DNA of 64,000 nucleotides from Candidatus Nomurabacteria bacterium. GTDB taxonomy: Bacteria; Patescibacteriota; Minisyncoccia; Phycocordibacterales; UBA918. Position 1 is the stretch's first letter; the number at the start of each line of letters is the position of its first letter. Both the position numbers and the translations under genes were made by a program. The stretch lies in the NCBI GenBank assembly GCA_020631995.1, contig JACKGJ010000001.1:97753-161752 (forward strand). The letters are read 5' to 3'. Under the pieces are notes generated by a model that was not told the origin of the DNA, made no database searches, and saw only the letters and a program-made list of their open reading frames with translations. Shown here piece by piece: positions 1 to 64,000 of the stretch.

Positions 1-740
1 GATTGTTTAACATCTTTCCTAGCACGGTCAGTAAAAATATCAGACAGTCTTTGTAATTCACTTTTTCTTTGAACAAATTGACGAACTGCTGAGATGTTGG
101 TAATCGTATCAACACCTTCACCTCTAGATTTTGAAGAAGCCTCGGCATAAGTTACCACTAGAGGACGGCGTCTTTTTACAGCGAAAATATTGAAAGCGAG
201 GACCACTATAAACATAGCTAGTAGAATTGAACCTACCCTTACATCAATAGAAAAAAACAAGACCAACGTAACGACCAAACCAATAAACTCAGAAAAAAAT
301 GTCCATAGTATCTGGAACATAATTCCAGCAGCACTATCGACCGCATTAGAAATCTTATTGGATAATGCTCCAGCAAAGCGATTACTAAAGTAGACATGGC
401 TATGCTTAGTCATGTATTCAAATAACTCATTGTAGCCATCTTTGTGAAATTTAATAATCCAACCAATAGCTGTAAAGCCACTTAATCTATAAAACAAACT
501 GTTCCCTATATAGGCCAGCAAAAACACACCTCCCCAATGTATAAGAACTTCTTTTTGTTCAACTAAAGTCTGTGCGGATGTGAAAGCATCAACCAATTTG
601 GCAGATACATAAAAAATTAAGATATTCAGTGTCTCAGCCACTAAAACCAGCAAAAAAGAGGCAATTCCAAGAAATTTATATTTACTACCTAAGTACCACA
701 AAAAATACAGTGGTGTATTGGGTATTTTTTGCTCTGACAT
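1..740 (-). CDS. ABC exporter, N-terminal transmembrane domain (gene continues past window start)
   Basis: Not in ORF track (no stop in window). Own translation from ATG at 738-740: MSEQKIPNTPLYFLWYLGSKYKFLGIASFLLVLVAETLNILIFYVSAKLVDAF...SNRFAGALSNKISNAVDSAAG...; frame open to position 1; resembles MsbA-type ABC membrane domains. Confidence 0.6.
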   Translation of the reverse strand, partial: MSEQKIPNTPLYFLWYLGSKYKFLGIASFLLVLVAETLNILIFYVSAKLVDAFTSAQTLVEQKEVLIHWGGVFLLAYIGNSLFYRLSGFTAIGWIIKFHKDGYNELFEYMTKHSHVYFSNRFAGALSNKISNAVDSAAGIMFQILWTFFSEFIGLVVTLVLFFSIDVRVGSILLAMFIVVLAFNIFAVKRRRPLVVTYAEASSKSRGEGVDTITNISAVRQFVQRKSELQRLSDIFTDRARKDVKQ

Positions 741-825
741 TAGTAAAATATAGCATAGAGGGCAAGCCTTCGGCCCACTCACCTACGTTCCATCCAATCC
801 TTACTTATGCTAGTATTTTGCCACC

Positions 826-897
826 GCGCGATTAGCTCAGTGGTAGAGCGCTTCATTGACATTGAAGAGGTCGGAAGTTCAATCCTTCCATCGCGCA
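826..897 (+). tRNA. tRNA-Val (anticodon GAC)
   Basis: Cloverleaf folded by eye: acceptor GCGCGAT/ATCGCGC, D arm GCTC-AGTGGTA-GAGC, anticodon loop TTGACAT, T arm GGAAG-TTCAATC-CTTCC, discriminator A. Confidence 0.9.
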
Positions 898-912
898 CAA
901 TTTAAAAACAAT

Positions 913-949
913 CCGACAGAGGCCTGTGGCCTCTGTCGGGTTGTTTTTT
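913..949 (+). terminator. rho-independent terminator after tRNA-Val
   Basis: 12-bp stem CCGACAGAGGCC/GGCCTCTGTCGG followed by a T run. Confidence 0.75.
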
Positions 950-972
950 ACCTTATATAGGAACAAAAACCT

Positions 973-1845
973 TTAGCCAATCGCCTTCCTGGCTGCTTCC
1001 AAAGCCCCTTCCTTACTCCTCGCCACGAAAAGAAAACCTGCCTTGTGACAAAATACTGCGTCAGACACGTCTGACACTTTCGCTAATTCCTCGTCGCGCA
1101 AACCACCCCACTCTGCCGGAAATTTAACTCTGGTTTCGAACGAATCGTGACTCTTACGAACCATTGCCGCTGACCACCTATCTCCTTCTTCACTAGGATA
1201 AACTGCCACAAAAACTTCAGGATAATCAATCAGGTGAAAAGTTGAAACGGATTTATCAAAAATTAACACTTGTTTATTAATGGCTTCTGTATAAATCGAC
1301 TCTACATATTGTTTTTGGGCAATATCACCTTTAGTTTGCAAGATAGCTCTCAAAATAGTATCTCGAGCAAAAGCACAGGCTTCGGTAAATCCGATATCGT
1401 CATCAGCAATACTTCCCCAGACTGGACGCCAAAGTGACATTAAATCTTGCAGAGTAATTGGCGCAATATTTTTGTCATTAAGGTCATAGAGAGAGATACC
1501 AACATCATTAGCATCTATAGGTAGTACAAAGCGTCTTTCAATATCAGCTGCGGCCTCTGGACTCCCCGCCACCTGTTCACCATAGTGTTTCCAAATCAAA
1601 CCAAATGCAGCATAAGGAATTCCATTGTCCCGGACTGGGGCGCCATTTTGGTGATGATCAAAACGTTGTTTCTCTGCATCATAAACTCCTCCCACATCGA
1701 CTACAATGTCACCTGAGGCGATTATTTCCTCATCACGAGTTCGTATTACCTCAACATTTTCGACCCCAAAATGTAGTTGCAGGGTGGCGACTGCAAATAT
1801 ATCGTCAGAATGAAAACTACCACTATGAGTTATGATCTTTTGCAT
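973..1845 (-). CDS. MYG1/UPF0160 family metal-dependent hydrolase
   Basis: 290 aa; N-terminus MQKIITHSGSFHSDDIFAVATL matches the MYG1 GSFHxDE motif; DHHQ motif present. Confidence 0.8.
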   Translation of the reverse strand: MQKIITHSGSFHSDDIFAVATLQLHFGVENVEVIRTRDEEIIASGDIVVDVGGVYDAEKQRFDHHQNGAPVRDNGIPYAAFGLIWKHYGEQVAGSPEAAADIERRFVLPIDANDVGISLYDLNDKNIAPITLQDLMSLWRPVWGSIADDDIGFTEACAFARDTILRAILQTKGDIAQKQYVESIYTEAINKQVLIFDKSVSTFHLIDYPEVFVAVYPSEEGDRWSAAMVRKSHDSFETRVKFPAEWGGLRDEELAKVSDVSDAVFCHKAGFLFVARSKEGALEAARKAIG

Positions 1846-1876
1846 ATCGCTTCACTATACAATATATTGGTCACTT

Positions 1877-3064
1877 ATGAAGATTTTATCTATCGAAACC
1901 TCCTGCGACGAAACAGCCGTAAGCCTTATCGAGGTCATAGGTGACTTTCCTAATGCTGAGTACAAGATTCTGGGAAACGCTCTGTTCTCGCAAATTGATA
2001 TTCATCGTGAATACGGTGGTGTATTCCCAGCAGTGGCTAAACGCGAACATGCCAAGACATTGGTCCCTATGCTCAAAAAAACCCTTGATGAAGGATTCTC
2101 TGAGACATCCAACAAATCTACAAACTCGACAATACCATCGATTGAAATTATGGCCGAGTTACTTGAGAGAGAGATAGGGTTGTTTGATGAACTTAAAAGT
2201 TACTATGAGACTCACAACAAACCCGATATTGACCTGATTGCAGTCACTGCTGGCCCTGGCCTTGAACCTACCCTTTGGGTTGGAGTGAATTTCGCCAAAG
2301 CTCTGGCTTTACTCTGGAACATACCTGTTGTCGGAGTGAATCATATGGAGGGTCATGTGCTGTCTTCTGTGTTTGATGGTGAGCACTTAGCAAAACTACA
2401 ATTCCCTGCGCTGTCACTTTTAATCTCAGGTGGACATACCGAACTAATTAAAATGGACGACTGGTCTAGTTACCAAAAAGTTGGACAGACCCGCGACGAC
2501 GCTGTTGGAGAAGCCTTTGATAAGGTTGCAAGATTGGTGGGACTCCCATATCCGGGTGGTCCAGAAATAAGTCGCTTAGCGAGCGAAGCTCGAGGCGTCA
2601 ACTTGTCTTTGTTCCAGAAACTCCCGCGCCCGATGCTCGACTCTAAAGATTTAGATTTCTCTTTCTCAGGTCTTAAGACAGCTGTACGATACGCAGTACA
2701 AGACAAAGAACTAACCGGAGATGAGATTCGTTCTGTGGCGAGAGAATTTGAAGACGCTGTCACTGAAGTACTGCTTAAAAAGACTGAGGAAGCAATCAAT
2801 ACATATAATATTAAGTCACTAATCCTTGGTGGCGGTGTATCAGCCAATAGCTACATCCGCAATACCTTCACTGAGTTCTTTAAGCGTGAATATCCAGACC
2901 TTACGTTATATCTACCTGACCCTAAACTATCTACCGATAACAGCATAATGATTGCCCTCGCAGGGCACAGAAGAGCCTCTGAGGCGCTAGCACCCAACAC
3001 TGAGGCTCTTGCTACACTTGTCGCTTCTGGCAACCGCTCACTTTCAGAGGAGTCGAGTCTGTGA
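1877..3064 (+). CDS. tsaD: tRNA N6-adenosine threonylcarbamoyltransferase TsaD (Kae1/Gcp family)
   Basis: MKILSIETSCDETAV start, NHMEGH metal motif. Start moved to the internal ATG at 1877 because the track start at 1832 would overlap the divergent MYG1 gene. Ends in TGA. Confidence 0.85.
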   Translation: MKILSIETSCDETAVSLIEVIGDFPNAEYKILGNALFSQIDIHREYGGVFPAVAKREHAKTLVPMLKKTLDEGFSETSNKSTNSTIPSIEIMAELLEREIGLFDELKSYYETHNKPDIDLIAVTAGPGLEPTLWVGVNFAKALALLWNIPVVGVNHMEGHVLSSVFDGEHLAKLQFPALSLLISGGHTELIKMDDWSSYQKVGQTRDDAVGEAFDKVARLVGLPYPGGPEISRLASEARGVNLSLFQKLPRPMLDSKDLDFSFSGLKTAVRYAVQDKELTGDEIRSVAREFEDAVTEVLLKKTEEAINTYNIKSLILGGGVSANSYIRNTFTEFFKREYPDLTLYLPDPKLSTDNSIMIALAGHRRASEALAPNTEALATLVASGNRSLSEESSL

Positions 3065-3079
3065 TAAATTGACTAAGTT

Positions 3080-5269
3080 ATGGAACCCAAAGAAAACGCT
3101 ATAAATCCAGACTTTTTGAAGCCCTATTCCCCTCAGGACAATGAGAAGAATTTGTATAAAAAGTGGGAGGAATCAGGATACTTCAATCCTGATGTCTGTA
3201 TTGAGAGAGGAATCACTGCATCTGATGCTGAGACATTCTCTATTGTGCTTCCTCCACCAAACGTGACTGGAGTACTTCATATGGGTCACGCAGCCATGTT
3301 GGCCGTTGAGGATCTACTAGTGCGTTACCACCGAATGCTCGGCAAGCGTACCTTGTGGATTCCTGGCACCGACTCAGCAGCCATCGCTACTCAGTCAAAG
3401 GTAGAAGGTGAAATCTATAAAAAAGAAAAAAAGACACGACATGATATCGGCCGTGATGAACTCCTTAAAAGAGTAGGAGAATTTGCTGAAGCTAGCAAAG
3501 ACACAATCATTAGTCAGACCAAGAGTATGGGCTCGAGTTTAGACTGGAGTCGTTATGCATACACACTAGATGAAACGCGGTACAAAGCGGTAATGGAAGC
3601 TTTCATGCGGATGTATGATGCCGGACTTATTTACCGTGGTGAGAGGATTGTTAACTGGGACCCAAAGGGACAAACGACCATTTCTGATGATGAGATTGTT
3701 CATGAAGAACGTAAAGAGAAATTCTACTACTTAAAGTACGGACCATTCACTATTGGTACATCACGACCCGAGACAAAGTTTGGTGACAAGTATGTAGTGA
3801 TGCATCCAGACGACGCTCGATATAAGGAGTATGAGCATGGCCAAACGCTTGAACTCGAGTGGATTAATGGACCAATTACCGCCACTGTAATCAAGGATGA
3901 GGCAATTGATATGGAGTTTGGTACTGGTGTAATGACAATCACTCCGTGGCATGATGCAACTGACTTTGAGATTGCAGGTCGTCATAACTTAGATAAGGAA
4001 CAAGTTATTGATGAGCGTGGAATACTACTTCCTATTGCTGGTGAATTTGCAGGTCAACATATTAAGAAGGCGCGTGAAAACATTCTCGAAAAACTTCGCA
4101 GTAAAGGTCTACTGGAGAAAGAAGAGGACTATACACACAACGTTTCAACTGCAGAACGTACCGGCGAGGTTATCGAGCCACAAATTAAGGCCCAGTGGTT
4201 TATTGCAGTTAACAAGAAAGTTGAGTTCCCTGACGGAAGAGTGATGACCCTTAAGGAGCGTATGCGTGAAGCTGTCGAAGGTGAGGAAATAAAGATAGCG
4301 CCAGACCGTTTCAATAAAACCTACTATCACTGGATAGATAACTTACGTGACTGGAACATCTCTCGTCAGATTTGGTTCGGACATCGGGTTCCAGCGTGGT
4401 TCACAGGAAACGAAGTAAAAGTACAAATTGAGTCACCGGGAGAAGGTTGGGAGCAAGATCCTGACACACTGGATACTTGGTTCTCTTCTGGGCTTTGGAC
4501 TTTCTCGACTCTTGGTTGGCCAGAGGAGACAGCAGATTTCAAAACTTACCACCCAACCACTGTCTTAGAGACAGGTTACGACATTTTATTCTTCTGGGTA
4601 GCAAGAATGATTTTGATGAGCACTTTCTTAGTAGGTGAGGTTCCTTTCAAGAATGTTTACCTACACGGTATGGTCCGAGATGGAAAAGGACAAAAAATGT
4701 CAAAGTCTAAAGGAAATATCATTGATCCTTTGGATATGATTGAAAAGTACGGTGCAGACGCAACTCGCTTATCACTAGTAGTGGGAGCTGCTCCAGGGAA
4801 TGACGTACCTCTTTCTGAAGATAAGATTCGCGGCTACAAACACTTCGCTAATAAACTCTGGAACATTAGTCGTTTTGTACTTACTAACACAGAGGGGAAA
4901 AAAGATATTGATAAGTCTTTACTTTCCCCACGTGACCAGGAAATATTAGATGGATTTTACACTGTCGCTAAAGAAGTAGGTGACGATATTGAAAAATTCG
5001 GCTTATACCTTGCAGCCGACAAAGCTTACCATTATGTATGGGATGAACTGGCTGCAAAAATACTCGAGGAATCAAAGCCAATACTAAATGGTGACGATAG
5101 TGAAGCAAAACAAGCACGCCAGCAAGTTTTAATTGAGTGTCTAATTGGTTCATTGAAACTCCTACATCCATTTATGCCGTTTGTAACTGAGGCTGTATGG
5201 CAGAGACTTCCAGAAGATATGAAGGATACTGAATTCTTGATGGTTGCAAAGTGGCCCACAAAGAACTAA
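3080..5269 (+). CDS. valS: valine--tRNA ligase (short form, 729 aa)
   Basis: PPPNVTGVLHMGHA (HIGH), KMSKSKGN (KMSKS), DTWFSSGLWTFSTLGWPE, WNISRQIWFGHRVPAW are ValRS-type class I motifs; lacks the long C-terminal coiled coil. Confidence 0.85.
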   Translation: MEPKENAINPDFLKPYSPQDNEKNLYKKWEESGYFNPDVCIERGITASDAETFSIVLPPPNVTGVLHMGHAAMLAVEDLLVRYHRMLGKRTLWIPGTDSAAIATQSKVEGEIYKKEKKTRHDIGRDELLKRVGEFAEASKDTIISQTKSMGSSLDWSRYAYTLDETRYKAVMEAFMRMYDAGLIYRGERIVNWDPKGQTTISDDEIVHEERKEKFYYLKYGPFTIGTSRPETKFGDKYVVMHPDDARYKEYEHGQTLELEWINGPITATVIKDEAIDMEFGTGVMTITPWHDATDFEIAGRHNLDKEQVIDERGILLPIAGEFAGQHIKKARENILEKLRSKGLLEKEEDYTHNVSTAERTGEVIEPQIKAQWFIAVNKKVEFPDGRVMTLKERMREAVEGEEIKIAPDRFNKTYYHWIDNLRDWNISRQIWFGHRVPAWFTGNEVKVQIESPGEGWEQDPDTLDTWFSSGLWTFSTLGWPEETADFKTYHPTTVLETGYDILFFWVARMILMSTFLVGEVPFKNVYLHGMVRDGKGQKMSKSKGNIIDPLDMIEKYGADATRLSLVVGAAPGNDVPLSEDKIRGYKHFANKLWNISRFVLTNTEGKKDIDKSLLSPRDQEILDGFYTVAKEVGDDIEKFGLYLAADKAYHYVWDELAAKILEESKPILNGDDSEAKQARQQVLIECLIGSLKLLHPFMPFVTEAVWQRLPEDMKDTEFLMVAKWPTKN

Positions 5270-5321
5270 CACGTTTTCTGTCCCCACCTACAAGTTCATA
5301 ACCACGAGTCTAGAACCTATA

Positions 5322-6020
5322 ATGAAAGAGATGGAGTTCATCAATTTCTCCATAGCGATGCTTGGCGGATTATTGCCCGCACTGTTTTGGTTATGGTTTT
5401 GGTTAAGAGAGGATAGTAAGAAGCCGGAACCGTCTGGCCTTATTCTGCGTACCTTTGTGGCGGGTATGATTGTCGTGCCCCTAGTGTTACCTCTCCAGAA
5501 ACTTGCTTTGACTTTATACTCTGGCACCTCATTAATATTAGTCTGGGTAACAATTGAAGAGACTCTTAAGTATGCACTGGCATTAGGAGTTATTCTTTGG
5601 CATAAGGCGGTTGATGAACCAATAGACTACATTGTCTATATGATTACCATTGCAATTGGTTTCGCTGCCCTTGAAAACGCACTATTTATTTGGAATCCTC
5701 TAGTAGCTGGAGATCTGTCAGGTAGCATTATTACCGGTAACTTCCGTTTCTTAGGAGCAACGCTACTCCATATTCTGGCATCAGGAACTATTGGTGTCTT
5801 CTTAGCTTTTGCATACTATCGTAGTGATACGATCAAGCTTTTAGCTGGTACTTTTGGGTTGTTCGTGGCCATTCTATTGCATACTCTCTTTAATCTTTTT
5901 ATAATGGATGCTAACGGAGAAACAATTCTCAGCATTTTCCTTACTGTTTGGGTACTTGTTATCGCACTGTTTCTCATTTTTGAAAAAGTTAAGCGCATCC
6001 GACCGAGTCGCTCTAAATAA
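5322..6020 (+). CDS. PrsW-family intramembrane protease
   Basis: Polytopic; EETLKY (EExxK), GFAALEN and HTLFN (HxxxN) motifs. Start set at MKEMEF after the valS stop. Confidence 0.7.
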   Translation: MKEMEFINFSIAMLGGLLPALFWLWFWLREDSKKPEPSGLILRTFVAGMIVVPLVLPLQKLALTLYSGTSLILVWVTIEETLKYALALGVILWHKAVDEPIDYIVYMITIAIGFAALENALFIWNPLVAGDLSGSIITGNFRFLGATLLHILASGTIGVFLAFAYYRSDTIKLLAGTFGLFVAILLHTLFNLFIMDANGETILSIFLTVWVLVIALFLIFEKVKRIRPSRSK

Positions 6021-6022
6021 TT

Positions 6023-6526
6023 ATGAAAAAACCTTCTTTCCTACAAAGACTAACCGGTGTTATACCATCAGATGATTTTGATGACGTATTGGATAATGAG
6101 ATAGATGATGAAATCGAAGTGGCTGATGATGGTAGGTTTGCTGGTGAGTCCGAGTGGCCAGGCCACAATGAGCCTGAAGCTGAGCAAGAGGGTGAATTGC
6201 CAGTTGATATGTATCAAACTCCAGATAGTATCGTTATTCGTGCCCTGGTGGCTGGTGTACTGCCTGACGACCTAGATATCGCTATCACTCGCGATATGGT
6301 GACCATCCGTGGCCGTCGTGAGGAAATCCGTGAAGCCCCAGATCAGGATTATTTTCATCACGAGCTGTTCTGGGGTAGCTTTACCCGCACCCTACTCCTC
6401 CCTGAAGAAGTTTTAATTGACGAAGCTGCCGCTAAAGAAAAACACGGTCTTTTAGAAATCATTTTGCCTAAGGTTGATAAAGACAGAAGTACCAGACTGA
6501 AGGTTAAGAGCGCCACCGTTAAGTAA
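6023..6526 (+). CDS. Hsp20/alpha-crystallin small heat shock protein
   Basis: 167 aa; alpha-crystallin domain pattern DMYQTPDSIVIRALVAGV...FWGSFTRTLLLPEEV...HGLLEIILPK; acidic N-terminus. Confidence 0.85.
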   Translation: MKKPSFLQRLTGVIPSDDFDDVLDNEIDDEIEVADDGRFAGESEWPGHNEPEAEQEGELPVDMYQTPDSIVIRALVAGVLPDDLDIAITRDMVTIRGRREEIREAPDQDYFHHELFWGSFTRTLLLPEEVLIDEAAAKEKHGLLEIILPKVDKDRSTRLKVKSATVK

Positions 6527-6542
6527 CCACACACAAAGATTA

Positions 6543-6575
6543 ACCGCCGACCCTATGGGTCGGCGGTTTGTTTGT
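6543..6575 (+). terminator. terminator after hsp20
   Basis: Stem ACCGCCGACCC/GGGTCGGCGGT followed by TTGTTTG. Confidence 0.7.
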
Positions 6576-6753
6576 ATTGCAACGATAGCATCGGATGATA
6601 ACAGGTCCTCTCAACCCCACCATCAGTAGAAAGAACACCAACACCAAAGAACTGATCAATAACAATAACGTAACCAAGACTTTCCAGAGCCGAAAGAACT
6701 GGTTCGTCAGAAGCTATTAAAGCCTCTATCTGCTTACTTAGGTCCCTATTCAC
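6553..6753 (-). CDS. hypothetical small protein (66 aa)
   Basis: GTG start preceded by AAGGGAGG 8 nt upstream; no recognisable family. Confidence 0.45.
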   Translation of the reverse strand: MNRDLSKQIEALIASDEPVLSALESLGYVIVIDQFFGVGVLSTDGGVERTCYHPMLSLQYKQTADP

Positions 6754-6965
6754 TTAACTTCCTCCCTTAAGTGACTTTTTGTACTTCCTGAAACGAAAAT
6801 CCGCCTCAGGAGGCGGATTTCGTATTCATACAAAAGCTCCCTCCTAGCGCGGATTTGAATTAGAGGACGATGTGCAGAAACTGCTCCAGGTGGCGATTGT
6901 AGTGGTGATTTTCATCACTATAATTATAGTCTCATAATTAAACCTGTCCAGAATGATGATGTGCA

Positions 6966-6993
6966 TTGAAAAATGACGCAAAACCAGTATAAT
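6966..6993 (+). promoter_or_regulatory. sigma70-like promoter of tRNA-Phe
   Basis: TTGAAA, 16-nt spacer, TATAAT; the -10 ends 9 nt before tRNA position 1. Confidence 0.55.
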
Positions 6994-7002
6994 CGTGGAA
7001 CC

Positions 7003-7075
7003 GCTTGGGTAGCTCAGTTGGTAGAGCGCTGCCCTGAAGAGGCAGATGTCGGCAGTTCGAGCCTGCCCCCAAGCA
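7003..7075 (+). tRNA. tRNA-Phe (anticodon GAA)
   Basis: Acceptor GCTTGGG/CCCAAGC, anticodon stem CTGCC/GGCAG with loop CTGAAGA, T arm GGCAG-TTCGAGC-CTGCC. Confidence 0.9.
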
Positions 7076-7290
7076 CAGAATAAAATAACCCTGCCTACGC
7101 AGGGTTATTTTATTCTGTGCTTGGGGAGGAAGCCAAAGGCTTGGCTTCCGTGCAGGCTCGAAGCGCCGCAGGATGTTTTTGTGAGCCTGTCCTAGCAAAC
7201 AAAAACCCGATGCGCCGACCAGGAAAGCGAGCTTATTTTGTAAATGTAATGATACAAAATAACCGCTATTCCGGGTCGAGTCTGCTCAAT
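7067..7290. repeat. tRNA-Phe-linked composite element (28-bp perfect palindrome, antisense copy of tRNA 3' half, extra hairpins)
   Basis: 7067-7094 pairs perfectly with 7099-7126, and the left arm includes the last 9 nt of the tRNA. 7152-7162 is the exact reverse complement of T-arm nt 7056-7066, separated by a 25-nt inserted hairpin. Hairpin TTATTTTGTA/TACAAAATAA at 7233-7262. Confidence 0.7.
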
Positions 7291-7306
7291 GATTAAAACT
7301 AGATTC

Positions 7307-7600
7307 CTACTCCCCTCCTAAACCAAAAAAGTTTTCAAACTGTGAATACCCTGGAATCTCTTTTATACTTGCACTAAATTCTCCGTTAGAAAATCCTAGC
7401 GCTTCTACATAAGGACCAATGATGTAGTAATAAACGGCAAATGGAAGTCCCACCAATAGAGCGTACCAAATCATCGTCAACCAAAAAGTGGTGGTCTGAT
7501 AACGACGTAGCTTGTGAAGCATCTGGTTGTTTTCTTCCAGCAAGACGTTCTGTTTTTCTACAGCTTTCTTTAAACTGCTTATATCTGAATCTGGTGGCAT
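7307..7600 (-). CDS. hypothetical membrane protein (97 aa)
   Basis: Track ORF; central hydrophobic helices (FWLTMIWYALLVGLPFAVYYYIIGPYV). Confidence 0.5.
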   Translation of the reverse strand: MPPDSDISSLKKAVEKQNVLLEENNQMLHKLRRYQTTTFWLTMIWYALLVGLPFAVYYYIIGPYVEALGFSNGEFSASIKEIPGYSQFENFFGLGGE

Positions 7601-7677
7601 ACAAGTACTTAATTCTGTAATTGCGCTAATTATAACACCTCTTTTGGGCTAAATATGCTAAAGTATTGCCCACAGTT

Positions 7678-7749
7678 GCCCTCGTAGCTCAATGGATAGA
7701 GCTACCCCGTCCTAAGGGGGAGATGTGGGTTCGATTCCTGCCGAGGGCA
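7678..7749 (+). tRNA. tRNA-Arg (anticodon CCT)
   Basis: Acceptor GCCCTCG/CGAGGGC, D arm GCTC-AATGGATA-GAGC, anticodon loop GTCCTAA, T loop TTCGATT; 27:43 mismatch noted. Confidence 0.8.
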
Positions 7750-7763
7750 CAAATTAAAACAAA

Positions 7764-7799
7764 ACAGCGCAGGCTTTCAGGCCTGCGCTGTTTTGTTTT
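7764..7799. terminator. bidirectional terminator (tRNA-Arg / glutaredoxin-like gene)
   Basis: Stem ACAGCGCAGGC/GCCTGCGCTGT flanked by an A run and a T run. Confidence 0.75.
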
Positions 7800-7803
7800 A
7801 AAC

Positions 7804-8037
7804 TTAAATCTTAAGTAACTCTTTTATTTTGTCTTCATCAAAGCCCACAATAATATCATCATCAATTTTTATTACCGGCACTCCCATCTGACCTGTCATT
7901 TCAATCATCTCAGTGCGCTTGTCCATATCGGACGCTACATCATGTTCGGTAAAAGCGACTTTGTTTTCTGTGAAAAATTCCTTGGCAGCGTGGCAGAAGT
8001 GACAAGTGGGCGTGCTATAAATTGTTACATTTGACAT
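7804..8037 (-). CDS. glutaredoxin-like / NrdH-like redoxin
   Basis: 77 aa from MSNVTIYSTPTCHFCHAAKEFF (CxxC) with GVPVI motif; start chosen downstream of the ftsB-like stop. Confidence 0.8.
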   Translation of the reverse strand: MSNVTIYSTPTCHFCHAAKEFFTENKVAFTEHDVASDMDKRTEMIEMTGQMGVPVIKIDDDIIVGFDEDKIKELLKI

Positions 8038-8048
8038 AGGCTCACATT

Positions 8049-8438
8049 TTACCACGGAATAAGATTACGCCAAAAACCTTGATCCTCCACCTCTGTATCT
8101 TGCTCTATACGAGCAGTTGGAGTAGGGGTGGCAGTATCACCCATTATCACAACAACCTGCTCCCCTTCCTTCGAAACATCAAAGTGGCGTCTGATTTCTG
8201 TCTCTAAACCTTGTTCATTACTTAGGTAATCTACTCTTTCCTCCAATTCCACTCTATGAGCCTTTAGTTGTTCTAATTCCTTCTCAGCGTTGTGTCGTCT
8301 ATCTCTCACATCCTGCTCAACTACGTATCTATCATAGACAGCAAAAGAGAGTGTAAACGAAGCAATAAAAAGTACTACGATAGTTAATCGTGAACTTATA
8401 ATGCTTTGCCACCAACTTTTTTTACTGAGTAAACCCAT
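8049..8438 (-). CDS. FtsB/DivIC-family septum formation initiator
   Basis: 129 aa; one N-terminal TM helix then a coiled coil (KELEQLKAHRVELEERVDYLSNEQGLETEIRRHF). Confidence 0.65.
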   Translation of the reverse strand: MGLLSKKSWWQSIISSRLTIVVLFIASFTLSFAVYDRYVVEQDVRDRRHNAEKELEQLKAHRVELEERVDYLSNEQGLETEIRRHFDVSKEGEQVVVIMGDTATPTPTARIEQDTEVEDQGFWRNLIPW

Positions 8439-8440
8439 AT

Positions 8441-8608
8441 GCTAGAATACTACCATCGTCAGTTAACGCTTGGATAAAAGCAGATTTTGAAATTTCGAGC
8501 GCAAAACAAGCTGGAATCCAAACTTTATCTAGATAAGGCTTGGATGAAGCGAAGTTTTGCAGCCGAAATTTCGAAATGTGTGTCCAATGGCTAATTGACG
8601 ATGGTATC
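8441..8608 (-). ncRNA. hairpin-rich leader/sRNA element, copy 1 (paralog of 32539-32750); a small ORF is the alternative
   Basis: About 165 nt folding into one long irregular hairpin (outer stem TACCATCGTCA/TGACGATGGTA, inner GAAATTTCG/CGAAATTTC, apical CTTATC-TA-GATAAG). Shares conserved blocks with the gatC-upstream copy. Starts just after an extended -10. Confidence 0.4.
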
Positions 8609-8610
8609 AC

Positions 8611-8616
8611 ATTGTA
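8611..8616 (-). promoter_or_regulatory. extended -10 box (TGtTACAAT) driving leader element copy 1 and the ftsB operon
   Basis: Minus-strand read AAAATGTTACAATGTGATACCATCG. Confidence 0.4.
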
Positions 8617-8638
8617 ACATTTTGAGTCAGTCCGATAT

Positions 8639-8755
8639 ATGAGTTTTCTATATAATCAAAAAACCAAAAAGGCTATAAAGTGGGTATGGATTGTGATTGC
8701 GACTTTGATTGCGATTAGTATGGTGTTTGCCTATTCTGGCGGCCTAGGAATCTAA
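8639..8755 (+). CDS. possible small hydrophobic peptide (38 aa)
   Basis: Own translation MSFLYNQKTKKAIKWVWIVIATLIAISMVFAYSGGLGI; below the track cutoff; no SD seen. Confidence 0.3.
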   Translation: MSFLYNQKTKKAIKWVWIVIATLIAISMVFAYSGGLGI

Positions 8756-8762
8756 AAAAGTT

Positions 8763-8868
8763 AAAACGGGAGAATTTGCATTCGCTTCAGCCAAATCCCT
8801 CCTGCACTATAGTTTTCTATGTTTTAGTCGTGACTTGTCCTCCAGCGAAAGCAACTTCATCCCGTTTT
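8763..8868 (-). repeat. rod-like palindromic element, family 2 (ATGAAGTTG...CTGAAGCGAA...CAAATTC core)
   Basis: Outer stem AAAACGGG/CCCGTTTT encloses a core whose reverse complement aligns with the elements at 39909-40021 and 46887-47065. Confidence 0.55.
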
Positions 8869-8927
8869 ATTCTTTTTAGAAAATATTTATCGAAATTAGC
8901 ACCACTGCCTCGGTTTTTGGCGTAATC

Positions 8928-10709
8928 TTATTCCTCTTTAATCATTTTCATGAATACTTCTTGAGGTATATGTACTCGGCCACGTTCCAACATCTTCTTC
9001 TTACCCTTCTTTTGCTTATCAAGAAGCTTATTCTTACGTGATACGTCACCACCATAAAGCTTTGCGGTAACATCCTTTCGCATCGCCGAAAGGGTCTTAG
9101 AGGCAATAAAGCGTCCCAGAGCCTTTGTTTGAATTTTTGTAACAAATTGTTGCTTAGGAAGAGTGTTATATAGTTTATCTACTAATACTCTGGCATCGGC
9201 TTCAATTCTCCTAGTGCCAACCACTCGTGAGAAAGCTGGAACAATCTCCTCAGCTACGAATACATCAAGTCGAGCCACATCTGCGGGACGCATCTCGGCA
9301 ATTTCGTAAGAAAGTGAAGCGTAACCACTGGAGGTATTCTTTAACTTATCAAAGAAACCACGCATCAATTCACGAAGAGGCATTTCGATAGTGAGGAGAG
9401 TGCGGCCATCACCGAAGATTTCTGTGTCAATAAGACTAGACTCATGGTCGTAGAGAAGGTTCATTATGTTTCCGATATAGTCAGAAGGGGTAATGATTTG
9501 TCCCAATATCCAAGGTTCACGTACCGTAACACTAGCTCCAAAGTCAGGGAAGCGTGATGCTGCATATATACTCTCTATCCTTCCGTCGTTATAAGTAATT
9601 TCATAAGCAATGGATGGTGAGGTAATAATGATTTCAATATTAAATTCGCGACGCAGTCGCTCGGTCACAATCTCTAAGTGAAGCATACCTAAGAAACCAC
9701 AACGAAAACCTCGTCCCAACACTCCAGACGATTCTTCTTCGTATGATAGTGATGAATCAGACAGACGTAGTCTATCTAGTGCTTGGCGCAAAATAGTGAA
9801 GTCATCTTGGCTGTCTGGGAAAATACTGGCCCAAACAACCGGTTGTACTTCCTTGTAACCTGGCAGTTCCTCTGCCGGACTTTTTTCATTTATAATCGTG
9901 TCGCCCACGTTTGCTATACCAGCCTCTTTAATACCAGTCACAATGTAGCCAATTTCACCAGACTCTAAAGTAGCAGTCGGTATCTCTTGTGGAGAAAGGA
10001 TTCCAACCTCTAACGCTGGGAAGCTTCGCTTCCCAGCCAAAAATCGTAACGTATCTCCTTTCTTAAAACTTCCATCGAACACTCTTAAATAAATAATTAT
10101 TCCGCGATGATTTGAGTATTGAAAGTCAAAAACCAACCCACGTGGCTTTTCGTTCACCGACGACAGAGGTGGTGGTATACGGTCACAGATTAAATCAAGC
10201 AACTCTCGCACTCCCTCCCCCGTCTTACCGGACACTTTCACTATTTCACTCTCGTCACAGTCAATTAACTTTCGTAGCTCTTCTCCCACCTCCTTTATTC
10301 TGGAGTGTGGCGCATCAATTTTGGTGAGAACCGGAATAATCACCAGGCCAAGATCTTTGGCCATCTGGAGAGTACTTAGTGTCTGTGCCTGCACACCCTG
10401 AGTAGAATCCACAAGCAGTAGCACGCCCTCAATCGCACGTAATGCTCTTGAGACCTCATAGGAGAAGTCAATGTGACCTGGTGTATCAATAAGGTTTAGG
10501 ATGTAGTCTTTGCCACCAAATTTGTGCTTCATACGGACCGGCTGCATTTTGATAGTGATGCCCCGTTCCCGCTCCAAATCCATCGAGTCGAGCACCTGAT
10601 CCTTCATTTTGCGAGCTTCCACAGTAGAAGTAACCTCAAGCATACGATCAGCTAGAGTCGACTTTCCGTGGTCGATATGCGCGATAATCCCAAAGTTTCT
10701 AATCTCCAT
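8928..10709 (-). CDS. lepA: elongation factor 4 (LepA)
   Basis: 593 aa; IIAHIDHGKSTLADRMLE G1 motif, DTPGHIDF, LepA-type C-terminus. Confidence 0.95.
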   Translation of the reverse strand: MEIRNFGIIAHIDHGKSTLADRMLEVTSTVEARKMKDQVLDSMDLERERGITIKMQPVRMKHKFGGKDYILNLIDTPGHIDFSYEVSRALRAIEGVLLLVDSTQGVQAQTLSTLQMAKDLGLVIIPVLTKIDAPHSRIKEVGEELRKLIDCDESEIVKVSGKTGEGVRELLDLICDRIPPPLSSVNEKPRGLVFDFQYSNHRGIIIYLRVFDGSFKKGDTLRFLAGKRSFPALEVGILSPQEIPTATLESGEIGYIVTGIKEAGIANVGDTIINEKSPAEELPGYKEVQPVVWASIFPDSQDDFTILRQALDRLRLSDSSLSYEEESSGVLGRGFRCGFLGMLHLEIVTERLRREFNIEIIITSPSIAYEITYNDGRIESIYAASRFPDFGASVTVREPWILGQIITPSDYIGNIMNLLYDHESSLIDTEIFGDGRTLLTIEMPLRELMRGFFDKLKNTSSGYASLSYEIAEMRPADVARLDVFVAEEIVPAFSRVVGTRRIEADARVLVDKLYNTLPKQQFVTKIQTKALGRFIASKTLSAMRKDVTAKLYGGDVSRKNKLLDKQKKGKKKMLERGRVHIPQEVFMKMIKEE

Positions 10710-10718
10710 TGTTGGCCT

Positions 10719-10724
10719 ACTCTA
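10719..10724 (-). promoter_or_regulatory. -10 box (TGTGCTAGAGT) 9 nt upstream of the lepA ATG
   Basis: Minus-strand read GATGTGCTAGAGTAGGCCAACAATG; same TGTGCTA(A/G)AGT motif upstream of tRNA-Arg and tRNA-Gln. Confidence 0.45.
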
Positions 10725-10894
10725 GCACATCAGTTTACAGTTACCAGTTTTAGTTTCTAGTGACAACAGACTTTTTTCAAAAGTAGATGCAGATGTGCTG
10801 GTTGGAAGAATTTTGAGAGGAAGCCTTAGTTAACCTAAGGTGACTGAGCAAAATTCTGAAACCAGTGCAGATGTGCTAATTTTGAAAGAAAGGC

Positions 10895-12559
10895 TTATAT
10901 AATCTCCTCCTGTGGGGCTACCACGTCAGTCTTAAGAAGCTTCTTTTGGAATGATATATAAACCTCGTGAAGTTCTGGACTTTTAAACCAAGCATAAGTA
11001 ATAACAGTACCAAACACTCCAGCACAGCCAGCCAAAAATCCTTGAATAAGGATACCCACGAAACGGGCTTGATCAACCCCCTCTACAATGAAATTAAGAG
11101 TTACGTAGGCAAAGAGTCCTCCAACTGTAGCGGCGCAAAACGCATATATAAGTGACCGTCCAATCCACCTCATTGGTATTGAAAAGGCGCGTGACATAAC
11201 AAACAGCAGAACTAACGACTGCAAGATGACTGCTAAGGTGTATCCGAAGGCGATAGCTAACACTTCTGAGCCAGTCACCCCTTCAAGTCTCATAAAGGCA
11301 GAGACCACCGTATGGATACTAGTTTCAGCTAGATAGAAAGATAAGAAACCGTAAGCTGAGGCGATAGCTAAGAGTGAACCAAGAAAAGTGACTACGAAAG
11401 GTACCAGAGTTTTGCCCCCAGCATAGAAAGCTCGTATCACTACTAAGTTAATGGCCTGAGCAAGAAGTGATATGACTAGAAGTGCCAAAACTGCCGCAGT
11501 GAGCCGTGTGTCGGCCCAGTCGAAAGCACCACTACCAAGCACTACACGCACTATCTGTGCACGCAAAACAACAATGAGTGCAATAGCTGGAACTGACCAA
11601 AAGACAATATGCCGGAGTGAGGTTGTTATATGCAGAGAGAATTCTGCACGCATTTGCTTACCATAAAGTTCAGCCAACATTGGAAAAGCAGCTACCGAAT
11701 AAGACACCCCAATGATAGCAAGTGGTACAGATTGAAGGTTGTACGCAAACTGGAATATAGCTACCGACCCCACCGTCATCGCACTCGCTAGCCCCACCAA
11801 GAACAACAGTACGATTTGTTGCATCGAGAGGGTAAGAGCTCGCGGGATTGATAGAGTCAGGATTCTGCCAATTTCCTGCCAATTGAACTTGAAGGCTAGA
11901 CCAATAGATAACTCACTCCGTCTAACAAACGGCCACTGCACAATGAGATGAAGAAAAGCACCTAATACAACACCAAGTCCAAGTCCAAGAAGTCCGAAGA
12001 GTGGATAAAGGAAAAGAATACCGATGATAATACCGAAGTTGTATGTGAGTGGTGAGATGGCATAGAGCACAAATCTGTGACCGAGCTGAGTCACCACTCC
12101 GAAGAGGCTTGAGATACCAAGCAGAAATGGTTGAAGGAGTAGTAGTTGGGAAAGCAGGACAAGAGACCCAGTATCCTCAATACCTGGAAACAACTTTGGT
12201 ACAAAGTATGGAGCCGAAAAGAATGCTAATATCCCAAACAACGAGTAGGCTAAAAGAAACAAGGTAAAGACTTGAGATAAGAGGTGACTCCCCTCTTTTC
12301 CCGCTCGAGTTACAAACGGTATCAAGACATAGACCGACAAGGTCGATGCGAACAGTACAAACAGTAAGTCTGGTAAACGGAAAGCTGCGTAATAAATATC
12401 GAGCTCGGCACCAGCACCAAACTGATGAGCTAAGAGACGATCGCGCAGTAATGCCAGGAGCTGTGAACCGATGGCGAACATCGCCAACACGTACGCAGCC
12501 TGATGTAGGCCACGTACCTCTTGATACATTAGAGCAAAGACTCGCCGTACCATAAGCAA
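10895..12559 (-). CDS. murJ: lipid II flippase MurJ (MviN family)
   Basis: 554 aa polytopic; N-terminal pattern SQLLALLRDRLLAHQFGAGAELDIYYAAFRLPDLLF typical of MurJ. Confidence 0.85.
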   Translation of the reverse strand: MLMVRRVFALMYQEVRGLHQAAYVLAMFAIGSQLLALLRDRLLAHQFGAGAELDIYYAAFRLPDLLFVLFASTLSVYVLIPFVTRAGKEGSHLLSQVFTLFLLAYSLFGILAFFSAPYFVPKLFPGIEDTGSLVLLSQLLLLQPFLLGISSLFGVVTQLGHRFVLYAISPLTYNFGIIIGILFLYPLFGLLGLGLGVVLGAFLHLIVQWPFVRRSELSIGLAFKFNWQEIGRILTLSIPRALTLSMQQIVLLFLVGLASAMTVGSVAIFQFAYNLQSVPLAIIGVSYSVAAFPMLAELYGKQMRAEFSLHITTSLRHIVFWSVPAIALIVVLRAQIVRVVLGSGAFDWADTRLTAAVLALLVISLLAQAINLVVIRAFYAGGKTLVPFVVTFLGSLLAIASAYGFLSFYLAETSIHTVVSAFMRLEGVTGSEVLAIAFGYTLAVILQSLVLLFVMSRAFSIPMRWIGRSLIYAFCAATVGGLFAYVTLNFIVEGVDQARFVGILIQGFLAGCAGVFGTVITYAWFKSPELHEVYISFQKKLLKTDVVAPQEEII

Positions 12560-15031
12560 CTATTGGTCCGTTTCGTTAATTTCAGTTGCAGTGTTATCAG
12601 ATGGTACCGGATTTGGTGAAGTGACCAAACCGCTTTGAAGATCACTTTCAGTCACTGGACCGTCTTCTGGGTCACGCTCGGGCACAACTTCACCTTCGGT
12701 TAGAGATTGTGAGAGTGAACCATTTTCTCGTAACTGTGTAATTAGATCATCAACAACGGTATTTGATTCATTTAACCCACGAACCACCATCAACTGCTCA
12801 ATTGCCGCTTCAACCTTACCTTGCTCAGCATAACCAAGAGCTAAGAAATATCGTGCATTCGCATATTGTGGATCTAGTAGCACTGCCTGTTCAAAAGCAG
12901 TAACTGCCTCATTTAGTTGATTGTTGGAAGCTAATAAAACTCCTAATTGATATCGGCGTGCAGGATTTTGTGGTTCTAATTGAGCAATACCATTCACAAT
13001 AACAATCGCTCGCTCAACATTTCCATCATTAATATCAAGCTGAGCTAGGAAGAACAGTGCCTCAGTGAAGTTACCTTTCTTGCGTACTGCCTCTTCTGCA
13101 CCAACTCGAGCCAAGGCTGTATCACCAGAAGATATTGCTAAATCAGCTTCTAACAAATCAAGAATCGGATTTTGAGGGTCATATGTTTTTGCTGTAGCAA
13201 ATGACTCACGCGCCCTATCTCCCGCACCCTCAAGACCAATCAGTGATAAGACCGAGTAAACTTGTCCAGCTAATTGATGATTGAAAGGATCAGTCGGGTC
13301 AAGTGTGATAGCTGTGTTGGCAGCTTCGATTGCTCTAGATGCTGATTCCTGGAAGATTTGTTGTTCAGTAGCACTTGGTTCGGAGACACCAAGGATCGTG
13401 CGCATTCTGGATAGGTTGTGGAAAGCAATCTGTTGAGCAAAAACATCATTAGCAGAGATATTAAATGCCCCTACGATCTTATCGTTCAGAGAATCTACAG
13501 TATCCCCTTCTGCAACCGTACCCATTGCATGATTAAACTTATATACTGCCAGCATCTCAGTAGCTCCTGCGTAAGCGACATAACCAGTAGCAGAAACTGC
13601 ACTAACTGCTAACACAATAAGAACGATGCCGTAAGCTTTTCCTTTGGAAGCATTAATAACAATCGAGCGGACTGGCATTAATCTGAGGTAGGAAGCCAAG
13701 AAAATACCTGTGGTAATAGCACCAAGCAATAAAATACTTGGTGGTGGAACATATACCAGACTCATTACTAATAGATACACACTAGAAGTTAATGACGATA
13801 GACCAATGAAGTGCCAGAATTGATCAGTTGTCGGAGCTCTCATAACGAAGCGAGAACCACTCCAAATTAGTCCTCCTATAAATATTAAGTAGGCAATAAC
13901 ACCAGCCAAACCAGTACCGATTATTGATGTTGCAACATAACTAAAGCCGGAATCAAATGGGGTGTTCCAAAATATAGTTTGGTTAATAGCTTGGTCCTTA
14001 TGAACTCGCCACACATCTACAAAACGATTGGGACCGGCGCCTAGGAGTAAATTATCTTCATACACAGCGCGGGTAATATCCACCGTCGCACTCATTGATG
14101 GTCTTACTTCAAGGAAGGATATATTCAACTTTTCACCAATCATTGCTCCTAGAGTATTCCCACCCAAAATGAATATAACTGCCATTACAAAGATCACAAC
14201 AGCAGAAATTAATATATCGAATGAATCCTTTTGATCGTCACGTCCATCCTTTTTCCAGATATGGCGCACCAGGTGATACAAACCGATTACTCCACTAACG
14301 ATCGCCAAGACCCACCAAGCTGGTACGAAATTTATAACTGCAAGCATCAAGAGAGACAAAACCATCACACCCATTGCAATATTGCGTCCAGTGCGACTAA
14401 GTGGCAGTTGTTGAAGAGCCATTAAAACCAAAAGTACAATTAGTCCATACAAGATAGCTAAACCATTCCAACTACCTACTAGCGAAGATGTTGGACTATT
14501 GAATACAGAAAATGACAACACTTCTGGGCCAAATATGATTCTAATGATATGAAAGAGTGATAACACGATCGCAGAAAAAATCAGTACGCCATACAAGCGA
14601 ATCACCATTTGCTTACTATGATGAAACGAAGCAGTCACCGTTACTATCAATGCAACCAAGAAAGCGAAGTAAGCAGTGTAACTATCAAGTCCGTTCCCAA
14701 AAAGGGCGTCTCGAGTATCACCAGAAAGTAAGGCTGAAACGAAGGTTACAACTGCAATACTCCATACACCTAATAAAATTGGAGAGAAACGCAAATTTAG
14801 ACTACCTTCACGCAACATTGCCATCACGATGAACAACATTGCTAACACAACAGCTAAAGTAATCAACAATACTTTACCTCCAGAAAAAGGAACAAAAGTT
14901 GAGGGGATAAATAAGATTGGTAATAGTCCCCCAACAGCTACCAAAATAACCTGAGCAATAGCGAGTAATTTTTCAGCTAACTTATCCTTGGTGGAAGTGG
15001 CAGAAGCAGGGTGAAACATTGGTAAATCCAT
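12560..15031 (-). CDS. large polytopic membrane protein with C-terminal TPR repeats (O-antigen-ligase/Wzy-like topology suspected)
   Basis: 823 aa; about 450 aa of TM helices, then TPR-like repeats (DPQNP..., EPQNPARRYQLGVLLASNNQLNEAVTAFEQAVLLDPQYANARYFLALGYAEQG). Confidence 0.6.
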   Translation of the reverse strand: MDLPMFHPASATSTKDKLAEKLLAIAQVILVAVGGLLPILFIPSTFVPFSGGKVLLITLAVVLAMLFIVMAMLREGSLNLRFSPILLGVWSIAVVTFVSALLSGDTRDALFGNGLDSYTAYFAFLVALIVTVTASFHHSKQMVIRLYGVLIFSAIVLSLFHIIRIIFGPEVLSFSVFNSPTSSLVGSWNGLAILYGLIVLLVLMALQQLPLSRTGRNIAMGVMVLSLLMLAVINFVPAWWVLAIVSGVIGLYHLVRHIWKKDGRDDQKDSFDILISAVVIFVMAVIFILGGNTLGAMIGEKLNISFLEVRPSMSATVDITRAVYEDNLLLGAGPNRFVDVWRVHKDQAINQTIFWNTPFDSGFSYVATSIIGTGLAGVIAYLIFIGGLIWSGSRFVMRAPTTDQFWHFIGLSSLTSSVYLLVMSLVYVPPPSILLLGAITTGIFLASYLRLMPVRSIVINASKGKAYGIVLIVLAVSAVSATGYVAYAGATEMLAVYKFNHAMGTVAEGDTVDSLNDKIVGAFNISANDVFAQQIAFHNLSRMRTILGVSEPSATEQQIFQESASRAIEAANTAITLDPTDPFNHQLAGQVYSVLSLIGLEGAGDRARESFATAKTYDPQNPILDLLEADLAISSGDTALARVGAEEAVRKKGNFTEALFFLAQLDINDGNVERAIVIVNGIAQLEPQNPARRYQLGVLLASNNQLNEAVTAFEQAVLLDPQYANARYFLALGYAEQGKVEAAIEQLMVVRGLNESNTVVDDLITQLRENGSLSQSLTEGEVVPERDPEDGPVTESDLQSGLVTSPNPVPSDNTATEINETDQ

Positions 15032-15087
15032 AAACGTTGTAGGTAAACTAAATTATTAAACTTTAATAAGCTAATTTTAACACAACA

Positions 15088-15110
15088 CAAAACCCCCTTG
15101 CGGGGGTTTT
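15088..15110 (-). terminator. terminator of rnpB
   Basis: AAAACCCCCGCAAGGGGGTTTTGTG on the minus strand. Confidence 0.75.
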
Positions 15111-15506
15111 GGTGTTCATAAGCCGGATTCTGTGCCGTCACAGGCAAGCCTGTGACGGCGATGGTCATATACCTGGGATGAATGTTGCCATCCACCTCTT
15201 GCGGCTCTCAACTCTAGAAACAAAAGCATCTAGAGAAGCACGGCCTTGCATACGGGTAGGAATTTTGCCGTTTCACCTGACTGTTTCCAGCCAACTAACC
15301 CTTACGGGTCTCTTTGCCTCTCAGCGCAGACGTCTCTGCTCGCATCCCTCTCAAGTACAACACATAAATGCTATGCGCTTGAGCGACGGGTGTTACCCGC
15401 TACCTGTTTACGACCGAAGTCGTGTATGTCCGGACTTTCCTCCCCCCATCACTTTTAAGTATGTTACAAAAACCTACGCAAAAGTGATGGGGGGCGACCA
15501 TCGAAC
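15111..15506 (-). ncRNA. rnpB: RNase P RNA, bacterial type A
   Basis: Minus strand contains GGAGGAAAGTCCGGAC (CR-I) and ACAGAATCCGGCTTATGAAC (CR-V/P4) at the expected spacing. TATAAT box at 15513-15518. Track ORFs 15109-15531 and 15246-15458 are artefacts of this RNA. Confidence 0.9.
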
Positions 15507-15512
15507 TTTAAT

Positions 15513-15518
15513 ATTATA
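15513..15518 (-). promoter_or_regulatory. -10 box (TATAAT) of rnpB
   Basis: Minus-strand read CAATTGTATAATATTAAAGTTCG. Confidence 0.5.
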
Positions 15519-15532
15519 CAATTGTTTTTAAT

Positions 15533-16033
15533 TTAACGCAAATCTGACGGCAACTTATTTTCTGGAATAGTAACCTTATCACCCACATTTATATTGAAAG
15601 TGGAGGTAAAGAAAGCATTCACCTCCACCACAAAGCGTGCAGGCACAGGAGAATAATACGTAGCGGGGTATGATTCAGGCCGCACATTTCTTTCTATATG
15701 GACTATTTTCTGGTTGTTATTTATCCAAATAATATCTAGTGAGATTAATGTGTCTTTCATCCAAAATCCGTGTCTCCCCTCCTTTTCAAAGACAAAAAGC
15801 ATACCTTCGTTTTCAGGTAGCGCACTCACTCCAGACAGTCCCTTCTCTCGTTCTTCTGGTGTAACTACTGTAGTTACCAGAACTGGCACATCACGTAAAA
15901 AGACTGATGACTTTTGTACTCCATATAAATAATTAAGCACAGGACCACTGTAGTTTTGGTGCAAAAAAAACACGACACCAAAAATTGTCAGGATAATGAT
16001 CACATCTATTAAAATGCGGAGAATGGAAGACAC
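15533..16033 (-). CDS. DUF192 family protein
   Basis: 166 aa; signal anchor, then GLSGVSALPENEGMLFVFEKEGRHGFWMKDTLISLDIIWI... typical of DUF192/COG1430. Confidence 0.75.
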   Translation of the reverse strand: MSSILRILIDVIIILTIFGVVFFLHQNYSGPVLNYLYGVQKSSVFLRDVPVLVTTVVTPEEREKGLSGVSALPENEGMLFVFEKEGRHGFWMKDTLISLDIIWINNNQKIVHIERNVRPESYPATYYSPVPARFVVEVNAFFTSTFNINVGDKVTIPENKLPSDLR

Positions 16034-16128
16034 GAGTTCATACTAGCACTTTCAAGTCATTCAAATGTGTGACGCTTGAAATATTTGGGGATATATGGTA
16101 TGGTGTGCGCAAGCTTTTGATACTTGTG

Positions 16129-16342
16129 TGGTGTGAGAAAGCTTACAGTGCTTTCGCAAGACCTTTTGAGATATTTTGTAATTCCGAGCTTGTCGAGGAA
16201 GAAACAAAATATACAAAAGGTGTACCGCATCCGTAGGATGAGGAAGCCTGGGAGGCTTTCGCAAGACCTTGCCTGACAATTTATGAGGCGTATAAGCCTC
16301 TATCAATAAATGTCGATAAGGTGTACAGCGACTGTAAGTCGC
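16129..16342 (-). repeat. two tandem copies of the family 1 hairpin core (not tRNA-linked)
   Basis: Minus-strand reads CATCC-TAC-GGATG-C-GGTACACC + long hairpin ACCTTTTGTATATTTTGT/ACAAAATATCTCAAAAGGT + GGTCTTGCGAAAGC..., and GCGAC-TTACA-GTCGC-T-GTACACC + ACCTTATCGACATTTAT/ATAAATTGTCAGGCAAGGT + GGTCTTGCGAAAGC... Confidence 0.65.
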
Positions 16343-16483
16343 AACTACCTCAAGTTTCACCTAATATTACTATCCGCACACCCCTACAGCTACTTTACAT
16401 ACTATTAGAAGAGCGCTTGACGGCGCGATGAAAAGTGACGAGGGTAAACAAGGAGCGCAAGATGCGCTTCTAAAATTAAAATA

Positions 16484-17764
16484 ATGCAAACAAAATATTC
16501 CCGACCAGCCAGAAGTGGCGGTCGCCGTCCGTTTTCGGGTGGTGGCGCAACACGTTCAAGTGGAGGAGCATCACGACGTTTTTCAAGTGGAGGACGCTCT
16601 CAAGGTGGTTCTCGTTATCCATCTCGCGGTGGAGGTGGTGGAGGTGGACGTCGTAAGACCCCAACCTTTGACCCATCAAAATTTATAAATACTAATCCCC
16701 AGTCAGAAACTGAGGAAGTATACGAAGCAAAGAACCGTTTTTCCACTTTTGGTTTAAACGACCGCTTTGCTCGTGCCATCGTTGCCAACGGACTAGAAAT
16801 ACCTTCTCCAATTCAGGACCAGGTTATTCCACTTATTCTTGATGGTCACGATGTTATCGGACTAGCTGAAACTGGTACTGGTAAGACTGCTGCTTTCTTG
16901 GTTCCTTTGATTGAAAAGACTCTGCGTGATTATTCACGTCAGACTCTAATTTTAGCTCCAACTCGTGAACTTGCTATCCAGATTGAAGCTGAGCTTCGTA
17001 AGTTGGCTAGTAAAGAACGTATCTACTCAACAGTATGTGTTGGTGGTACCAGTATGCACCCACAAGTGCGCGCACTTCGTCGAAAAAACCATTTCGTTAT
17101 CGGTACTCCAGGGCGTGTCTTGGACCTAATCGAAAGAGGTTATATTAAGACCGAGAGCTTCAGTGCTGTCGTTCTTGATGAAGCTGACCGTATGCTTGAT
17201 ATGGGATTCATTACCGACATTCGTGAAATCTTAAAATCAATTCCAAAAGAACGTGACACCCTCTTCTTCTCTGCCACCATCACTGATGATGCTAAGAAGT
17301 TGGTTAACGACTTTATGAAGGACCCGAAGACTGTTTCAGTAAAGAAAAAGGATGTTATCAATAGCATCAAGCAAGATGTGGTCACTCACGGACATCATAA
17401 TAAGTTCGAAACACTAGCTAACCTTTTGAAACAACCAGAATTTGCTCGTGTAATTATCTTCGGAGCAATGAAACACAGTGTTGAAAAGCTGGCTAATGAA
17501 CTTACTGCCGCTGGAATCAAATCAGAATCGATTCACGGCAACAAGAGCCATCCACAACGACAACGTGCTTTAACCTCTTTCAAGAGTGGTCGGGTACAAG
17601 TATTGGTAGCGACAGACGTAGCTGCTCGTGGTATCCACGTCGACAACGTCACTCACGTTATAAACTACGATTTACCTAATACTTTTGAAGATTACGTACA
17701 CCGTATCGGTCGTACTGGTCGTGGCTCTAAGCGAGGTATCGCTCTCACTTTCGTAGCCGGTTAA
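16484..17764 (+). CDS. DEAD-box ATP-dependent RNA helicase with N-terminal Arg/Gly/Ser-rich tail
   Basis: AETGTGKT, VLDEADRMLDMGF, SAT, HRIGRTGR motifs; the first ~60 aa are RGG/RSS repeats. Confidence 0.9.
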   Translation: MQTKYSRPARSGGRRPFSGGGATRSSGGASRRFSSGGRSQGGSRYPSRGGGGGGGRRKTPTFDPSKFINTNPQSETEEVYEAKNRFSTFGLNDRFARAIVANGLEIPSPIQDQVIPLILDGHDVIGLAETGTGKTAAFLVPLIEKTLRDYSRQTLILAPTRELAIQIEAELRKLASKERIYSTVCVGGTSMHPQVRALRRKNHFVIGTPGRVLDLIERGYIKTESFSAVVLDEADRMLDMGFITDIREILKSIPKERDTLFFSATITDDAKKLVNDFMKDPKTVSVKKKDVINSIKQDVVTHGHHNKFETLANLLKQPEFARVIIFGAMKHSVEKLANELTAAGIKSESIHGNKSHPQRQRALTSFKSGRVQVLVATDVAARGIHVDNVTHVINYDLPNTFEDYVHRIGRTGRGSKRGIALTFVAG

Positions 17765-17789
17765 ACGACTATAGACTGAAGAACAACAA

Positions 17790-17822
17790 AAACCGACAGC
17801 ATAGCTGTTGGTTTTTGTTTTA
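17790..17822 (+). terminator. terminator after the helicase
   Basis: Stem ACCGACAGC/GCTGTTGGT plus TTTTTGTTTT. Confidence 0.65.
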
Positions 17823-17824
17823 CC

Positions 17825-18481
17825 TTACAAACATACGCCATCAGCCCATAGACCACGCTCCCCTTCCTTAGCTTTCTTCTCTGCTTCCATAAACTCAGCT
17901 TGATACTGATACGGTAGGTTGTAGGTATATTCATAAGCAAAACCTTGGCGGATAAGTTCTAGGTTTATAAAGTAACCATCAGCTCTAAGAACGTAGCCAA
18001 GCATTCGTCCATATTTATCACGTGTACCTTCCTGAGAATCTATCTCTATATAGACATTCTCGCCTTGAAGCCACGCGCGAGTTTGATCCGAGGCCTCCTT
18101 TCCAAAACATTGTACTGGCTTTGAAGGATGAACGGTTTCAGGAGTATCGATTCCAATCAATCTCACGGTTTCATTTACACCGTCTTTCTCAATAACTATG
18201 GTATCTCCATCGATGACTCGAACAACAGGATAAAGTACTCGCTCTCCAACAATTGCATCAGCCACAGAGGCTGATTGTGTTTTTGTAATCTGTTTTTGGT
18301 CTTCAAATAATGAATCCATTATTTCCTCCTCTTCTACATTTTCTTCCAGAATAATCTCTGCACTCTTTTCTAATAGTTCCTCTGCCTCCCGTGGACTCAA
18401 AAGTCCCGCAATGAGGGTAATAGTGAAGATTATACTTAGTACAGCAGAGATGCCTTTGATTTTCATTGGGCCATTATACAA
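17825..18481 (-). CDS. secreted thermonuclease (SNase/micrococcal nuclease family)
   Basis: Signal anchor; VVRVIDGDTIVIEKDGVNETVRLIGIDTPET...DKYGRMLGYV SNase motifs. Confidence 0.85.
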   Translation of the reverse strand: MYNGPMKIKGISAVLSIIFTITLIAGLLSPREAEELLEKSAEIILEENVEEEEIMDSLFEDQKQITKTQSASVADAIVGERVLYPVVRVIDGDTIVIEKDGVNETVRLIGIDTPETVHPSKPVQCFGKEASDQTRAWLQGENVYIEIDSQEGTRDKYGRMLGYVLRADGYFINLELIRQGFAYEYTYNLPYQYQAEFMEAEKKAKEGERGLWADGVCL

Positions 18482-18533
18482 AGACCGGCGGTGATAAACC
18501 GTCGGTCTTTGTATAACATAACTACAATATTTA

Positions 18534-19253
18534 CTATTTCTCTAGCTTCACACTAAGCTCCAGTGTCACGATGTCACCAATAATATTATCGGTAATTGTT
18601 TCCGCGACAGAAGCAGAACCTTGGCTAATACCCCACTTAGTTCTATCAATTTCAAGGTTAGCAGTAGCCCAGACTTCATTATTTTCGTTTACCACTACCT
18701 TCATTGGGAACTGCACCTCGTTAGTCTGACCCTTCAGAGTCAAGTTACCAGTTGCGGTGTAATCAGAGTGGTCAGGGCTTGGTAAGACCTTAGGAGTAAC
18801 GTCAGTAATGGTGAACGTTGCAGTACTGTGTGTATCAGCATCAAAGAACCGCTCACCTTTCAAGTGTGCTTCTAAGGCACTTTCTTGCCCAGCCTTACCA
18901 CCACCCAGTGATGTTATCTTGAGAGAATTAATATCGACAACAAATTCTCCAGTTAAACTCGAGTCTTCTAGGGTTATCTGTCCGCTCTGGATAGAAAAAT
19001 TGCCTCGATGTACATAACCAGCAATAGCTGGTTTACCAGCTGCGAAATTAATGACCGAGCTTTCACTATCTACCTCATAACGTCCGGGCTCCATCGTAGC
19101 AGTCGAAGAATTTGGTATCTCTGAAAGTGTCTCCATCTCAGTCTCATTTTGAGCACTAAACTCGTTTGGGGCGTCCGATGAACGTGACATAAGCCAATAA
19201 CCTGCTGACGCAGCCACCAATATCACTACTAAAATCAATACTGTTTTATTCAT
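18534..19253 (-). CDS. YceI-like domain protein
   Basis: 239 aa; signal anchor plus YceI-like pattern (INFAAGKPAIAGYVHRGNFSIQSGQITL...FVVDINSLKT). Confidence 0.7.
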   Translation of the reverse strand: MNKTVLILVVILVAASAGYWLMSRSSDAPNEFSAQNETEMETLSEIPNSSTATMEPGRYEVDSESSVINFAAGKPAIAGYVHRGNFSIQSGQITLEDSSLTGEFVVDINSLKITSLGGGKAGQESALEAHLKGERFFDADTHSTATFTITDVTPKVLPSPDHSDYTATGNLTLKGQTNEVQFPMKVVVNENNEVWATANLEIDRTKWGISQGSASVAETITDNIIGDIVTLELSVKLEK

Positions 19254-19350
19254 ATGTTTTCAATTAAATCTTAATTACGTACTAACTAATTAGACAAATG
19301 CCCAACTAGCTTGACCAACTGTCCTAGTTCATACGATTTCTTGATCTGTA

Positions 19351-19842
19351 TTATTTCGCCAAAAATCGGTGCATCACCCTAAGCAGATAGGCTACGATAA
19401 ATATGGCAGAAATATATCCTATTAAATAGGTTGTGAAATCATATGGCAAACGACCAGCTAGACCTAGCAGTGTAGCACCCCACCACGAAGTGAAGGATAC
19501 ACTAGCTCCCAACCAAAGTGGTACCCAACGCTTAGTTAAAGCCACTGCATTTACGATGATAGCAACAAACATCAGGTCCTTGATCCAAATCTTTTCACTG
19601 GACCAAATGAAATTATTCCCTTGACTTAAGTGATACCAAAACATCGCAATGACTGACACGAGCATTATCGCCATACCAACTCGTATCATCGTATAATTCA
19701 CATGCATCAGTGCACGTTCATCGTCGCTAACTTTTTTATCTTTAAGAGCTCGGGTGATTTGAAATTCTGCAATAGTAGCCCCTCCAGTTCCCAATATAGT
19801 TGCAACAACGTGCGACGCAACAATGATTTGATATATATCCAT
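19351..19842 (-). CDS. hypothetical polytopic membrane protein
   Basis: 163 aa, 4-5 hydrophobic helices. Confidence 0.6.
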   Translation of the reverse strand: MDIYQIIVASHVVATILGTGGATIAEFQITRALKDKKVSDDERALMHVNYTMIRVGMAIMLVSVIAMFWYHLSQGNNFIWSSEKIWIKDLMFVAIIVNAVALTKRWVPLWLGASVSFTSWWGATLLGLAGRLPYDFTTYLIGYISAIFIVAYLLRVMHRFLAK

Positions 19843-20028
19843 ATCGTTTGATTATATCAGCCTAACTATTGTAGATAGTTAATAACTACAATAATGTTTA
19901 CGGATAGTTCTTATACACCATCAGTTATTTGCAGTGCGATATTGGTGTTATGCTATATGTATAAACGTGCGTCAAGGCTGGAAGTACGTTTTTAATAATT
20001 AATAACCTTAATCGGTTACAAATAAATT

Positions 20029-20235
20029 ATGAACAAACTTAACATTATGGACTGGGTGGCACTTACCCTCGTAATTGTCGGTGGCCTCAATTGGGGATTA
20101 GTAGGGGCGTTCAGTTTTAATCTTGTAGAGACAATATTTGGTGGTATGTCTGCAGTATCACAAATTATCTACATCCTCGTAGGAGTGTCAGCTATCTACG
20201 TAGCTGCAATATCAATGAAACTTTCCAAACAATAG
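20029..20235 (+). CDS. DUF378 family membrane protein
   Basis: 68 aa; WVALTLVIVGGLNWGLVGAFSFNLV is the DUF378 signature. Confidence 0.75.
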   Translation: MNKLNIMDWVALTLVIVGGLNWGLVGAFSFNLVETIFGGMSAVSQIIYILVGVSAIYVAAISMKLSKQ

Positions 20236-20253
20236 GCTAGTTTCTGATAAAAG

Positions 20254-20283
20254 AAAAAGCCCTGATAATCAGGGCTTTTTCTT
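20254..20283. terminator. bidirectional terminator
   Basis: AAAAAGCCCTGATAATCAGGGCTTTTT. Confidence 0.8.
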
Positions 20284-20288
20284 TTCAT

Positions 20289-20693
20289 TTAAAACCAAGC
20301 TTTTGCAATAAGGTAAATGACGCTAGAAACAGTTCCACAAAGCAATGTTCCCCAAATCATATCAACTACAACAAAGTGCACTGTCCAATCAGATAGGGTG
20401 GCGAGATTAGTTAGGTCATACAAACCATATCCAATAAGACCAAATAATGCACCGTATAGGAATGCTGTACCTAGACCTAAGGTATGCGGGTATACCAACA
20501 CACTCACACCAACGCCCATCAATAAGTATGCCAACAAAGCCGGTAAGTAGCGCACATTCCAATCGCCTTCGGGAGTCAGACGTGCGATTGAACCAATCTC
20601 TGACTTAAAGAAGTTTCCAGCAAAATAAAACCAGATGAAATCTAGGATAATAAAAAGTACCGCCCCCACAATAGTTAATATAACAATTTGCAT
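20289..20693 (-). CDS. membrane protein (DUF2177-like)
   Basis: 134 aa, four TM helices; family call from memory only. Confidence 0.6.
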   Translation of the reverse strand: MQIVILTIVGAVLFIILDFIWFYFAGNFFKSEIGSIARLTPEGDWNVRYLPALLAYLLMGVGVSVLVYPHTLGLGTAFLYGALFGLIGYGLYDLTNLATLSDWTVHFVVVDMIWGTLLCGTVSSVIYLIAKAWF

Positions 20694-20703
20694 AGTTTTT
20701 TAA

Positions 20704-20922
20704 TTAAAGTTTTTCAATTTCTCTTAAATCTTTATCAGGAATATAAAGCACAGCTACTCCGACTAAAATACCTAATATTGCTGTCCAGAAGTGATGTCCA
20801 CCAAACAGCCAAATATCCACAGCGTCTAAAACATACCAGATTCCTCGCCAAATCAGCACTAGACCAAGGACAATAGAAAGGTTGCGAGTAAAGTACCCAA
20901 TTGGTTTTTGAATCTGCTTCAT
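20704..20922 (-). CDS. hypothetical small membrane protein
   Basis: Start set at MKQIQK because TATAAT lies 5 nt upstream (GCTATAATTTTGGATG); two TM helices. Confidence 0.5.
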   Translation of the reverse strand: MKQIQKPIGYFTRNLSIVLGLVLIWRGIWYVLDAVDIWLFGGHHFWTAILGILVGVAVLYIPDKDLREIEKL

Positions 20923-20970
20923 CCCAAAATTATAGCACCAGTGCACATACACCCGCTTATTTTGATGCTC

Positions 20971-22215
20971 CTAGGCGTGATTACCGGCAATGTAGCCAGT
21001 TGTCCAACATAGCTGCAGTGAAAACCCGCCAGACGGACGTTTGATGTTGAGTAAATCACCAACAATAAATATGTTTGGTGAACGCAGTGAACGAAAGGTA
21101 CGCATATCCATTTCTGTTAGAGGTACACCACCGTCGGCTACCACCGCTTTATCATAACCCATAAGCCCTGAGATATTAACCGGAAGTGTTTTAAACGTAT
21201 CAATCAGTGACCGCCTTTCTTCTCGCGTAATGCTATGAACTTTCTTCTCAGGGTCGATACTTGGAACCAGTGCCAATAGTCCGTCCGCTGTACCAGGTGG
21301 CAAAAGCTCGCGTATTACGTTTTTAAGCAGTTTATTTTTATAATCTTCAAAATAGTCAACTAACATTTTGTCCGACTCACCAACATCAAGTTTAGGAAAA
21401 AGGTCAATGCGCGCCGTGACAGGACCAGTATGAAGTAAGTCGGAGACCGCTCCGGCAGAGTTCAAAATAGTTGGGCCTGATAAACCGAAGTGAGTTAAAA
21501 GAATGTCACCACTACTAGCAAAACATTTTTTATTGCCCTGATAAAAAGTGATCTTGGTAGCAGTGAGAGTTTTCCCCATCAAAGTACGTATCCAAGCATC
21601 CCGAGCCTTCAGGGGAACAATCGTGGGTGTTGGTTCTTTTACTGTATGTCCAAGTTCACGAAGCCAAGCGAAACCATCTCCGGTCGAACCAGTCTCCGGA
21701 TGCGACACTCCTCCACTGGCAAATATATAAGAGTCAGCCGTGTATTCCCCGCCACTTGCAACAACACTCTTTATCAAACCGTCAGCAACGAGGATCTGTC
21801 TAACTGGTGTACCAAGTCTTAAATCAACATTTTCATTTGCTACGTATTCAGTAAGGGTAGACACCACATCAGGAGCCTTCTCACTCTTAGGGAAGACCCG
21901 CTTACGCTCCTCAACTTTAAGTGGCAACTTCCTAGACTCAAAAAATTTAAAAGTTTCTTTCACCCCAAACTCAGAAAAGGCAGAATACAAAAACTGTTCT
22001 GACGAACCATAGTTTGAAAGCAGTACCTTGAGGTCCTCCTCGGCATTAGTGATGTTACAGCGCCCCCCTCCTGAAATACTGAGCTTCTTTCCGACTTTTT
22101 TATTCTTCTCAAAAAGTAGTACCTTGCGTCCACGCTCAGCCGCACGACCAGCCGCCATCAGGCCAGCCGCCCCTCCTCCTATTACAATGACATCAAAATG
22201 ATGAGTGTTATCCAT
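20971..22215 (-). CDS. FAD-dependent oxidoreductase, HI0933/aminoacetone-oxidase family
   Basis: DVIVIGGGAAGLMAAGRAAERGRKVLLFEKNKKVGKKLSISGGGRCNITN is the HI0933-like N-terminus. Confidence 0.85.
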   Translation of the reverse strand: MDNTHHFDVIVIGGGAAGLMAAGRAAERGRKVLLFEKNKKVGKKLSISGGGRCNITNAEEDLKVLLSNYGSSEQFLYSAFSEFGVKETFKFFESRKLPLKVEERKRVFPKSEKAPDVVSTLTEYVANENVDLRLGTPVRQILVADGLIKSVVASGGEYTADSYIFASGGVSHPETGSTGDGFAWLRELGHTVKEPTPTIVPLKARDAWIRTLMGKTLTATKITFYQGNKKCFASSGDILLTHFGLSGPTILNSAGAVSDLLHTGPVTARIDLFPKLDVGESDKMLVDYFEDYKNKLLKNVIRELLPPGTADGLLALVPSIDPEKKVHSITREERRSLIDTFKTLPVNISGLMGYDKAVVADGGVPLTEMDMRTFRSLRSPNIFIVGDLLNIKRPSGGFSLQLCWTTGYIAGNHA

Positions 22216-22272
22216 AAAGCTGGAACTATAGCTTAATTTATGGATTTAGTCTCACCCAATCAAATCTAAGCT

Positions 22273-22506
22273 TTATAGCAGTCCTTCGAGACTAGCAGTA
22301 TAACTTCTAATGAAAGCTGGAATGATAAACAATAGTGCAATAAGTGGTAGTACCACCATTGCAATAGTTACCCACATAGTTATTTGAAAGTAGCGTCGAG
22401 TTTTTTCAACTGATACATACACTGCATCAATTTTCGTTTCGAGCTCTGAAAGCTTACTTTGAATATTTGGTTCCATATACTTAAGTATAGCAAGCTTCAC
22501 AGACAC
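22273..22506 (-). CDS. hypothetical small membrane protein
   Basis: 77 aa, one TM helix. Confidence 0.45.
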   Translation of the reverse strand: MSVKLAILKYMEPNIQSKLSELETKIDAVYVSVEKTRRYFQITMWVTIAMVVLPLIALLFIIPAFIRSYTASLEGLL

Positions 22507-22763
22507 CTATCTGCTTTATTAGCTCCATATTTTATTAAAATGAGTTTGTCTTCTTTCTTCCAGCTTTTAATTTCAGCTTCACGTTTTAAAGCCAGGGAAC
22601 GACTTGAGTGTTCCTCTGTATAGACGAACTTAACCACCTTCCTCGCACGAGTATAGTGGCCTCCTTTTCCATTTTTATGTGCCTCAAAACGACGCTCGAG
22701 ATTATTAGTAATGCCGGTATATAAGGACCCATCACCGCACAGAAGAATATATACAAAATACAC
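22497..22763 (-). CDS. GIY-YIG nuclease superfamily protein (UPF0213-like)
   Basis: YFVYILLCGDGSLYTGITNNLERRFEAHKNG GIY-YIG motif. Confidence 0.85.
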   Translation of the reverse strand: MYFVYILLCGDGSLYTGITNNLERRFEAHKNGKGGHYTRARKVVKFVYTEEHSSRSLALKREAEIKSWKKEDKLILIKYGANKADRCL

Positions 22764-22799
22764 AGCCTTATTTGGCGTGAGATTAATGAGGAGCTTTTT

Positions 22800-22922
22800 T
22801 TAGTGGTTGCCACGATTCTTTCCTCCTCGCTCCATTCGAGACGCTACTCGACGTGGCTCCTGTTGAATATCAGAATGCTTAGTTGAACGAACCTCACTGG
22901 AATCTTGATGCTTTTTGCTCAT
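22800..22922 (-). CDS. possible small basic protein (40 aa)
   Basis: Own translation MSKKHQDSSEVRSTKHSDIQQEPRRVASRMERGGKNRGNH; TATAAT upstream, no SD. Confidence 0.25.
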   Translation of the reverse strand: MSKKHQDSSEVRSTKHSDIQQEPRRVASRMERGGKNRGNH

Positions 22923-22980
22923 AATTTTATTTTATTCAATTTAATTATAGCAGAATTTTAAACTGAAGATTTTCCTTTTG

Positions 22981-23196
22981 TTAAATATAATTTTCAAACT
23001 CCTCGACAACCTCCTCCAAAATTTCTCTCTCTACATCATCAATACGTCCCTTATGCAGTTTTGCTAGTACGGTATGGATTTCCTCGGGACGGTATCCTTT
23101 ATCTTTAAGTCGCAGAGCTTCTTTGAGCACCAAGTTATCCATTGGGGTGCTGTCCTTAAGGGCAGTGGTAAACATTTTTGCGAAAGGGTGGGTCAT
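22981..23196 (-). CDS. hypothetical small protein (71 aa)
   Basis: Track ORF trimmed to MTHPFAKMF... because its 5' part overlaps tRNA-Gln. Confidence 0.5.
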   Translation of the reverse strand: MTHPFAKMFTTALKDSTPMDNLVLKEALRLKDKGYRPEEIHTVLAKLHKGRIDDVEREILEEVVEEFENYI

Positions 23197-23223
23197 GTTA
23201 TGAATGTTTACCTCTTTATTTTG

Positions 23224-23294
23224 CTGCCGGACCAGGGCTCGAACCTGGATACCATGGACCAAAACCATGTGTCCTACCATTAGACGATCCGGCA
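23224..23294 (-). tRNA. tRNA-Gln (anticodon TTG)
   Basis: Acceptor TGCCGGA/TCCGGCA (U1-A72), anticodon stem CATGG/CCATG with loop TTTTGGT, T arm CCAGG-TTCGAGC-CCTGG, discriminator G. Confidence 0.85.
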
Positions 23295-23418
23295 ATATGG
23301 TTCGGCTACTTTAGCACATTAGTGAAGTTTTTTCATTTTTCAGCAGTTTGAGTATTTTGTAAAATTGAGTATGATTGTTTAGACATAGTTCCTATCACCA
23401 CATACCCGGGAGAGTTCA

Positions 23419-23775
23419 ATGAATGACGTCGTCAGACTTTTACTTCAAATTGAAAAACTTCCTGAAGCATCTTTCAAACCTGGTGCTTCACCCTCTTCAA
23501 GAACAAAAGAGCTTTCACTACTCGACACCCTGTTACCTGTCCTGACCATGTCTGATGTGCCGGCAGTGGCTCGTAAATGCATAAGAAAACCTGAGAGTTT
23601 GAGTATGCATTACCAGCTTCGCAATAACGGCCATCACAACGTGTTCATAACCTATAACAGAAATACTCAGGAAGTGTCTATGACAGTGAACGGACAAACA
23701 ATATCACCATCACCTAGCTCGACAGATGACCTGATGCTTATCCTTAAGCAGTTACTTGAGGGGAAAGGACCATAA
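23419..23775 (+). CDS. hypothetical protein (118 aa)
   Basis: Track ORF followed by GC-rich hairpin GGCCGGCGCAAAGATTTGCGCCGGCC. Confidence 0.55.
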   Translation: MNDVVRLLLQIEKLPEASFKPGASPSSRTKELSLLDTLLPVLTMSDVPAVARKCIRKPESLSMHYQLRNNGHHNVFITYNRNTQEVSMTVNGQTISPSPSSTDDLMLILKQLLEGKGP

Positions 23776-23828
23776 AGGCCGGCGCAAAGATTTGCGCCGG
23801 CCTAAATTACCCTTATTTTTAGAAACCT

Positions 23829-24749
23829 TTAAACTCTAAGGTACCGTGATACTGCGAGCGCACTAGATATAAGTCCCATCACAATACCGGAACCGGCAAT
23901 CACTAGGAAAATATACCCGAAGTTACTAATAAAGTAGCTTAGGATATTAAATTGGAAGAAACTTTCTGTACCAGGCCCAAGCCAGATTAGGATTGGGTAC
24001 ATAATTATTAGTGAAACCACACCAGATACTAAACCGTAAAGAATACCTTGAAGCATAAAAGGACCACGAATGAAGGTGTTAGACGCCCCTACCAAACGCA
24101 TCACTGAAATTTCCTCACGAGAGGTGTAGATGGCAAGGCGGATAGTGTTAAAGGTAATAGCAACTGATGCAACGATAAGTACCAACATCGCTATGATACT
24201 AGCTCTCTCTACCACATTAATAATAGAAGAGAGCTTCTCAATCGCCTCGCGGTTTTTAACAAAGTTCACTCGGTCGATAACAGGTGATTGTGGTGATTCA
24301 GCAGACTGCTGTTCATCTAAAAAGAGGGCGATGCCTTCATACTGTCCAGTATTGTTAGCACGAATAGCTAGAGATGCCCCAAGTGGATTCTCCCCCAACT
24401 CTTCGAGAGCTTGAATGGTGAGTTCGTCACCACTGTGACGTTCACGAAACTCTACCAAAGCCTGTTCACGGGACGTATAGTTTACCTCAGCCACTTCTGG
24501 CAGCGCTTCAAGCCGAGTCTGGAGGGCTTGAATATCTGACTCTGGTGCTTCCACGGTGAAGTATACGTTGATATCAACCTTGCTTTCAATTTGAGCCAGT
24601 GACGCGCCAAGAATCTGATCTATCATCATAATACTGCCAATCACAAAGAGAGCGACAGTCATTACAAATACTGAAGACAATGACACAAAAGCATTTCGCC
24701 AAAACCCAATCCCTCCTGCTCTGATGATTCGTTTAAACGCTACCCACAT
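23829..24749 (-). CDS. ftsX: cell division permease FtsX
   Basis: 306 aa; TM1, large extracytoplasmic loop, three C-terminal TMs; directly downstream of ftsE. Confidence 0.85.
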   Translation of the reverse strand: MWVAFKRIIRAGGIGFWRNAFVSLSSVFVMTVALFVIGSIMMIDQILGASLAQIESKVDINVYFTVEAPESDIQALQTRLEALPEVAEVNYTSREQALVEFRERHSGDELTIQALEELGENPLGASLAIRANNTGQYEGIALFLDEQQSAESPQSPVIDRVNFVKNREAIEKLSSIINVVERASIIAMLVLIVASVAITFNTIRLAIYTSREEISVMRLVGASNTFIRGPFMLQGILYGLVSGVVSLIIMYPILIWLGPGTESFFQFNILSYFISNFGYIFLVIAGSGIVMGLISSALAVSRYLRV

Positions 24750-24779
24750 AAAAATTTAAATTTAAATACCAAAATGAAA

Positions 24780-25463
24780 TTATAAGACGTACTTCCCACT
24801 AGCATCATCGCGCACAATCTTGCCACTATCCATAGTAAGGACACGACGACCCAGCTCGTCTATGACGCCCTTATTGTGTGTAGTCATTATGACCGTTGTA
24901 CCGAGATCATTAATCTTCTTTAAAATCTGCACCACTTCATAAGTAGCAATAGGGTCTAAGTTACCAGTTGGCTCATCAGCAATGATGATGTCCGGCTGAT
25001 TCACGATAGCGCGGGCTATTGCGACTCTTTGTTTTTCACCACCAGATAATTCGTGGGGGAAATTAAATATTTTGTCTTCAAGGTCAACCAGAGCCAATGC
25101 CTGCGGAACGTTTTCTGTAATTTCCTCGTCGGTGCGACCATTTGCCTCCATAGCAAAAGCAATATTCTCAAAAGCAGTCTTATGCGGAAGAAGCTTGAAG
25201 TCTTGAAACACAGTACCAATCTTTCGTCTATATTTAGGCAACTTGCCACGAGGAATCTTATGAATATCTATAGATTCGTAAAAGACCGTTCCCTCGGATG
25301 GTTTATCCTCAGCAATCAACAATTTAAGTAGGGTGGACTTACCAGCGCCGGAGTGTCCGACGATGGAAACAAATTCGTGTGGCGCAACTTGAAAAGTAAT
25401 ATCTTCTATAGCTACGGAATTTCCCCCACTGTACCATTTGGAAACTTTATCGAAGTAAATCAT
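24780..25463 (-). CDS. ftsE: cell division ATP-binding protein FtsE
   Basis: GHSGAGKST Walker A, LSGGEKQRVAIARA signature, IIIADEPTG Walker B. Confidence 0.9.
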   Translation of the reverse strand: MIYFDKVSKWYSGGNSVAIEDITFQVAPHEFVSIVGHSGAGKSTLLKLLIAEDKPSEGTVFYESIDIHKIPRGKLPKYRRKIGTVFQDFKLLPHKTAFENIAFAMEANGRTDEEITENVPQALALVDLEDKIFNFPHELSGGEKQRVAIARAIVNQPDIIIADEPTGNLDPIATYEVVQILKKINDLGTTVIMTTHNKGVIDELGRRVLTMDSGKIVRDDASGKYVL

Positions 25464-25548
25464 GAATTTAAATTCTAGGTTGCCGGTTATAGATTCTACT
25501 TACAAAGATGGAGTTATCTAACTTCACTAACACAACCTATACATTGTA

Positions 25549-26433
25549 TTACAGCTCACGCTCTGCGTCTATGAATTCCTGTATATTGCCGTTCAAAACT
25601 GCCTCAATATTGCGAACTTCCACACCTGTGCGGTGATCCTTAACCATCTGATAGGGATGTAGTACGTAGGAGCGAATCTGACTACCCCATTCGATTTTCA
25701 CGGTTTTTTCTACCGAAAGACCTTTAAGCTCTCTCTCCTTTTGCTCTTCAAGAAAGGCAAATACTTTCCCCGAGAGAAGAGCTAGTGCCTTATCACGATT
25801 TTGTTGTTGGCTACGTTCAGATGAGGTGTGAACAGTGAGTCCAGTTGGTCTATGTGTTGCTCGCACAGCCGTCTCACGCTTGTTCACGTTTTGTCCGCCC
25901 GCTCCCCCACTACGAGCAAAAGTAATTTCAACTTCGTCATCTGTTAAGGGAATTTCTTCTGACGTCTCTACGGCCGGAGAAACCTCGACAAGAGTGAAAG
26001 ACGTTTGTCTTTTATCATTGGCATTGAAAGGTGAGATACGTACTAAACGATGCACTCCACTTTCTCGCTTCAGAGTGCCGTACGCATCCTTACCAACGAT
26101 TTCAAATACAACGTTTCGATAACCACCATGATTGTTAGTATTCTGATCAAGCATCATTATCTGCCAACCACGGGTTTCTGCATAACGCTGATACATCTCT
26201 AGTAGAATGCGGGCAAAGTCTTCTGCATCATCCCCACCCGCTCCAGCCACGATAGTAAATACCGCACCAAGCCGGTCGTACTTACCCTTACCCTCTACTT
26301 CATCTTTAAGCAGTTGTAGCTCTTTTATCTGTGCTTGTGCGTCTTTTGGGTCATTCCAAAAATCAGCTCGAGTCATTTCGCGTTCTATCTCGGCAATTCT
26401 CTTTGCTACTTTAGATTTATCGTGAAGGGTCAT
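25549..26433 (-). CDS. prfB: peptide chain release factor 2 (short, 294 aa, no frameshift site)
   Basis: SPF tripeptide (RISPFNAND) and GGQ ([16 protein letters not shown]). Start at MTLHDKSK, 2 nt after the upstream stop. Confidence 0.85.
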
Positions 26434-26435
26434 AA

Positions 26436-26933
26436 TTAGATCGACGGAGAATACTGACGACCCATAGGTAGTGGCTCTGGTGTGACAGCCATAAGCCATT
26501 TAGAACATTTGCCTAGTTCATCACAGGTCCAACGCTTTTCAAACTCGGTGCGAGACAGACGTGTCTCTGGACCGTGCCATGGGTCATTTAAAAGCACTTC
26601 ATTATCAGAAAGACCGACAACTACCGCATAATGGTCTTCGTTATATTCTTTCTCTAGGTATCGGATGATACTCGGGGCTCTAAATGTAGTCAACAAATAT
26701 GAAATTTCTCCGAGCGTTGCCTCATTGTTCATATAAACATAAAAATCGTTTTGACGGGCAACCTCTAACATATGCTGTATTGAAGTGCCTTTATCTGAAG
26801 TAGTCTTTAATTGTTCAGATAGTGTTGATTCAGACTGACGCATTCCGTAATATGCTAAAACCATCTGCAGAGCAGTGGGGCCACAAGTGTATATTGTGTC
26901 TTGTTTGAAGTACGGAACTTGAAGGCTACGCAT
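26436..26933 (-). CDS. peptidase C39-like (papain-fold cysteine peptidase) domain protein
   Basis: [25 protein letters not shown] (catalytic Cys context) and DHYAVVVG (His). Confidence 0.7.
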
Positions 26934-27072
26934 AGGGATATTATACCAGCATTGTTTGAGGTGGTTTTAGGGAATGTAGGCCACCTAGAAAATTAACCCG
27001 GAATCAAAATATTGTAATTTGCGTTTGCTTAGTATTTTGTTATGCTTTGCACGCAAACGGAGAGATTCGATT

Positions 27073-27145
27073 GCCATCTTAGCTCAGTTGGTAGAGCGCA
27101 TCCATGGTAAGGATGAGGTCCCCAGTTCAATCCTGGGAGATGGCT
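27073..27145 (+). tRNA. tRNA-Thr (anticodon GGT)
   Basis: Acceptor GCCATCT/AGATGGC, anticodon stem CATCC/GGATG with loop ATGGTAA, T arm CCCAG-TTCAATC-CTGGG. Confidence 0.9.
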
Positions 27146-27147
27146 CA

Positions 27148-27186
27148 GAATGAAAAAACCACCGTTATGGGTGGTTTTTTCATTCT
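27148..27186 (+). terminator. terminator after tRNA-Thr
   Basis: AGAATGAAAAAACCAC/GTGGTTTTTTCATTCT. Confidence 0.8.
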
Positions 27187-27202
27187 TCTTGAACTTAGTT
27201 AC

Positions 27203-27997
27203 CTAGTCAGAAATAGAAACTGAGTTAACTAATTCAATTCTTTTTACATCTACTCCAGTTTCAGACATCTGACCTTGTACACGTGCTGGCATAGTCTCTT
27301 TCAGAAGAGACTCATCACAAGCAGCGGTATCACCCTCAGCGTTCACGCAGACAGTGTCAGCATCCATAAATAGTGGTACGGCGTGCCCTAGTACTCCCGC
27401 CTCTTCATAAACCAAGTGCCAGTAATTGGAATCGAGTGGGGCTGGAACTTGCTTCAAAAGAAAACCGGACTTATCGAAAGAAAATTCTCCCTGTGGTCCG
27501 CTTTCTGCATTACCACAAGTAATATCAGTAATCTGCCACAAACCATCTTTAGCAACCATATCAACTATGGCCTGACCTGTCTGACCATCAGTCGTTGACA
27601 TCACGAGTATCTGAGCCACCTCCTCTTGCTGATAAACAGGAATAGTACGTAGACCTTCAGGTATTCCAACCTGACAAAGTACTGGATCGGTAGTTTCATC
27701 ACTTAGCTGACCTTCCTGTGCCTTAAGCTTTTCTTTAAGTTCTGGACCTACCTGCTCGTAGTCTAGTAGACCTAGAACAAAAGGTTCATTAGGACCAACG
27801 GTACGTGCCCCGAGCCAATCTTCGTAAAAATCTAAAGTAACGTTTATTGGGTCTCCAGCTACTCCCTTCCAAGGTTCCTTAATTAAAGAACCTCCGCCTG
27901 AGGTAAGCCATACAATCAAGCCAATAATAAGCAGTACACCCGCAACCAACAATACTGGTAACAATTTACTACGATCAAAATATCTACTCATAAACAT
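27203..27997 (-). CDS. hypothetical membrane-anchored extracytoplasmic protein
   Basis: 264 aa; N-terminal TM (LLPVLLVAGVLLIIGLIVWL); no family recognised. Confidence 0.6.
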   Translation of the reverse strand: MFMSRYFDRSKLLPVLLVAGVLLIIGLIVWLTSGGGSLIKEPWKGVAGDPINVTLDFYEDWLGARTVGPNEPFVLGLLDYEQVGPELKEKLKAQEGQLSDETTDPVLCQVGIPEGLRTIPVYQQEEVAQILVMSTTDGQTGQAIVDMVAKDGLWQITDITCGNAESGPQGEFSFDKSGFLLKQVPAPLDSNYWHLVYEEAGVLGHAVPLFMDADTVCVNAEGDTAACDESLLKETMPARVQGQMSETGVDVKRIELVNSVSISD

Positions 27998-28011
27998 ATT
28001 TTTCTATGATA

Positions 28012-28608
28012 TCACACCTTTTTACTTATAGTATGGGCAAGTATTATACCAATAATTGCCCCACCAAAGTTAAAAATCAAGTCTAACATAGCGTTTTCGT
28101 AGCCACCAACGCCATGGTGTTCTAAATTCATAGCTATCAAAAACTCCATTATTTCATTCATTGCCGAGACTCCCATTGAGGCCATTACTGCTAAGAGTAT
28201 AAGTATCCAAGCAGGACCAGTGGACCTAAGAGTGTTTTTGAGAATATGCAGAAAAACCACAGCCATAACACCATAGAGGTACGCGTGCACTACTTGGTCA
28301 TATTTTAGAATATAAAAATCACCACCCAAATCAAGAAAAGGATAGATGCGGTATGCAAACAGAGCCCCGTCTACTGTTTGTACCGAACCACCTAAGATAT
28401 GCATCAGTCCCCAGATACTTATTAACCACAATATATATGATGGAAACTTGGTTATGTGAAGCGTACCAAAAAGTAGCGCAAAGGCAGCAATAATGACACC
28501 GACATAAATCATAAATTCCAAATTGGAATCTTGGAGAAAATACACACCACCAAGCAACAAGTACAAGGCAATGAAACCTAGAACAAAACGATGCTCTGAA
28601 AGTTGCAT
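28012..28608 (-). CDS. hypothetical polytopic membrane protein
   Basis: 198 aa, about 6 TM helices. Confidence 0.6.
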   Translation of the reverse strand: MQLSEHRFVLGFIALYLLLGGVYFLQDSNLEFMIYVGVIIAAFALLFGTLHITKFPSYILWLISIWGLMHILGGSVQTVDGALFAYRIYPFLDLGGDFYILKYDQVVHAYLYGVMAVVFLHILKNTLRSTGPAWILILLAVMASMGVSAMNEIMEFLIAMNLEHHGVGGYENAMLDLIFNFGGAIIGIILAHTISKKV

Positions 28609-28830
28609 ACGTACTAAGAAATTATACTAACCACTTCACGTGCAAAGGTGAGAACGAGATTGAGTCCAGTAATCATAAAATCCACAAACAATTCCAATAG
28701 CTTGAGTAAGAAGTTGAGAAAAGTTTTGATGATAGCAATAAGGCTGTCCATAGGTAGATTTTATCATATGTTTATTGAAAGAAGGGACTTGGTCATGAAA
28801 ATTTTACTGCGTAAAATTTCTCGACCCGTG

Positions 28831-29076
28831 AAAAGCAAAACTGTTTGCTTTTCACCGCTTGGCTACGGCATCGCTCCGGTCTTCAAGTCCCTATACCAGC
28901 AAAGCAGTTGTTTGTGAGGGGACTTGAAACTTACAGTTTCAGTACACCTTTTCGATATTCCCCTTCACAAGTTCTGGGAATATCTGAAAAGGTCTTCAAG
29001 TCCCACAAGACAGTTCCCCGAACTGTCTTTTTCGCTCACACAAAATAAAAGCCCCCATTAGGGGGCTTTTATTTTG
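28831..29076 (+). repeat. tRNA-Asp-linked composite element (family 1 core plus copies of the tRNA-Asp T-arm/acceptor 3' half)
   Basis: GAAACT-TAC-AGTTTC hairpin, GTACACC, long hairpin ACCTTTTCGATATTCCCC/GGGAATATCTGAAAAGGT. Then TTCAAGTCCC, a 26-nt hairpin and TTCGCTCACACAAAATA, which together are the reverse complement of tRNA-Asp nt ~29071-29096. Extra GGGACTTGAA/TTCAAGTCCC copies at 28882-28926. Confidence 0.7.
29044..29076. terminator. bidirectional terminator next to the tRNA-Asp 3' end
   Basis: AAATAAAAGCCCCCATTAGGGGGCTTTTATTTTG. Confidence 0.75.
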
Positions 29077-29150
29077 CGCGAGCGAAGGGACTTGAACCCT
29101 CAACCTCTGCCGTGACAGGGCAGCGCTCTAACCAGTTGAGCTACGCCCGC
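29077..29150 (-). tRNA. tRNA-Asp (anticodon GTC)
   Basis: Acceptor GCGGGCG/CGCTCGC (G4:U69), anticodon stem CTGCC/GGCAG with loop CTGTCAC, T arm GAGGG-TTCAAGT-CCCTT, discriminator G. Confidence 0.9.
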
Positions 29151-29221
29151 AAAACGCTATATAAGCGGGCAAAGTATAGCCTGTTCAGACCGCTTTTTCA
29201 ATAGCCACGTAATATCGGTCA

Positions 29222-29384
29222 AATTTGTGTCGACGGGAGGGATGAAGCTTACAGCTTCCGTACACCTTTTCGATATTTCCTTTCATTACTTCAGGAAATA
29301 TCTGAAAAGGTCATCATTCTCTCCCGCGCACAAAATCACTCTTGCGCAAAGCTCCATGCATTCGCTTTACGCTCGGTGTTTTTG
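29222..29384 (+). repeat. tRNA-Met-linked composite element (family 1 core plus direct and inverted copies of the tRNA 3' half)
   Basis: 19-nt exact direct repeat TTTGTGTCGACGGGAGGGA at 29224-29242 and 29381-29399 (the latter inside the tRNA). GAAGCT-TAC-AGCTTC hairpin, GTACACC, 17-bp hairpin, then inverted copy TCATCATTCTCTCCCGCGCACAAAAT at 29311-29336. Confidence 0.7.
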
Positions 29385-29458
29385 TGTCGACGGGAGGGAA
29401 TGATCCTCCGACCTCGGCTTTATGAGTGCCGCGCTCTAACCAACTGAGCTACGTCGAC
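29385..29458 (-). tRNA. tRNA-Met or tRNA-Ile2 (anticodon CAT), elongator type
   Basis: Acceptor GTCGACG/CGTCGAC, D stem GCTC/GAGC (Y11:R24), anticodon loop CTCATAA, T arm GGAGG-ATCATTC-CCTCC (unusual A54/T58). Confidence 0.8.
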
Positions 29459-29500
29459 GTGTCAAGAGAATAGCATTAGACCACCCCTTGTTCAACCCAT

Positions 29501-29532
29501 AAACCAAAAAGCTACGCACAGCGTAGCTTTTT
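29501..29532 (-). terminator. terminator after the intron-containing tRNA
   Basis: AAAAAGCTACGC-TGT-GCGTAGCTTTTTGG on the minus strand. Confidence 0.75.
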
Positions 29533-29540
29533 GTTTCTTG

Positions 29541-29872
29541 TTGCGGGGCCTGGAATTGAACCAGGGTCTGGAGGTTCTGTTATTCGCTCACTTTCATGAG
29601 TGCATGGACTATCCCATATTCCTGGATTAAAATATCCTTAGGAACTCTCCATTATAGTCTCTGAACCTTCCGTCTGCTTTCGCAGAGGGCTTGGCTGCCG
29701 ATTGCCGAATCTTTACTTTTTTAAAGCATTCACACTCACCCTCTCAGGTCATGTTGTAGCAAGCAAAGCTCTAACGGTATTCCAGCAATTTAGAAGATTT
29801 TTCCATACCGCATTACTGCGATAGGTCACAGTTTCCTATGAGCCTCCCGAGGTACCACTCCTCTACCCCGCT
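29541..29872 (-). tRNA. tRNA(CAT) with initiator-like features, interrupted by a group I intron (exons 29872-29838 and 29576-29541)
   Basis: Spliced sequence gives AGCGGGG-TA-GAGG-AGTGGTA-CCTC-G-GGAGG-CTCATAA-CCTCC-AGAC-CCTGG-TTCAATT-CCAGG-CCCCGCA-A. Features: 1:72 mismatch (A:A) and A11:T24. Confidence 0.8.
29577..29837 (-). ncRNA. group I self-splicing intron (261 nt, no ORF) in the anticodon loop after CAU
   Basis: 5' exon ends in U and the intron ends in G. P1 UCAU/GUGA; P2 hairpin AUCGCA-GUAA-UGCGGU. Classical P/Q/R/S elements: AAAUUGCUGGAAU, AAUCGGCAGCC, GGUUCAGAGACUAUAAUGG, GGGAUAGUCC. Confidence 0.8.
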
Positions 29873-29974
29873 GTGTGCTGAAAGATTGTACCACTTACTA
29901 CCTAAAAGTCCAGCATTATCTCTTTGTGTAAGAAGCCTAAAATTTAGACGATTTCGAGGCACGCGAGGAAAATG

Positions 29975-30115
29975 GCACGAGCCGTATATGGACATACGGT
30001 GTGAGAAAGTCTAGGAGACTTTTGCAAGAGGTTGGCAGCTATTCTGACGCAAGGAAGAATAGCGACAACCTAAACAGCTTCTGTAAGAAGTGACATTTTG
30101 TCGAAGCGTAACAAA
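29975..30115 (-). repeat. hybrid repeat: CGTATATGGACATACG hairpin (family 2) plus a divergent family 1 core
   Basis: GTGTGAGAAAGTCTAGGAGACTTTTGCAAGAGG parallels 16129-16160. Hairpin GGTTGGCAGCTATTC/GAATAGCGACAACC replaces P3. CTTC-TGTAA-GAAG replaces P2. Confidence 0.45.
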
Positions 30116-30142
30116 GAAAGCGACAAATTTTAGACTTCTTGG

Positions 30143-30787
30143 CTAGATGAAGTTGAATTCGTCGAACACCATCTTATACTCCGCTACAGTCTGTCTCGCC
30201 TCCTTTTGACTTAAATTGAAATCCGCCCCCTCGTGCGCAATTTTATTTCGCACATTATGGGCACGCCAAGCTTGATTAATAGTTGTGAAAGAAGTCGGAG
30301 AGGCGCTTTTCAATTTTTCGCCAATGGTAGTACCGGCGTACCCTAGAGTATTTAAAAGTTCGTCCAAAATTATATCTGCTTCGATAATAGCGAGTTTCCA
30401 ATCATTTGGTCTTTCACTGTCGCTATGCACAAGCACATCCTGCCAGCGCAAGTTTTTCACATCCTTTTTGTGTATCTTTGCAAAGGCCTCTTCCTGTCTT
30501 TTTAAGATTTCAGCAAATACTTCACCAAGCTGATTGTGTTTTATATATGCATAAATGATGCCAAAGATAAGCAAGAATGAGGCAAACCAAGACAATACAA
30601 CAAAAACATTCCACGCATCAGAAAGCCAAGCGAACACCGCGCCTGGTGACCAATTCGAAACCACTCCTCCACCTGCACCACCGTCGCCTGCTCCTCCCCC
30701 GCCAAACAAGAAAGCAAAGACGTAGTCTATGAACGCAAAAAAATCCAGTGAATACTCGTTAAATAAGATGTCGTTATTATCAGGCAC
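30143..30787 (-). CDS. hypothetical membrane protein with C-terminal HEPN-like (Rx4H) helical domain
   Basis: 214 aa; Gly-rich segment, one or two TM helices, C-terminal AWRAHNVRNKIAHEGADFNLSQKEARQTVAEYK. Confidence 0.6.
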   Translation of the reverse strand: MPDNNDILFNEYSLDFFAFIDYVFAFLFGGGGAGDGGAGGGVVSNWSPGAVFAWLSDAWNVFVVLSWFASFLLIFGIIYAYIKHNQLGEVFAEILKRQEEAFAKIHKKDVKNLRWQDVLVHSDSERPNDWKLAIIEADIILDELLNTLGYAGTTIGEKLKSASPTSFTTINQAWRAHNVRNKIAHEGADFNLSQKEARQTVAEYKMVFDEFNFI

Positions 30788-30823
30788 AGATTTATTTTAT
30801 CACAAACCAAACTCTAGATAATA

Positions 30824-32242
30824 TCAAGCCTGCCTATCATCAAAGACCTTTTTTCCAATATCAAATAGCCTCGCTTCACCGTTATGTGGCGCAATGTACT
30901 GCACTCCGACCGGTAGCATCTTACCCTCTCTCTCTACTTCCTCCATTGGTAGACTCATAGCTGGTACACCAGTGAGGTTCACTGGTACGGTAAAGATATC
31001 TTGTCGATACATCGATAGAGGATCTTCCTTTTCTCCAAGCTTAAAGGCTGGGGTTGGTGCAGTTGGAGTAATAACTAAATCAACATTTGAGAAGACTTGG
31101 GAGAGTTCTTCACGCATCAAGGTACGCACTGCTTCTGCTTTACCATAATAGGCATCATAGTAACCAGAAGAAAGCACATAGGTACCAAGTAGTATGCGAC
31201 GCTTGGCCTCAGGACCAAAGCCTTGGGCACGTGACTCGAGATAGGTATCCAGAAGGTCTTCCCCTTCTTTCCGCACCCCATAACGGATACCGTCGTAGCG
31301 AGCAAGGTTAGATGACACTTCAGCCGGCATAACGATGTAGTAAGCGGCAAGTCCAGCTTCGAAGAGTGGTAATTCAATATCGACAATCTTGTGTCCGTCC
31401 TTTTTTAAAGATTCAAGATGAGCTTCGAAACGCTCCATCACGTCACGGTCAATACCATCTTTCAAAAAAGACCTTGGTACACCAATGGTGTAAGTTTCCT
31501 TTACAGGTACCTCTGGATAGGTGTCTGACGAAACAGTAGTCATATCACTCTCGTCTTGCCCTTTCATAACATTAAGAACCACCTCTGCATCAGCCACGGA
31601 GTTTGCCAGTACGCCCGCCTGATCAAGAGAAGAACCCATAGCCATTAGGCCAAAACGAGACACCGCACCATATGTTGGTTTTATACCCACGAGCCCACAA
31701 TAACTAGCAGGCTGGCGGATAGAGCCTCCTGTGTCTGTACCAATAGCAATCGGTACCGCTCCCATCGCTACAGCCGCCGCTGAACCTCCACTGGAGCCCC
31801 CTGGTACTCGGCTAGTGTCGTGTGGATTCTTAGTTGGACCGAAGGCAGAAGTTTCAGTTGAGCCACCCATTGCAAACTCATCTAGATTAGTACTACCGAC
31901 AATAACCGCGCCTGCGGCTTTTAGCTTTTCAATAATGGTAGCGTCATAGGAAGCAATGTAATTTTCTAAAATCCGTGAAGCACCAGTCGCCCGCTTTCCC
32001 TTTACTAAAATATTATTCTTAACCGCAATTGGCACACCAAGCAACGGCTTTGACTCGTAGTCCTTTTTACCAAAGGCTTCTGTGGCACTTTCGGCCACCT
32101 CCTTAGCATCGTCATATACATCTAAAAAAGCGTGGATTTCTGTATCTTTTTCATTTATTACCTTCATTGTGTCAGCCAAGGCTCCTACCGGAGTCTCGTC
32201 ACCTTCAATGAATTGTTGTCTTAGCTGTGTAATAGTCTTCAT
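30824..32242 (-). CDS. gatA: Asp/Glu-tRNA(Asn/Gln) amidotransferase subunit A
   Basis: 472 aa; amidase signature GGSSGGSAAAVA; follows gatC. Confidence 0.95.
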   Translation of the reverse strand: MKTITQLRQQFIEGDETPVGALADTMKVINEKDTEIHAFLDVYDDAKEVAESATEAFGKKDYESKPLLGVPIAVKNNILVKGKRATGASRILENYIASYDATIIEKLKAAGAVIVGSTNLDEFAMGGSTETSAFGPTKNPHDTSRVPGGSSGGSAAAVAMGAVPIAIGTDTGGSIRQPASYCGLVGIKPTYGAVSRFGLMAMGSSLDQAGVLANSVADAEVVLNVMKGQDESDMTTVSSDTYPEVPVKETYTIGVPRSFLKDGIDRDVMERFEAHLESLKKDGHKIVDIELPLFEAGLAAYYIVMPAEVSSNLARYDGIRYGVRKEGEDLLDTYLESRAQGFGPEAKRRILLGTYVLSSGYYDAYYGKAEAVRTLMREELSQVFSNVDLVITPTAPTPAFKLGEKEDPLSMYRQDIFTVPVNLTGVPAMSLPMEEVEREGKMLPVGVQYIAPHNGEARLFDIGKKVFDDRQA

Positions 32243-32244
32243 AA

Positions 32245-32538
32245 TTATGAGTCGGGATTAAGAATCTTTTTGACTTTGAGATAATCACCGATTTTTTCAG
32301 GAAATGCTGATACTAAAGCATCTGTGTCCTCTTTTGATTTCTCCACCACCACATCCTCACGCATCACATTCTTAACAACACCAGGAGTCTTTTTTAATTC
32401 CAAGTCAGAAACAATCCGGTTAACCGCACCAACATAATCCAAAATAGATTCTATTTCGGTCTGAAATTTAGTTACCTCCTCATCGCTCATCTTTACTCGA
32501 GAGAGGTTGCCAAGTTGTAGTATCTCTTCCTTAGTCAT
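32245..32538 (-). CDS. gatC: Asp/Glu-tRNA(Asn/Gln) amidotransferase subunit C
   Basis: 97 aa; typical GatC size and position (LSRVKMSDEEVTKFQTEIESILDYV). Confidence 0.85.
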   Translation of the reverse strand: MTKEEILQLGNLSRVKMSDEEVTKFQTEIESILDYVGAVNRIVSDLELKKTPGVVKNVMREDVVVEKSKEDTDALVSAFPEKIGDYLKVKKILNPDS

Positions 32539-32750
32539 CTGTTAGAAATTATTGCTTACTTATATGAGCCCGCTCCAGCGAGAAAGATATACCATTTCCA
32601 GTTAACGCTCCTACATTAAAACCTTTCATAATTTCGAGCGAAAGACGAGCTGGAGTCCGAGCTTTATCTAAATAAGGCGAGGACGAAGCGAAGTTTTGTA
32701 GCCGAAATTCTGCAAGGTTTATGGGGTGTTTAACTGAGGATGGTATAGGT
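32539..32750 (-). ncRNA. hairpin-rich leader/sRNA element, copy 2 (paralog of 8441-8608)
   Basis: Conserved blocks ATACCATC, GAATTTCGGCTnCAAAACTTCGCTTC, CCTTATnTAGATAAAG, TCCAGCT, CGCTCGAAATT, AGCGTTAACTG, ATGGTA shared with copy 1. Outer stems ATACCAT/ATGGTAT and CAGTTAA/TTAACTG. Confidence 0.4.
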
Positions 32751-32754
32751 GGCA

Positions 32755-32760
32755 TCATAG
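32755..32760 (-). promoter_or_regulatory. extended -10 box (TGcTATGAT) for leader element copy 2 and gatCA
   Basis: Minus-strand read GCGCTGATGCTATGATGCCACCTATACCAT; lies at the 3' end of ligA. Confidence 0.4.
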
Positions 32761-32762
32761 CA

Positions 32763-34778
<2,016 letters not shown>

Positions 34779-34861
34779 TTAACCTTGATTCTACCCTTAT
34801 TTTATAAGGAAAAAAAGCTCTGTTTCTCAGACAATTAGTTGAAACCTGCCCATTAGCTAAA

Positions 34862-35093
34862 CATCTAAAATTGGAGGCAGTTGTGCACCACAAGAGTACT
34901 TCCATTTTTATACTCCTTCCAGTCGTTAAAAATTTGGTCGTCGGTTGGAGGGATTTTTACGAGAGAGACGTATATAGATATACGGTGACTAAGACAACTT
35001 TCTGAAGCAAACGCATCACGGGCATTTCGTTTTTATAGTCGCACTGCGGCGCTCCTTAAAAACTAGTCACAATTCGCCCATTTGGGGGATTTA
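34862..35093 (+). repeat. family 2 rod-like element with extra module (shares a 46-nt identical block with 46914-46959)
   Basis: 34886-34931 is identical to 46914-46959 (CACCACAAGAGTACTTCCATTTTTATACTCCTTCCAGTCGTTAAAA). Contains CGTATATAGATATACG hairpin, CTGAAGC motif and CAATTCG end. Confidence 0.6.
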
Positions 35094-35096
35094 GTC

Positions 35097-35213
35097 TAAA
35101 CCTTAAAACTGGATGAGTGGCGAGGAGTTTAGGCGAACGAGTTGCGAGTGGGACATATTGTCCAACGAGCAACACGTTAGCCGTGACGACAAAGCCAGTC
35201 GCCAGTTTTAAGG
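35097..35213 (+). repeat. palindrome-ended element related to family 2
   Basis: 16-nt arms TAAACCTTAAAACTGG / CCAGTTTTAAGGTTTA enclose ATGAGTGGCGAGGAG...GGGACATATTGTCC...GACGACAAAG; abuts the stop of the last pilin-like gene. Confidence 0.5.
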
Positions 35214-35214
35214 T

Positions 35215-35871
35215 TTAGTACTCAATGGTGATTTCGCGTTGGATAGTGAAGATTGAATCCAACTGATCACAAGGTCGATTATAACCACGTGCAAAAATCA
35301 CTGTACAAATAGTTCCAGCGGTACATTCAATTGTTCCTAGCCCTTCATCAGTCAAATTATAAGAAAGGTCACTGTCAGCATCACGTAAGTCAGCAACATA
35401 AAGACTTGGTTCTGCACACTGGGTACTGTTTATAGTGTACTGATACTGATAGTTATATAAAAGACGGTCACTATTGTTAAACAGAGTAGTGGCTTGTACG
35501 CCAGGGGGGATATTCGGATTCATACCAGCACAAGCAACCGAAGGTGGCCAAGCGCCACTTTCTCTTAAAAATTGTTGCTTGGTTGTTGGTTGAGCTCTAT
35601 GATAACGCATACACTCGAGTCCGATCTGTGCTGACTGAAACGCTTTTTCTGATTCAATAGCAGTTACAGCCAAGAGATATTGTTTGGTTGTAACAAAGAG
35701 CAGTGATAGACCAATGGCCAGAACCACACTTACGACCACTAGAGTAATAAGTAGTGCAAAACCTCTGTTAGATTCTAGTTTTGTAGAAAGCCTGTTAGAG
35801 GAAAATAGCTTTGCATTTTTTTGCAAATGGGCAACTAAAAACTTTAAGTTAAAAACTGATTTAAGGTTCAT
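35215..35871 (-). CDS. PilX-like minor pilin / pilus-associated protein
   Basis: 218 aa; N-terminal NRGFALLITLVVVSVVLAIGLSLLF prepilin-like hydrophobic segment (no Glu5); last gene of the minor pilin set. Confidence 0.55.
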   Translation of the reverse strand: MNLKSVFNLKFLVAHLQKNAKLFSSNRLSTKLESNRGFALLITLVVVSVVLAIGLSLLFVTTKQYLLAVTAIESEKAFQSAQIGLECMRYHRAQPTTKQQFLRESGAWPPSVACAGMNPNIPPGVQATTLFNNSDRLLYNYQYQYTINSTQCAEPSLYVADLRDADSDLSYNLTDEGLGTIECTAGTICTVIFARGYNRPCDQLDSIFTIQREITIEY

Positions 35872-36508
35872 AATAAATATTATAAATATAACTTTCGAGA
35901 GTCACACTGTCAGAAGGATCATCGCCCCAAGAAACTTCTGATCGTACTCTAGCCAATGAATCGCTTACAGTGATTGAGAGTTCACGAGTATAGATTGTAG
36001 GTGTCCCTCCTGATGCCCGTTGTTTCAGTGGTACTCGAGCGCCTTCGTATTTATTAATTGCACAGTTACTACCACTACAGCGATAAAAACTACTGGTAGT
36101 AATAGATCCATCGTCACCGATTTGTACCCCGCACCTATCATCACCCCCTACAGGACACAAAGAAGCTATTGTGGTCATATTACCCCAAACATCTCCTAAG
36201 TCATTATATCCACTTGCATCCAACGCATCATCCTCGCGCAATTTAACTAGAGCCTCAATACCCTCTTGTGCCAAAAATACCGCCAACGTATTATCTTTTG
36301 ATTCAATCGCTCGCTTGAGTCCAGAATGAGCAATGGTAAGGGGACCCACTAATGCAATTAAGAGAACAGTAATTGCCACCAAGACTTCAACTAGTGAATA
36401 ACCCATCTGTTTAGTTGACAGTGACTCTGTGTGTTTAGAAGCAAAAAAACGCAAAACGATTTTTCGCGTATTGAGAACTAGAGACTTTATACTAAAACCT
36501 GTTTTCAT
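35861..36508 (-). CDS. prepilin-type minor pilin (PilV-like)
   Basis: QMG/YSLVEVLVAITVLLIAL class III signal peptide with Glu5. Confidence 0.65.
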   Translation of the reverse strand: MKTGFSIKSLVLNTRKIVLRFFASKHTESLSTKQMGYSLVEVLVAITVLLIALVGPLTIAHSGLKRAIESKDNTLAVFLAQEGIEALVKLREDDALDASGYNDLGDVWGNMTTIASLCPVGGDDRCGVQIGDDGSITTSSFYRCSGSNCAINKYEGARVPLKQRASGGTPTIYTRELSITVSDSLARVRSEVSWGDDPSDSVTLESYIYNIYYEP

Positions 36509-37134
36509 AAATCAAGCACTCGCTTAGTGATAGTAGTTTGGAGCATAAATCCTGATCCAGTCTGTCCAATACCAGCCACCTCTCCCTCTATAAAGATAGT
36601 AACATTTGGTTGAAGTAAGTTACCATCATCTTCCTTACGAGCGGTATTGGATACATTGAAGTGCATATTGGTTATATCAACTGTCGGATTAGTTAGCCTT
36701 ACCCACGAACCAGTACCAATTTTTCGTTCGATAGCTCCGCTAGATGAATTAAAACGATACGCAATACGTCTATTATTATCCCCGTCGGTCAGACTCTTGC
36801 CTCCCTCGATTATTGATAAATAAGTCCCTTTATTGCAACCTTGATGAGTATCAGCATCACCAGTGGTTTCTGTCCCGCTTGAACAATAGAATGCAAAACC
36901 AGTCCTGAGTTCACGTGCCATACTGTCTAGAGCAAACTGGATGTTACTAACTGATTCTTGGGTATTTTGAGCCTTAGCATTAGCGTTGATCAAAACCAGC
37001 AAGGCACCGATACCCATAGTGAGAACAACAGTAAAGAGGGCCATAGAAACCAGGAGTTCTATTAGGGAGAAACCTTTCTGAGAGACAGATTTCTGAACCA
37101 TTGTGACATCTAGTGAAAACTTGAAACCTAACAT
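36505..37134 (-). CDS. prepilin-type minor pilin (PilW-like)
   Basis: QKG/FSLIELLVSMALFTVVL class III signal peptide. Confidence 0.65.
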   Translation of the reverse strand: MLGFKFSLDVTMVQKSVSQKGFSLIELLVSMALFTVVLTMGIGALLVLINANAKAQNTQESVSNIQFALDSMARELRTGFAFYCSSGTETTGDADTHQGCNKGTYLSIIEGGKSLTDGDNNRRIAYRFNSSSGAIERKIGTGSWVRLTNPTVDITNMHFNVSNTARKEDDGNLLQPNVTIFIEGEVAGIGQTGSGFMLQTTITKRVLDL

Positions 37135-37136
37135 AA

Positions 37137-37727
37137 TTATTCGACAGTTATTTGGCCCGCAGTGTTTACTCGTACTAAACGACTTCCAGTATCGTTCAAT
37201 GTTGTAACTCCTATCACGCCCTCTGAAACGGTACCGTTATTCATTACAGCATCGAAATTGGGTCGCCTAAACGTAACTGACAGAGCACTCAAGGCGCAAT
37301 TTGAGCCATTACAAAGTTGGTTAATAGCGAAACGTGTATCCAATCTTCTAGTCTCTAATTCTTCGCCTTCATCATAGTAGCCGTCTTCATCACTGTCACG
37401 AAAAATGATATAGGTACCTGGCTCTGCCGTAGCAAAATATATTCCATATGGACGCCTGAATTCACCACTACTTCCAGTAGCTGATAGAGAGCGTGTTTGA
37501 ACTTCTCTGAGTTCCAATGCAATTTGAAAACTTTGGTTTTTAAGAAGAATCAAATTATTAAATGCTCCATAACGAATAGTTACAATGCCAGTAATTAAAC
37601 CGATAATTGCAGCAGTAACCAAAACCTCGAGGATGGAAAATCCGTTAGTCCCAAAAGGCAGATTACCTTTGAAACCCTTTCTCCTCCCTTTTAGGGTTAA
37701 GTAATATTGATTGTTAGAGGTTTCCAT
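37137..37727 (-). CDS. prepilin-type minor pilin (FimT/GspH-like)
   Basis: TNG/FSILEVLVTAAIIGLITG class III signal peptide. Confidence 0.65.
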   Translation of the reverse strand: METSNNQYYLTLKGRRKGFKGNLPFGTNGFSILEVLVTAAIIGLITGIVTIRYGAFNNLILLKNQSFQIALELREVQTRSLSATGSSGEFRRPYGIYFATAEPGTYIIFRDSDEDGYYDEGEELETRRLDTRFAINQLCNGSNCALSALSVTFRRPNFDAVMNNGTVSEGVIGVTTLNDTGSRLVRVNTAGQITVE

Positions 37728-38535
37728 AGAGTATCAAAATGGACTCCAGTACATTGGCATTAAAAAAGTAAACCATCACAAATGCCATAATCAAAAATGG
37801 CGCGAAGGGCACTTCACTTTTCATCTTAACACGACGAGTAGTACCAAAGCCGAGATACTTGTGTAGATTTATTTGTTGAAAGAGAATCAATGAAACACTT
37901 ATTAAAGCGCCCACCCAAAATGACCAAACTACTAATGAAAATAAGTCGCTTATTCCCACCAGCATCGCAAGACTCACTGCTAACTTAGCATCTCCTAGAC
38001 CAAGCCAGCGTCCGCCGGAAAACCACCATAATGAAAAGAAAAAAAGAAAAGCGACTAAACCTGAAAATAGCGATCCATAAAGCATACTCATACTGTTAAT
38101 TAACCACGCCTCATAGCCAACAATCAATAGAGCTAATATTGCTAAGATAAACGATAGTTCGTCAGGAATGATCATATGATATAGATCATAAATAACTACC
38201 ACCACTAAAACTGACATAAATAATGCAAGCAACAAGAAAACAACCAAATCAGCAGTACTAAGATAGGCCAAGAGAAATGTACCCGCGGTCAGCACCTCTA
38301 CCAAAGCGTAACGATATGGAATAAAAGACTGGCAAGAGCGACATCGCCCCCTAAGGATTAGATATGATAACAGTGGAAACAGCTCGTACCATTTAAGAGT
38401 AGTACCGCAAGACAAACAATGAGATCGATCATTTAGAGATCGGTTGGTATGAAAGCGGTAAATTACAACATTGAGAAAACTACCAATAATAAGTCCGAAC
38501 AACAACACAGTAAAAATGAAAAACCATTCTGGCAT
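37714..38535 (-). CDS. pilD: prepilin peptidase (A24 family, PilD)
   Basis: 273 aa; N-terminal GSFLNVVIYRF...CLSCGTTLKWYELFPLLSYL...RCRSC zinc-binding loop; polytopic with conserved Asp-containing segments. Confidence 0.85.
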   Translation of the reverse strand: MPEWFFIFTVLLFGLIIGSFLNVVIYRFHTNRSLNDRSHCLSCGTTLKWYELFPLLSYLILRGRCRSCQSFIPYRYALVEVLTAGTFLLAYLSTADLVVFLLLALFMSVLVVVVIYDLYHMIIPDELSFILAILALLIVGYEAWLINSMSMLYGSLFSGLVAFLFFFSLWWFSGGRWLGLGDAKLAVSLAMLVGISDLFSLVVWSFWVGALISVSLILFQQINLHKYLGFGTTRRVKMKSEVPFAPFLIMAFVMVYFFNANVLESILILYGNL

Positions 38536-38584
38536 AGGCTAAGTATACCCCCGACATCGGTCCTGAAGTGATGTTGTATGTAGA

Positions 38585-38622
38585 AAACTAAAACAAAAAC
38601 ACCCCACAAGTGGGGTGTTTTT
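38585..38622 (-). terminator. terminator after the second major pilin gene
   Basis: AAAAACACCCCACTTGTGGGGTGTTTTTG on the minus strand. Confidence 0.8.
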
Positions 38623-38649
38623 GTAGATACTATGTAGTACGTCTCCGGA

Positions 38650-39072
38650 TTACGGACAAACAGTGACTGCAGTAGTACTCCAACCAGATGTGTAGCTTTT
38701 TGCTTGACCTGTAGAGTCAACACAATAGTAATGTGCTGTATTAGACATCATACGTGCCTTCATAGCCCATTGAGTAGCGTTACTACTACAAACAGCATTA
38801 CCAGTTCCAGCCGAGGAATTAGCACCCGCTAACATAGTACCGATACCACCCGCTGCTGTACAAACGTTCGTATAAGCACGACCGTTGTTCTCATAATAAA
38901 GTTCTGCTTGTGCACGTGCATTGTTCAAATTGGACTTAGTAGCCGCGTCAGCTCCCTTATCACGAGCACTATTGAGTGAGGCCAACACTACTGAGGCCAA
39001 AATACCAATGATGGCAATAACCACTAGGAGCTCTATTAAGGTGAAACCGCGCCTGTATATTTGTTTAATCAT
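38650..39072 (-). CDS. pilA: type IV major pilin paralog 2
   Basis: MIKQIYRRG/FTLIELLVVIAIIGILASVVLASLNSARDKG; own TATAAT promoter and terminator. Confidence 0.85.
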   Translation of the reverse strand: MIKQIYRRGFTLIELLVVIAIIGILASVVLASLNSARDKGADAATKSNLNNARAQAELYYENNGRAYTNVCTAAGGIGTMLAGANSSAGTGNAVCSSNATQWAMKARMMSNTAHYYCVDSTGQAKSYTSGWSTTAVTVCP

Positions 39073-39210
39073 AAATGTAAATAATTACTTTATTTCATTT
39101 TACACCCTAGGAATTATAAAAAATTAAGGTATGTGAATAACTGAAGCTAAAGATAGATAATAAATTCAATCCATTTTTGACATCACATCAAAAACTCCTG
39201 AAGCCTTATA

Positions 39211-39240
39211 ACAAAAAACAGTGCCGAGGCACTGTTTTTG
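39211..39240 (-). terminator. terminator after the first major pilin gene
   Basis: CAAAAACAGTGCCTCGGCACTGTTTTTTG on the minus strand. Confidence 0.8.
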
Positions 39241-39283
39241 ACGCCAAAGGGGCGATCTATTGATTTAACTAAGCTAAACCTTT

Positions 39284-39685
39284 CTAACTAGCAGGACAAG
39301 CTGTTGATCCTGTAGTAATAGAGCTTGTGGTTGTAACAGCCTTTCCAGTCGAGTCAACACAGTACGAAGAAGTTGAAGCACTTGAAAGACCAGCGAAAGC
39401 TGCCCATACGTCAGCAGTGTCATTACACTCTCCACCAGCTGCAGTTACACCTTGTGCAACATTAGTGTCACTACAAACTCCTAAGTAACTACCACTGTTA
39501 TTATCGTAAAACAATTCAGCCTGTGCGCGAATGTTATTAAGGTTCGACTTTATGGCTGCGTCTTCTCCCTTGTCACGAGCACTGTTGAGTGAAGCCAACA
39601 CTACTGAGGCCAAAATACCAATGATGGCAATAACTACGAGGAGCTCGATGAGGGTGAAACCTCTTTTAAGTTTGTTCTTTATCAT
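39284..39685 (-). CDS. pilA: type IV major pilin paralog 1
   Basis: MIKNKLKRG/FTLIELLVVIAIIGILASVVLASLNSARDKG; C-terminal Cys pair. Confidence 0.85.
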   Translation of the reverse strand: MIKNKLKRGFTLIELLVVIAIIGILASVVLASLNSARDKGEDAAIKSNLNNIRAQAELFYDNNSGSYLGVCSDTNVAQGVTAAGGECNDTADVWAAFAGLSSASTSSYCVDSTGKAVTTTSSITTGSTACPAS

Positions 39686-39908
39686 ATAACTAATTATTTT
39701 ATAACTTTCCCGCTCCAGACATCAGCTGTGTGTCTCGAACAGAACATCCGTTTAATGGATACTATCAATTCTATAGCTATTCTTGGCCATTTTGTTCGAT
39801 GTGTGTGGATAAGACTAGTTTTTTAATGCTCTAGTTTTAAACTTAGAATGTAGTTTTGAAAAATCTGCATATAAACTTTCACAGTTGATCACGACTTAAA
39901 CTAACAGA

Positions 39909-40021
39909 GGATTTTTGGATGCAGTTGTACCAGCTACAAGGAGTTTCGTGCGGAAGGCGTATATGGACATACGACGACCAAGCGAAACGACTGAAGCTGG
40001 TGCAAATGCGCCGAAAATACC
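39909..40021 (+). repeat. family 2 rod-like element (compact copy) between pilC and the pilin gene
   Basis: GGATTTTTGG/CCGAAAATACC outer arms. ATGCAGTTGTACCAGC pairs with GCTGGTGCAAATGCG. Apical CGTATATGGACATACG hairpin. GACCAAGCGAAACGACTGAAGC core. Confidence 0.6.
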
Positions 40022-40023
40022 TG

Positions 40024-41232
40024 TTAGATTGAGGCGGTCATATTGTAGATAGGCAAAAGAACAGACGCCAACAAGGTTCCTACACCAAGACCAAGCATAA
40101 CAATCATTACTGGTTCAATCAGTCCAATCAAAGTGTCGACAGCATTGTTAACCTCACGTACGTAGAACGTTGCTAGTGTCTTCATAATTTCCGAAAGATT
40201 TCCAGTCTCTTCCCCAACTTTGGCCATCTGTGAAAGTACGCCAGGAATTTCAGGATATTCGGATAATGCATCAGCAAATGATCGTCCACCCTTAACTTCT
40301 ACTAAAGTATTTTGTAGGATTTCTTTATAGACAGCGTTGTCTACCACTTCAGCTGTAACTTCGAGTGCCTGCACCATAGAGATTCCACTTTGAAGCATTG
40401 TGGCTAAGTTGTCACAAATGCGGGCAAGATAAAGCTTTTGATAAAGGTCACCCAAATATGGCAAAGTGATTTTTAGCTCATCATAGGCTCGGAGTCCAAC
40501 TGGAGTTTTTATAAAACGCCAAAGGAACACTCCACCAATAGACGCAAGTGCTAATATCACTCCTATGTAATCAGTAAGGACAGTAGATATGGCTATGACA
40601 ATCTTTGTATAGATAGGCAATTCTTGACCGGAATCAAGAAGAATTTGACTAATACGAGGAATCACCATTGTTAGCATCAGACCCATCACAAGTATGAATA
40701 CACCAACAACGAAAGCTGGGTACACAAGAGCGTTTCGAGCTTTTGTTATCACCTGGTAGGTTCTGTCTAGATAATCCGCCAAGTAACCGAACGATTGTTC
40801 TAGAGAGCCAGACTCCTCACCAGCTCGTATCATATTTATATAGAAATCACTAAAGACATCGGGGTGTGCAGACATAGAACGTGAAATTGAACTACCAGCC
40901 TGCAAGTCATCGGCAATATCATTCAACACCTTTTGCATCTGCGGATTCTCAGCCTCAGTACCTAAAAGACGAAATATTCTAAGAGCAGACACCTGAGCAT
41001 CAAAAAGGGTGGCCAACTGACGGGACAGTATAACCACCTCCTTGTTTGATATACGTTGAAACCAATTAATTTCAAAATTTAAAAATTGTTGCTTCTCTTC
41101 TACCGGATCAATTGATATCACTGTATATCCGCGTTTTTGCACAGTCGCAATTGCAGCATCGATATTGCCAGCCTCGACAGTACCGTCACGCTTTACGTTA
41201 GTTTGGTCAATGGCTTTATAGGAGAACAACAT
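40024..41232 (-). CDS. pilC: type IV pilus platform protein PilC (GspF family)
   Basis: 402 aa; duplicated T2SS-F domain architecture with three TM segments. Confidence 0.9.
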   Translation of the reverse strand: MLFSYKAIDQTNVKRDGTVEAGNIDAAIATVQKRGYTVISIDPVEEKQQFLNFEINWFQRISNKEVVILSRQLATLFDAQVSALRIFRLLGTEAENPQMQKVLNDIADDLQAGSSISRSMSAHPDVFSDFYINMIRAGEESGSLEQSFGYLADYLDRTYQVITKARNALVYPAFVVGVFILVMGLMLTMVIPRISQILLDSGQELPIYTKIVIAISTVLTDYIGVILALASIGGVFLWRFIKTPVGLRAYDELKITLPYLGDLYQKLYLARICDNLATMLQSGISMVQALEVTAEVVDNAVYKEILQNTLVEVKGGRSFADALSEYPEIPGVLSQMAKVGEETGNLSEIMKTLATFYVREVNNAVDTLIGLIEPVMIVMLGLGVGTLLASVLLPIYNMTASI

Positions 41233-41375
41233 AGTTATAGCTATAGTTTAAGGTGAAAAGCTGAAAGTTCAAAGGTATAAAGCTGTGTTTAACTTAAATA
41301 GTATGACAGAGAGTTTTGGATGTGCGATGTCTAGAGAACCTATAAATGAGACTCAGTAGTTTTCATCGTTTAAAT

Positions 41376-42446
41376 TTAGATGAGACGTTCGAGACCTTTA
41401 GGATTTACAGAATATGCAAAAGCATTTTCAACCGTAATCTCACCTTTCTTAACCATATTCACTAGTGAACGGTTCATATCAATCATCCCATGTTCGAGAC
41501 CAGTCTCAATTACTGTCTGCACCTCATGTGTACGTCGCTCACGAATCAGGTTAGCGATAGCGCTGTTGTTTATCAAGAGTTCGTAAGCAGGTACCATACC
41601 TCCTTGGATACGAGGAACTAAGCGTTGCGAAAAAATACCAGTGAGCGATCCAGCCAACTGCACACGTATCTGGTCTTGCTGACCAGCTGGAAAACTATCG
41701 ATAATACGATCAATCGTCTGTGACGCGTTATTTGTGTGCAAAGTTGAAAATACCAAATGTCCTGTCTCGGCAGCAGTTACAGCGGTTGCAATCGTTGCCG
41801 GATTACGCATCTCCCCCACAAGAATCACATCAATGTCTTGGCGGAAAATGGCATTCAGGCCGGTAGCGAAGTCGACAGTATCAGTACCAACCTCGCGTTG
41901 TTCGATTAATGCCTGATCTGGTGTATACACATACTCAATAGGATCTTCAATAGTGACGATATGGTCAGGACGACTTTTATTAATCAACTGAATCATCGCC
42001 GCCAATGTAGTTGACTTACCTTGGCCGACTGGACCTACACAAAGAAAGAAGCCCTGAGGTCTTTCGGTAAAGCTTGCAAGGATTGGGGGTAGGTTTAACT
42101 CTTCTAAAGATTTTATTTCGTTTGGAATATGACGGAGCGCAACAGCTGGAGTACCTTGTTGGTGATAAGCATTGCCACGGAAACGCACCCCATCTGGGGC
42201 AGCGAAAGAAAAGTCTACTTCCTTGTCATTTGTAAACTCAGCTCCCTTCTGTTCAGAAAGGAGCACGCCACAAAAACCCATCACGTCTTCTGATGTCAAA
42301 ACAGGCTTCTTCACCAACGGCACTAACGAGCCCATTACCCTAACTACAGGATGAGACCCGACCGACAAGTGTATATCAGAACCTTTTTCCGATACTACGA
42401 TATCTATTAAATCTGCTAGTTCTTTTCTGTAATCTACATTGGCCAT
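41376..42446 (-). CDS. pilT: twitching motility/retraction ATPase PilT
   Basis: 356 aa; GPVGQGKSTT Walker A, ILVGEMRN Asp box, FSTLHTN His box. Confidence 0.9.
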   Translation of the reverse strand: MANVDYRKELADLIDIVVSEKGSDIHLSVGSHPVVRVMGSLVPLVKKPVLTSEDVMGFCGVLLSEQKGAEFTNDKEVDFSFAAPDGVRFRGNAYHQQGTPAVALRHIPNEIKSLEELNLPPILASFTERPQGFFLCVGPVGQGKSTTLAAMIQLINKSRPDHIVTIEDPIEYVYTPDQALIEQREVGTDTVDFATGLNAIFRQDIDVILVGEMRNPATIATAVTAAETGHLVFSTLHTNNASQTIDRIIDSFPAGQQDQIRVQLAGSLTGIFSQRLVPRIQGGMVPAYELLINNSAIANLIRERRTHEVQTVIETGLEHGMIDMNRSLVNMVKKGEITVENAFAYSVNPKGLERLI

Positions 42447-42532
42447 AATTTAAAATTAAAAAGTCAAAATTTAGAATGATAATTAAACATATAAAGGTTT
42501 ACGCTTGACGGTATGTATCAAAAGAGGGCATA

Positions 42533-42898
42533 TTATTTACTACATAACTCCTCCACACGCTTGACCACCTCGCTAGGTATTACTTCGGCTTTTATAATGT
42601 AACCCACGGCGCCAGCCTCATTTGCAGCTGACTGGTCTCCCGCTTCACTTTGATTTGAGAGAACCACGTATTTAGTGCTATTCGTTAAACCTAATTTTTT
42701 AATCTCTTCCAAAAGATCAAGTCCACTCATTCCTGGCATTATCATATCCAACAGAACAACATCGTAATCAGCTTCCTTTATAGACCTCATAGCCTCAGTA
42801 GCATCTGTTGCAGTATCAACTTGATGGCCAGATTCAATGAATTTGGTAGCGTACATATCCCTAAGAAAGGCATCATCATCTACCAGTAAGAGTTTCAT
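42533..42898 (-). CDS. single-domain response regulator (CheY-like receiver)
   Basis: MKLLLVDDD..., DVVLLDMIMPGMSG, terminal GYIIKA; start set at the internal ATG. Confidence 0.8.
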   Translation of the reverse strand: MKLLLVDDDAFLRDMYATKFIESGHQVDTATDATEAMRSIKEADYDVVLLDMIMPGMSGLDLLEEIKKLGLTNSTKYVVLSNQSEAGDQSAANEAGAVGYIIKAEVIPSEVVKRVEELCSK

Positions 42899-43145
42899 TG
42901 CATTATAAGTAAGACGCGGAAAATAAACTCCGCATACCCACACTTAAAAAGCTGTTAATATGGTTTCGACCAGACATCTCTAGATCAAGAGTCGCACGAT
43001 CGTTTCTTCCTAAAACATCCATACCATTCATTATACAACATCACTTTTGGCATAGTGTTGGAGGTGGGTATAGTAAAAACTTCGCTCGCCTGATTCTCTA
43101 CTATCTAAATCTTCATAAAGAAGGACACACGAGCTATACCCACGA

Positions 43146-44999
43146 TCAATCTGGTTCGTTCAACTTGATGTCATTAGTTACATCCTTAGTTTCTGGAGGT
43201 ACAGATTGTTCCCCAGGCTGTACTGGCAGAGTAGTATCGTCAGGTAAAAAGTCCTTTCCGATCGCTGCTTCAGATCCTACTTTAGTACCGAAAGTATTTA
43301 CTTCCTCATAAGGAATAACACCATCCAAAGCTTTCAAAATAGCGTCTTCTTTCATACTCATAAAACCCTCTGCACGAGCTACTTTATATATATCCTCTTC
43401 ACTGCCTTCACGTAAGATCAGATTTTGTATTTCCTGATTAATTTCCAATACCTCCATTACAGCGACACGTCCCTTAGTACCAGCTGCACAACCTGGAACT
43501 GGTACCGGGTGATAGATGTTTTCAAAAGGAGGAATACGATCTCGAAAAGCAGTAGGTAGACTTTCAAATTCCTTATCAAACATCCGTTTAGTGCTCTCGT
43601 CTACTGGAGTAGCCTGTCCAGGCTTACAAAGTCGTCTGGAGAGACGTTGTGCAATAGCTAGTTTCAGAGTTGGCGCAATCAAGTACGGATCCACTCCCAT
43701 ATCAATAAGGCGTGGTATTACTCCAATCGCATTGTTGGTGTGAATCGTAGAAAGTACCAAGTGACCAGTAAGAGCTGCTTGAATAGCTAGTTGAGCAGTC
43801 TCTTTATCACGTATCTCCCCCACCAATATCACGTCCGGGTCTTGACGAAGTGCAGTCCGGAGACCATTCGCAAAAGTATAACCAATCTCTGGACGCACTT
43901 GTGACTGCGATACACCATCGATGTTGTACTCAATAGGATCTTCAAGGGAGAGTACGTTTTTTGTGGCACGATCAATTTCAGATAACATTGCGTAAAGGGT
44001 AGTCGACTTTCCACTACCAGTCGGACCAGAGATCAAAATAATTCCGTAAGGTTCCTTTATCATTCGACGAATAGTTGCAAGATGATACTTAGATATACCT
44101 GTGAGTTCCAGAGTGTGAATTCCTTTTTCGTTATCTAAAATACGCATCACTACTTTTTCTCCATGACTGGTAGGAAAAGTGGAGACACGAAAGTCAATTT
44201 TACGTCCGTCGAAAGTCGCAGAAAATCGTCCATCTTGAGGCTTACGTCTTTCATCGAGACGCATAGAGGAAAGAATTTTGATACGAGCCACAACGGCAGA
44301 CTGTACATTACGTGGAAGCTCAATACTGGTTTGCAAGAGACCATCAACTCGAAAACGTACTCGCACCTTACCATTAGTTGGTTCAATATGAACGTCAGAC
44401 GCTCCACCATCCACAGCATAACGGAGAATAGTTGCAACGATTTTTGTTACCGGAGCATCCTCCTTAATGTGTTCAGCAGATAATTTCTCTCCTTCAACAG
44501 ACTCACTTTTTCTCTCGGCAATTTCTTGATCTAATTCACCCTCGAGAGAAGTTAAAGCTTGTCCGACTTCTCCAGTGAGGTTTTCGTAACCAGACAATAA
44601 TTTTTGCAGGTCCTCTTTCAACAAAAAAATAAACTTATAAGGTATACCGTGCTTAGTACTGACAAAGTTCAAAACCTCACGTAAACGAAAATCATCGGGG
44701 TTATTGACCCCGACCATTAAGGTGTCGTTCTCGAGTCTAAGAGGCACTATCTCATAATTTTTTGCCGCCTCAACAGGAATAAACTCTAAAACATTCTGTG
44801 GCACAGATTCATCCTCAATAGGAGTATGGGCAGGAATATTATAATAACGAGCCAGCCGATCGCGAACCACTTCTTTCGGTACGCCAGCCGACAGAAGCGC
44901 TGTCTCTGGTGACATTCCCTGTTCCACCTGCTTACTCACCGCTAAAGCAGTAGCGGGTGTAATTACACCTTCTTTCTCTAATTCGTTTAAAAAATCCAT
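43146..44999 (-). CDS. pilB: type IV pilus assembly ATPase PilB (GspE family)
   Basis: 617 aa; N-terminal GSPII_E_N-like domain, GPTGSGKSTT Walker A, ILVGEIRD, STIHTN. Confidence 0.9.
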   Translation of the reverse strand: MDFLNELEKEGVITPATALAVSKQVEQGMSPETALLSAGVPKEVVRDRLARYYNIPAHTPIEDESVPQNVLEFIPVEAAKNYEIVPLRLENDTLMVGVNNPDDFRLREVLNFVSTKHGIPYKFIFLLKEDLQKLLSGYENLTGEVGQALTSLEGELDQEIAERKSESVEGEKLSAEHIKEDAPVTKIVATILRYAVDGGASDVHIEPTNGKVRVRFRVDGLLQTSIELPRNVQSAVVARIKILSSMRLDERRKPQDGRFSATFDGRKIDFRVSTFPTSHGEKVVMRILDNEKGIHTLELTGISKYHLATIRRMIKEPYGIILISGPTGSGKSTTLYAMLSEIDRATKNVLSLEDPIEYNIDGVSQSQVRPEIGYTFANGLRTALRQDPDVILVGEIRDKETAQLAIQAALTGHLVLSTIHTNNAIGVIPRLIDMGVDPYLIAPTLKLAIAQRLSRRLCKPGQATPVDESTKRMFDKEFESLPTAFRDRIPPFENIYHPVPVPGCAAGTKGRVAVMEVLEINQEIQNLILREGSEEDIYKVARAEGFMSMKEDAILKALDGVIPYEEVNTFGTKVGSEAAIGKDFLPDDTTLPVQPGEQSVPPETKDVTNDIKLNEPD

Positions 45000-45044
45000 T
45001 TTGTGGTTATTTATTACACCAGAACGTCAATCATTAAAGAATAA

Positions 45045-45329
45045 TTAATCAGAAAAAGGATTAGGACGTCCAGATGAAACGGCTTCTGGACTAGTTTCGA
45101 AGGACACTAAAGAGCGGAATTTTGCATTATCGAAAAAATCACGGGATAGACTGATGTTTTGAATCTCATTGAGTCGCAAGAGAAATTCTGTTGCAAGAAA
45201 CTCGCCTTCACTTACACCACCGTCTACTTCGAGATTAGATTCACTGTTAAGTGTAAAAATGTAATACCCAGCATAAAGTACCCCAGCCAGAATTGTAAAA
45301 ATTAAAATGTTTTTAACTAAGGATGACAT
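45045..45329 (-). CDS. hypothetical pilus-cluster membrane protein (94 aa)
   Basis: One TM helix; in the position where PilP-like genes occur; no family recognised. Confidence 0.5.
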   Translation of the reverse strand: MSSLVKNILIFTILAGVLYAGYYIFTLNSESNLEVDGGVSEGEFLATEFLLRLNEIQNISLSRDFFDNAKFRSLVSFETSPEAVSSGRPNPFSD

Positions 45330-45338
45330 AATTTATCT

Positions 45339-45962
45339 TTAATTTGCAGGAAGTGCATAAGTTTCCACTAATAACGAATACTGTATCAAATTAACGTTGG
45401 TTTCCTCAAGATTGAACTCAAACTCAACTAACTTTAGTGGGTAAGCGTTGCGCTCCAGGTCACGCAACATTTCCTTAATTTGTTCATAACTACCAACCAC
45501 TTCGACCTGGAATCTTTGTGCCATAAATACACCGTTCTTATTTTCTGACAACTCTTCACCAGATGGAGTAACGGTACTTGGTTCGTTAGATACACTACCT
45601 TCATCACTATTAGAAGAAAGGAAAGTCGTAACTGGAATTACCTTCTCAGGGATTATATCCAAGAGCAACATTTGATTCCGAGAGACTATGTTAGAAATAT
45701 CACTGGCCACTAAAGTAGCGTCAATTTCCCTTGGCAGATACCGCTCTAATACTGTTCGATCATAATCACTTAATGCATCAGCCTGATTAATGAGAGTTTG
45801 TAAATGCTGATTATAGCGACCAATATTCTCCATAGCGGTCTGATACGCCGCTACCTCACTTTGAGCAATACGAATAGAGTCAATTTTAGGCTTCACAACA
45901 CTAACAGCGATAACTATCGCTACGACCAACAATGTAATTTGTATACCAACTTGAAATCTCAT
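45339..45962 (-). CDS. pilO: PilO-like pilus assembly protein
   Basis: 207 aa; N-terminal TM plus coiled coil; gene order pilM-pilN-pilO. Confidence 0.55.
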   Translation of the reverse strand: MRFQVGIQITLLVVAIVIAVSVVKPKIDSIRIAQSEVAAYQTAMENIGRYNQHLQTLINQADALSDYDRTVLERYLPREIDATLVASDISNIVSRNQMLLLDIIPEKVIPVTTFLSSNSDEGSVSNEPSTVTPSGEELSENKNGVFMAQRFQVEVVGSYEQIKEMLRDLERNAYPLKLVEFEFNLEETNVNLIQYSLLVETYALPAN

Positions 45963-45964
45963 AA

Positions 45965-46729
45965 TTATTGATTGACTTCTACAGTGGACGTTGCAACTAT
46001 CTGCTCATTATCAGTCACAGGGGGAGCTACAGAATCCGTCGTAGAAGTAGCGCTATCGATTATCACTATGTTTTCCATATCTTCCCCTACCTCCACATTT
46101 GTTACAACTCCAGTCTCTTGTGCGGGCTGATAAGCGATACTAGATATGTCCCTCGTGTCTGAGAAGACGAATGACAGCGTGGCTGAACCGAGTAAGTTAT
46201 TAGTGCCACCCTCTCCCCCACCTATACTGTAATCATACTCAATGACTTTAGCTTCTTTAAGCAAACTACTATTACCAAGAAGATTACGTTGACTAATTAT
46301 TTCGGTGAAATTATCTGCACGACCAGTTAAATCAATTTGGAATTTATTATTTGGTAAGTGCTGATAATGCATACCAGAAAAATAAATATTGGAAGCAACT
46401 ATCGCCTCAATGTCGTCAAAAATACGTGACGGTGCAGAAGAATTATTCAAAAGCGCTTCGGCAGTAGCTAGCCTCTTATGCAGTTGCTTAATACTCTCGA
46501 TGTCACCCAAAGAGAATCTTTGCCTTTCTACTACCAATTGATCCCGCAGTGAAGAAACATCTCGATTCACTATCGCTCCATACGCATACACTCCAATGAC
46601 TGAGAACAACGTACTAAAAAAAACTATATAGCTTATATAAGCCAATATATAGATACGCCGAGTACTCTTAGTGCGTTGCACTGTTTTTACTCCGCTCTTT
46701 GGTATAAAAGAAGTACCTTCAGATGCCAT
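45965..46729 (-). CDS. pilN: PilN-like pilus assembly protein
   Basis: 254 aa; basic N-terminus, single TM (IYILAYISYIVFFSTLFSVIGVYAYGAIV), coiled coil; TATAAT 9 nt upstream of ATG. Confidence 0.55.
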   Translation of the reverse strand: MASEGTSFIPKSGVKTVQRTKSTRRIYILAYISYIVFFSTLFSVIGVYAYGAIVNRDVSSLRDQLVVERQRFSLGDIESIKQLHKRLATAEALLNNSSAPSRIFDDIEAIVASNIYFSGMHYQHLPNNKFQIDLTGRADNFTEIISQRNLLGNSSLLKEAKVIEYDYSIGGGEGGTNNLLGSATLSFVFSDTRDISSIAYQPAQETGVVTNVEVGEDMENIVIIDSATSTTDSVAPPVTDNEQIVATSTVEVNQ

Positions 46730-46738
46730 ATGTATTTC

Positions 46739-46744
46739 ATTATA
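46739..46744 (-). promoter_or_regulatory. -10 box (TATAAT) 9 nt upstream of the pilN-like ATG
   Basis: Minus-strand read GGCGTATAATGAAATACATATGGCA. Confidence 0.45.
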
Positions 46745-46886
46745 CGCCTACTCTGCAAATCGCTTTTATACTCTCTGTGGACAAGGTTTATAAACACTGG
46801 ACGTTCAGTCACTGCAACTTCACCTACCCCTGCGACCATACAGACAACTTTTGTAAAATTAAAATGAGGATGTGACATTATCTAAT

Positions 46887-47065
46887 AAATCCTCCAAATG
46901 AGATGAAGTTGTTCACCACAAGAGTACTTCCATTTTTATACTCCTTCCAGTCGTTAAAACTTTGGTCGTTTGCTGGAGGGAGGACTACGCGGAAGACGTA
47001 GAAAGAACTACGGCGACCAAGTAGTCCGACTGAAGCGAAGACAAATTCGCTCATTTGGAGGATTT
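46887..47065 (+). repeat. family 2 rod-like element (long copy) between pilM and pilN
   Basis: Perfect 16-nt arms AAATCCTCCAAATGAG / CTCATTTGGAGGATTT. ATGAAGTTG...GACCAAG...GACTGAAGCGAAGACAAATTCG core. 46-nt block identical to 34886-34931. Overlaps the pilM stop by 2 nt. Confidence 0.65.
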
Positions 47066-48161
47066 ATTGGAACTTGCGGAGCGCGGCGCCTAACGCCACC
47101 CCAAAAGATGGACCAATCTCCTTAAGGGTATCCTCCATAAATGCTGGATAAGCAACCTTGGCAAAGGGATGAGATAACTCTACAGGCCGAGCAAAGCGGT
47201 CTTTAATATATTCCAAAGCGTACGGAGACGCAGAAACGCCACCCGTAATAACGATACGACCAATCTGCTCATTCAAACGAGCTTCGTACTGTCCAATCAA
47301 TCTACCGAATTCAGAAAGTGAAGTTTCAAGAACTGAAGTCATACACTGATGTATGACCGGACCTTGTTCAACATTTCGATCAAAAGAACGTTTCTGATTT
47401 TCTGCGTCTTCAAAATTTATATTTAAACGCTCTGCAACCAATCGTGTTATTTCACGACCACCTTGACCAACACGATGCAGTCGTTCCAGCATACCACCAC
47501 GCACAATGTACAACTTAGAACTCTTCGCACCAATATCAATAACAGCGAGTGTTGTATCCTTCTGTCTCCACAGAGCCCGAATCAAACTAAACGCTTCTAT
47601 TTCCGCCGCTTCTCCTGTCATACCGATTGAAGAAAATAGTTCTCGGTGTTCTGCTAGGGCTTTATTTTCTATAGCAGCGATGAGTACTTCTTTAAAATTA
47701 CTTTTGTTCTCACCCACTGACGGCAGTTCAGACCAATCAAGCGTAACGTCTGTTAGAGGTAGCGGTACATACTTCCGTGCCTCTACTGGAATACGTGTAG
47801 TGATATCTTCTTGTGGACCGATAGCAACTGGAATGACGGTTAAAAAGCTGGAATAGAGAGACATAGCTAAAGCACCGCTGTGTCCCGTGACTCCAGATTC
47901 ACGGATGACGTCTGTCACAGCTTCTACTTTTTTATCTTTCGGCAAATTCACTATCTCGCCTAAAGGTTTAGCATCATAAGGACCGAGCTGTAACTCACCA
48001 TAAGTGCGCAACATTACAGTACGTGGCGTCTCTTCTATCTCCACAACCTTTATAGAAGCGCTACCAATATCAATACCTACAGTAGTTGGACCAGCGTCTT
48101 TCGCCACCTTTTTCACTCCCCCAAAGATTTTTTTAAAAGAAAAGACCATACTTTGTAACAA
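47064..48161 (-). CDS. pilM: type IV pilus assembly protein PilM (actin-like ATPase fold)
   Basis: 365 aa; VGIDIGSASIKVVEIEE phosphate-1 motif, VIDIGAKSSKLYIV, ITGGVS. Confidence 0.85.
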   Translation of the reverse strand: MLQSMVFSFKKIFGGVKKVAKDAGPTTVGIDIGSASIKVVEIEETPRTVMLRTYGELQLGPYDAKPLGEIVNLPKDKKVEAVTDVIRESGVTGHSGALAMSLYSSFLTVIPVAIGPQEDITTRIPVEARKYVPLPLTDVTLDWSELPSVGENKSNFKEVLIAAIENKALAEHRELFSSIGMTGEAAEIEAFSLIRALWRQKDTTLAVIDIGAKSSKLYIVRGGMLERLHRVGQGGREITRLVAERLNINFEDAENQKRSFDRNVEQGPVIHQCMTSVLETSLSEFGRLIGQYEARLNEQIGRIVITGGVSASPYALEYIKDRFARPVELSHPFAKVAYPAFMEDTLKEIGPSFGVALGAALRKFQ

Positions 48162-48228
48162 ATTTAAAAATTAGAGTGCAAAAAATCAAAGTTACAAGTT
48201 AAAATTTAAAAATGACATTATTACTATA

Positions 48229-48849
48229 ATGTTAACACACAAAATGCGGACATTATTTTTAAAATTATGTGAGTATGTTTTTCCTGAGAGAGATGAGCAC
48301 CGCATCGTGCGCAACCTAAGGCCAGACGACCTTTTGCTTCACCTTTGTCCAATTACTCGAGGTGATATAGTTTCGTTATTACCCTTTAATGAGCCTGTCG
48401 TTCGAGCAGTTGTACACGAAGCTAAATTTCAGCATAACGAAAAAGCCTGGGAATTGCTTGGTGAGGTACTAAAGCAGTATTTAAAGCACTGTGGAAAAAA
48501 CACTCTTCTCATACCGATTCCCTTATCAGAAAAGAGACGTCGTGCGCGTAAATATAACCAGGTGGAGGAAATCACTAAGTGTGCACATAAACTTTTGCCA
48601 CACCTGGAAATTAGCACCGACACACTGTTCCGAAAACGAGACACTGTGCCACAAACAACTCTGTCACGCAAAGATAGACTTAAAAACATCACGGGTGCCT
48701 TCGGCGTCCGTGATGTTGCTTCAATAAAAAACCACAATGTCATTGTCATCGATGATGTATCCACCACTGGCGCTACTCTCACTGTTGCTAAACAGGCTTT
48801 AGATAAGCATCACCCTACCTCTATCACACTACTTTCTCTAGCGCGTTAG
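48229..48849 (+). CDS. comF: ComF-family protein (phosphoribosyltransferase fold, ComFC-like)
   Basis: 206 aa; C-terminal PRTase motif VIVIDDVSTTGATL; divergent from pilM. Confidence 0.8.
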   Translation: MLTHKMRTLFLKLCEYVFPERDEHRIVRNLRPDDLLLHLCPITRGDIVSLLPFNEPVVRAVVHEAKFQHNEKAWELLGEVLKQYLKHCGKNTLLIPIPLSEKRRRARKYNQVEEITKCAHKLLPHLEISTDTLFRKRDTVPQTTLSRKDRLKNITGAFGVRDVASIKNHNVIVIDDVSTTGATLTVAKQALDKHHPTSITLLSLAR

Positions 48850-50053
48850 CCAAACGCTTAAGCGCCAACCTAAAAGCTACTATACGCATCGTCACGCCAG
48901 ATTCCTCAGCATTCTTATATATGACATTAGCCTGTGGGATCAGTGTCTCTTTTAATCTTTCCAACACAACTTCCTCACTCCAATGTTCATTCTTTTTGTT
49001 CTGTTCCCACTCCAAAGTCGAAACCACTACTCCTCCAGCATTCGCCAAAATATCCGGCACAACTTTTATTCCCCGTTTTCTTAAAATCTCATCGGCTTCT
49101 GGTGTAGTTGGTCCGTTTGCCAGTTCCAATACCATCTTTGCTTGTACCCGCTCTGCATTTTCTTCGGTTAATTGGTTCTCGAGAGCAGCTGGTATCAATA
49201 CATCCACTGACAATTCCAACAACTCAGCATTAGTGAACATCTGGACGTCTGGAAAACCCTTCAGAGAGCGATGTTCTGCTTTATACTTCTCCACCGCTTC
49301 TGGATCGAGTCCGTCTTCATTATAAATAGCATCCTTCGAGTCCGACATTGCTACCACCTTGTGACCGTGACTCACGAATGTGCGAGCAGCATTTCCTCCC
49401 ACATTACCCATTCCCTGAACCGCTACCGAGACACTTCTTGGAAGATTGAGTTTTTCTTTTAATGCTTCAAATACATAGTACCCACCCTGACCTGTTGCCG
49501 CTCCTCTTCCTTCTGAACCACCCTGATCGACCGGCTTACCGGTGAAAGAAGCACCAGACGTGTCACCGGTCAGTTTTGCATATTCGTCTGACATCCATGA
49601 CATTATTTCTGGCGTGGTGTTCACGTCGGGTGCAGGCACGTCTACCTCAGGACCTAGGTTACGATACAGTGCTCGGACAAATCCCCGTGACAGACGCTCG
49701 AGCTCTCCGGAAGAAAGTATATCCGGATCTACTACCACTCCACCTTTACCTCCCCCCATTGCTATATCAGCCACTGCTGTCTTCATAGTCATCCATAGTG
49801 CCAGTGCACGCACCTCATCTAAGTCAGCCTCTGGATGAAAACGGATTCCGCCCTTATATGGACCACGCAGGCCCGAGTGTTGCACTCGATACCCCTCAAA
49901 GAATCGGGTCGAACCATCATCCATAGTCAATGGTATCGTCACAGTAATCTCCCTCTCTGCTCGTGAGAGTCGATCGATAAGCTCATTCGAAAAATCACCA
50001 CCCTTTGCCGCTAAATGAAGTTGTCTCTGAGCACTTTCAAACGGATTTACCAT
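48824..50053 (-). CDS. gdhA: Glu/Leu/Phe/Val dehydrogenase (glutamate dehydrogenase-like)
   Basis: 409 aa; GPYKGGIRFHP and GGGKGG motifs, Rossmann VAVQGMGNVGG. Confidence 0.9.
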   Translation of the reverse strand: MVNPFESAQRQLHLAAKGGDFSNELIDRLSRAEREITVTIPLTMDDGSTRFFEGYRVQHSGLRGPYKGGIRFHPEADLDEVRALALWMTMKTAVADIAMGGGKGGVVVDPDILSSGELERLSRGFVRALYRNLGPEVDVPAPDVNTTPEIMSWMSDEYAKLTGDTSGASFTGKPVDQGGSEGRGAATGQGGYYVFEALKEKLNLPRSVSVAVQGMGNVGGNAARTFVSHGHKVVAMSDSKDAIYNEDGLDPEAVEKYKAEHRSLKGFPDVQMFTNAELLELSVDVLIPAALENQLTEENAERVQAKMVLELANGPTTPEADEILRKRGIKVVPDILANAGGVVVSTLEWEQNKKNEHWSEEVVLERLKETLIPQANVIYKNAEESGVTMRIVAFRLALKRLANALEKVV

Positions 50054-50216
50054 GAAAATATAATTATTTAAGTATGATTATCATACATCACAGGGTCATA
50101 TTAACGTACAGATGACCTTTTCCGAGTATTATTAAGTTATACACAGTTCTAGTTGGCAAGGCAAAAAAGGCCATTTTCAGTGCTAGACTATTCACATAAC
50201 AGTAATTTATACCGAA

Positions 50217-50471
50217 ATGCCAAAAGCTAATTCAGCGTTTATGAAGCCAATGAACATCAGTCCAGAGTTGGCTGAGGTAGTTGGAAAAGGTCCAATGCCA
50301 CGTTCAGAGGTAGTAAAGGCCATCTGGGTCTACATCAAGAAGCACGATTTACAAAATCCTCAGAATAAACGAAATATCCTCGCTGACGACAAACTAAAGC
50401 CTGTCTTTGGTGGGAAGGACGAGGTAACAATGTTTGAGATGACTAAACTCGTCTCAGCACACCTCTCGTAA
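50217..50471 (+). CDS. SWIB/MDM2 domain protein
   Basis: 84 aa; ISPELAEVVGKGPMPRSEVVKAIWVYIKKHDLQNPQNKRNILADDKLKPVFG matches the SWIB consensus. Confidence 0.8.
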   Translation: MPKANSAFMKPMNISPELAEVVGKGPMPRSEVVKAIWVYIKKHDLQNPQNKRNILADDKLKPVFGGKDEVTMFEMTKLVSAHLS

Positions 50472-50610
50472 TTTATTCCAAAGTTGGCGCAGGGCTTGTT
50501 GTTCCTTCGCTAAAAACCTTGCTGGAGTTTTTCTCCCACTCGGTTTCTAGCTTCAGTCCACAACTTCGCCTTGCATCCAATTTTGAAACAAATTGTAATT
50601 TGAGACAAAG

Positions 50611-50650
50611 TAAAAAGGCGCCGACAGCATATAGCTGTGGCGCCCTTTTG
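50611..50650 (-). terminator. terminator after the 58-aa ORF
   Basis: GGGCGCCACAGCTATATGCTGTCGGCGCCTTTTT on the minus strand. Confidence 0.75.
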
Positions 50651-50659
50651 CTGACTTGG

Positions 50660-50836
50660 TCAGCAAACGTCGATGCGTTTCTGCGGCTCGTCAGAGTGAT
50701 GACACCCTGGCAACCGTCTTGGATGGACCTCTTTTGGATCCAAGTCCCCGTCGGCGACTGCGCGCCAAAGTTCTGAAGGTGGGCCACACTCAGCCACACC
50801 TTCACCATTGCTTCCAAGGTCAGTTTTATCGGCCAT
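50660..50836 (-). CDS. small Cys/His-containing protein (58 aa), G+C-rich
   Basis: Below the track cutoff. Own translation MADKTDLGSNGEGVAECGPPSELWRAVADGDLDPKEVHPRRLPGCHHSDEPQKRIDVC. AAGGAG 7 nt upstream; terminator downstream. The overlapping 132-aa track ORF is in another frame. Confidence 0.5.
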   Translation of the reverse strand: MADKTDLGSNGEGVAECGPPSELWRAVADGDLDPKEVHPRRLPGCHHSDEPQKRIDVC

Positions 50837-51109
50837 TTTTTACTCCTTGTTGTTGATCGTTTCTTGCTCAAAGTACTAAACCCTCTCCTTAAGACAAAGG
50901 GCCAACCCGTTTCCGGATTGGCTCTTTGTTTCTTGGAGTGTTACCACTACACGCGAGCCAACCCGATTCTATTTCCGAGAATCGCCAGAGACACAAAGAA
51001 AAACCAATTTAGTTTCCCAGTATGCCCTGTTGTCGACTTGCCTGCCATAAAGTGAATATAACTCCGTCTCACAGAACAGTCAACCGAGAGTAGTGCCTAG
51101 TGTGGATAA

Positions 51110-51346
51110 TCTAGAATATTACATCCTCCTTGATTCACTGCGTTCATCTGCGGAGGATGTGAGATTCGGTCACTCTTATGGATATTTTGTATTACTTCGC
51201 TCACAAAATATCTCATTCGCTCAACCCCACCTCACTCGCCTCCGGCATCGTTCCGGTTTTCGAATCTCACCGCGAGACACGCAGGTGTCTCGCTCATCCT
51301 CCGCGAATACAAAAAAGTCGCCAAATGGCGCGCTAATTTGTATTCG
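51110..51346 (+). repeat. tRNA-Ser(ACU)-linked composite element
   Basis: 19-nt exact direct repeat GCGGAGGATGTGAGATTCG (51150-51168 vs 51346-51364 in the tRNA). Hairpin GGATATTTTGT/ACAAAATATC. GGCATCGTTCCGGTTTT module. Inverted copy CGAATCTCAC, 25-nt hairpin, ATCCTCCGCGAATACAAA (18-bp perfect with 51337-51354). Confidence 0.7.
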
Positions 51347-51433
51347 CGGAGGATGTGAGATTCGAACTCACGGGCGGTTTTACCCGCCGGCGGTTTAGTA
51401 AACCGCTGGTTTAAACCACTCACCCAATCCTCC
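51347..51433 (-). tRNA. type II tRNA, Ser-like, anticodon reads ACT (unusual)
   Basis: Acceptor GGAGGAT/ATCCTCC, discriminator G, anticodon stem GCGGT/ACCGC with loop TTACTAA, long variable arm GGCGG-GTAAAA-CCGCC, T arm GTGAG-TTCGAAT-CTCAC. Confidence 0.7.
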
Positions 51434-51493
51434 ATTTGTTTATGCAATGTGACTGAGGGAATTTCTCTCATTACTTTCGAGTGAGCGAGCGAA

Positions 51494-51677
51494 ATGGAAA
51501 TTTATTTACATTTCCGAACGAACGCTGAAAGAAAGCTTGCTTACAGAGCAGTACACCTTTTGGATATTTTATTTCACTTTGCTCATAAACTATCTCAAAA
51601 GGTCTTCGAATCCCTCCTTTTCTCGCAGAATATAATCACAAAAAGCTCCGAGCATTCGCTTTTTGTTCTTTATTCTG
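51494..51677 (+). repeat. tRNA-Ser(GCU)-linked composite element
   Basis: GTACACC plus hairpin ACCTTTTGGATATTTTAT/ATAAACTATCTCAAAAGGT. Then TTCGAATCCCTCCTTTTC(t)CGCAGAATA at 51605-51632, a near-perfect reverse complement of tRNA nt 51671-51697. Loop motif AAGCTCCGAGCATTCGCTTT shared with the Met locus. Confidence 0.7.
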
Positions 51678-51764
51678 CGGAAAAGGAGGGATTCGAACCC
51701 TCGAGGGTTTTAACACCCTACCTCCTTAGCAAGGAGGCACATTCGACCACTCTGACACTTTTCC
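51678..51764 (-). tRNA. tRNA-Ser (anticodon GCT)
   Basis: Acceptor GGAAAAG/CTTTTCC, discriminator G, anticodon stem CCTCC/GGAGG with loop TTGCTAA, long variable arm, T arm GAGGG-TTCGAAT-CCCTC. Confidence 0.85.
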
Positions 51765-51879
51765 TTATGCGACATACTACGTTATTTCAGATACCTTTTC
51801 AAATACTTACGCACCGCACCATCTTTTCAAATCTTTCCTAATCTGCGATTATTGAATCAGTACAGCAAGGAGTATCGTC

Positions 51880-52140
51880 ATGACCGAAGTTTTGAAACCT
51901 ATGACCTATGGGTGTATCGTATGCGGACAGAAAAGCACCCGCCTTCTATCCTGCGATAATCCTGACCATCAGGAAATCGTCGCAGAAATGATGGACACGA
52001 ACGCCGGCATTCCAACAATGGCAAGGGAGGAACCGTCCCGGGATGTCGAGGACTGTGAAGTGTATGACTGGATCATGAGTCAGCCCGAGATTCCTACAAA
52101 TCACTTGATGGAAAGTCCTATCGGGATGAATATCAAATGA
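51880..52140 (+). CDS. hypothetical small CxxC protein (86 aa)
   Basis: AAGGAG 8 nt upstream; MTYGCIVCGQKSTRLLSCDNPDH; followed by hairpin GGCCATGC...GCATGGCC. Confidence 0.55.
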   Translation: MTEVLKPMTYGCIVCGQKSTRLLSCDNPDHQEIVAEMMDTNAGIPTMAREEPSRDVEDCEVYDWIMSQPEIPTNHLMESPIGMNIK

Positions 52141-52164
52141 ACACCAGCTCTACAATGAAATAAC

Positions 52165-52200
52165 GGCCATGCCTCCCTCGGGAAGCATGGCCGAAATTTG
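52165..52200 (+). terminator. terminator after the 86-aa ORF
   Basis: GGCCATGC-CTCCCTCGGGAA-GCATGGCC then GAAATTTGTTTT. Confidence 0.6.
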
Positions 52201-52212
52201 TTTTGCACCCAC

Positions 52213-53409
52213 CTACTTAATCACACTCGCCACCGCCTTAACTAATCCTGGAGTCATAACTGATGGAATTATATTGTCTGCACTTGGCTTCTTCACGAGT
52301 GAAGCGATTTTCTTAGCAGCAGCGAGTTTCATTGTGTCAGTAATCGCTTTAACATTGCGGTCCAAGGCTCCGCGAAAGATACCAGGGAAAGCGAGAGAAT
52401 TATTCACTTGATTAGGAAAATCACTGCGTCCAGTAGCAACTACGGCAGCCCCGGCACGCTTAGCGTCATCGGGGTAAATCTCTGGCACTGGATTGGCAAG
52501 CGCAAATACTACCGCCTTATCAGCCATTTTTTCTATATGGTGACGAGTGATTGTGCCTGGACCAGATACACCAATAATGACATCAGCGTCAGTCACTGCC
52601 TCCATTACCTCACCCTTAACGTGTCGGGGGTTGGTAATCTTGGAAAGCTCTTTTTTATACCCTGAAAGTCCTGGTCGCCCGGCCACGATCACACCACTAC
52701 GGTCAGTCACGATGACATCTTCTACTTTCGCTTCATAAAGTAGTTTTGCAATCGCGCATCCTGCGGCCCCCGCACCCACAATCACCACCTTCATATCCTC
52801 CATCTGCTTCCCTACTACTTTCGCAGCATTGATGAGTCCAGCTAGCACTACGATTGCTGTGCCGTGTTGATCATCATGCATCACTGGAATTTCGAGCTCT
52901 GCCTTCAGTCGCTCTTCAATAATAAAACACTGTGGAGCAGCAATATCCTCAAGATTGATTCCACCAAAAGTCGGTGCAATGGCTTTAACTACCTTAATTA
53001 TTTCTTCTGAGTCGTGTACATCAAGCACAATCGGAAAAGCGTCTACATTCGCCATCGCCTTAAAAATTGCACACTTACCTTCCATTACCGGCAAGGCTCC
53101 CAAAGGACCGAGATTACCAAGCCCCAAGACCGCAGTACCGTCTGATACTACTGCCACCGTGTTGCGCTTAATAGTATAGTCACGGGCTTCTTTTGGTTTC
53201 TTAGCTAAGTGCGAAGAAACCGCGCCAACACCTGGTGTATAGAGAGTACTCCAGTCATCTTTGGTCTTTAACTCCACCTTACTCACTACCTCAAGTTTAC
53301 CTTTTAACTTTTTATGCAGGGATAGAGCTAATTTGTTGTAGTCTTTTTTACTAGACACTTTTCTAACTGGTGTTTTTTTCTTCATAATAACCGTAACAGT
53401 ATACGCCAT
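52213..53409 (-). CDS. NAD(P)-dependent malic enzyme
   Basis: 398 aa; YTPGVGAVS, VVSDGTAVLGLGNLGPLGALPVMEGKCAIFK, GAGAAG Rossmann motifs; exact start uncertain (53409 or 53385). Confidence 0.9.
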   Translation of the reverse strand: MAYTVTVIMKKKTPVRKVSSKKDYNKLALSLHKKLKGKLEVVSKVELKTKDDWSTLYTPGVGAVSSHLAKKPKEARDYTIKRNTVAVVSDGTAVLGLGNLGPLGALPVMEGKCAIFKAMANVDAFPIVLDVHDSEEIIKVVKAIAPTFGGINLEDIAAPQCFIIEERLKAELEIPVMHDDQHGTAIVVLAGLINAAKVVGKQMEDMKVVIVGAGAAGCAIAKLLYEAKVEDVIVTDRSGVIVAGRPGLSGYKKELSKITNPRHVKGEVMEAVTDADVIIGVSGPGTITRHHIEKMADKAVVFALANPVPEIYPDDAKRAGAAVVATGRSDFPNQVNNSLAFPGIFRGALDRNVKAITDTMKLAAAKKIASLVKKPSADNIIPSVMTPGLVKAVASVIK

Positions 53410-53420
53410 TGATGCAATTT

Positions 53421-53458
53421 ACAAAAAGAAAAGGCGGGTGCGCATTGCACCCGCCCTT
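53421..53458 (-). terminator. terminator after the tandem cold-shock-domain gene
   Basis: AAGGGCGGGTGCAATGCGCACCCGCCTTTTCTTTTTG on the minus strand. Confidence 0.8.
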
Positions 53459-53466
53459 GTCCAACA

Positions 53467-53958
53467 TCAGTGGACTGACGCACTTTCCCTGTCGCTAACA
53501 GGCTTGCGTCGAGGTCTCCCGACCTGCTTCGTAACAACCTTCGGCAACCGAACTTCGGTTGCCGAGTAGCGGTTATCGGCGTCGACGGCGACCAAGACCT
53601 CGACTTCCATATCCGCCTCGGGAGTGATACCCACACGTTTGGCAGGAATCACGTGCAAGAAGACATCCTTCTTCAATTCAGCGCAGACCACAAAACCATA
53701 ACCCTTGTCGTCATTAAAGAACTTCACAGCGCCGCGATACCATGGAAAAGTGATTGTCGTTGCAGTTAATCCGCGATTTTCGCGTTGGTACGAAACCATC
53801 ACCATCGCACCTTCTTTCAACTGTGACTCATACTTTTGGCCAACTTCCTTCCCGATATAGATGTCACCTTTATTGGTAACAATAAAACCGAAGCCGTTCT
53901 TTTTGCTAAAAAACTTCACGGTTCCGGCGATCTCGCCTGATTCACACTTCACCAACAT
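53467..53958 (-). CDS. tandem cold-shock-domain protein
   Basis: Two CSD cores: GTVKFFSKKNGFGFIV and GAVKFFNDDKGYGFVV; basic C-terminal tail. Confidence 0.8.
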   Translation of the reverse strand: MLVKCESGEIAGTVKFFSKKNGFGFIVTNKGDIYIGKEVGQKYESQLKEGAMVMVSYQRENRGLTATTITFPWYRGAVKFFNDDKGYGFVVCAELKKDVFLHVIPAKRVGITPEADMEVEVLVAVDADNRYSATEVRLPKVVTKQVGRPRRKPVSDRESASVH

Positions 53959-54074
53959 GCAGATTCTCCCTTGGATAAACTATGACGAGGCACAAGAGCC
54001 GAAGCTCGGTGCTTACTATTCCATATTTAATTATGTTTGTCAATATCATTTCGCATTGTTATTATTAGGCTCAT

Positions 54075-56255
54075 ATGAATCCTTCTGACCGATTAGCTGA
54101 ACATTTCCGAATCGACACCGCTCACCAAAAAGCCCTGAAAAAGCTCAGGATTGAAACCGTATCTGACCTCCTTCATCATCTCCCCTCACGTTATGAGGAC
54201 ATTAGTGATATTCAGTCAGTCTCTGGCCTTACAACCGGTAGTGAAGCAGTGGTATACGGTCAACTCGGTGGCCTCAAGGCACGTAAAGCTTGGAAGAGTA
54301 AACGGCCAATTGCTGAAGGGTGGCTTGAAGATGGAACGTCTCGCATCAAAGTGATGTGGTTTAACCAACCCTACCTCGCTAAGATGTATAAGGACGGACA
54401 GTATGTGAAAGCGTCGGGGAAAGTTACCGGAGTTGGAGACAAAATGTATATAGCCAACCCAGAACTCGAACCATTAGAATCACTCCCTATTGACCGACAC
54501 GATTCAATTTTCAAAAACACTGAGAACATCGACGATACTATTTATCCAGTCTACAAAGAAACAAAGGGAGTCACTAGTCGTTGGTTCTATCACACGGTAA
54601 TGAAGTGCTTTGAAGCCGGAGTACTAGAAAAGGTCACGGACCCTATCCCTACCAAAATATTGGAACGATACAAGCTCTATGAACTAAAGACTGCTCTTCG
54701 CTATATCCACTCACCCAAGAAACTAGATCATGCAACCGGTGCACGCAAGCGCTTTGCTTTTGAAGAAGTTTTCTATATCCAAGTCCAAAAAGCGATGGAG
54801 CGCGCTACGGTCTCGGCTGCCACTTCCTACAACATTGATGCTACGGGAGACAATGTAGAGGAATTTATTTCTCGTTTTCCCTTCCCTCTCACTCGCGCTC
54901 AACAAAGAGCAATTGATGAAATTCTAAAAGACTTCAGTGGACAACATGCAATGTCCCGACTCCTTGAAGGTGACGTAGGAAGCGGTAAAACAGCCGTGGC
55001 TGCAACTACAGCGTACGCTGTAGTGACTTCGCGTCCGCCTGAGGGACGTGGAACTAAAAGTGGAATCGACTATGGAAACCTTCAGGTGGCCTATATGGCG
55101 CCAACTGAAATTCTGGCCAAACAACACTTTGAAAGCTTTATCGAATACTTCGAACACCTTCCAATTCAAATCGGACTCATTACCGGTAGCGGTTGCTACA
55201 AGTTCCCGTCAAAATCCGACCCCACTAAACCTACCAAAATTTCTAAAGCTCAACTAATGAAGTGGGTTAAAAATGGTGAGGTGCCGATACTTATTGGTAC
55301 ACATGCGCTTATTTATAAAAGTGTGGAGTTTAAGCACCTGGCTTACGTCATTATTGACGAGCAACATCGTTTCGGTACCAACCAGCGTAAAGCCTTAACT
55401 AAAAAAGGCGCTCCAATGCCTCATCTTTTATCAATGACGGCTACCCCTATCCCTCGTACGCTTTCTCTCACCATTTACGGAGATCTGGACCTAACCTTAC
55501 TCGATGAGATGCCCAAAGGTCGCAAGCAAGTAATCACGAAGATAATCGGACCAAATCAACAAGAACCAATGTATGAACACGTTAAGGGTGAACTTAAAGC
55601 TGGAAGACAAGCCTACGTTATATGTCCACGTATTGATGAGCCGGACCCAGAAAAAGAAAATGCCTTAAACCTCAAGAGTGTAATCTCGGAAGCTGAACGC
55701 CTACGCACCCACGTCTTTAAGAATGCTCAGATAGATGTTCTTCATGGCAAAATGACGCCATCAGAAAAAGACAAAGTGATGAAACGTTTTCTTGACCACG
55801 AGAGTGATGTGTTGGTAGCAACTTCGGTGGTTGAAGTGGGTGTTAATGTGCCAAACGCTACCAACATCATTATTGAAGGTGCAGAACGTTTTGGACTTTC
55901 GCAGTTACACCAGCTTCGCGGTCGTGTCATTCGTGGTACATACCAGCCATACTGCTTTGCTGTTACAGAATCAAAAAGTGAAAAGACGCGTGACCGATTG
56001 AAGGCGCTCTCTACCGCCAAGAACGGTTTCGAACTCTCTGAATACGACCTACAATTCCGAGGTGCAGGTGAACTATATGGCTCCAAGCAATCCGGACTTT
56101 CTGACCTAGGTATGGAAGCACTAAAAAATCTGAAACTAGTAGAGGCTGCTCGGGCCGAAGCTCGCACCTTAGTTGAGACAGATCCAGAACTTAAAAAACA
56201 CAACAAAATAGCCGAGCGCGTCACCACACTCGGCCTAAATCTTCATTTGGAATAG
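54075..56255 (+). CDS. recG: ATP-dependent DNA helicase RecG
   Basis: 726 aa; wedge domain then GDVGSGKT, DEQHRFG, helicase C motifs (QLRGRVIRG). Confidence 0.9.
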   Translation: MNPSDRLAEHFRIDTAHQKALKKLRIETVSDLLHHLPSRYEDISDIQSVSGLTTGSEAVVYGQLGGLKARKAWKSKRPIAEGWLEDGTSRIKVMWFNQPYLAKMYKDGQYVKASGKVTGVGDKMYIANPELEPLESLPIDRHDSIFKNTENIDDTIYPVYKETKGVTSRWFYHTVMKCFEAGVLEKVTDPIPTKILERYKLYELKTALRYIHSPKKLDHATGARKRFAFEEVFYIQVQKAMERATVSAATSYNIDATGDNVEEFISRFPFPLTRAQQRAIDEILKDFSGQHAMSRLLEGDVGSGKTAVAATTAYAVVTSRPPEGRGTKSGIDYGNLQVAYMAPTEILAKQHFESFIEYFEHLPIQIGLITGSGCYKFPSKSDPTKPTKISKAQLMKWVKNGEVPILIGTHALIYKSVEFKHLAYVIIDEQHRFGTNQRKALTKKGAPMPHLLSMTATPIPRTLSLTIYGDLDLTLLDEMPKGRKQVITKIIGPNQQEPMYEHVKGELKAGRQAYVICPRIDEPDPEKENALNLKSVISEAERLRTHVFKNAQIDVLHGKMTPSEKDKVMKRFLDHESDVLVATSVVEVGVNVPNATNIIIEGAERFGLSQLHQLRGRVIRGTYQPYCFAVTESKSEKTRDRLKALSTAKNGFELSEYDLQFRGAGELYGSKQSGLSDLGMEALKNLKLVEAARAEARTLVETDPELKKHNKIAERVTTLGLNLHLE

Positions 56256-56295
56256 AGTGCCGATGAATATTTTGGGTCAATGATAGAATAAAATT

Positions 56296-57024
56296 ATGTT
56301 AGACATTATTTCCAGAGCCTGCCTACACCCGATTGATTACTCGGGAATACTACGCACAACTACGTTGCAGTTTAAAGAGAAAATTCAAGAAACCGATAAC
56401 ACATACTCATTCATATTTACAGCATCTAAACTACCAAACTGGAAGGCTGGACAACACGCTATCTTTACCCTACCCGAGGCTTATGTCGAAGGTAAAACCT
56501 GGCGACCATTTTCAGTAGCCTCTGCACCGAGTGAGAACGTTATTAGAATTGGCACCATAGTTCCGCCTGAGCCAAGTAGTTTCAAACAAAAACTAGTGTC
56601 TCTGCAACCTGGTGACAAAGTGAGAATGTTTGGACCATACGGTGAACTTTGTCTTAAGTCTAATATGAAGAAAATAGTTGCCGTCGCCGGTGGTATAGGT
56701 ATCACACCGTTTAGGGCAATCATCTGTGATTTGGCGAACAATGGAAAGAATGTAGACTTTCATTTGATTTACTCCGCTAAATCGGAACACGTGTATAAAA
56801 ATGAGCTTGAAAACTGGAAACATAAACTCCCTAATCTGAAAATTACCTACACCACCACAGCAGATGAAGTAAACGCTGAACTACTAAATGAGGTAGACAA
56901 TAGTAAGGATACTCACTTTTTACTCTCAGGTGCTCCCGGAATGATTGAAGCACTAAGAAAAAACCTCATAGATAACCAAGTCACCAAGAACCACATAATC
57001 AACGACCCATTTAAAGGATATTAG
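56296..57024 (+). CDS. ferredoxin-reductase-type FAD/NAD(P)-binding oxidoreductase
   Basis: RPFSVAS (RxYS-type FAD motif) and GGIGITPF (NAD(P) motif). Confidence 0.75.
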   Translation: MLDIISRACLHPIDYSGILRTTTLQFKEKIQETDNTYSFIFTASKLPNWKAGQHAIFTLPEAYVEGKTWRPFSVASAPSENVIRIGTIVPPEPSSFKQKLVSLQPGDKVRMFGPYGELCLKSNMKKIVAVAGGIGITPFRAIICDLANNGKNVDFHLIYSAKSEHVYKNELENWKHKLPNLKITYTTTADEVNAELLNEVDNSKDTHFLLSGAPGMIEALRKNLIDNQVTKNHIINDPFKGY

Positions 57025-57052
57025 TAACCCTGCGTGGCGTTTAAAAACTCTG

Positions 57053-57126
57053 TCCGCCCTCTTGGATTTGAACCAAGGACCCCAGAGGTATAAGCTCTGT
57101 GCTCTAACCAACTGAGCTAAGGGCGG
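57053..57126 (-). tRNA. tRNA-Ile (anticodon TAT)
   Basis: Acceptor CCGCCCT/AGGGCGG (C1:G72), D arm GCTC-AGTTGGTTA-GAGC, anticodon stem CAGAG/CTCTG with loop CTTATAC, T arm CTTGG-TTCAAAT-CCAAG. Confidence 0.8.
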
Positions 57127-57257
57127 ACACAACCTTCAAATCGCACACGAATTAGACCCTACTTTATAGCATCTTAAGACACTGTGCAAAACTGAACATT
57201 TTTATCAAATGCGCTGATACAATAGTTTTAACCTTTTAACAAGTTAAATAAATCATA

Positions 57258-57677
57258 ATGAGTCAAAGAACTATGCACGAAGTGGCCAAGTTTGCGAGCG
57301 GTTTAGTAGCCGCTGATTTAGCAACCAACATCTGGTTTGCATATAGTGACATCCTTCCTATTACCACTATGGGTGTCACCATAACCGAATCAATGATCTG
57401 GCCAGCAATTGTCTTCGATATTGCAGCTCTATCATTCTTGGTCCACTACGCCTGGAGAATTGGCAACATACCATCTCTTCGTGAGCGCAGTTACTTAATG
57501 CTTGCCGGCCTTGTTTTCGCTAGTGTAGCTGTGATTCACTTTGCTCGCATTCTATTTGATGTAGATGTAGCAGTAATGGGTTACGAGGCTCCACACTGGA
57601 TCTCTTGGACCGCTAGCATCGTCACCGCTTACTTGGCCTATATGAGTTTCCGTCTAGCTACTCGGTTGAAGGCGTAA
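57258..57677 (+). CDS. hypothetical membrane protein (139 aa)
   Basis: Four hydrophobic helices; terminator downstream. Confidence 0.6.
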   Translation: MSQRTMHEVAKFASGLVAADLATNIWFAYSDILPITTMGVTITESMIWPAIVFDIAALSFLVHYAWRIGNIPSLRERSYLMLAGLVFASVAVIHFARILFDVDVAVMGYEAPHWISWTASIVTAYLAYMSFRLATRLKA

Positions 57678-57700
57678 CGTTAGAGGTAGTTTAAAAAGAA

Positions 57701-57731
57701 ACCGGCAGTCCTTATGGACTGCCGGTTTTTT
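57701..57731. terminator. bidirectional terminator (57258 gene / ftsH)
   Basis: ACCGGCAGTCC-TTAT-GGACTGCCGGT flanked by A and T runs. Confidence 0.8.
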
Positions 57732-57750
57732 AGTTTAATTGTCTATGTTT

Positions 57751-59769
57751 TTAGACCTCCTTGCCTTTCATATGGTCCGCATCGAATTCAATAGCTCTTG
57801 TGGGGTCACCTAGTCTCTCTTCTTCTAGACGTTGATCGCGATAGAAATCTCTTATCTCCACTCCCTCTGCCTTAAGTATCGCTTCGTACTCCTCGCGCTC
57901 CAAAGTCTCCACTTCCAAAAGACGCATAGAGATGGCATCAAGTGCCTTACGATTCTGAGACAAGATTTCCTTTGCGGTTTCCATTCCTGTCGATATCAGT
58001 TTTGAAACTTCCTCATCAATCGACTTAGCTACATCAGGAGAATAACCACGGTCTTCTCCCACTCCACCACCAATCAAACGTCCACCAGAACCTTCAAAGG
58101 CCACAGCACCGAGCTTATCGCTCATACCATACTTAGTGACCATATCGCGAGCAAGATTTGCCACAACCTGCAAGTCATTTGATGGACCGGTGGTTAGGTC
58201 ATCAAATATCATCACCTCTGCCACATACCCGCCCAAAGTCATAGCAATATCGTCAATAAACTCCTTACGAGAATGCATCTTCCGGTCTTGATCCGGAAGC
58301 TTCAAAGTATATCCAGCTGCTCGTCCACGAGAGATAATAGATATTTTCTGTACTGGGTCAGCATATGGCAAGACTGAAGCAACTAGAGCGTGACCAGCTT
58401 CGTGATAGGCAGTTACCTCCCTTTCTTTTTTAGAGAGTAAGTGACTTTTGCGCTCTGGACCAAGCATCACCTTTTCAATCGAACGAATAATATCAAACTG
58501 GGACACCGTCTTACGTTCTTCGCGCGCAGCCAAGATAGCTGCTTCGTTCATTAGAGATTGTAGGTCAGCTCCAGAGAATCCAGGGGTACGTGTAGCGACT
58601 GTGGCTAGATTCACATCTTCTGCTAGTGGCTTCTTGCGCGCATGTATCTTCAAAATGGCCTCACGGTCATCACGGTCAGGTAGGTCAATGGTGACACGCC
58701 GATCGAAGCGACCAGGGCGCACGAGGGCCGGGTCTAATACATCTGGACGGTTAGTAGCCGCCATCACAATCACCTTTTCAGTTGGCTCAAAACCATCCAT
58801 TTCCACCAGTATCTGGTTTAGCGTTTGTTCACGCTCATCGTTTCCGCCACCTATACCAGTACCACGGATGCGTCCTACCGCATCAATTTCATCTACAAAG
58901 ATAATGGCTGGAGCCGCCTTCTTCGCCATCTGGAATAGATCACGTACTCGACTTGCTCCAACACCGACAAACATCTCTACGAATTCTGAACCAGAGATTG
59001 AAAAGAAAGGCACACCAGCCTCACCTGCTACCGCACGTGCCAGTAAGGTCTTTCCAGTACCAGCCGGACCCATCAAGAGTACTCCCTTAGGAATTTCTGC
59101 ACCGATATCTAGAAACTTTTTCGGGTTCTTCAAGAAGTCCACAATCTCTTCGAGTTCTTGCTTCGCTTCTTTAGCACCGGCAACATCTTTAAAAGTCACT
59201 TTCTGTGATTGATCATTAGGGTCAATCACTCTAGCTTTGGACATTCCAAAGTTCAGTGCCTGCATTCCAGCTCCACGCATTGAGCGGGTGAAGAACCAGA
59301 TAATTAGGAGGAGAAAAATTATCGGGAAGATAAAAGGAGCAAAGGTAGAGAGGTAGTATGAGAAGCCAGTCTCCTTCTGCACATCAATAGTCACACCTGC
59401 AATCTGCTCTGAAGTCACACCAAGGTTAGCGAGTGTTTCTGTGATAGAGGCATCGGTTTCTTTCTTGCCTTCAGCCTTAGGTTTAGAATCATCCTTGTAT
59501 GAAACTTCGAGCTTCGAACCTCGTACAATAATCTCACTGACCTCACCAGCCTTCACACCTTCAGCTATCGCTGATAATGAAGCCTCTACCGGTTCTTCCT
59601 GACGTTCTGCTATATATGAATACCCAGCTACGACCAGCATCAACACTAAAATCGTCGACAACATATTGTTCCAGAAATTGCCTGGACCAACCGGCATCTT
59701 CTTCATAAGGTCAGATGAACGGTTCTTCTTCTCCCCTTCCTTTTTGTTCTTAATTTTTTTATCACTCAT
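57751..59769 (-). CDS. ftsH: ATP-dependent zinc metalloprotease FtsH
   Basis: GPAGTGKT Walker A, AAA SRH region, HEAGHA zinc motif. Start at MSDKKIKN, supported by TATAAT 10 nt upstream. Confidence 0.95.
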
Positions 59770-59779
59770 ATTGCAGGTG

Positions 59780-59785
59780 ATTATA
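59780..59785 (-). promoter_or_regulatory. -10 box (TGTATAAT) 10 nt upstream of the ftsH ATG
   Basis: Minus-strand read TTTTCTGTATAATCACCTGCAATATGAGT. Confidence 0.45.
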
Positions 59786-59832
59786 CAGAAAACGCCCGCA
59801 TTTGCGAGCGTTTCCACAAGATAGTCAGACCA

Positions 59833-60000
59833 TCAAAGGTGCCTCTGTACCGAAGAAATCAGGTCGGCCCAACTTTGGCGGTCGAGAATCAGTCGGAGCT
59901 CTTTTTCATCACCCCTCTCCCCTCGTTCGCGAGCAACAACCGAGAGTCTGTCCCCAGACACACGTCCTACCTGGACCTCCAAAGTACGACCGTTGGACAT
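59833..60000 (-). CDS. possible small protein (55 aa) in a G+C-richer spacer
   Basis: MSNGRTLEVQVGRVSGDRLSVVARERGERGDEKELRLILDRQSWADLISSVQRHL. Three overlapping track ORFs on both strands here, so coding status is uncertain. Confidence 0.3.
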   Translation of the reverse strand: MSNGRTLEVQVGRVSGDRLSVVARERGERGDEKELRLILDRQSWADLISSVQRHL

Positions 60001-60098
60001 GAATTTAGTAACACCTTCTGTATTTGGCACGGCACTCTCCTGTGGTTTGTTTACATTAACTGCTTTGCAGACTATAGTTTCTAGAATAAAAGTCAAAT

Positions 60099-60545
60099 AT
60101 GAGCGACCTGATTAGAAATAAAAAAGTTGGATTTAACTTTGAACTCCTCGAACGCTATGAAGCGGGCGTGGAACTTTTAGGTACCGAAGTGAAGTCTTTG
60201 CGTAATGGTCAGGGCAAACTTGAAGGCTCGCATATAATAGTGCGGGGAGATGAAGCTTACTTAGTAGGCGCCTCCATACCAGCCTTTCAGAAGGCCAATG
60301 CCCCGAAGGACTATGAGCCAGAGCGGGTTCGTAGATTATTGTTGAAGAAAAAAGAGATTTTGGAGTTATTCACAGAGAGTGAAAAGCGTGGTTTGACAGT
60401 AGTGCCAGTTCGGTGGTATAATAAAGACAGTAAGTTGAAACTCGAAATCGCAGTTGGTCGTGGAAAAAAGAAGTACGACAAACGCGAGGCAATCAAGGGT
60501 CGCGACACCAAGCGATCCATCGAGCGGATATTAAAAGGTGAATAA
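60099..60545 (+). CDS. smpB: SsrA-binding protein SmpB
   Basis: 148 aa; NKKVGFNFELLERYEAGVELLGTEVKSLR typical SmpB N-terminus; tmRNA downstream. Confidence 0.95.
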   Translation: MSDLIRNKKVGFNFELLERYEAGVELLGTEVKSLRNGQGKLEGSHIIVRGDEAYLVGASIPAFQKANAPKDYEPERVRRLLLKKKEILELFTESEKRGLTVVPVRWYNKDSKLKLEIAVGRGKKKYDKREAIKGRDTKRSIERILKGE

Positions 60546-60546
60546 G

Positions 60547-60609
60547 CTCAGTTACTAAGTAGTGGTTAGCAACAAGAATTTATATTCTTGCTACTACTTA
60601 GTAACTGAG
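60547..60609 (+). terminator. long hairpin/terminator after smpB
   Basis: 17-bp stem CTCAGTTACTAAGTAGT / ACTACTTAGTAACTGAG with an inner stem. Confidence 0.55.
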
Positions 60610-60642
60610 TTATGTTTGGCACTTGGAAACGGGGAGGAAGAG

Positions 60643-60906
60643 ATGGAAACTGTACTTTACGAAAATGAGGAGATAGAACTGGGGGCAACAACACAAACTC
60701 CCTTCTGTAACACAATGGAGGCCAAACGTCTGGCCATCATTGAAATGCAGAAAGGACTTACACCCTACGATGAGAAAGTTGTGCTTGACTACCTTGAGCA
60801 CTGCAGTGAATTTCGTCTTTCTGAACTTTTTTCCGGTGAAGAGCTGGAAGAGATCAGGGAGAACATCGCGGTCGACTTGTTGGTGTTGAAAATGATTCTT
60901 CATTGA
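60643..60906 (+). CDS. hypothetical acidic protein (87 aa)
   Basis: Start METVLYENEE preceded by GGGGAGGAAG; the upstream part of the track ORF lies inside the smpB terminator hairpin. Confidence 0.5.
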   Translation: METVLYENEEIELGATTQTPFCNTMEAKRLAIIEMQKGLTPYDEKVVLDYLEHCSEFRLSELFSGEELEEIRENIAVDLLVLKMILH

Positions 60907-60994
60907 CGAGCTGGACCCACTACCCACACATGCGATGGCGGCCAACACCCGCCCTCGCATTCCCTCAAAGCACGGAATAATTTCTTTATTTTGA

Positions 60995-61374
60995 GGGGAT
61001 GACAGGCATCGACGGTTTGCATCGTTCATCCACGCAATGCCGAAATTGGAATCAATTCGTTAAGAGGTTCCATCTGTATCTGCAAACAAAGCAATACCAA
61101 GTCCGTTCTCATACGGATTCGCCTTCGCTCGAGCGTAAGTTCGCGTAGGTGACGCTAACCCGCCCTATGTCTAATAAGGTGGCGTTAGTGGAATAGCATT
61201 AGGCTCTAGATAATTAATTTGTTCCATTAGTTATCCGAATTGTTAGGGACTGCTCGCAGTGAGGTTTTGCTAAATTTTTCACTCACTACGCTAAGATTAA
61301 AACTTAGCTATGCATTGTAGAAGTGTATGGACGACCATTCTCGGACGGGAGTTCAACTCTCCCCATCTCCACCA
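60995..61374 (+). ncRNA. ssrA: tmRNA (SsrA)
   Basis: 5' GGGGATGACAGGCATCGACGG, 3' GGACGGGAGTTCAACTCTCCCCATCTCCACCA with G3:U70. Tag ORF 61082-61138 encodes ANKAIPSPFSYGFAFARA*. Confidence 0.92.
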
Positions 61375-61380
61375 AATCTG

Positions 61381-61420
61381 AAGCAAAACGAGCCTTATTT
61401 TATAAGGCTCGTTTTGCTGT
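61381..61420 (+). terminator. terminator after tmRNA
   Basis: AAGCAAAACGAGCCTT-ATTTTAT-AAGGCTCGTTTTGCT. Confidence 0.75.
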
Positions 61421-61464
61421 ATTTGGGAGAGATGTTTGGGAGATAACTAAGTCATCTTTCTTAT

Positions 61465-62082
61465 TTAATTTTTACCACCTTTCACTAATAGCCAGATTGA
61501 AAATGCCATCTCTCCAAAAATACTTGGAATAGCTACTAATGTTAAAAAGATACCAGCATACAAATGATAGTTCTCTAGCAAAAAGTGTGCCCCCGTATCA
61601 ACTATATACATTACACCAGCCGCAAAAAGCAGATACGGAATAAAGGTTATATGTTTGACGATACGACTGAGACACAAAAGATGCACTCCAAAGAATAATA
61701 GGCCAATGAGCCAAATGTTATTAAAAACTGTCACTTGAGCCAGTATTGCCTGAGCACTGTCTTCAACAAAAACATTAAGTAGGGCAAAAACAGCAACTCC
61801 CATAATAATGGCGTGTGCTAGACGAAAATAGGTACTCGGTAGTGAAAGTGGGTGTGATTTATAGAGATCGTAAAGTGCCCAAGCTACAATGACATCAAAC
61901 ACAGCTGTAATAAGGAACGCCATAATACCAACACGAACTATAAAAGACTGTTCAGCTATGGCCTCAAGTGGGCTCTGAAGTAATAGGTCAAGAACAAAAA
62001 AATTGGCAAAGATGGCAGCAACAAAAATGACTAGATAGCTACTACCAGCAATCAATGCGAGTTGTCGTGATGATATGAGCAT
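61465..62082 (-). CDS. polytopic membrane protein (DUF4386-like)
   Basis: 205 aa, 6 TM helices; family call from memory only. Confidence 0.6.
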   Translation of the reverse strand: MLISSRQLALIAGSSYLVIFVAAIFANFFVLDLLLQSPLEAIAEQSFIVRVGIMAFLITAVFDVIVAWALYDLYKSHPLSLPSTYFRLAHAIIMGVAVFALLNVFVEDSAQAILAQVTVFNNIWLIGLLFFGVHLLCLSRIVKHITFIPYLLFAAGVMYIVDTGAHFLLENYHLYAGIFLTLVAIPSIFGEMAFSIWLLVKGGKN

Positions 62083-62212
62083 ATAAATAAACTATACACT
62101 AAACTAAATATCCTTCCTGACCAAAATCCACTGTTTTAAAATTTATAGACTTACTAAAAGAAAAGGCGTCCCGCATACACGGAACGCCCTTTTGAGTTCA
62201 TTCAACCCGAGC

Positions 62213-63367
62213 TCAGGATGTGGGTAACCTAGTTGCCGAAAGAAGGCCCTCATTTACCCAGCTATGAAATCCTTGTTCCATAGAACTATTATCAGAATTT
62301 CTCTCAAGAGAGTTAATTTTGTGAACAACCTGTTCTATCTGCAGGGCTGAGGTAGTGCCAGCTACTACCACCGCCACTATCCATACGACGGCCAAGACAA
62401 CTGTTTTTTGGACGGTAAAGAAATTACGTTTAACCAAGAGACTAGCGCCAACCACAATAAGAACAATCAGCGGGATCGCCAAGGCAACAAACGATGAGAC
62501 TATCACTACCGCTCCGAGTGCACTACCTTGTATTATCTCAAGCACAATTTGAACTTCTTCAGGAAATAAAATCTTATCGGATAGAAGAACTACGCTGTAT
62601 CCAGATACCATGCCTGCAATTCCTAAGGCACCACCTACTATGAAAGCAATACCGACAACATATCGAGCTAGAACAATAATAAACTTAACTAAAGCACCCA
62701 GCACCTGAAACAACTTATTTAAAAGATTACGCAAGTTTATCCAAATACCGTTGGCTGTCTCAAAATCAGTCTCCTCTATGCTTTTAATATTTTTTTTTAC
62801 CCTTTCTGTTATCTCCTTTAATGTCACCCTCTCTCCTCGCATGGCGTACTTATCGGCAGTTGTGGTAGCTACTGGGACAACTAGCCACAAAATAATATAG
62901 GCCAGAATACCTAAACCATTGAAGAAAATTGATATTACAAAAACAAGCCTGACAATCACTGGATCAATGTCGAAGTATCTAGCTATCCCGGATGCAATAC
63001 CAGCAATAATGGCATCGTCTGTATCTCGGTATAATCTTTTCTTCGGTTCATCACCAGATTGTTCGGTATCCTCCGAACCATCAACCCTTTCTCCAGGATT
63101 CTCACCTTCACCAAAATCAGCTGGACTGCCCATTTCACTGATTACTAACTCAACATCAGTCGGTGTCACTGCTATTTTTTCATTTTTCTTCTGTGCGATA
63201 AATTTTTCCGCAATTGCACGCTCAACATCCTCAATAATTTCTTGCGCATCGTCACTGCTCGCAAGATTACTTTTAATTTGCTCTAGATATAACACTAGGA
63301 TGTCATAGGCTTCTTGTTCAATAGCAAATACGACGCTACCGATTGTGATATTAATTACTTTTTTCAT
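62213..63367 (-). CDS. PspC-domain membrane protein
   Basis: KRLYRDTDDAIIAGIASGIARYFDIDPVIVRLVFVISIFFNGLGILAYIILWLVVP is a PspC domain; overlaps the padR stop (operon). Confidence 0.8.
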   Translation of the reverse strand: MKKVINITIGSVVFAIEQEAYDILVLYLEQIKSNLASSDDAQEIIEDVERAIAEKFIAQKKNEKIAVTPTDVELVISEMGSPADFGEGENPGERVDGSEDTEQSGDEPKKRLYRDTDDAIIAGIASGIARYFDIDPVIVRLVFVISIFFNGLGILAYIILWLVVPVATTTADKYAMRGERVTLKEITERVKKNIKSIEETDFETANGIWINLRNLLNKLFQVLGALVKFIIVLARYVVGIAFIVGGALGIAGMVSGYSVVLLSDKILFPEEVQIVLEIIQGSALGAVVIVSSFVALAIPLIVLIVVGASLLVKRNFFTVQKTVVLAVVWIVAVVVAGTTSALQIEQVVHKINSLERNSDNSSMEQGFHSWVNEGLLSATRLPTS

Positions 63368-63713
63368 AGTGTTTAATTAAAGTGTTTACCGAATCATCTA
63401 GTGATTTCCATGAGGCTTCTAATTGTTGCAATATCTCCTTTCCCTGTTCAGTCATTGTGTACATCTTTCGTGGTGGACCACTTTTACTTTCTTGCCATTC
63501 ATACTCCACTAAACCAGAACTCTTAAGCCGAGAAAGAAGTGGATAGAGTGTTCCCTCCACCACCAAGAGATTAGCGTTTTTGAGTTGCTTCAGGATATCT
63601 GGTGCGTAGGTTGGTTTAGCACCAATTATTAAAAGTACCGGAAACTCAAGAAAGCCCTTTCGCATCTGCGACTTAGCATTTTCTATATTGTATTGTGGCT
63701 TTTCATCACTCAT
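63351..63713 (-). CDS. PadR-family transcriptional regulator
   Basis: LVVEGTLYPLLSRLKSSGLVEYEWQESKSGPPRKMYTMTEQG winged-helix PadR signature. Confidence 0.85.
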   Translation of the reverse strand: MSDEKPQYNIENAKSQMRKGFLEFPVLLIIGAKPTYAPDILKQLKNANLLVVEGTLYPLLSRLKSSGLVEYEWQESKSGPPRKMYTMTEQGKEILQQLEASWKSLDDSVNTLIKHYEKSN

Positions 63714-63875
63714 ATTCGGAGTGTATCATGTGGTACTTTGTATTGCAAGGTACCTTATTAACATGTGTTATTCCCTATTTTCAAGTTAGTTATAGTTACG
63801 AAGAATCCACCACTTCTGTTTGACACAGAAACGAACTGGGGACACTATATTAAAGGCAACGAGGAGGCAACGGCC

Positions 63876-64000
63876 ATGGAAAGTGCGGACGACATTTGGT
63901 GGGTGGTGAGCATGATCATTTTCGTATTGGGAGTTACCGCCATCCCATCAGCTTGGTGGCTCACAAAATGTGACTCACTGCGCCGGTGGCACAGCCGGTT
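63876..64000 (+). CDS. hypothetical membrane protein, 5' fragment (runs off the window)
   Basis: GAGGAGG 9 nt upstream of the ATG; MESADDIWWVVSMIIFVLGVTAIPSAWWLTKCDSLRRWHSR...; G+C-richer than its surroundings. Confidence 0.4.
   Translation, partial: MESADDIWWVVSMIIFVLGVTAIPSAWWLTKCDSLRRWHSR

Follow-up and report, generated by a model that had tools for sequence, protein, structure and literature searches.

The question raised by this locus is why two neighbouring tRNA-Ser genes should each be followed by copies of their own 3' ends, arranged around hairpins that recur at other tRNA genes. The whole stretch of DNA analysed (64 kb, hereafter the window) comes from a Patescibacteria (CPR) chromosome, as indicated by its housekeeping genes and its synteny with CPR MAGs. 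An origin in a jumbo phage, prompted by the scattered tRNAs and a tmRNA, was ruled out by the presence of FtsH, RecG, LigA, GatA, LeuRS and PilB/PilM together with that synteny, and a comparison of the window with a phage database returned matches at the tRNA level only.

Downstream of tRNA-Ser(ACU), a gene restricted to the window and its closest relative L118 among the relatives compared, the 19-nt sequence GCGGAGGATGTGAGATTCG recurs: it lies at 51150-51168 and at 51346-51364, the latter being the 3' end of the tRNA itself, and the direct repeat claimed in a preliminary description of this DNA thus holds in the repeat search. This direct copy (X) spans T-loop C56 to the base after the discriminator. 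Between the gene and X lies an inverted copy of the same 3' end in two parts, X'a and X'b (Table 1), split as previously described by a 25-nt hairpin (51271-51295), which occupies the place from which, in a tRNA, the D and anticodon domain would extend. The inverted arms 51290-51313 / 51337-51360 match over 24 nt (92%) and 51259-51270 / 51355-51366 over 12 nt (100%); within the former, the 18 nt of 51296-51313 are, again as described, perfectly complementary to 51337-51354, which includes 9 nt of trailer. In the predicted fold, X pairs with X'a and X'b, closing the unit as a perfect acceptor/T "minihelix", so that the fold runs through an acceptor-like stem and a hairpin to a T-like stem, which encloses the module; the minus strand over 51140-51345 folds with z = -7.6 relative to dinucleotide shuffles. 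The palindrome directly after the tRNA looks like a terminator in its predicted structure, and a simple terminator scan made no call there. Because this terminator-like hairpin lies between them, co-transcription of the tRNA and the unit is uncertain. The module enclosed by X' and X (type 2) holds the GGCATCGTTCCGGT motif and a copy of the "family hairpin" at 51178-51216, to which the R1 covariance model gives a partial match (25 bits). A type-2 module also follows tRNA-Asp, both in the window and in UBA6201, and GGCATCGYTCCGGTYTT occurs in the window at 28867 and 51244 only; the "GGCATCG.." module earlier noticed at the Ser(ACU) and Asp loci is indeed common to both, and belongs to this second module type. 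Beyond X, a further decayed inverted copy forms the right-hand end of a block that is absent from L120.

Table 1. Positions of the tRNA-Ser features and of the other units in the window.
Feature	Position	Strand	Basis
tRNA-Ser(GCU)	51677..51764	-	ARAGORN; Rfam tRNA 53.4 bits
hp1 hairpin, AAAAAGC-GAAUGCUCGGA-GCUUUUU	51640..51664	-	shared motif, fold
X', 28-nt inverted copy of Ser(GCU) T-loop, T-stem, acceptor 3' strand and trailer	51605..51632	-	repeat search
Type-1 core	51534..51610	-	R1 covariance model 73.7 bits, E = 3e-14
71-nt extra insertion splitting hp3 just past the GUAAG loop	51469..51539	-	window vs L118
Decayed direct copy of a tRNA-Ser(GCU) 3' end, AGAGAAAUUCCCUCAGUCAC	51447..51468, approximate	-	L118 comparison
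tRNA-Ser(ACU)	51346..51433	-	ARAGORN, Rfam
Palindrome of trailer, GC hairpin and anti-trailer, GAAUACAAA - GCGCC AUUU GGCG - UUUGUAUUC	51305..51345	-	sequence, predicted fold
Two-part inverted copy of tRNA-Ser(ACU) 3' end	51259..51304	-	repeat search, fold
X'a, first part of Ser(ACU) inverted copy, GCGGAGGAU	51296-51304	-	
X'b, second part of Ser(ACU) inverted copy, GUGAGAUUCGAA	51259-51270	-	
Type-2 module, AACCGGAACGAUGCCGG..GAGGUGGGGUUGAG-(long A/U hairpin)-..GUGAC	51169..51258	-	shared motif, partial R1 match
X, 19-nt exact direct copy of Ser(ACU) 3' end, GCGGAGGATGTGAGATTCG	51150..51168	-	repeat search, fold
Further decayed inverted copy, GGAGGAUGUAAUAUUC	51114..51129	-	repeat search, L120 comparison
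Unit after tRNA-Met	29224..29368	-	R1 80 bits
Parts of Met unit: hp1; X'; type-1 core; 19-nt direct copy X	29348-29368; 29313-29335; 29243-29318; 29224-29242	-	
Two tandem units after tRNA-Asp	28781..29075	-	R1 81 bits
Two tandem type-1 units, no tRNA nearby	16154..16343	+	R1 73 and 60 bits
87-nt type-1 element, UGAG-hp1-UGCAAGA-hp2-UAAAC-hp3	29997..30083	+	R1 44.6 bits, E = 8e-8
Unit after tRNA-Phe, same scaffold	7067..7290	+	sequence

At tRNA-Ser(GCU), which is preceded by a promoter-like TTGAAA-17-TAGTAT (51802-51774), the near-perfect inverted copy reported earlier is present and measures 28 nt, its template being the last 21 nt of the tRNA plus 7 nt of trailer. Its arms match perfectly over 18 nt (51605-51622 / 51680-51697) and are extended by 51619-51632 / 51671-51684, and it terminates in the T-loop palindrome ..ATTCGAA directly before the core. 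Hairpin hp1 sits within the loop of the long hairpin built by the tRNA 3' end and this inverted copy. The sequence AAGCTCCRWGCATTCGCTTT was found in the window only at 29349-29368 and 51643-51662, with 0 occurrences expected; the "spacer motif" said to link the tRNA-Ser and Met loci is therefore common to Ser(GCU) and Met only, and is really the hp1 hairpin of the same family. In the core itself, hp2 (GACCUUUUG-A-GAUA..UAUC-CAAAAGGU), in which a single bulged A is conserved, leads through the junction GUAC into the 5' half of hp3; hp3 is split by a 71-nt insertion that L118 does not have. The minus strand over 51440-51700 folds with z = -8.8 relative to dinucleotide shuffles. The family hairpin is present at both Ser loci, as had been stated, with 83% identity between 51175-51215 and 51557-51597. 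All repeat coordinates survived re-checking and lie far beyond chance.

The family hairpin proved to be the core of a conserved two-hairpin module. In its best-defined form (type 1, ~75-90 nt) the module comprises hp1, hp2, the junction GUAC and hp3; hp2 is a long imperfect hairpin, a palindrome interrupted by one bulged base (an A) with the conserved GUAC alongside, and hp3 has a GUA triloop. An exact-pattern genome scan found the type-1 core in at least 117 CPR contigs, and three contigs among the matches listed bear non-CPR taxon labels; a metagenome scan added 13 contigs, while viral contigs gave no matches to the core pattern, and viral carriage was set aside on that ground. An hp1-type hairpin (GAAGCGAAUACUUGGAGCUUC) lies upstream of the core in many CPR loci, and one subfamily (L004, L111, L116 and others) has a common outer stem of 20-31 bp. 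In an alignment of 56 core sequences, where conservation at pattern positions is inflated because an exact 24-nt pattern served to find the loci, paired cells reached 91% against 76% in shuffles, and the covariation score was 0.363 against 0.095 in shuffled alignments (0 of 500 shuffles reached it) and 0.07-0.09 in slid controls. Double changes occurred in 17 of the 24 core base pairs, and the helices held 32 G.U against 19 A.C combinations. Among the hairpins of the Ser, Met and Asp loci, the compensatory differences to which the preliminary description had pointed are thus real and part of a family-wide covariation. Rfam scans at the gathering threshold over the window and 18 loci returned only tRNAs, tmRNA and one group I intron, and permissive scans (E up to 5) of three window regions returned chance-level matches only. 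The Intron_gpI match, at 29585-29849, lies within a tRNA-CAU and is the sole one in the window. As no counterpart of the module was found in Rfam 15 or in the literature searched, this repeat family across Patescibacteria apparently has not been described so far.

Strong covariation of the core, and its retention across CPR classes, is what a functional structured RNA would display, i.e., units that would be co-transcribed with the tRNA or another upstream gene and act as RNA, which we consider rather unlikely. Such units might serve as 3'-end processing, stability or termination elements; alternatively, they might be stable tRNA-like ncRNAs, in which the X'/X stem would mimic the acceptor/T minihelix of the neighbour, the module would occupy the T-loop position, and maturation would proceed by RNase P, RNase Z and the CCA-adding enzyme. 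Further points agree with a role as RNA: i) elements share the orientation of nearby tRNAs in 39 cases against 5, and upstream ORFs are co-oriented too; ii) the predicted fold has perfect acceptor-like and T-like stems (z = -7.6), a minihelix of the kind that tRNA-processing enzymes would recognise in tRNA-like RNAs (tmRNA tRNA-like domain, YrlA, viral tRNA-like structures); iii) in the direct copy the discriminator base is kept along with a few nucleotides of the trailer, and a terminator of its own often follows; iv) the X'/X pairing is maintained by two compensatory changes in the Asp and Met orthologues; v) the units are frequent, at a third or more of tRNA genes, in otherwise streamlined genomes. 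On the other hand, the most conserved positions decay between close relatives and copies are lost outright, one copy is antisense to its local genes, a terminator-like hairpin separates the tRNA from most of the unit, and the outer stem is tRNA-like only beside tRNAs, copying codons at protein genes.

The window holds six full type-1 copies besides partial ones and other module types. Two units stand in tandem after tRNA-Asp: a terminator palindrome leads to X'a, a hairpin, X'b, the type-1 core (28925-29000) and a partial X, and then come a second X'b, a type-2 module and X (about 28781-28895); UBA6201 has the orthologous arrangement. The tRNA-Phe unit begins with a terminator palindrome, perfect over 28 bp and taking in the final 10 nt of the tRNA, and continues with X'a, hp1, X'b, a third module type (found also after tRNA-Thr in UBA6201) and a decayed X. 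At the 16-kb site, which has two units in the window and one in UBA6201, the difference is a mosaic that did not reduce to one event.

Across CPR genomes the layout recurs as tRNA, terminator palindrome, hairpin-split inverted copy of the 3' end, module, and direct copy of the 3' end, at no fewer than 10 tRNA species and two protein-gene ends. Of the CPR tRNA genes examined (117), an inverted copy of the gene's own 3' end lies just downstream in 50 and a direct copy in 39, compared with none and one, respectively, in upstream controls, and the customised scaffold was seen at Asp, Arg, Lys, Leu, Gly, Ser and Asn tRNAs. The earlier argument that four elements customised to their own tRNAs could not be due to chance stands, in that chance is excluded and the genes' own 3' ends are copied; the phenomenon is CPR-wide, however, and peculiar neither to four tRNAs nor to this genome. 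Nor is the copying confined to tRNAs, as had been supposed: an FtsZ-like gene and rplK likewise have inverted and direct flank copies at their last codons, and in L006 a 35-nt repeat of FtsZ-like codons is accompanied by an inverted copy. A direct repeat of at least 12 nt spans the element at 19 of 125 non-redundant cores and at none of the controls, with perfect matches of 65 nt in L043 and repeats of 45 nt in L024 and L082; direct duplications among the loci measure 13-74 nt.

Displacement of a tRNA copy from the T-loop onward is the textbook mark of tRNA-integrating islands (PMC4383910), and an attB in the T-loop is documented (PMC1762012). The units could accordingly be scars or miniature derivatives of integrase-driven tRNA-targeting elements (attL/attR, cis-mobilisable remnants), in which a tyrosine integrase would cross over in the T-loop and the element would bring a new tRNA 3' end, displacing the old one downstream. 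This pattern is matched here by direct copies that start mostly 19-21 nt before the tRNA 3' end, in the T-loop, with one intact tRNA always retained, and by the displaced copy after the Ser(GCU) element of the window and of L118, which resembles the acceptor strand of the L120-type tRNA and not the present tRNA; the L118 version reads AAAUUCCCUCCGUCUCA, similar to the CGTCTCC of that strand. We nevertheless regard an integrase origin as improbable: the tRNA direct repeats are too close together (about 100-260 nt, no ORF between; extremes 39-416 nt) and no integrase recurs nearby; a crossover duplicates the loop directly rather than inverted, whereas the non-palindromic loop TTCGAGC of tRNA-Phe is present as GCTCGAA; and the scheme has no place for duplicated 5' parts of tRNAs (with ends at positions 9, 19, 43 and 53), for the duplicated ends of protein genes or for a clean insertion free of any duplication.

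The same copies could also arise without a dedicated enzyme, as a by-product of replication in which palindromes at terminators and T-loops provoke fold-back and template-switch errors that extend palindromes and copy nearby hairpins, with neither a dedicated mobile element nor a function involved. The succession of X, hairpin, X', module and X (direct, inverted, direct) is what two template switches classically produce; both the A-rich trailer and the T-rich anti-trailer belong to the palindrome, X' terminates at palindromic TTCGAA, and L124 has no Met core, yet the palindrome including the tRNA-Met acceptor strand is present there. Furthermore, 16% of copy-bearing tRNAs have no type-1 core nearby (inverted 15/49, direct 11/49). 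Left unexplained are the clean 87-nt insertion and the recurrence of the same module (bulged A, GUAC, GUA triloop) at unrelated loci and in distant CPR lineages, and we therefore judge errors of replication alone to be an improbable source.

Several lines of evidence favoured insertion instead: i) the family, with its covarying core, is CPR-wide and multi-copy; ii) its members are flanked by copies of their targets; iii) orthologous sites occur both filled and empty: L120 lacks the entire ~550-nt Ser block, within which the tRNA-Ser(ACU) of the window lies, neither this tRNA nor the type-2 element was found in L121 or L122, the site of the 87-nt insertion is uninterrupted in UBA6201 with no target duplication, UBA6201 in turn has units after tRNA-Thr(GGU) and tRNA-Gln (at the latter 62 nt and a duplication of 30 nt) at sites that are empty in the window, and the Met core is missing from L124; iv) single copies decay while the family consensus persists: L118 carries GACC -> AACC and GGUGUAC -> GGUAUAC, the Met copy of UBA6201 is degraded, and L118 has another inner hairpin in its type-2 module, a swap between genomes with 95% identity in malic enzyme; v) the 87-nt element is antisense to both flanking genes. 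Copies at the rplK 3' end (8 genomes) and in the tRNA-Asp flank (several) look stably inherited. The preliminary description had named a simple mobile repeat as the contrary case. Because orthologous loci in L120 and UBA6201 lack the elements, they do behave as insertional DNA; since their ends are locus-specific copies of the target, the elements are not a "simple" repeat.

The reading that we lean towards, and hold to be somewhat probable, is that the tRNA-Ser flanks belong to a Patescibacteria-wide set of small non-autonomous insertion modules, non-coding and rich in hairpins, whose tRNA-derived flanks are footprints of insertion or template switching. Modules would enter, or be copied into, DNA just past a gene, most often a tRNA gene, and the event would leave copies of the target on both sides, the inverted X' at the 5' side of the module and the direct X, usually beginning in the T-loop, at the 3' side. 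The expected product would be tRNA, terminator palindrome, X'a, hairpin, X'b, module and X. Candidate processes are copying by fold-back or template switch at the palindromes of the terminator and the T-loop, and recombination of a small X-bearing intermediate. We infer that the tRNA-derived repeats are insertion footprints rather than working parts of a tRNA, and that conservation of the family reflects the needs of spreading, as a single-stranded hairpin substrate or as a structured RNA. Against insertion, no one known mechanism accounts at once for insertions that are clean, for direct duplications of 13-74 nt and for inverted copies, and no recurrent transposase, integrase or reverse transcriptase was found within 1.5 kb of the 117 loci, among the matches listed. 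Co-orientation with tRNAs, conservation of the core deep in the CPR, the G.U excess and the stable positions would also fit a functional RNA. The two compensatory changes that maintain X'/X pairing in diverging orthologues likewise count against insertion, as they suggest constraint on the outer stem or homogenisation of a palindrome.

A bolder proposal, possible but doubtful in our estimation, is that in Patescibacteria "pseudo-tRNA" units, templated by the tRNA genes themselves, are a routine extension of these genes, representing a new ncRNA class or a new mode of DNA spread. Such a unit would have a perfect acceptor/T minihelix copied from the 3' end of its tRNA, a simple hairpin in place of the tRNA body and a conserved structured module in the T-loop. 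The units may be new ncRNAs that borrow the tRNA maturation machinery, or they may reflect hairpin-driven spread of DNA with target-templated ends and no recognisable transposase.

Other identities were rejected. Group I introns are common in tRNA genes of Patescibacteria (PMC13011429), but the elements have no such Rfam match and lie outside intact tRNAs. A link to RAYT/IS200 was dropped: phmmer over all ORFs in 0.9 Mb found a single Y1_Tnp ORF (L042 317-991, Pfam E = 6e-18), which is flanked by different hairpins (GGGGTCAGACCCC) and not by the core. Hammerhead, hairpin, twister and hatchet ribozymes were discarded because their core motifs are not conserved and Rfam gave no match, and a DNA uptake sequence because over-representation was too slight, the 14-nt motif of the arm having 27 matches against 14 expected in 64 kb when up to 3 mismatches were allowed. 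Reading hp3 as an anticodon arm (CUGUAAG = Tyr) failed since U33 and A37 covary as a base pair. A supposed resemblance to E. coli 23S rRNA prompted the idea of a ribosomal L1-stalk or L1-binding mimic, eight copies lying right after rplK; this was informally set aside, as the common upstream sequence is the L11 C-terminal codons, rplA is not among the recurrent downstream ORFs, and the rplK hairpin is an inverted copy of the gene end.

CPR/Patescibacteria have among the smallest and most streamlined of bacterial genomes, yet at least a third of the sampled tRNA genes carry copies of their own 3' ends together with hairpin modules. If mobile, the modules would be a previously unlisted repeat family that shapes tRNA loci and can confuse the annotation of tRNAs and genomic islands; they may reveal an unusual insertion mechanism with ends templated by the target, and may carry tRNA genes along, as tRNA-Ser(ACU), found only inside the block absent from L120, would illustrate. 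If functional RNAs, they would be a CPR-wide structured class missing from Rfam. Either way, the covariance model and the pairs of filled and empty sites make the question directly testable.

Among known systems, REP/BIME and REPIN-RAYT repeats (E. coli, Pseudomonas) are likewise short, multi-copy, non-coding imperfect palindromes located after genes and near terminators, with hairpins maintained by compensatory change, and hp2, if read on the opposite strand, may resemble the single-stranded hairpin substrates of Y1 (HUH) transposases, with a GTAC tetranucleotide and then an imperfect palindrome in which a single base is extrahelical. The present family differs in its superphylum-wide core, local target copies and several hairpins per module, and no RAYT was associated with it in the 0.9 Mb searched. 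MITEs, Rickettsia palindromic elements, Neisseria Correia elements, ERIC, RUP and BOX are also non-autonomous insertions (80-250 bp) of high folding potential; MITE-like elements share the insertion polymorphism between relatives and the gene-end sites (here rplK and FtsZ-like codons), Rickettsia palindromic elements the abundance despite a reduced genome, and mobile repeats generally the filled and empty orthologous sites. In MITEs, however, the terminal inverted repeats are common to the whole family and the target duplications are short and of fixed length, whereas here the outer inverted repeat usually is the neighbouring gene end and duplications range from 0 to 74 nt. With Islander-type islands and the Ms6 attB in the T-loop the modules share an intact tRNA, a displaced 3' copy from the T-loop and a tRNA-matched element; they depart from tRNA-targeting integrative elements in their close repeats, the extra inverted copy and the 5'-part and non-tRNA targets, and in having no integrase or cargo. 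In the E. coli tyrT operon, every one of the 178-bp repeats finishes in 19 nt from the 3' end of tRNA-Tyr, so that there too ~19 nt of a tRNA 3' end are repeated downstream within the same transcription unit, but with no inverted copy and no structured module, and at a single locus rather than at a third of tRNA genes. Finally, fold-back/template-switch rearrangements (quasi-palindrome mutation; duplication, inverted triplication, duplication) resemble these loci in copy order, palindrome junctions and variable duplication length; they are sporadic, whereas here the same conserved module is delivered each time.

Coordinate, repeat and motif checks of the window recovered, at its position, every feature that a preliminary description had reported beside the two tRNA-Ser genes: an exact repeat of the final 19 nt of tRNA-Ser(ACU) and a two-part inverted copy with a 25-nt hairpin between its parts, also complementary to 9 nt of the trailer; a 28-nt inverted copy of the T-loop-to-trailer segment of tRNA-Ser(GCU); and a shared hairpin and "spacer motif", the latter with a chance expectation of no matches. 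The GGCATCG.. module was present as well, but its excess over chance was only modest (0.34 matches expected, two matches being reached in 6/100 shuffles). The two Ser flanks gave much more stable folds than shuffled controls did (z = -7.6 and -8.8). The observation is real and non-random.

Positions of the elements and neighbouring features in the window and in collected loci (L-numbers; L018 is from the syntenic relative UBA6201)
Feature	Locus	Positions	Strand
tRNA-Phe flank with third module type	window	7067-7290	+
tRNA-Phe terminator palindrome (28 bp, perfect)	window	7067-7126	
Tandem pair of full type-1 copies	window	16154-16343	+
tRNA-CAU	window	29533-29880	-
Group I intron	window	~29585-29849	
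87-nt insertion	window	29997-30083	
Full type-1 copy (model match)	window	30022-30092	+
58-aa ORF	window	50660-50836	-
Region of ~170-nt leader (minus strand)	window	50880-51085	
Promoter-like TTGACT-17-TATATT	window	51083-51055	-
~550-nt block	window	51114-51664	
Direct copy, Ser(ACU)	window	51150-51168	
Inverted copy, Ser(ACU)	window	51296-51313 and 51259-51270	
tRNA-Ser(ACU)	window	51346-51433	-
71-nt insert	window	51469-51539	-
Inverted copy, Ser(GCU)	window	51605-51632	
tRNA-Ser(GCU)	window	51677-51764	
tmRNA	window	60995-61374	+
Third module type, 3' of tRNA-Thr(GGU)	L018	~1180-1460	
tRNA-CAU orthologue	L018	~4535-4605	
RAYT-like Y1 transposase with its flanks	L042	1-1070	
Type-1 arrays	L054; L052	1471-1627; 6560-6700	

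In minus-strand order, the tRNA-Ser(GCU) locus starts with the tRNA and an A-rich trailer of 12 nt, after which come hairpin hp1 (the "spacer motif"), the inverted copy X' (ending ..AUUCGAA) and the type-1 core. This core is made up of hp2 (GACCUUUUG-A-GAUA...UAUC-CAAAAGGU, in which one A is bulged), the junction GUAC, and then hp3, here interrupted by an extra 71-nt insertion; a direct copy of a tRNA-Ser 3' end, now decayed, closes the locus. The tRNA-Ser(ACU) locus runs from the tRNA through a terminator-like palindrome (trailer, GC hairpin, anti-trailer), the first part of the inverted copy (X'a), the hairpin and the second part (X'b) to a type-2 module, the direct copy X and an additional decayed inverted copy. 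In the predicted fold, X would pair with X'a and X'b as a perfect acceptor-plus-T "minihelix", with the hairpin at the tRNA-body position and the module at the T-loop position. The 71-nt insert (..GCGUUCGUUCGGAAAUGUAAAUAAAUUUCCAUUUCGCUCGCUCAC..), located in the hp3 loop, is present in the window and absent from L118, the closest relative; similar sequence lies beside the elements of L079, and the insert appears to represent a fourth family of small insertions, one that nests in hairpin loops.

A covariance model of the type-1 core matched six full copies in the window: one each downstream of tRNA-Asp, tRNA-Met and tRNA-Ser(GCU), a tandem pair with no tRNA nearby, and one at 30022-30092 (+), overlapping an 87-nt insertion; the Ser(ACU) unit gave a partial match. 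A second unit with a type-2 module is also found at tRNA-Asp, and a third module type in the tRNA-derived scaffold at tRNA-Phe (GCGYCG..GAUG-hairpin-..GCGCCGACCARGAAAGCGAGC-hairpin-CCGCUAUUCYGGG), seen 3' of tRNA-Thr(GGU) in UBA6201 too. Thus both the "spacer motif" and GGCATCG.. belong to one modular system.

Scanning one genome per species for exact matches to the core pattern gave at least 117 contigs. Among the matches listed, all but three were assigned to, or compatible with, Patescibacteria (Saccharibacteria, Paceibacteria, Kaiser-, Nomura-, Taylor-, Lloyd- and Vogelbacteria), and two of the three contigs with non-CPR labels were shorter than 5 kb. Metagenomes yielded 13 further matches and viral contigs none. 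The canonical unit is (GG)UGAG-hp1-CGCAA-GACC[hp2]GGU-GUAC-hp3, frequently closed by an outer stem. Covariation in the core was strong (score 0.363, vs 0.095 in shuffled (0/500 shuffles) and 0.07-0.09 in slid controls), with double changes in 17/24 core base pairs, while invariance at the 24 positions fixed by the search pattern is partly ascertainment; by eye, the hp1 flanks GUGAG/CGCAA covary too. The elements matched no family in Rfam 15 and were not described in the literature searched. Type-1 units form head-to-tail arrays in L054 (period ~87 nt) and L052, where the next unit's GGUGAG is reached directly from the hp3 3' strand; in L035, L055, L108, L110 and L117 some are nested within other conserved sequence (..GAAGGGGGUCGGG, unit, ..UUCCCCGUGGAGGAAGG..GGAAAACCGU..), which could be another module or part of a larger RNA.

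Four relatives keep RecG, malic enzyme, the tRNA-Ser region, SWIB and GDH in this order. L118 (malic enzyme 95% identical) carries both Ser tRNAs and both elements, while L120 (92%) has tRNA-Ser(GCU) only, with the downstream promoter region directly after it and the ~550-nt block missing. As this block includes tRNA-Ser(ACU), the gene may have come in together with the elements. L121 (90%) and L122 (88%) also have tRNA-Ser(GCU) only, with a different acceptor stem, and the inverted copy in their element fits those genomes' own tRNA; the L121 core has GGUUG/CAACC instead of CCUUUUG/CAAAAGG. Among these genomes the unusual anticodon ACU (A34) is confined to the window and L118, whose tRNA-Ser(ACU) genes show one compensated difference. 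UBA6201, syntenic with the window across 16 kb, lacks the 87-nt insertion, which lies cleanly between ..ACGGTG and AGTG.. with no duplication; conversely, a full unit lies downstream of its tRNA-Thr(GGU) (terminator only in the window), and its tRNA-Gln is followed by a 62-nt insert together with a duplicate of 30 nt (window empty). The 16-kb locus differs by one unit between the two, and at tRNA-Met of L124 a palindrome lies downstream with the core absent.

The elements copy neighbouring sequence. In 19/125 non-redundant cores the element is spanned by an exact direct repeat (12 nt or longer; 0 in controls), and in 15/125 an inverted copy of upstream sequence (9 nt or longer; 4-5 in controls) adjoins the core. 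The repeats include a perfect one of 65 nt (upstream DNA plus nt 1-9 of tRNA-Asn, L043), two of 45 nt (5' parts of tRNA-Val in L024 and of tRNA-Phe in L082), one of 37 nt (antisense tRNA-Phe, L093) and one of 35 nt with an inverted copy (final codons of an FtsZ-like gene, L006). In 8 genomes the core overlaps the end of rplK, the hairpin there being the last codons and their complement. The complete tRNA-customised scaffold was seen at Asp, Arg, Lys, Leu(UAA), Leu(GAG), Gly, Ser(CGA) and Asn tRNAs. Among 117 distinct tRNA genes across all collected loci, an exact inverted copy of the 3' end (at least 10 nt, within 250 nt) lay downstream of 50 and upstream of 0, a direct copy (12 nt or longer, 30-450 nt away) downstream of 39 and upstream of 1, and both in 26, fractions that may exceed the genome-wide rate because loci were selected for core presence; tRNAs without a nearby type-1 core had them in 15/49 (inverted) and 11/49 (direct). 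Most direct copies begin in the T-loop, 19-21 nt before the end of the tRNA, and are 100-260 nt away. The earlier idea of a customised tRNA-copying element stands in substance, but the elements are insertional, polymorphic and CPR-wide, and copy whatever is upstream.

An origin as integrase scars at tRNA genes would account for the start of the direct copy in the T-loop and for the displaced older 3' end (PMC4383910, PMC1762012), yet it fits neither the inverted copies, nor the lack of any ORF, nor the duplicated 5' parts and protein-gene ends, nor the clean 87-nt insertion; we regard this origin as improbable. The most economical account is that the elements are non-autonomous insertion modules, the tRNA-derived repeats probably being footprints of their arrival. 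Fold-back and return template switches would be expected to give the order X, palindrome, X', module, X (direct, inverted, direct); X' stops at the palindrome of the T-loop, and the palindrome includes the A-rich and T-rich tracts. Recombination of a small X-carrying intermediate with the tRNA gene could produce the same order. No enzyme for the modules was found, ORFs neighbouring the collected loci being housekeeping genes, and the single Y1 transposase found has unrelated hairpins, not the core. This RAYT-like protein (Pfam Y1_Tnp, E = 6e-18; L042) has a partial 5' duplication and GGGGTCAGACCCC hairpins on its flanks, an arrangement suggestive of a distinct REP-like system in this Saccharibacteria MAG.

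Individual copies decay while the family stays conserved, a pattern shown by mobile DNA: in L118, conserved positions have changed (GACC to AACC, GGUGUAC to GGUAUAC), X' no longer matches its tRNA and the type-2 inner hairpin is swapped for another, and in UBA6201 the Met copy has deteriorated in core, hp3 and X. On the other hand, X'/X pairing is kept by two compensatory changes, one in Asp (GCGAG/CUCGC to GUGAG/CUCAC) and one at a single pair in Met, which counts against plain mobile-DNA decay. A functional RNA is possible and compatible with insertion, the two not being mutually exclusive; co-orientation of elements with tRNAs (39 vs 5), deep conservation and the tRNA-like predicted fold favor it.

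The window (G+C ~43%) encodes FtsH, RecG, NAD-dependent DNA ligase, GatA, a class I tRNA synthetase, PilB/PilM, glutamate dehydrogenase and malic enzyme, together with 10 tRNAs, one tmRNA and one group I intron, and is related to uncultured Patescibacteria (CPR) of Kaiserbacteria/Paceibacteria type. Given the housekeeping genes and CPR relatives, a phage origin was rejected in favor of a small bacterial chromosome. The tmRNA is of the one-piece standard type (tag peptide ANKAIPSPFSYGFAFARA). The intron lies immediately 3' of the anticodon of tRNA-CAU (CUCAU, intron, AA), whose paired G1-C72 indicates elongator Met or Ile2 type; the UBA6201 orthologue lacks it, showing that the intron varies in presence among close relatives. 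No tRNA gene inspected in the window (Ser x2, Met, Asp, Phe) encodes 3' CCA, and several terminator palindromes, such as that of tRNA-Phe, start within the acceptor 3' strand. Beyond the Ser elements, a promoter-like sequence precedes a ~170-nt leader and the 58-aa ORF; the leader, conserved in L118 and L120 and with no Rfam match, may be an unlisted cis-regulatory RNA.

Of known kinds, REP/MITE-like palindromic repeats come closest, along with tRNA att-site duplications; target-templated ends and the breadth of their conservation set the elements apart from both.
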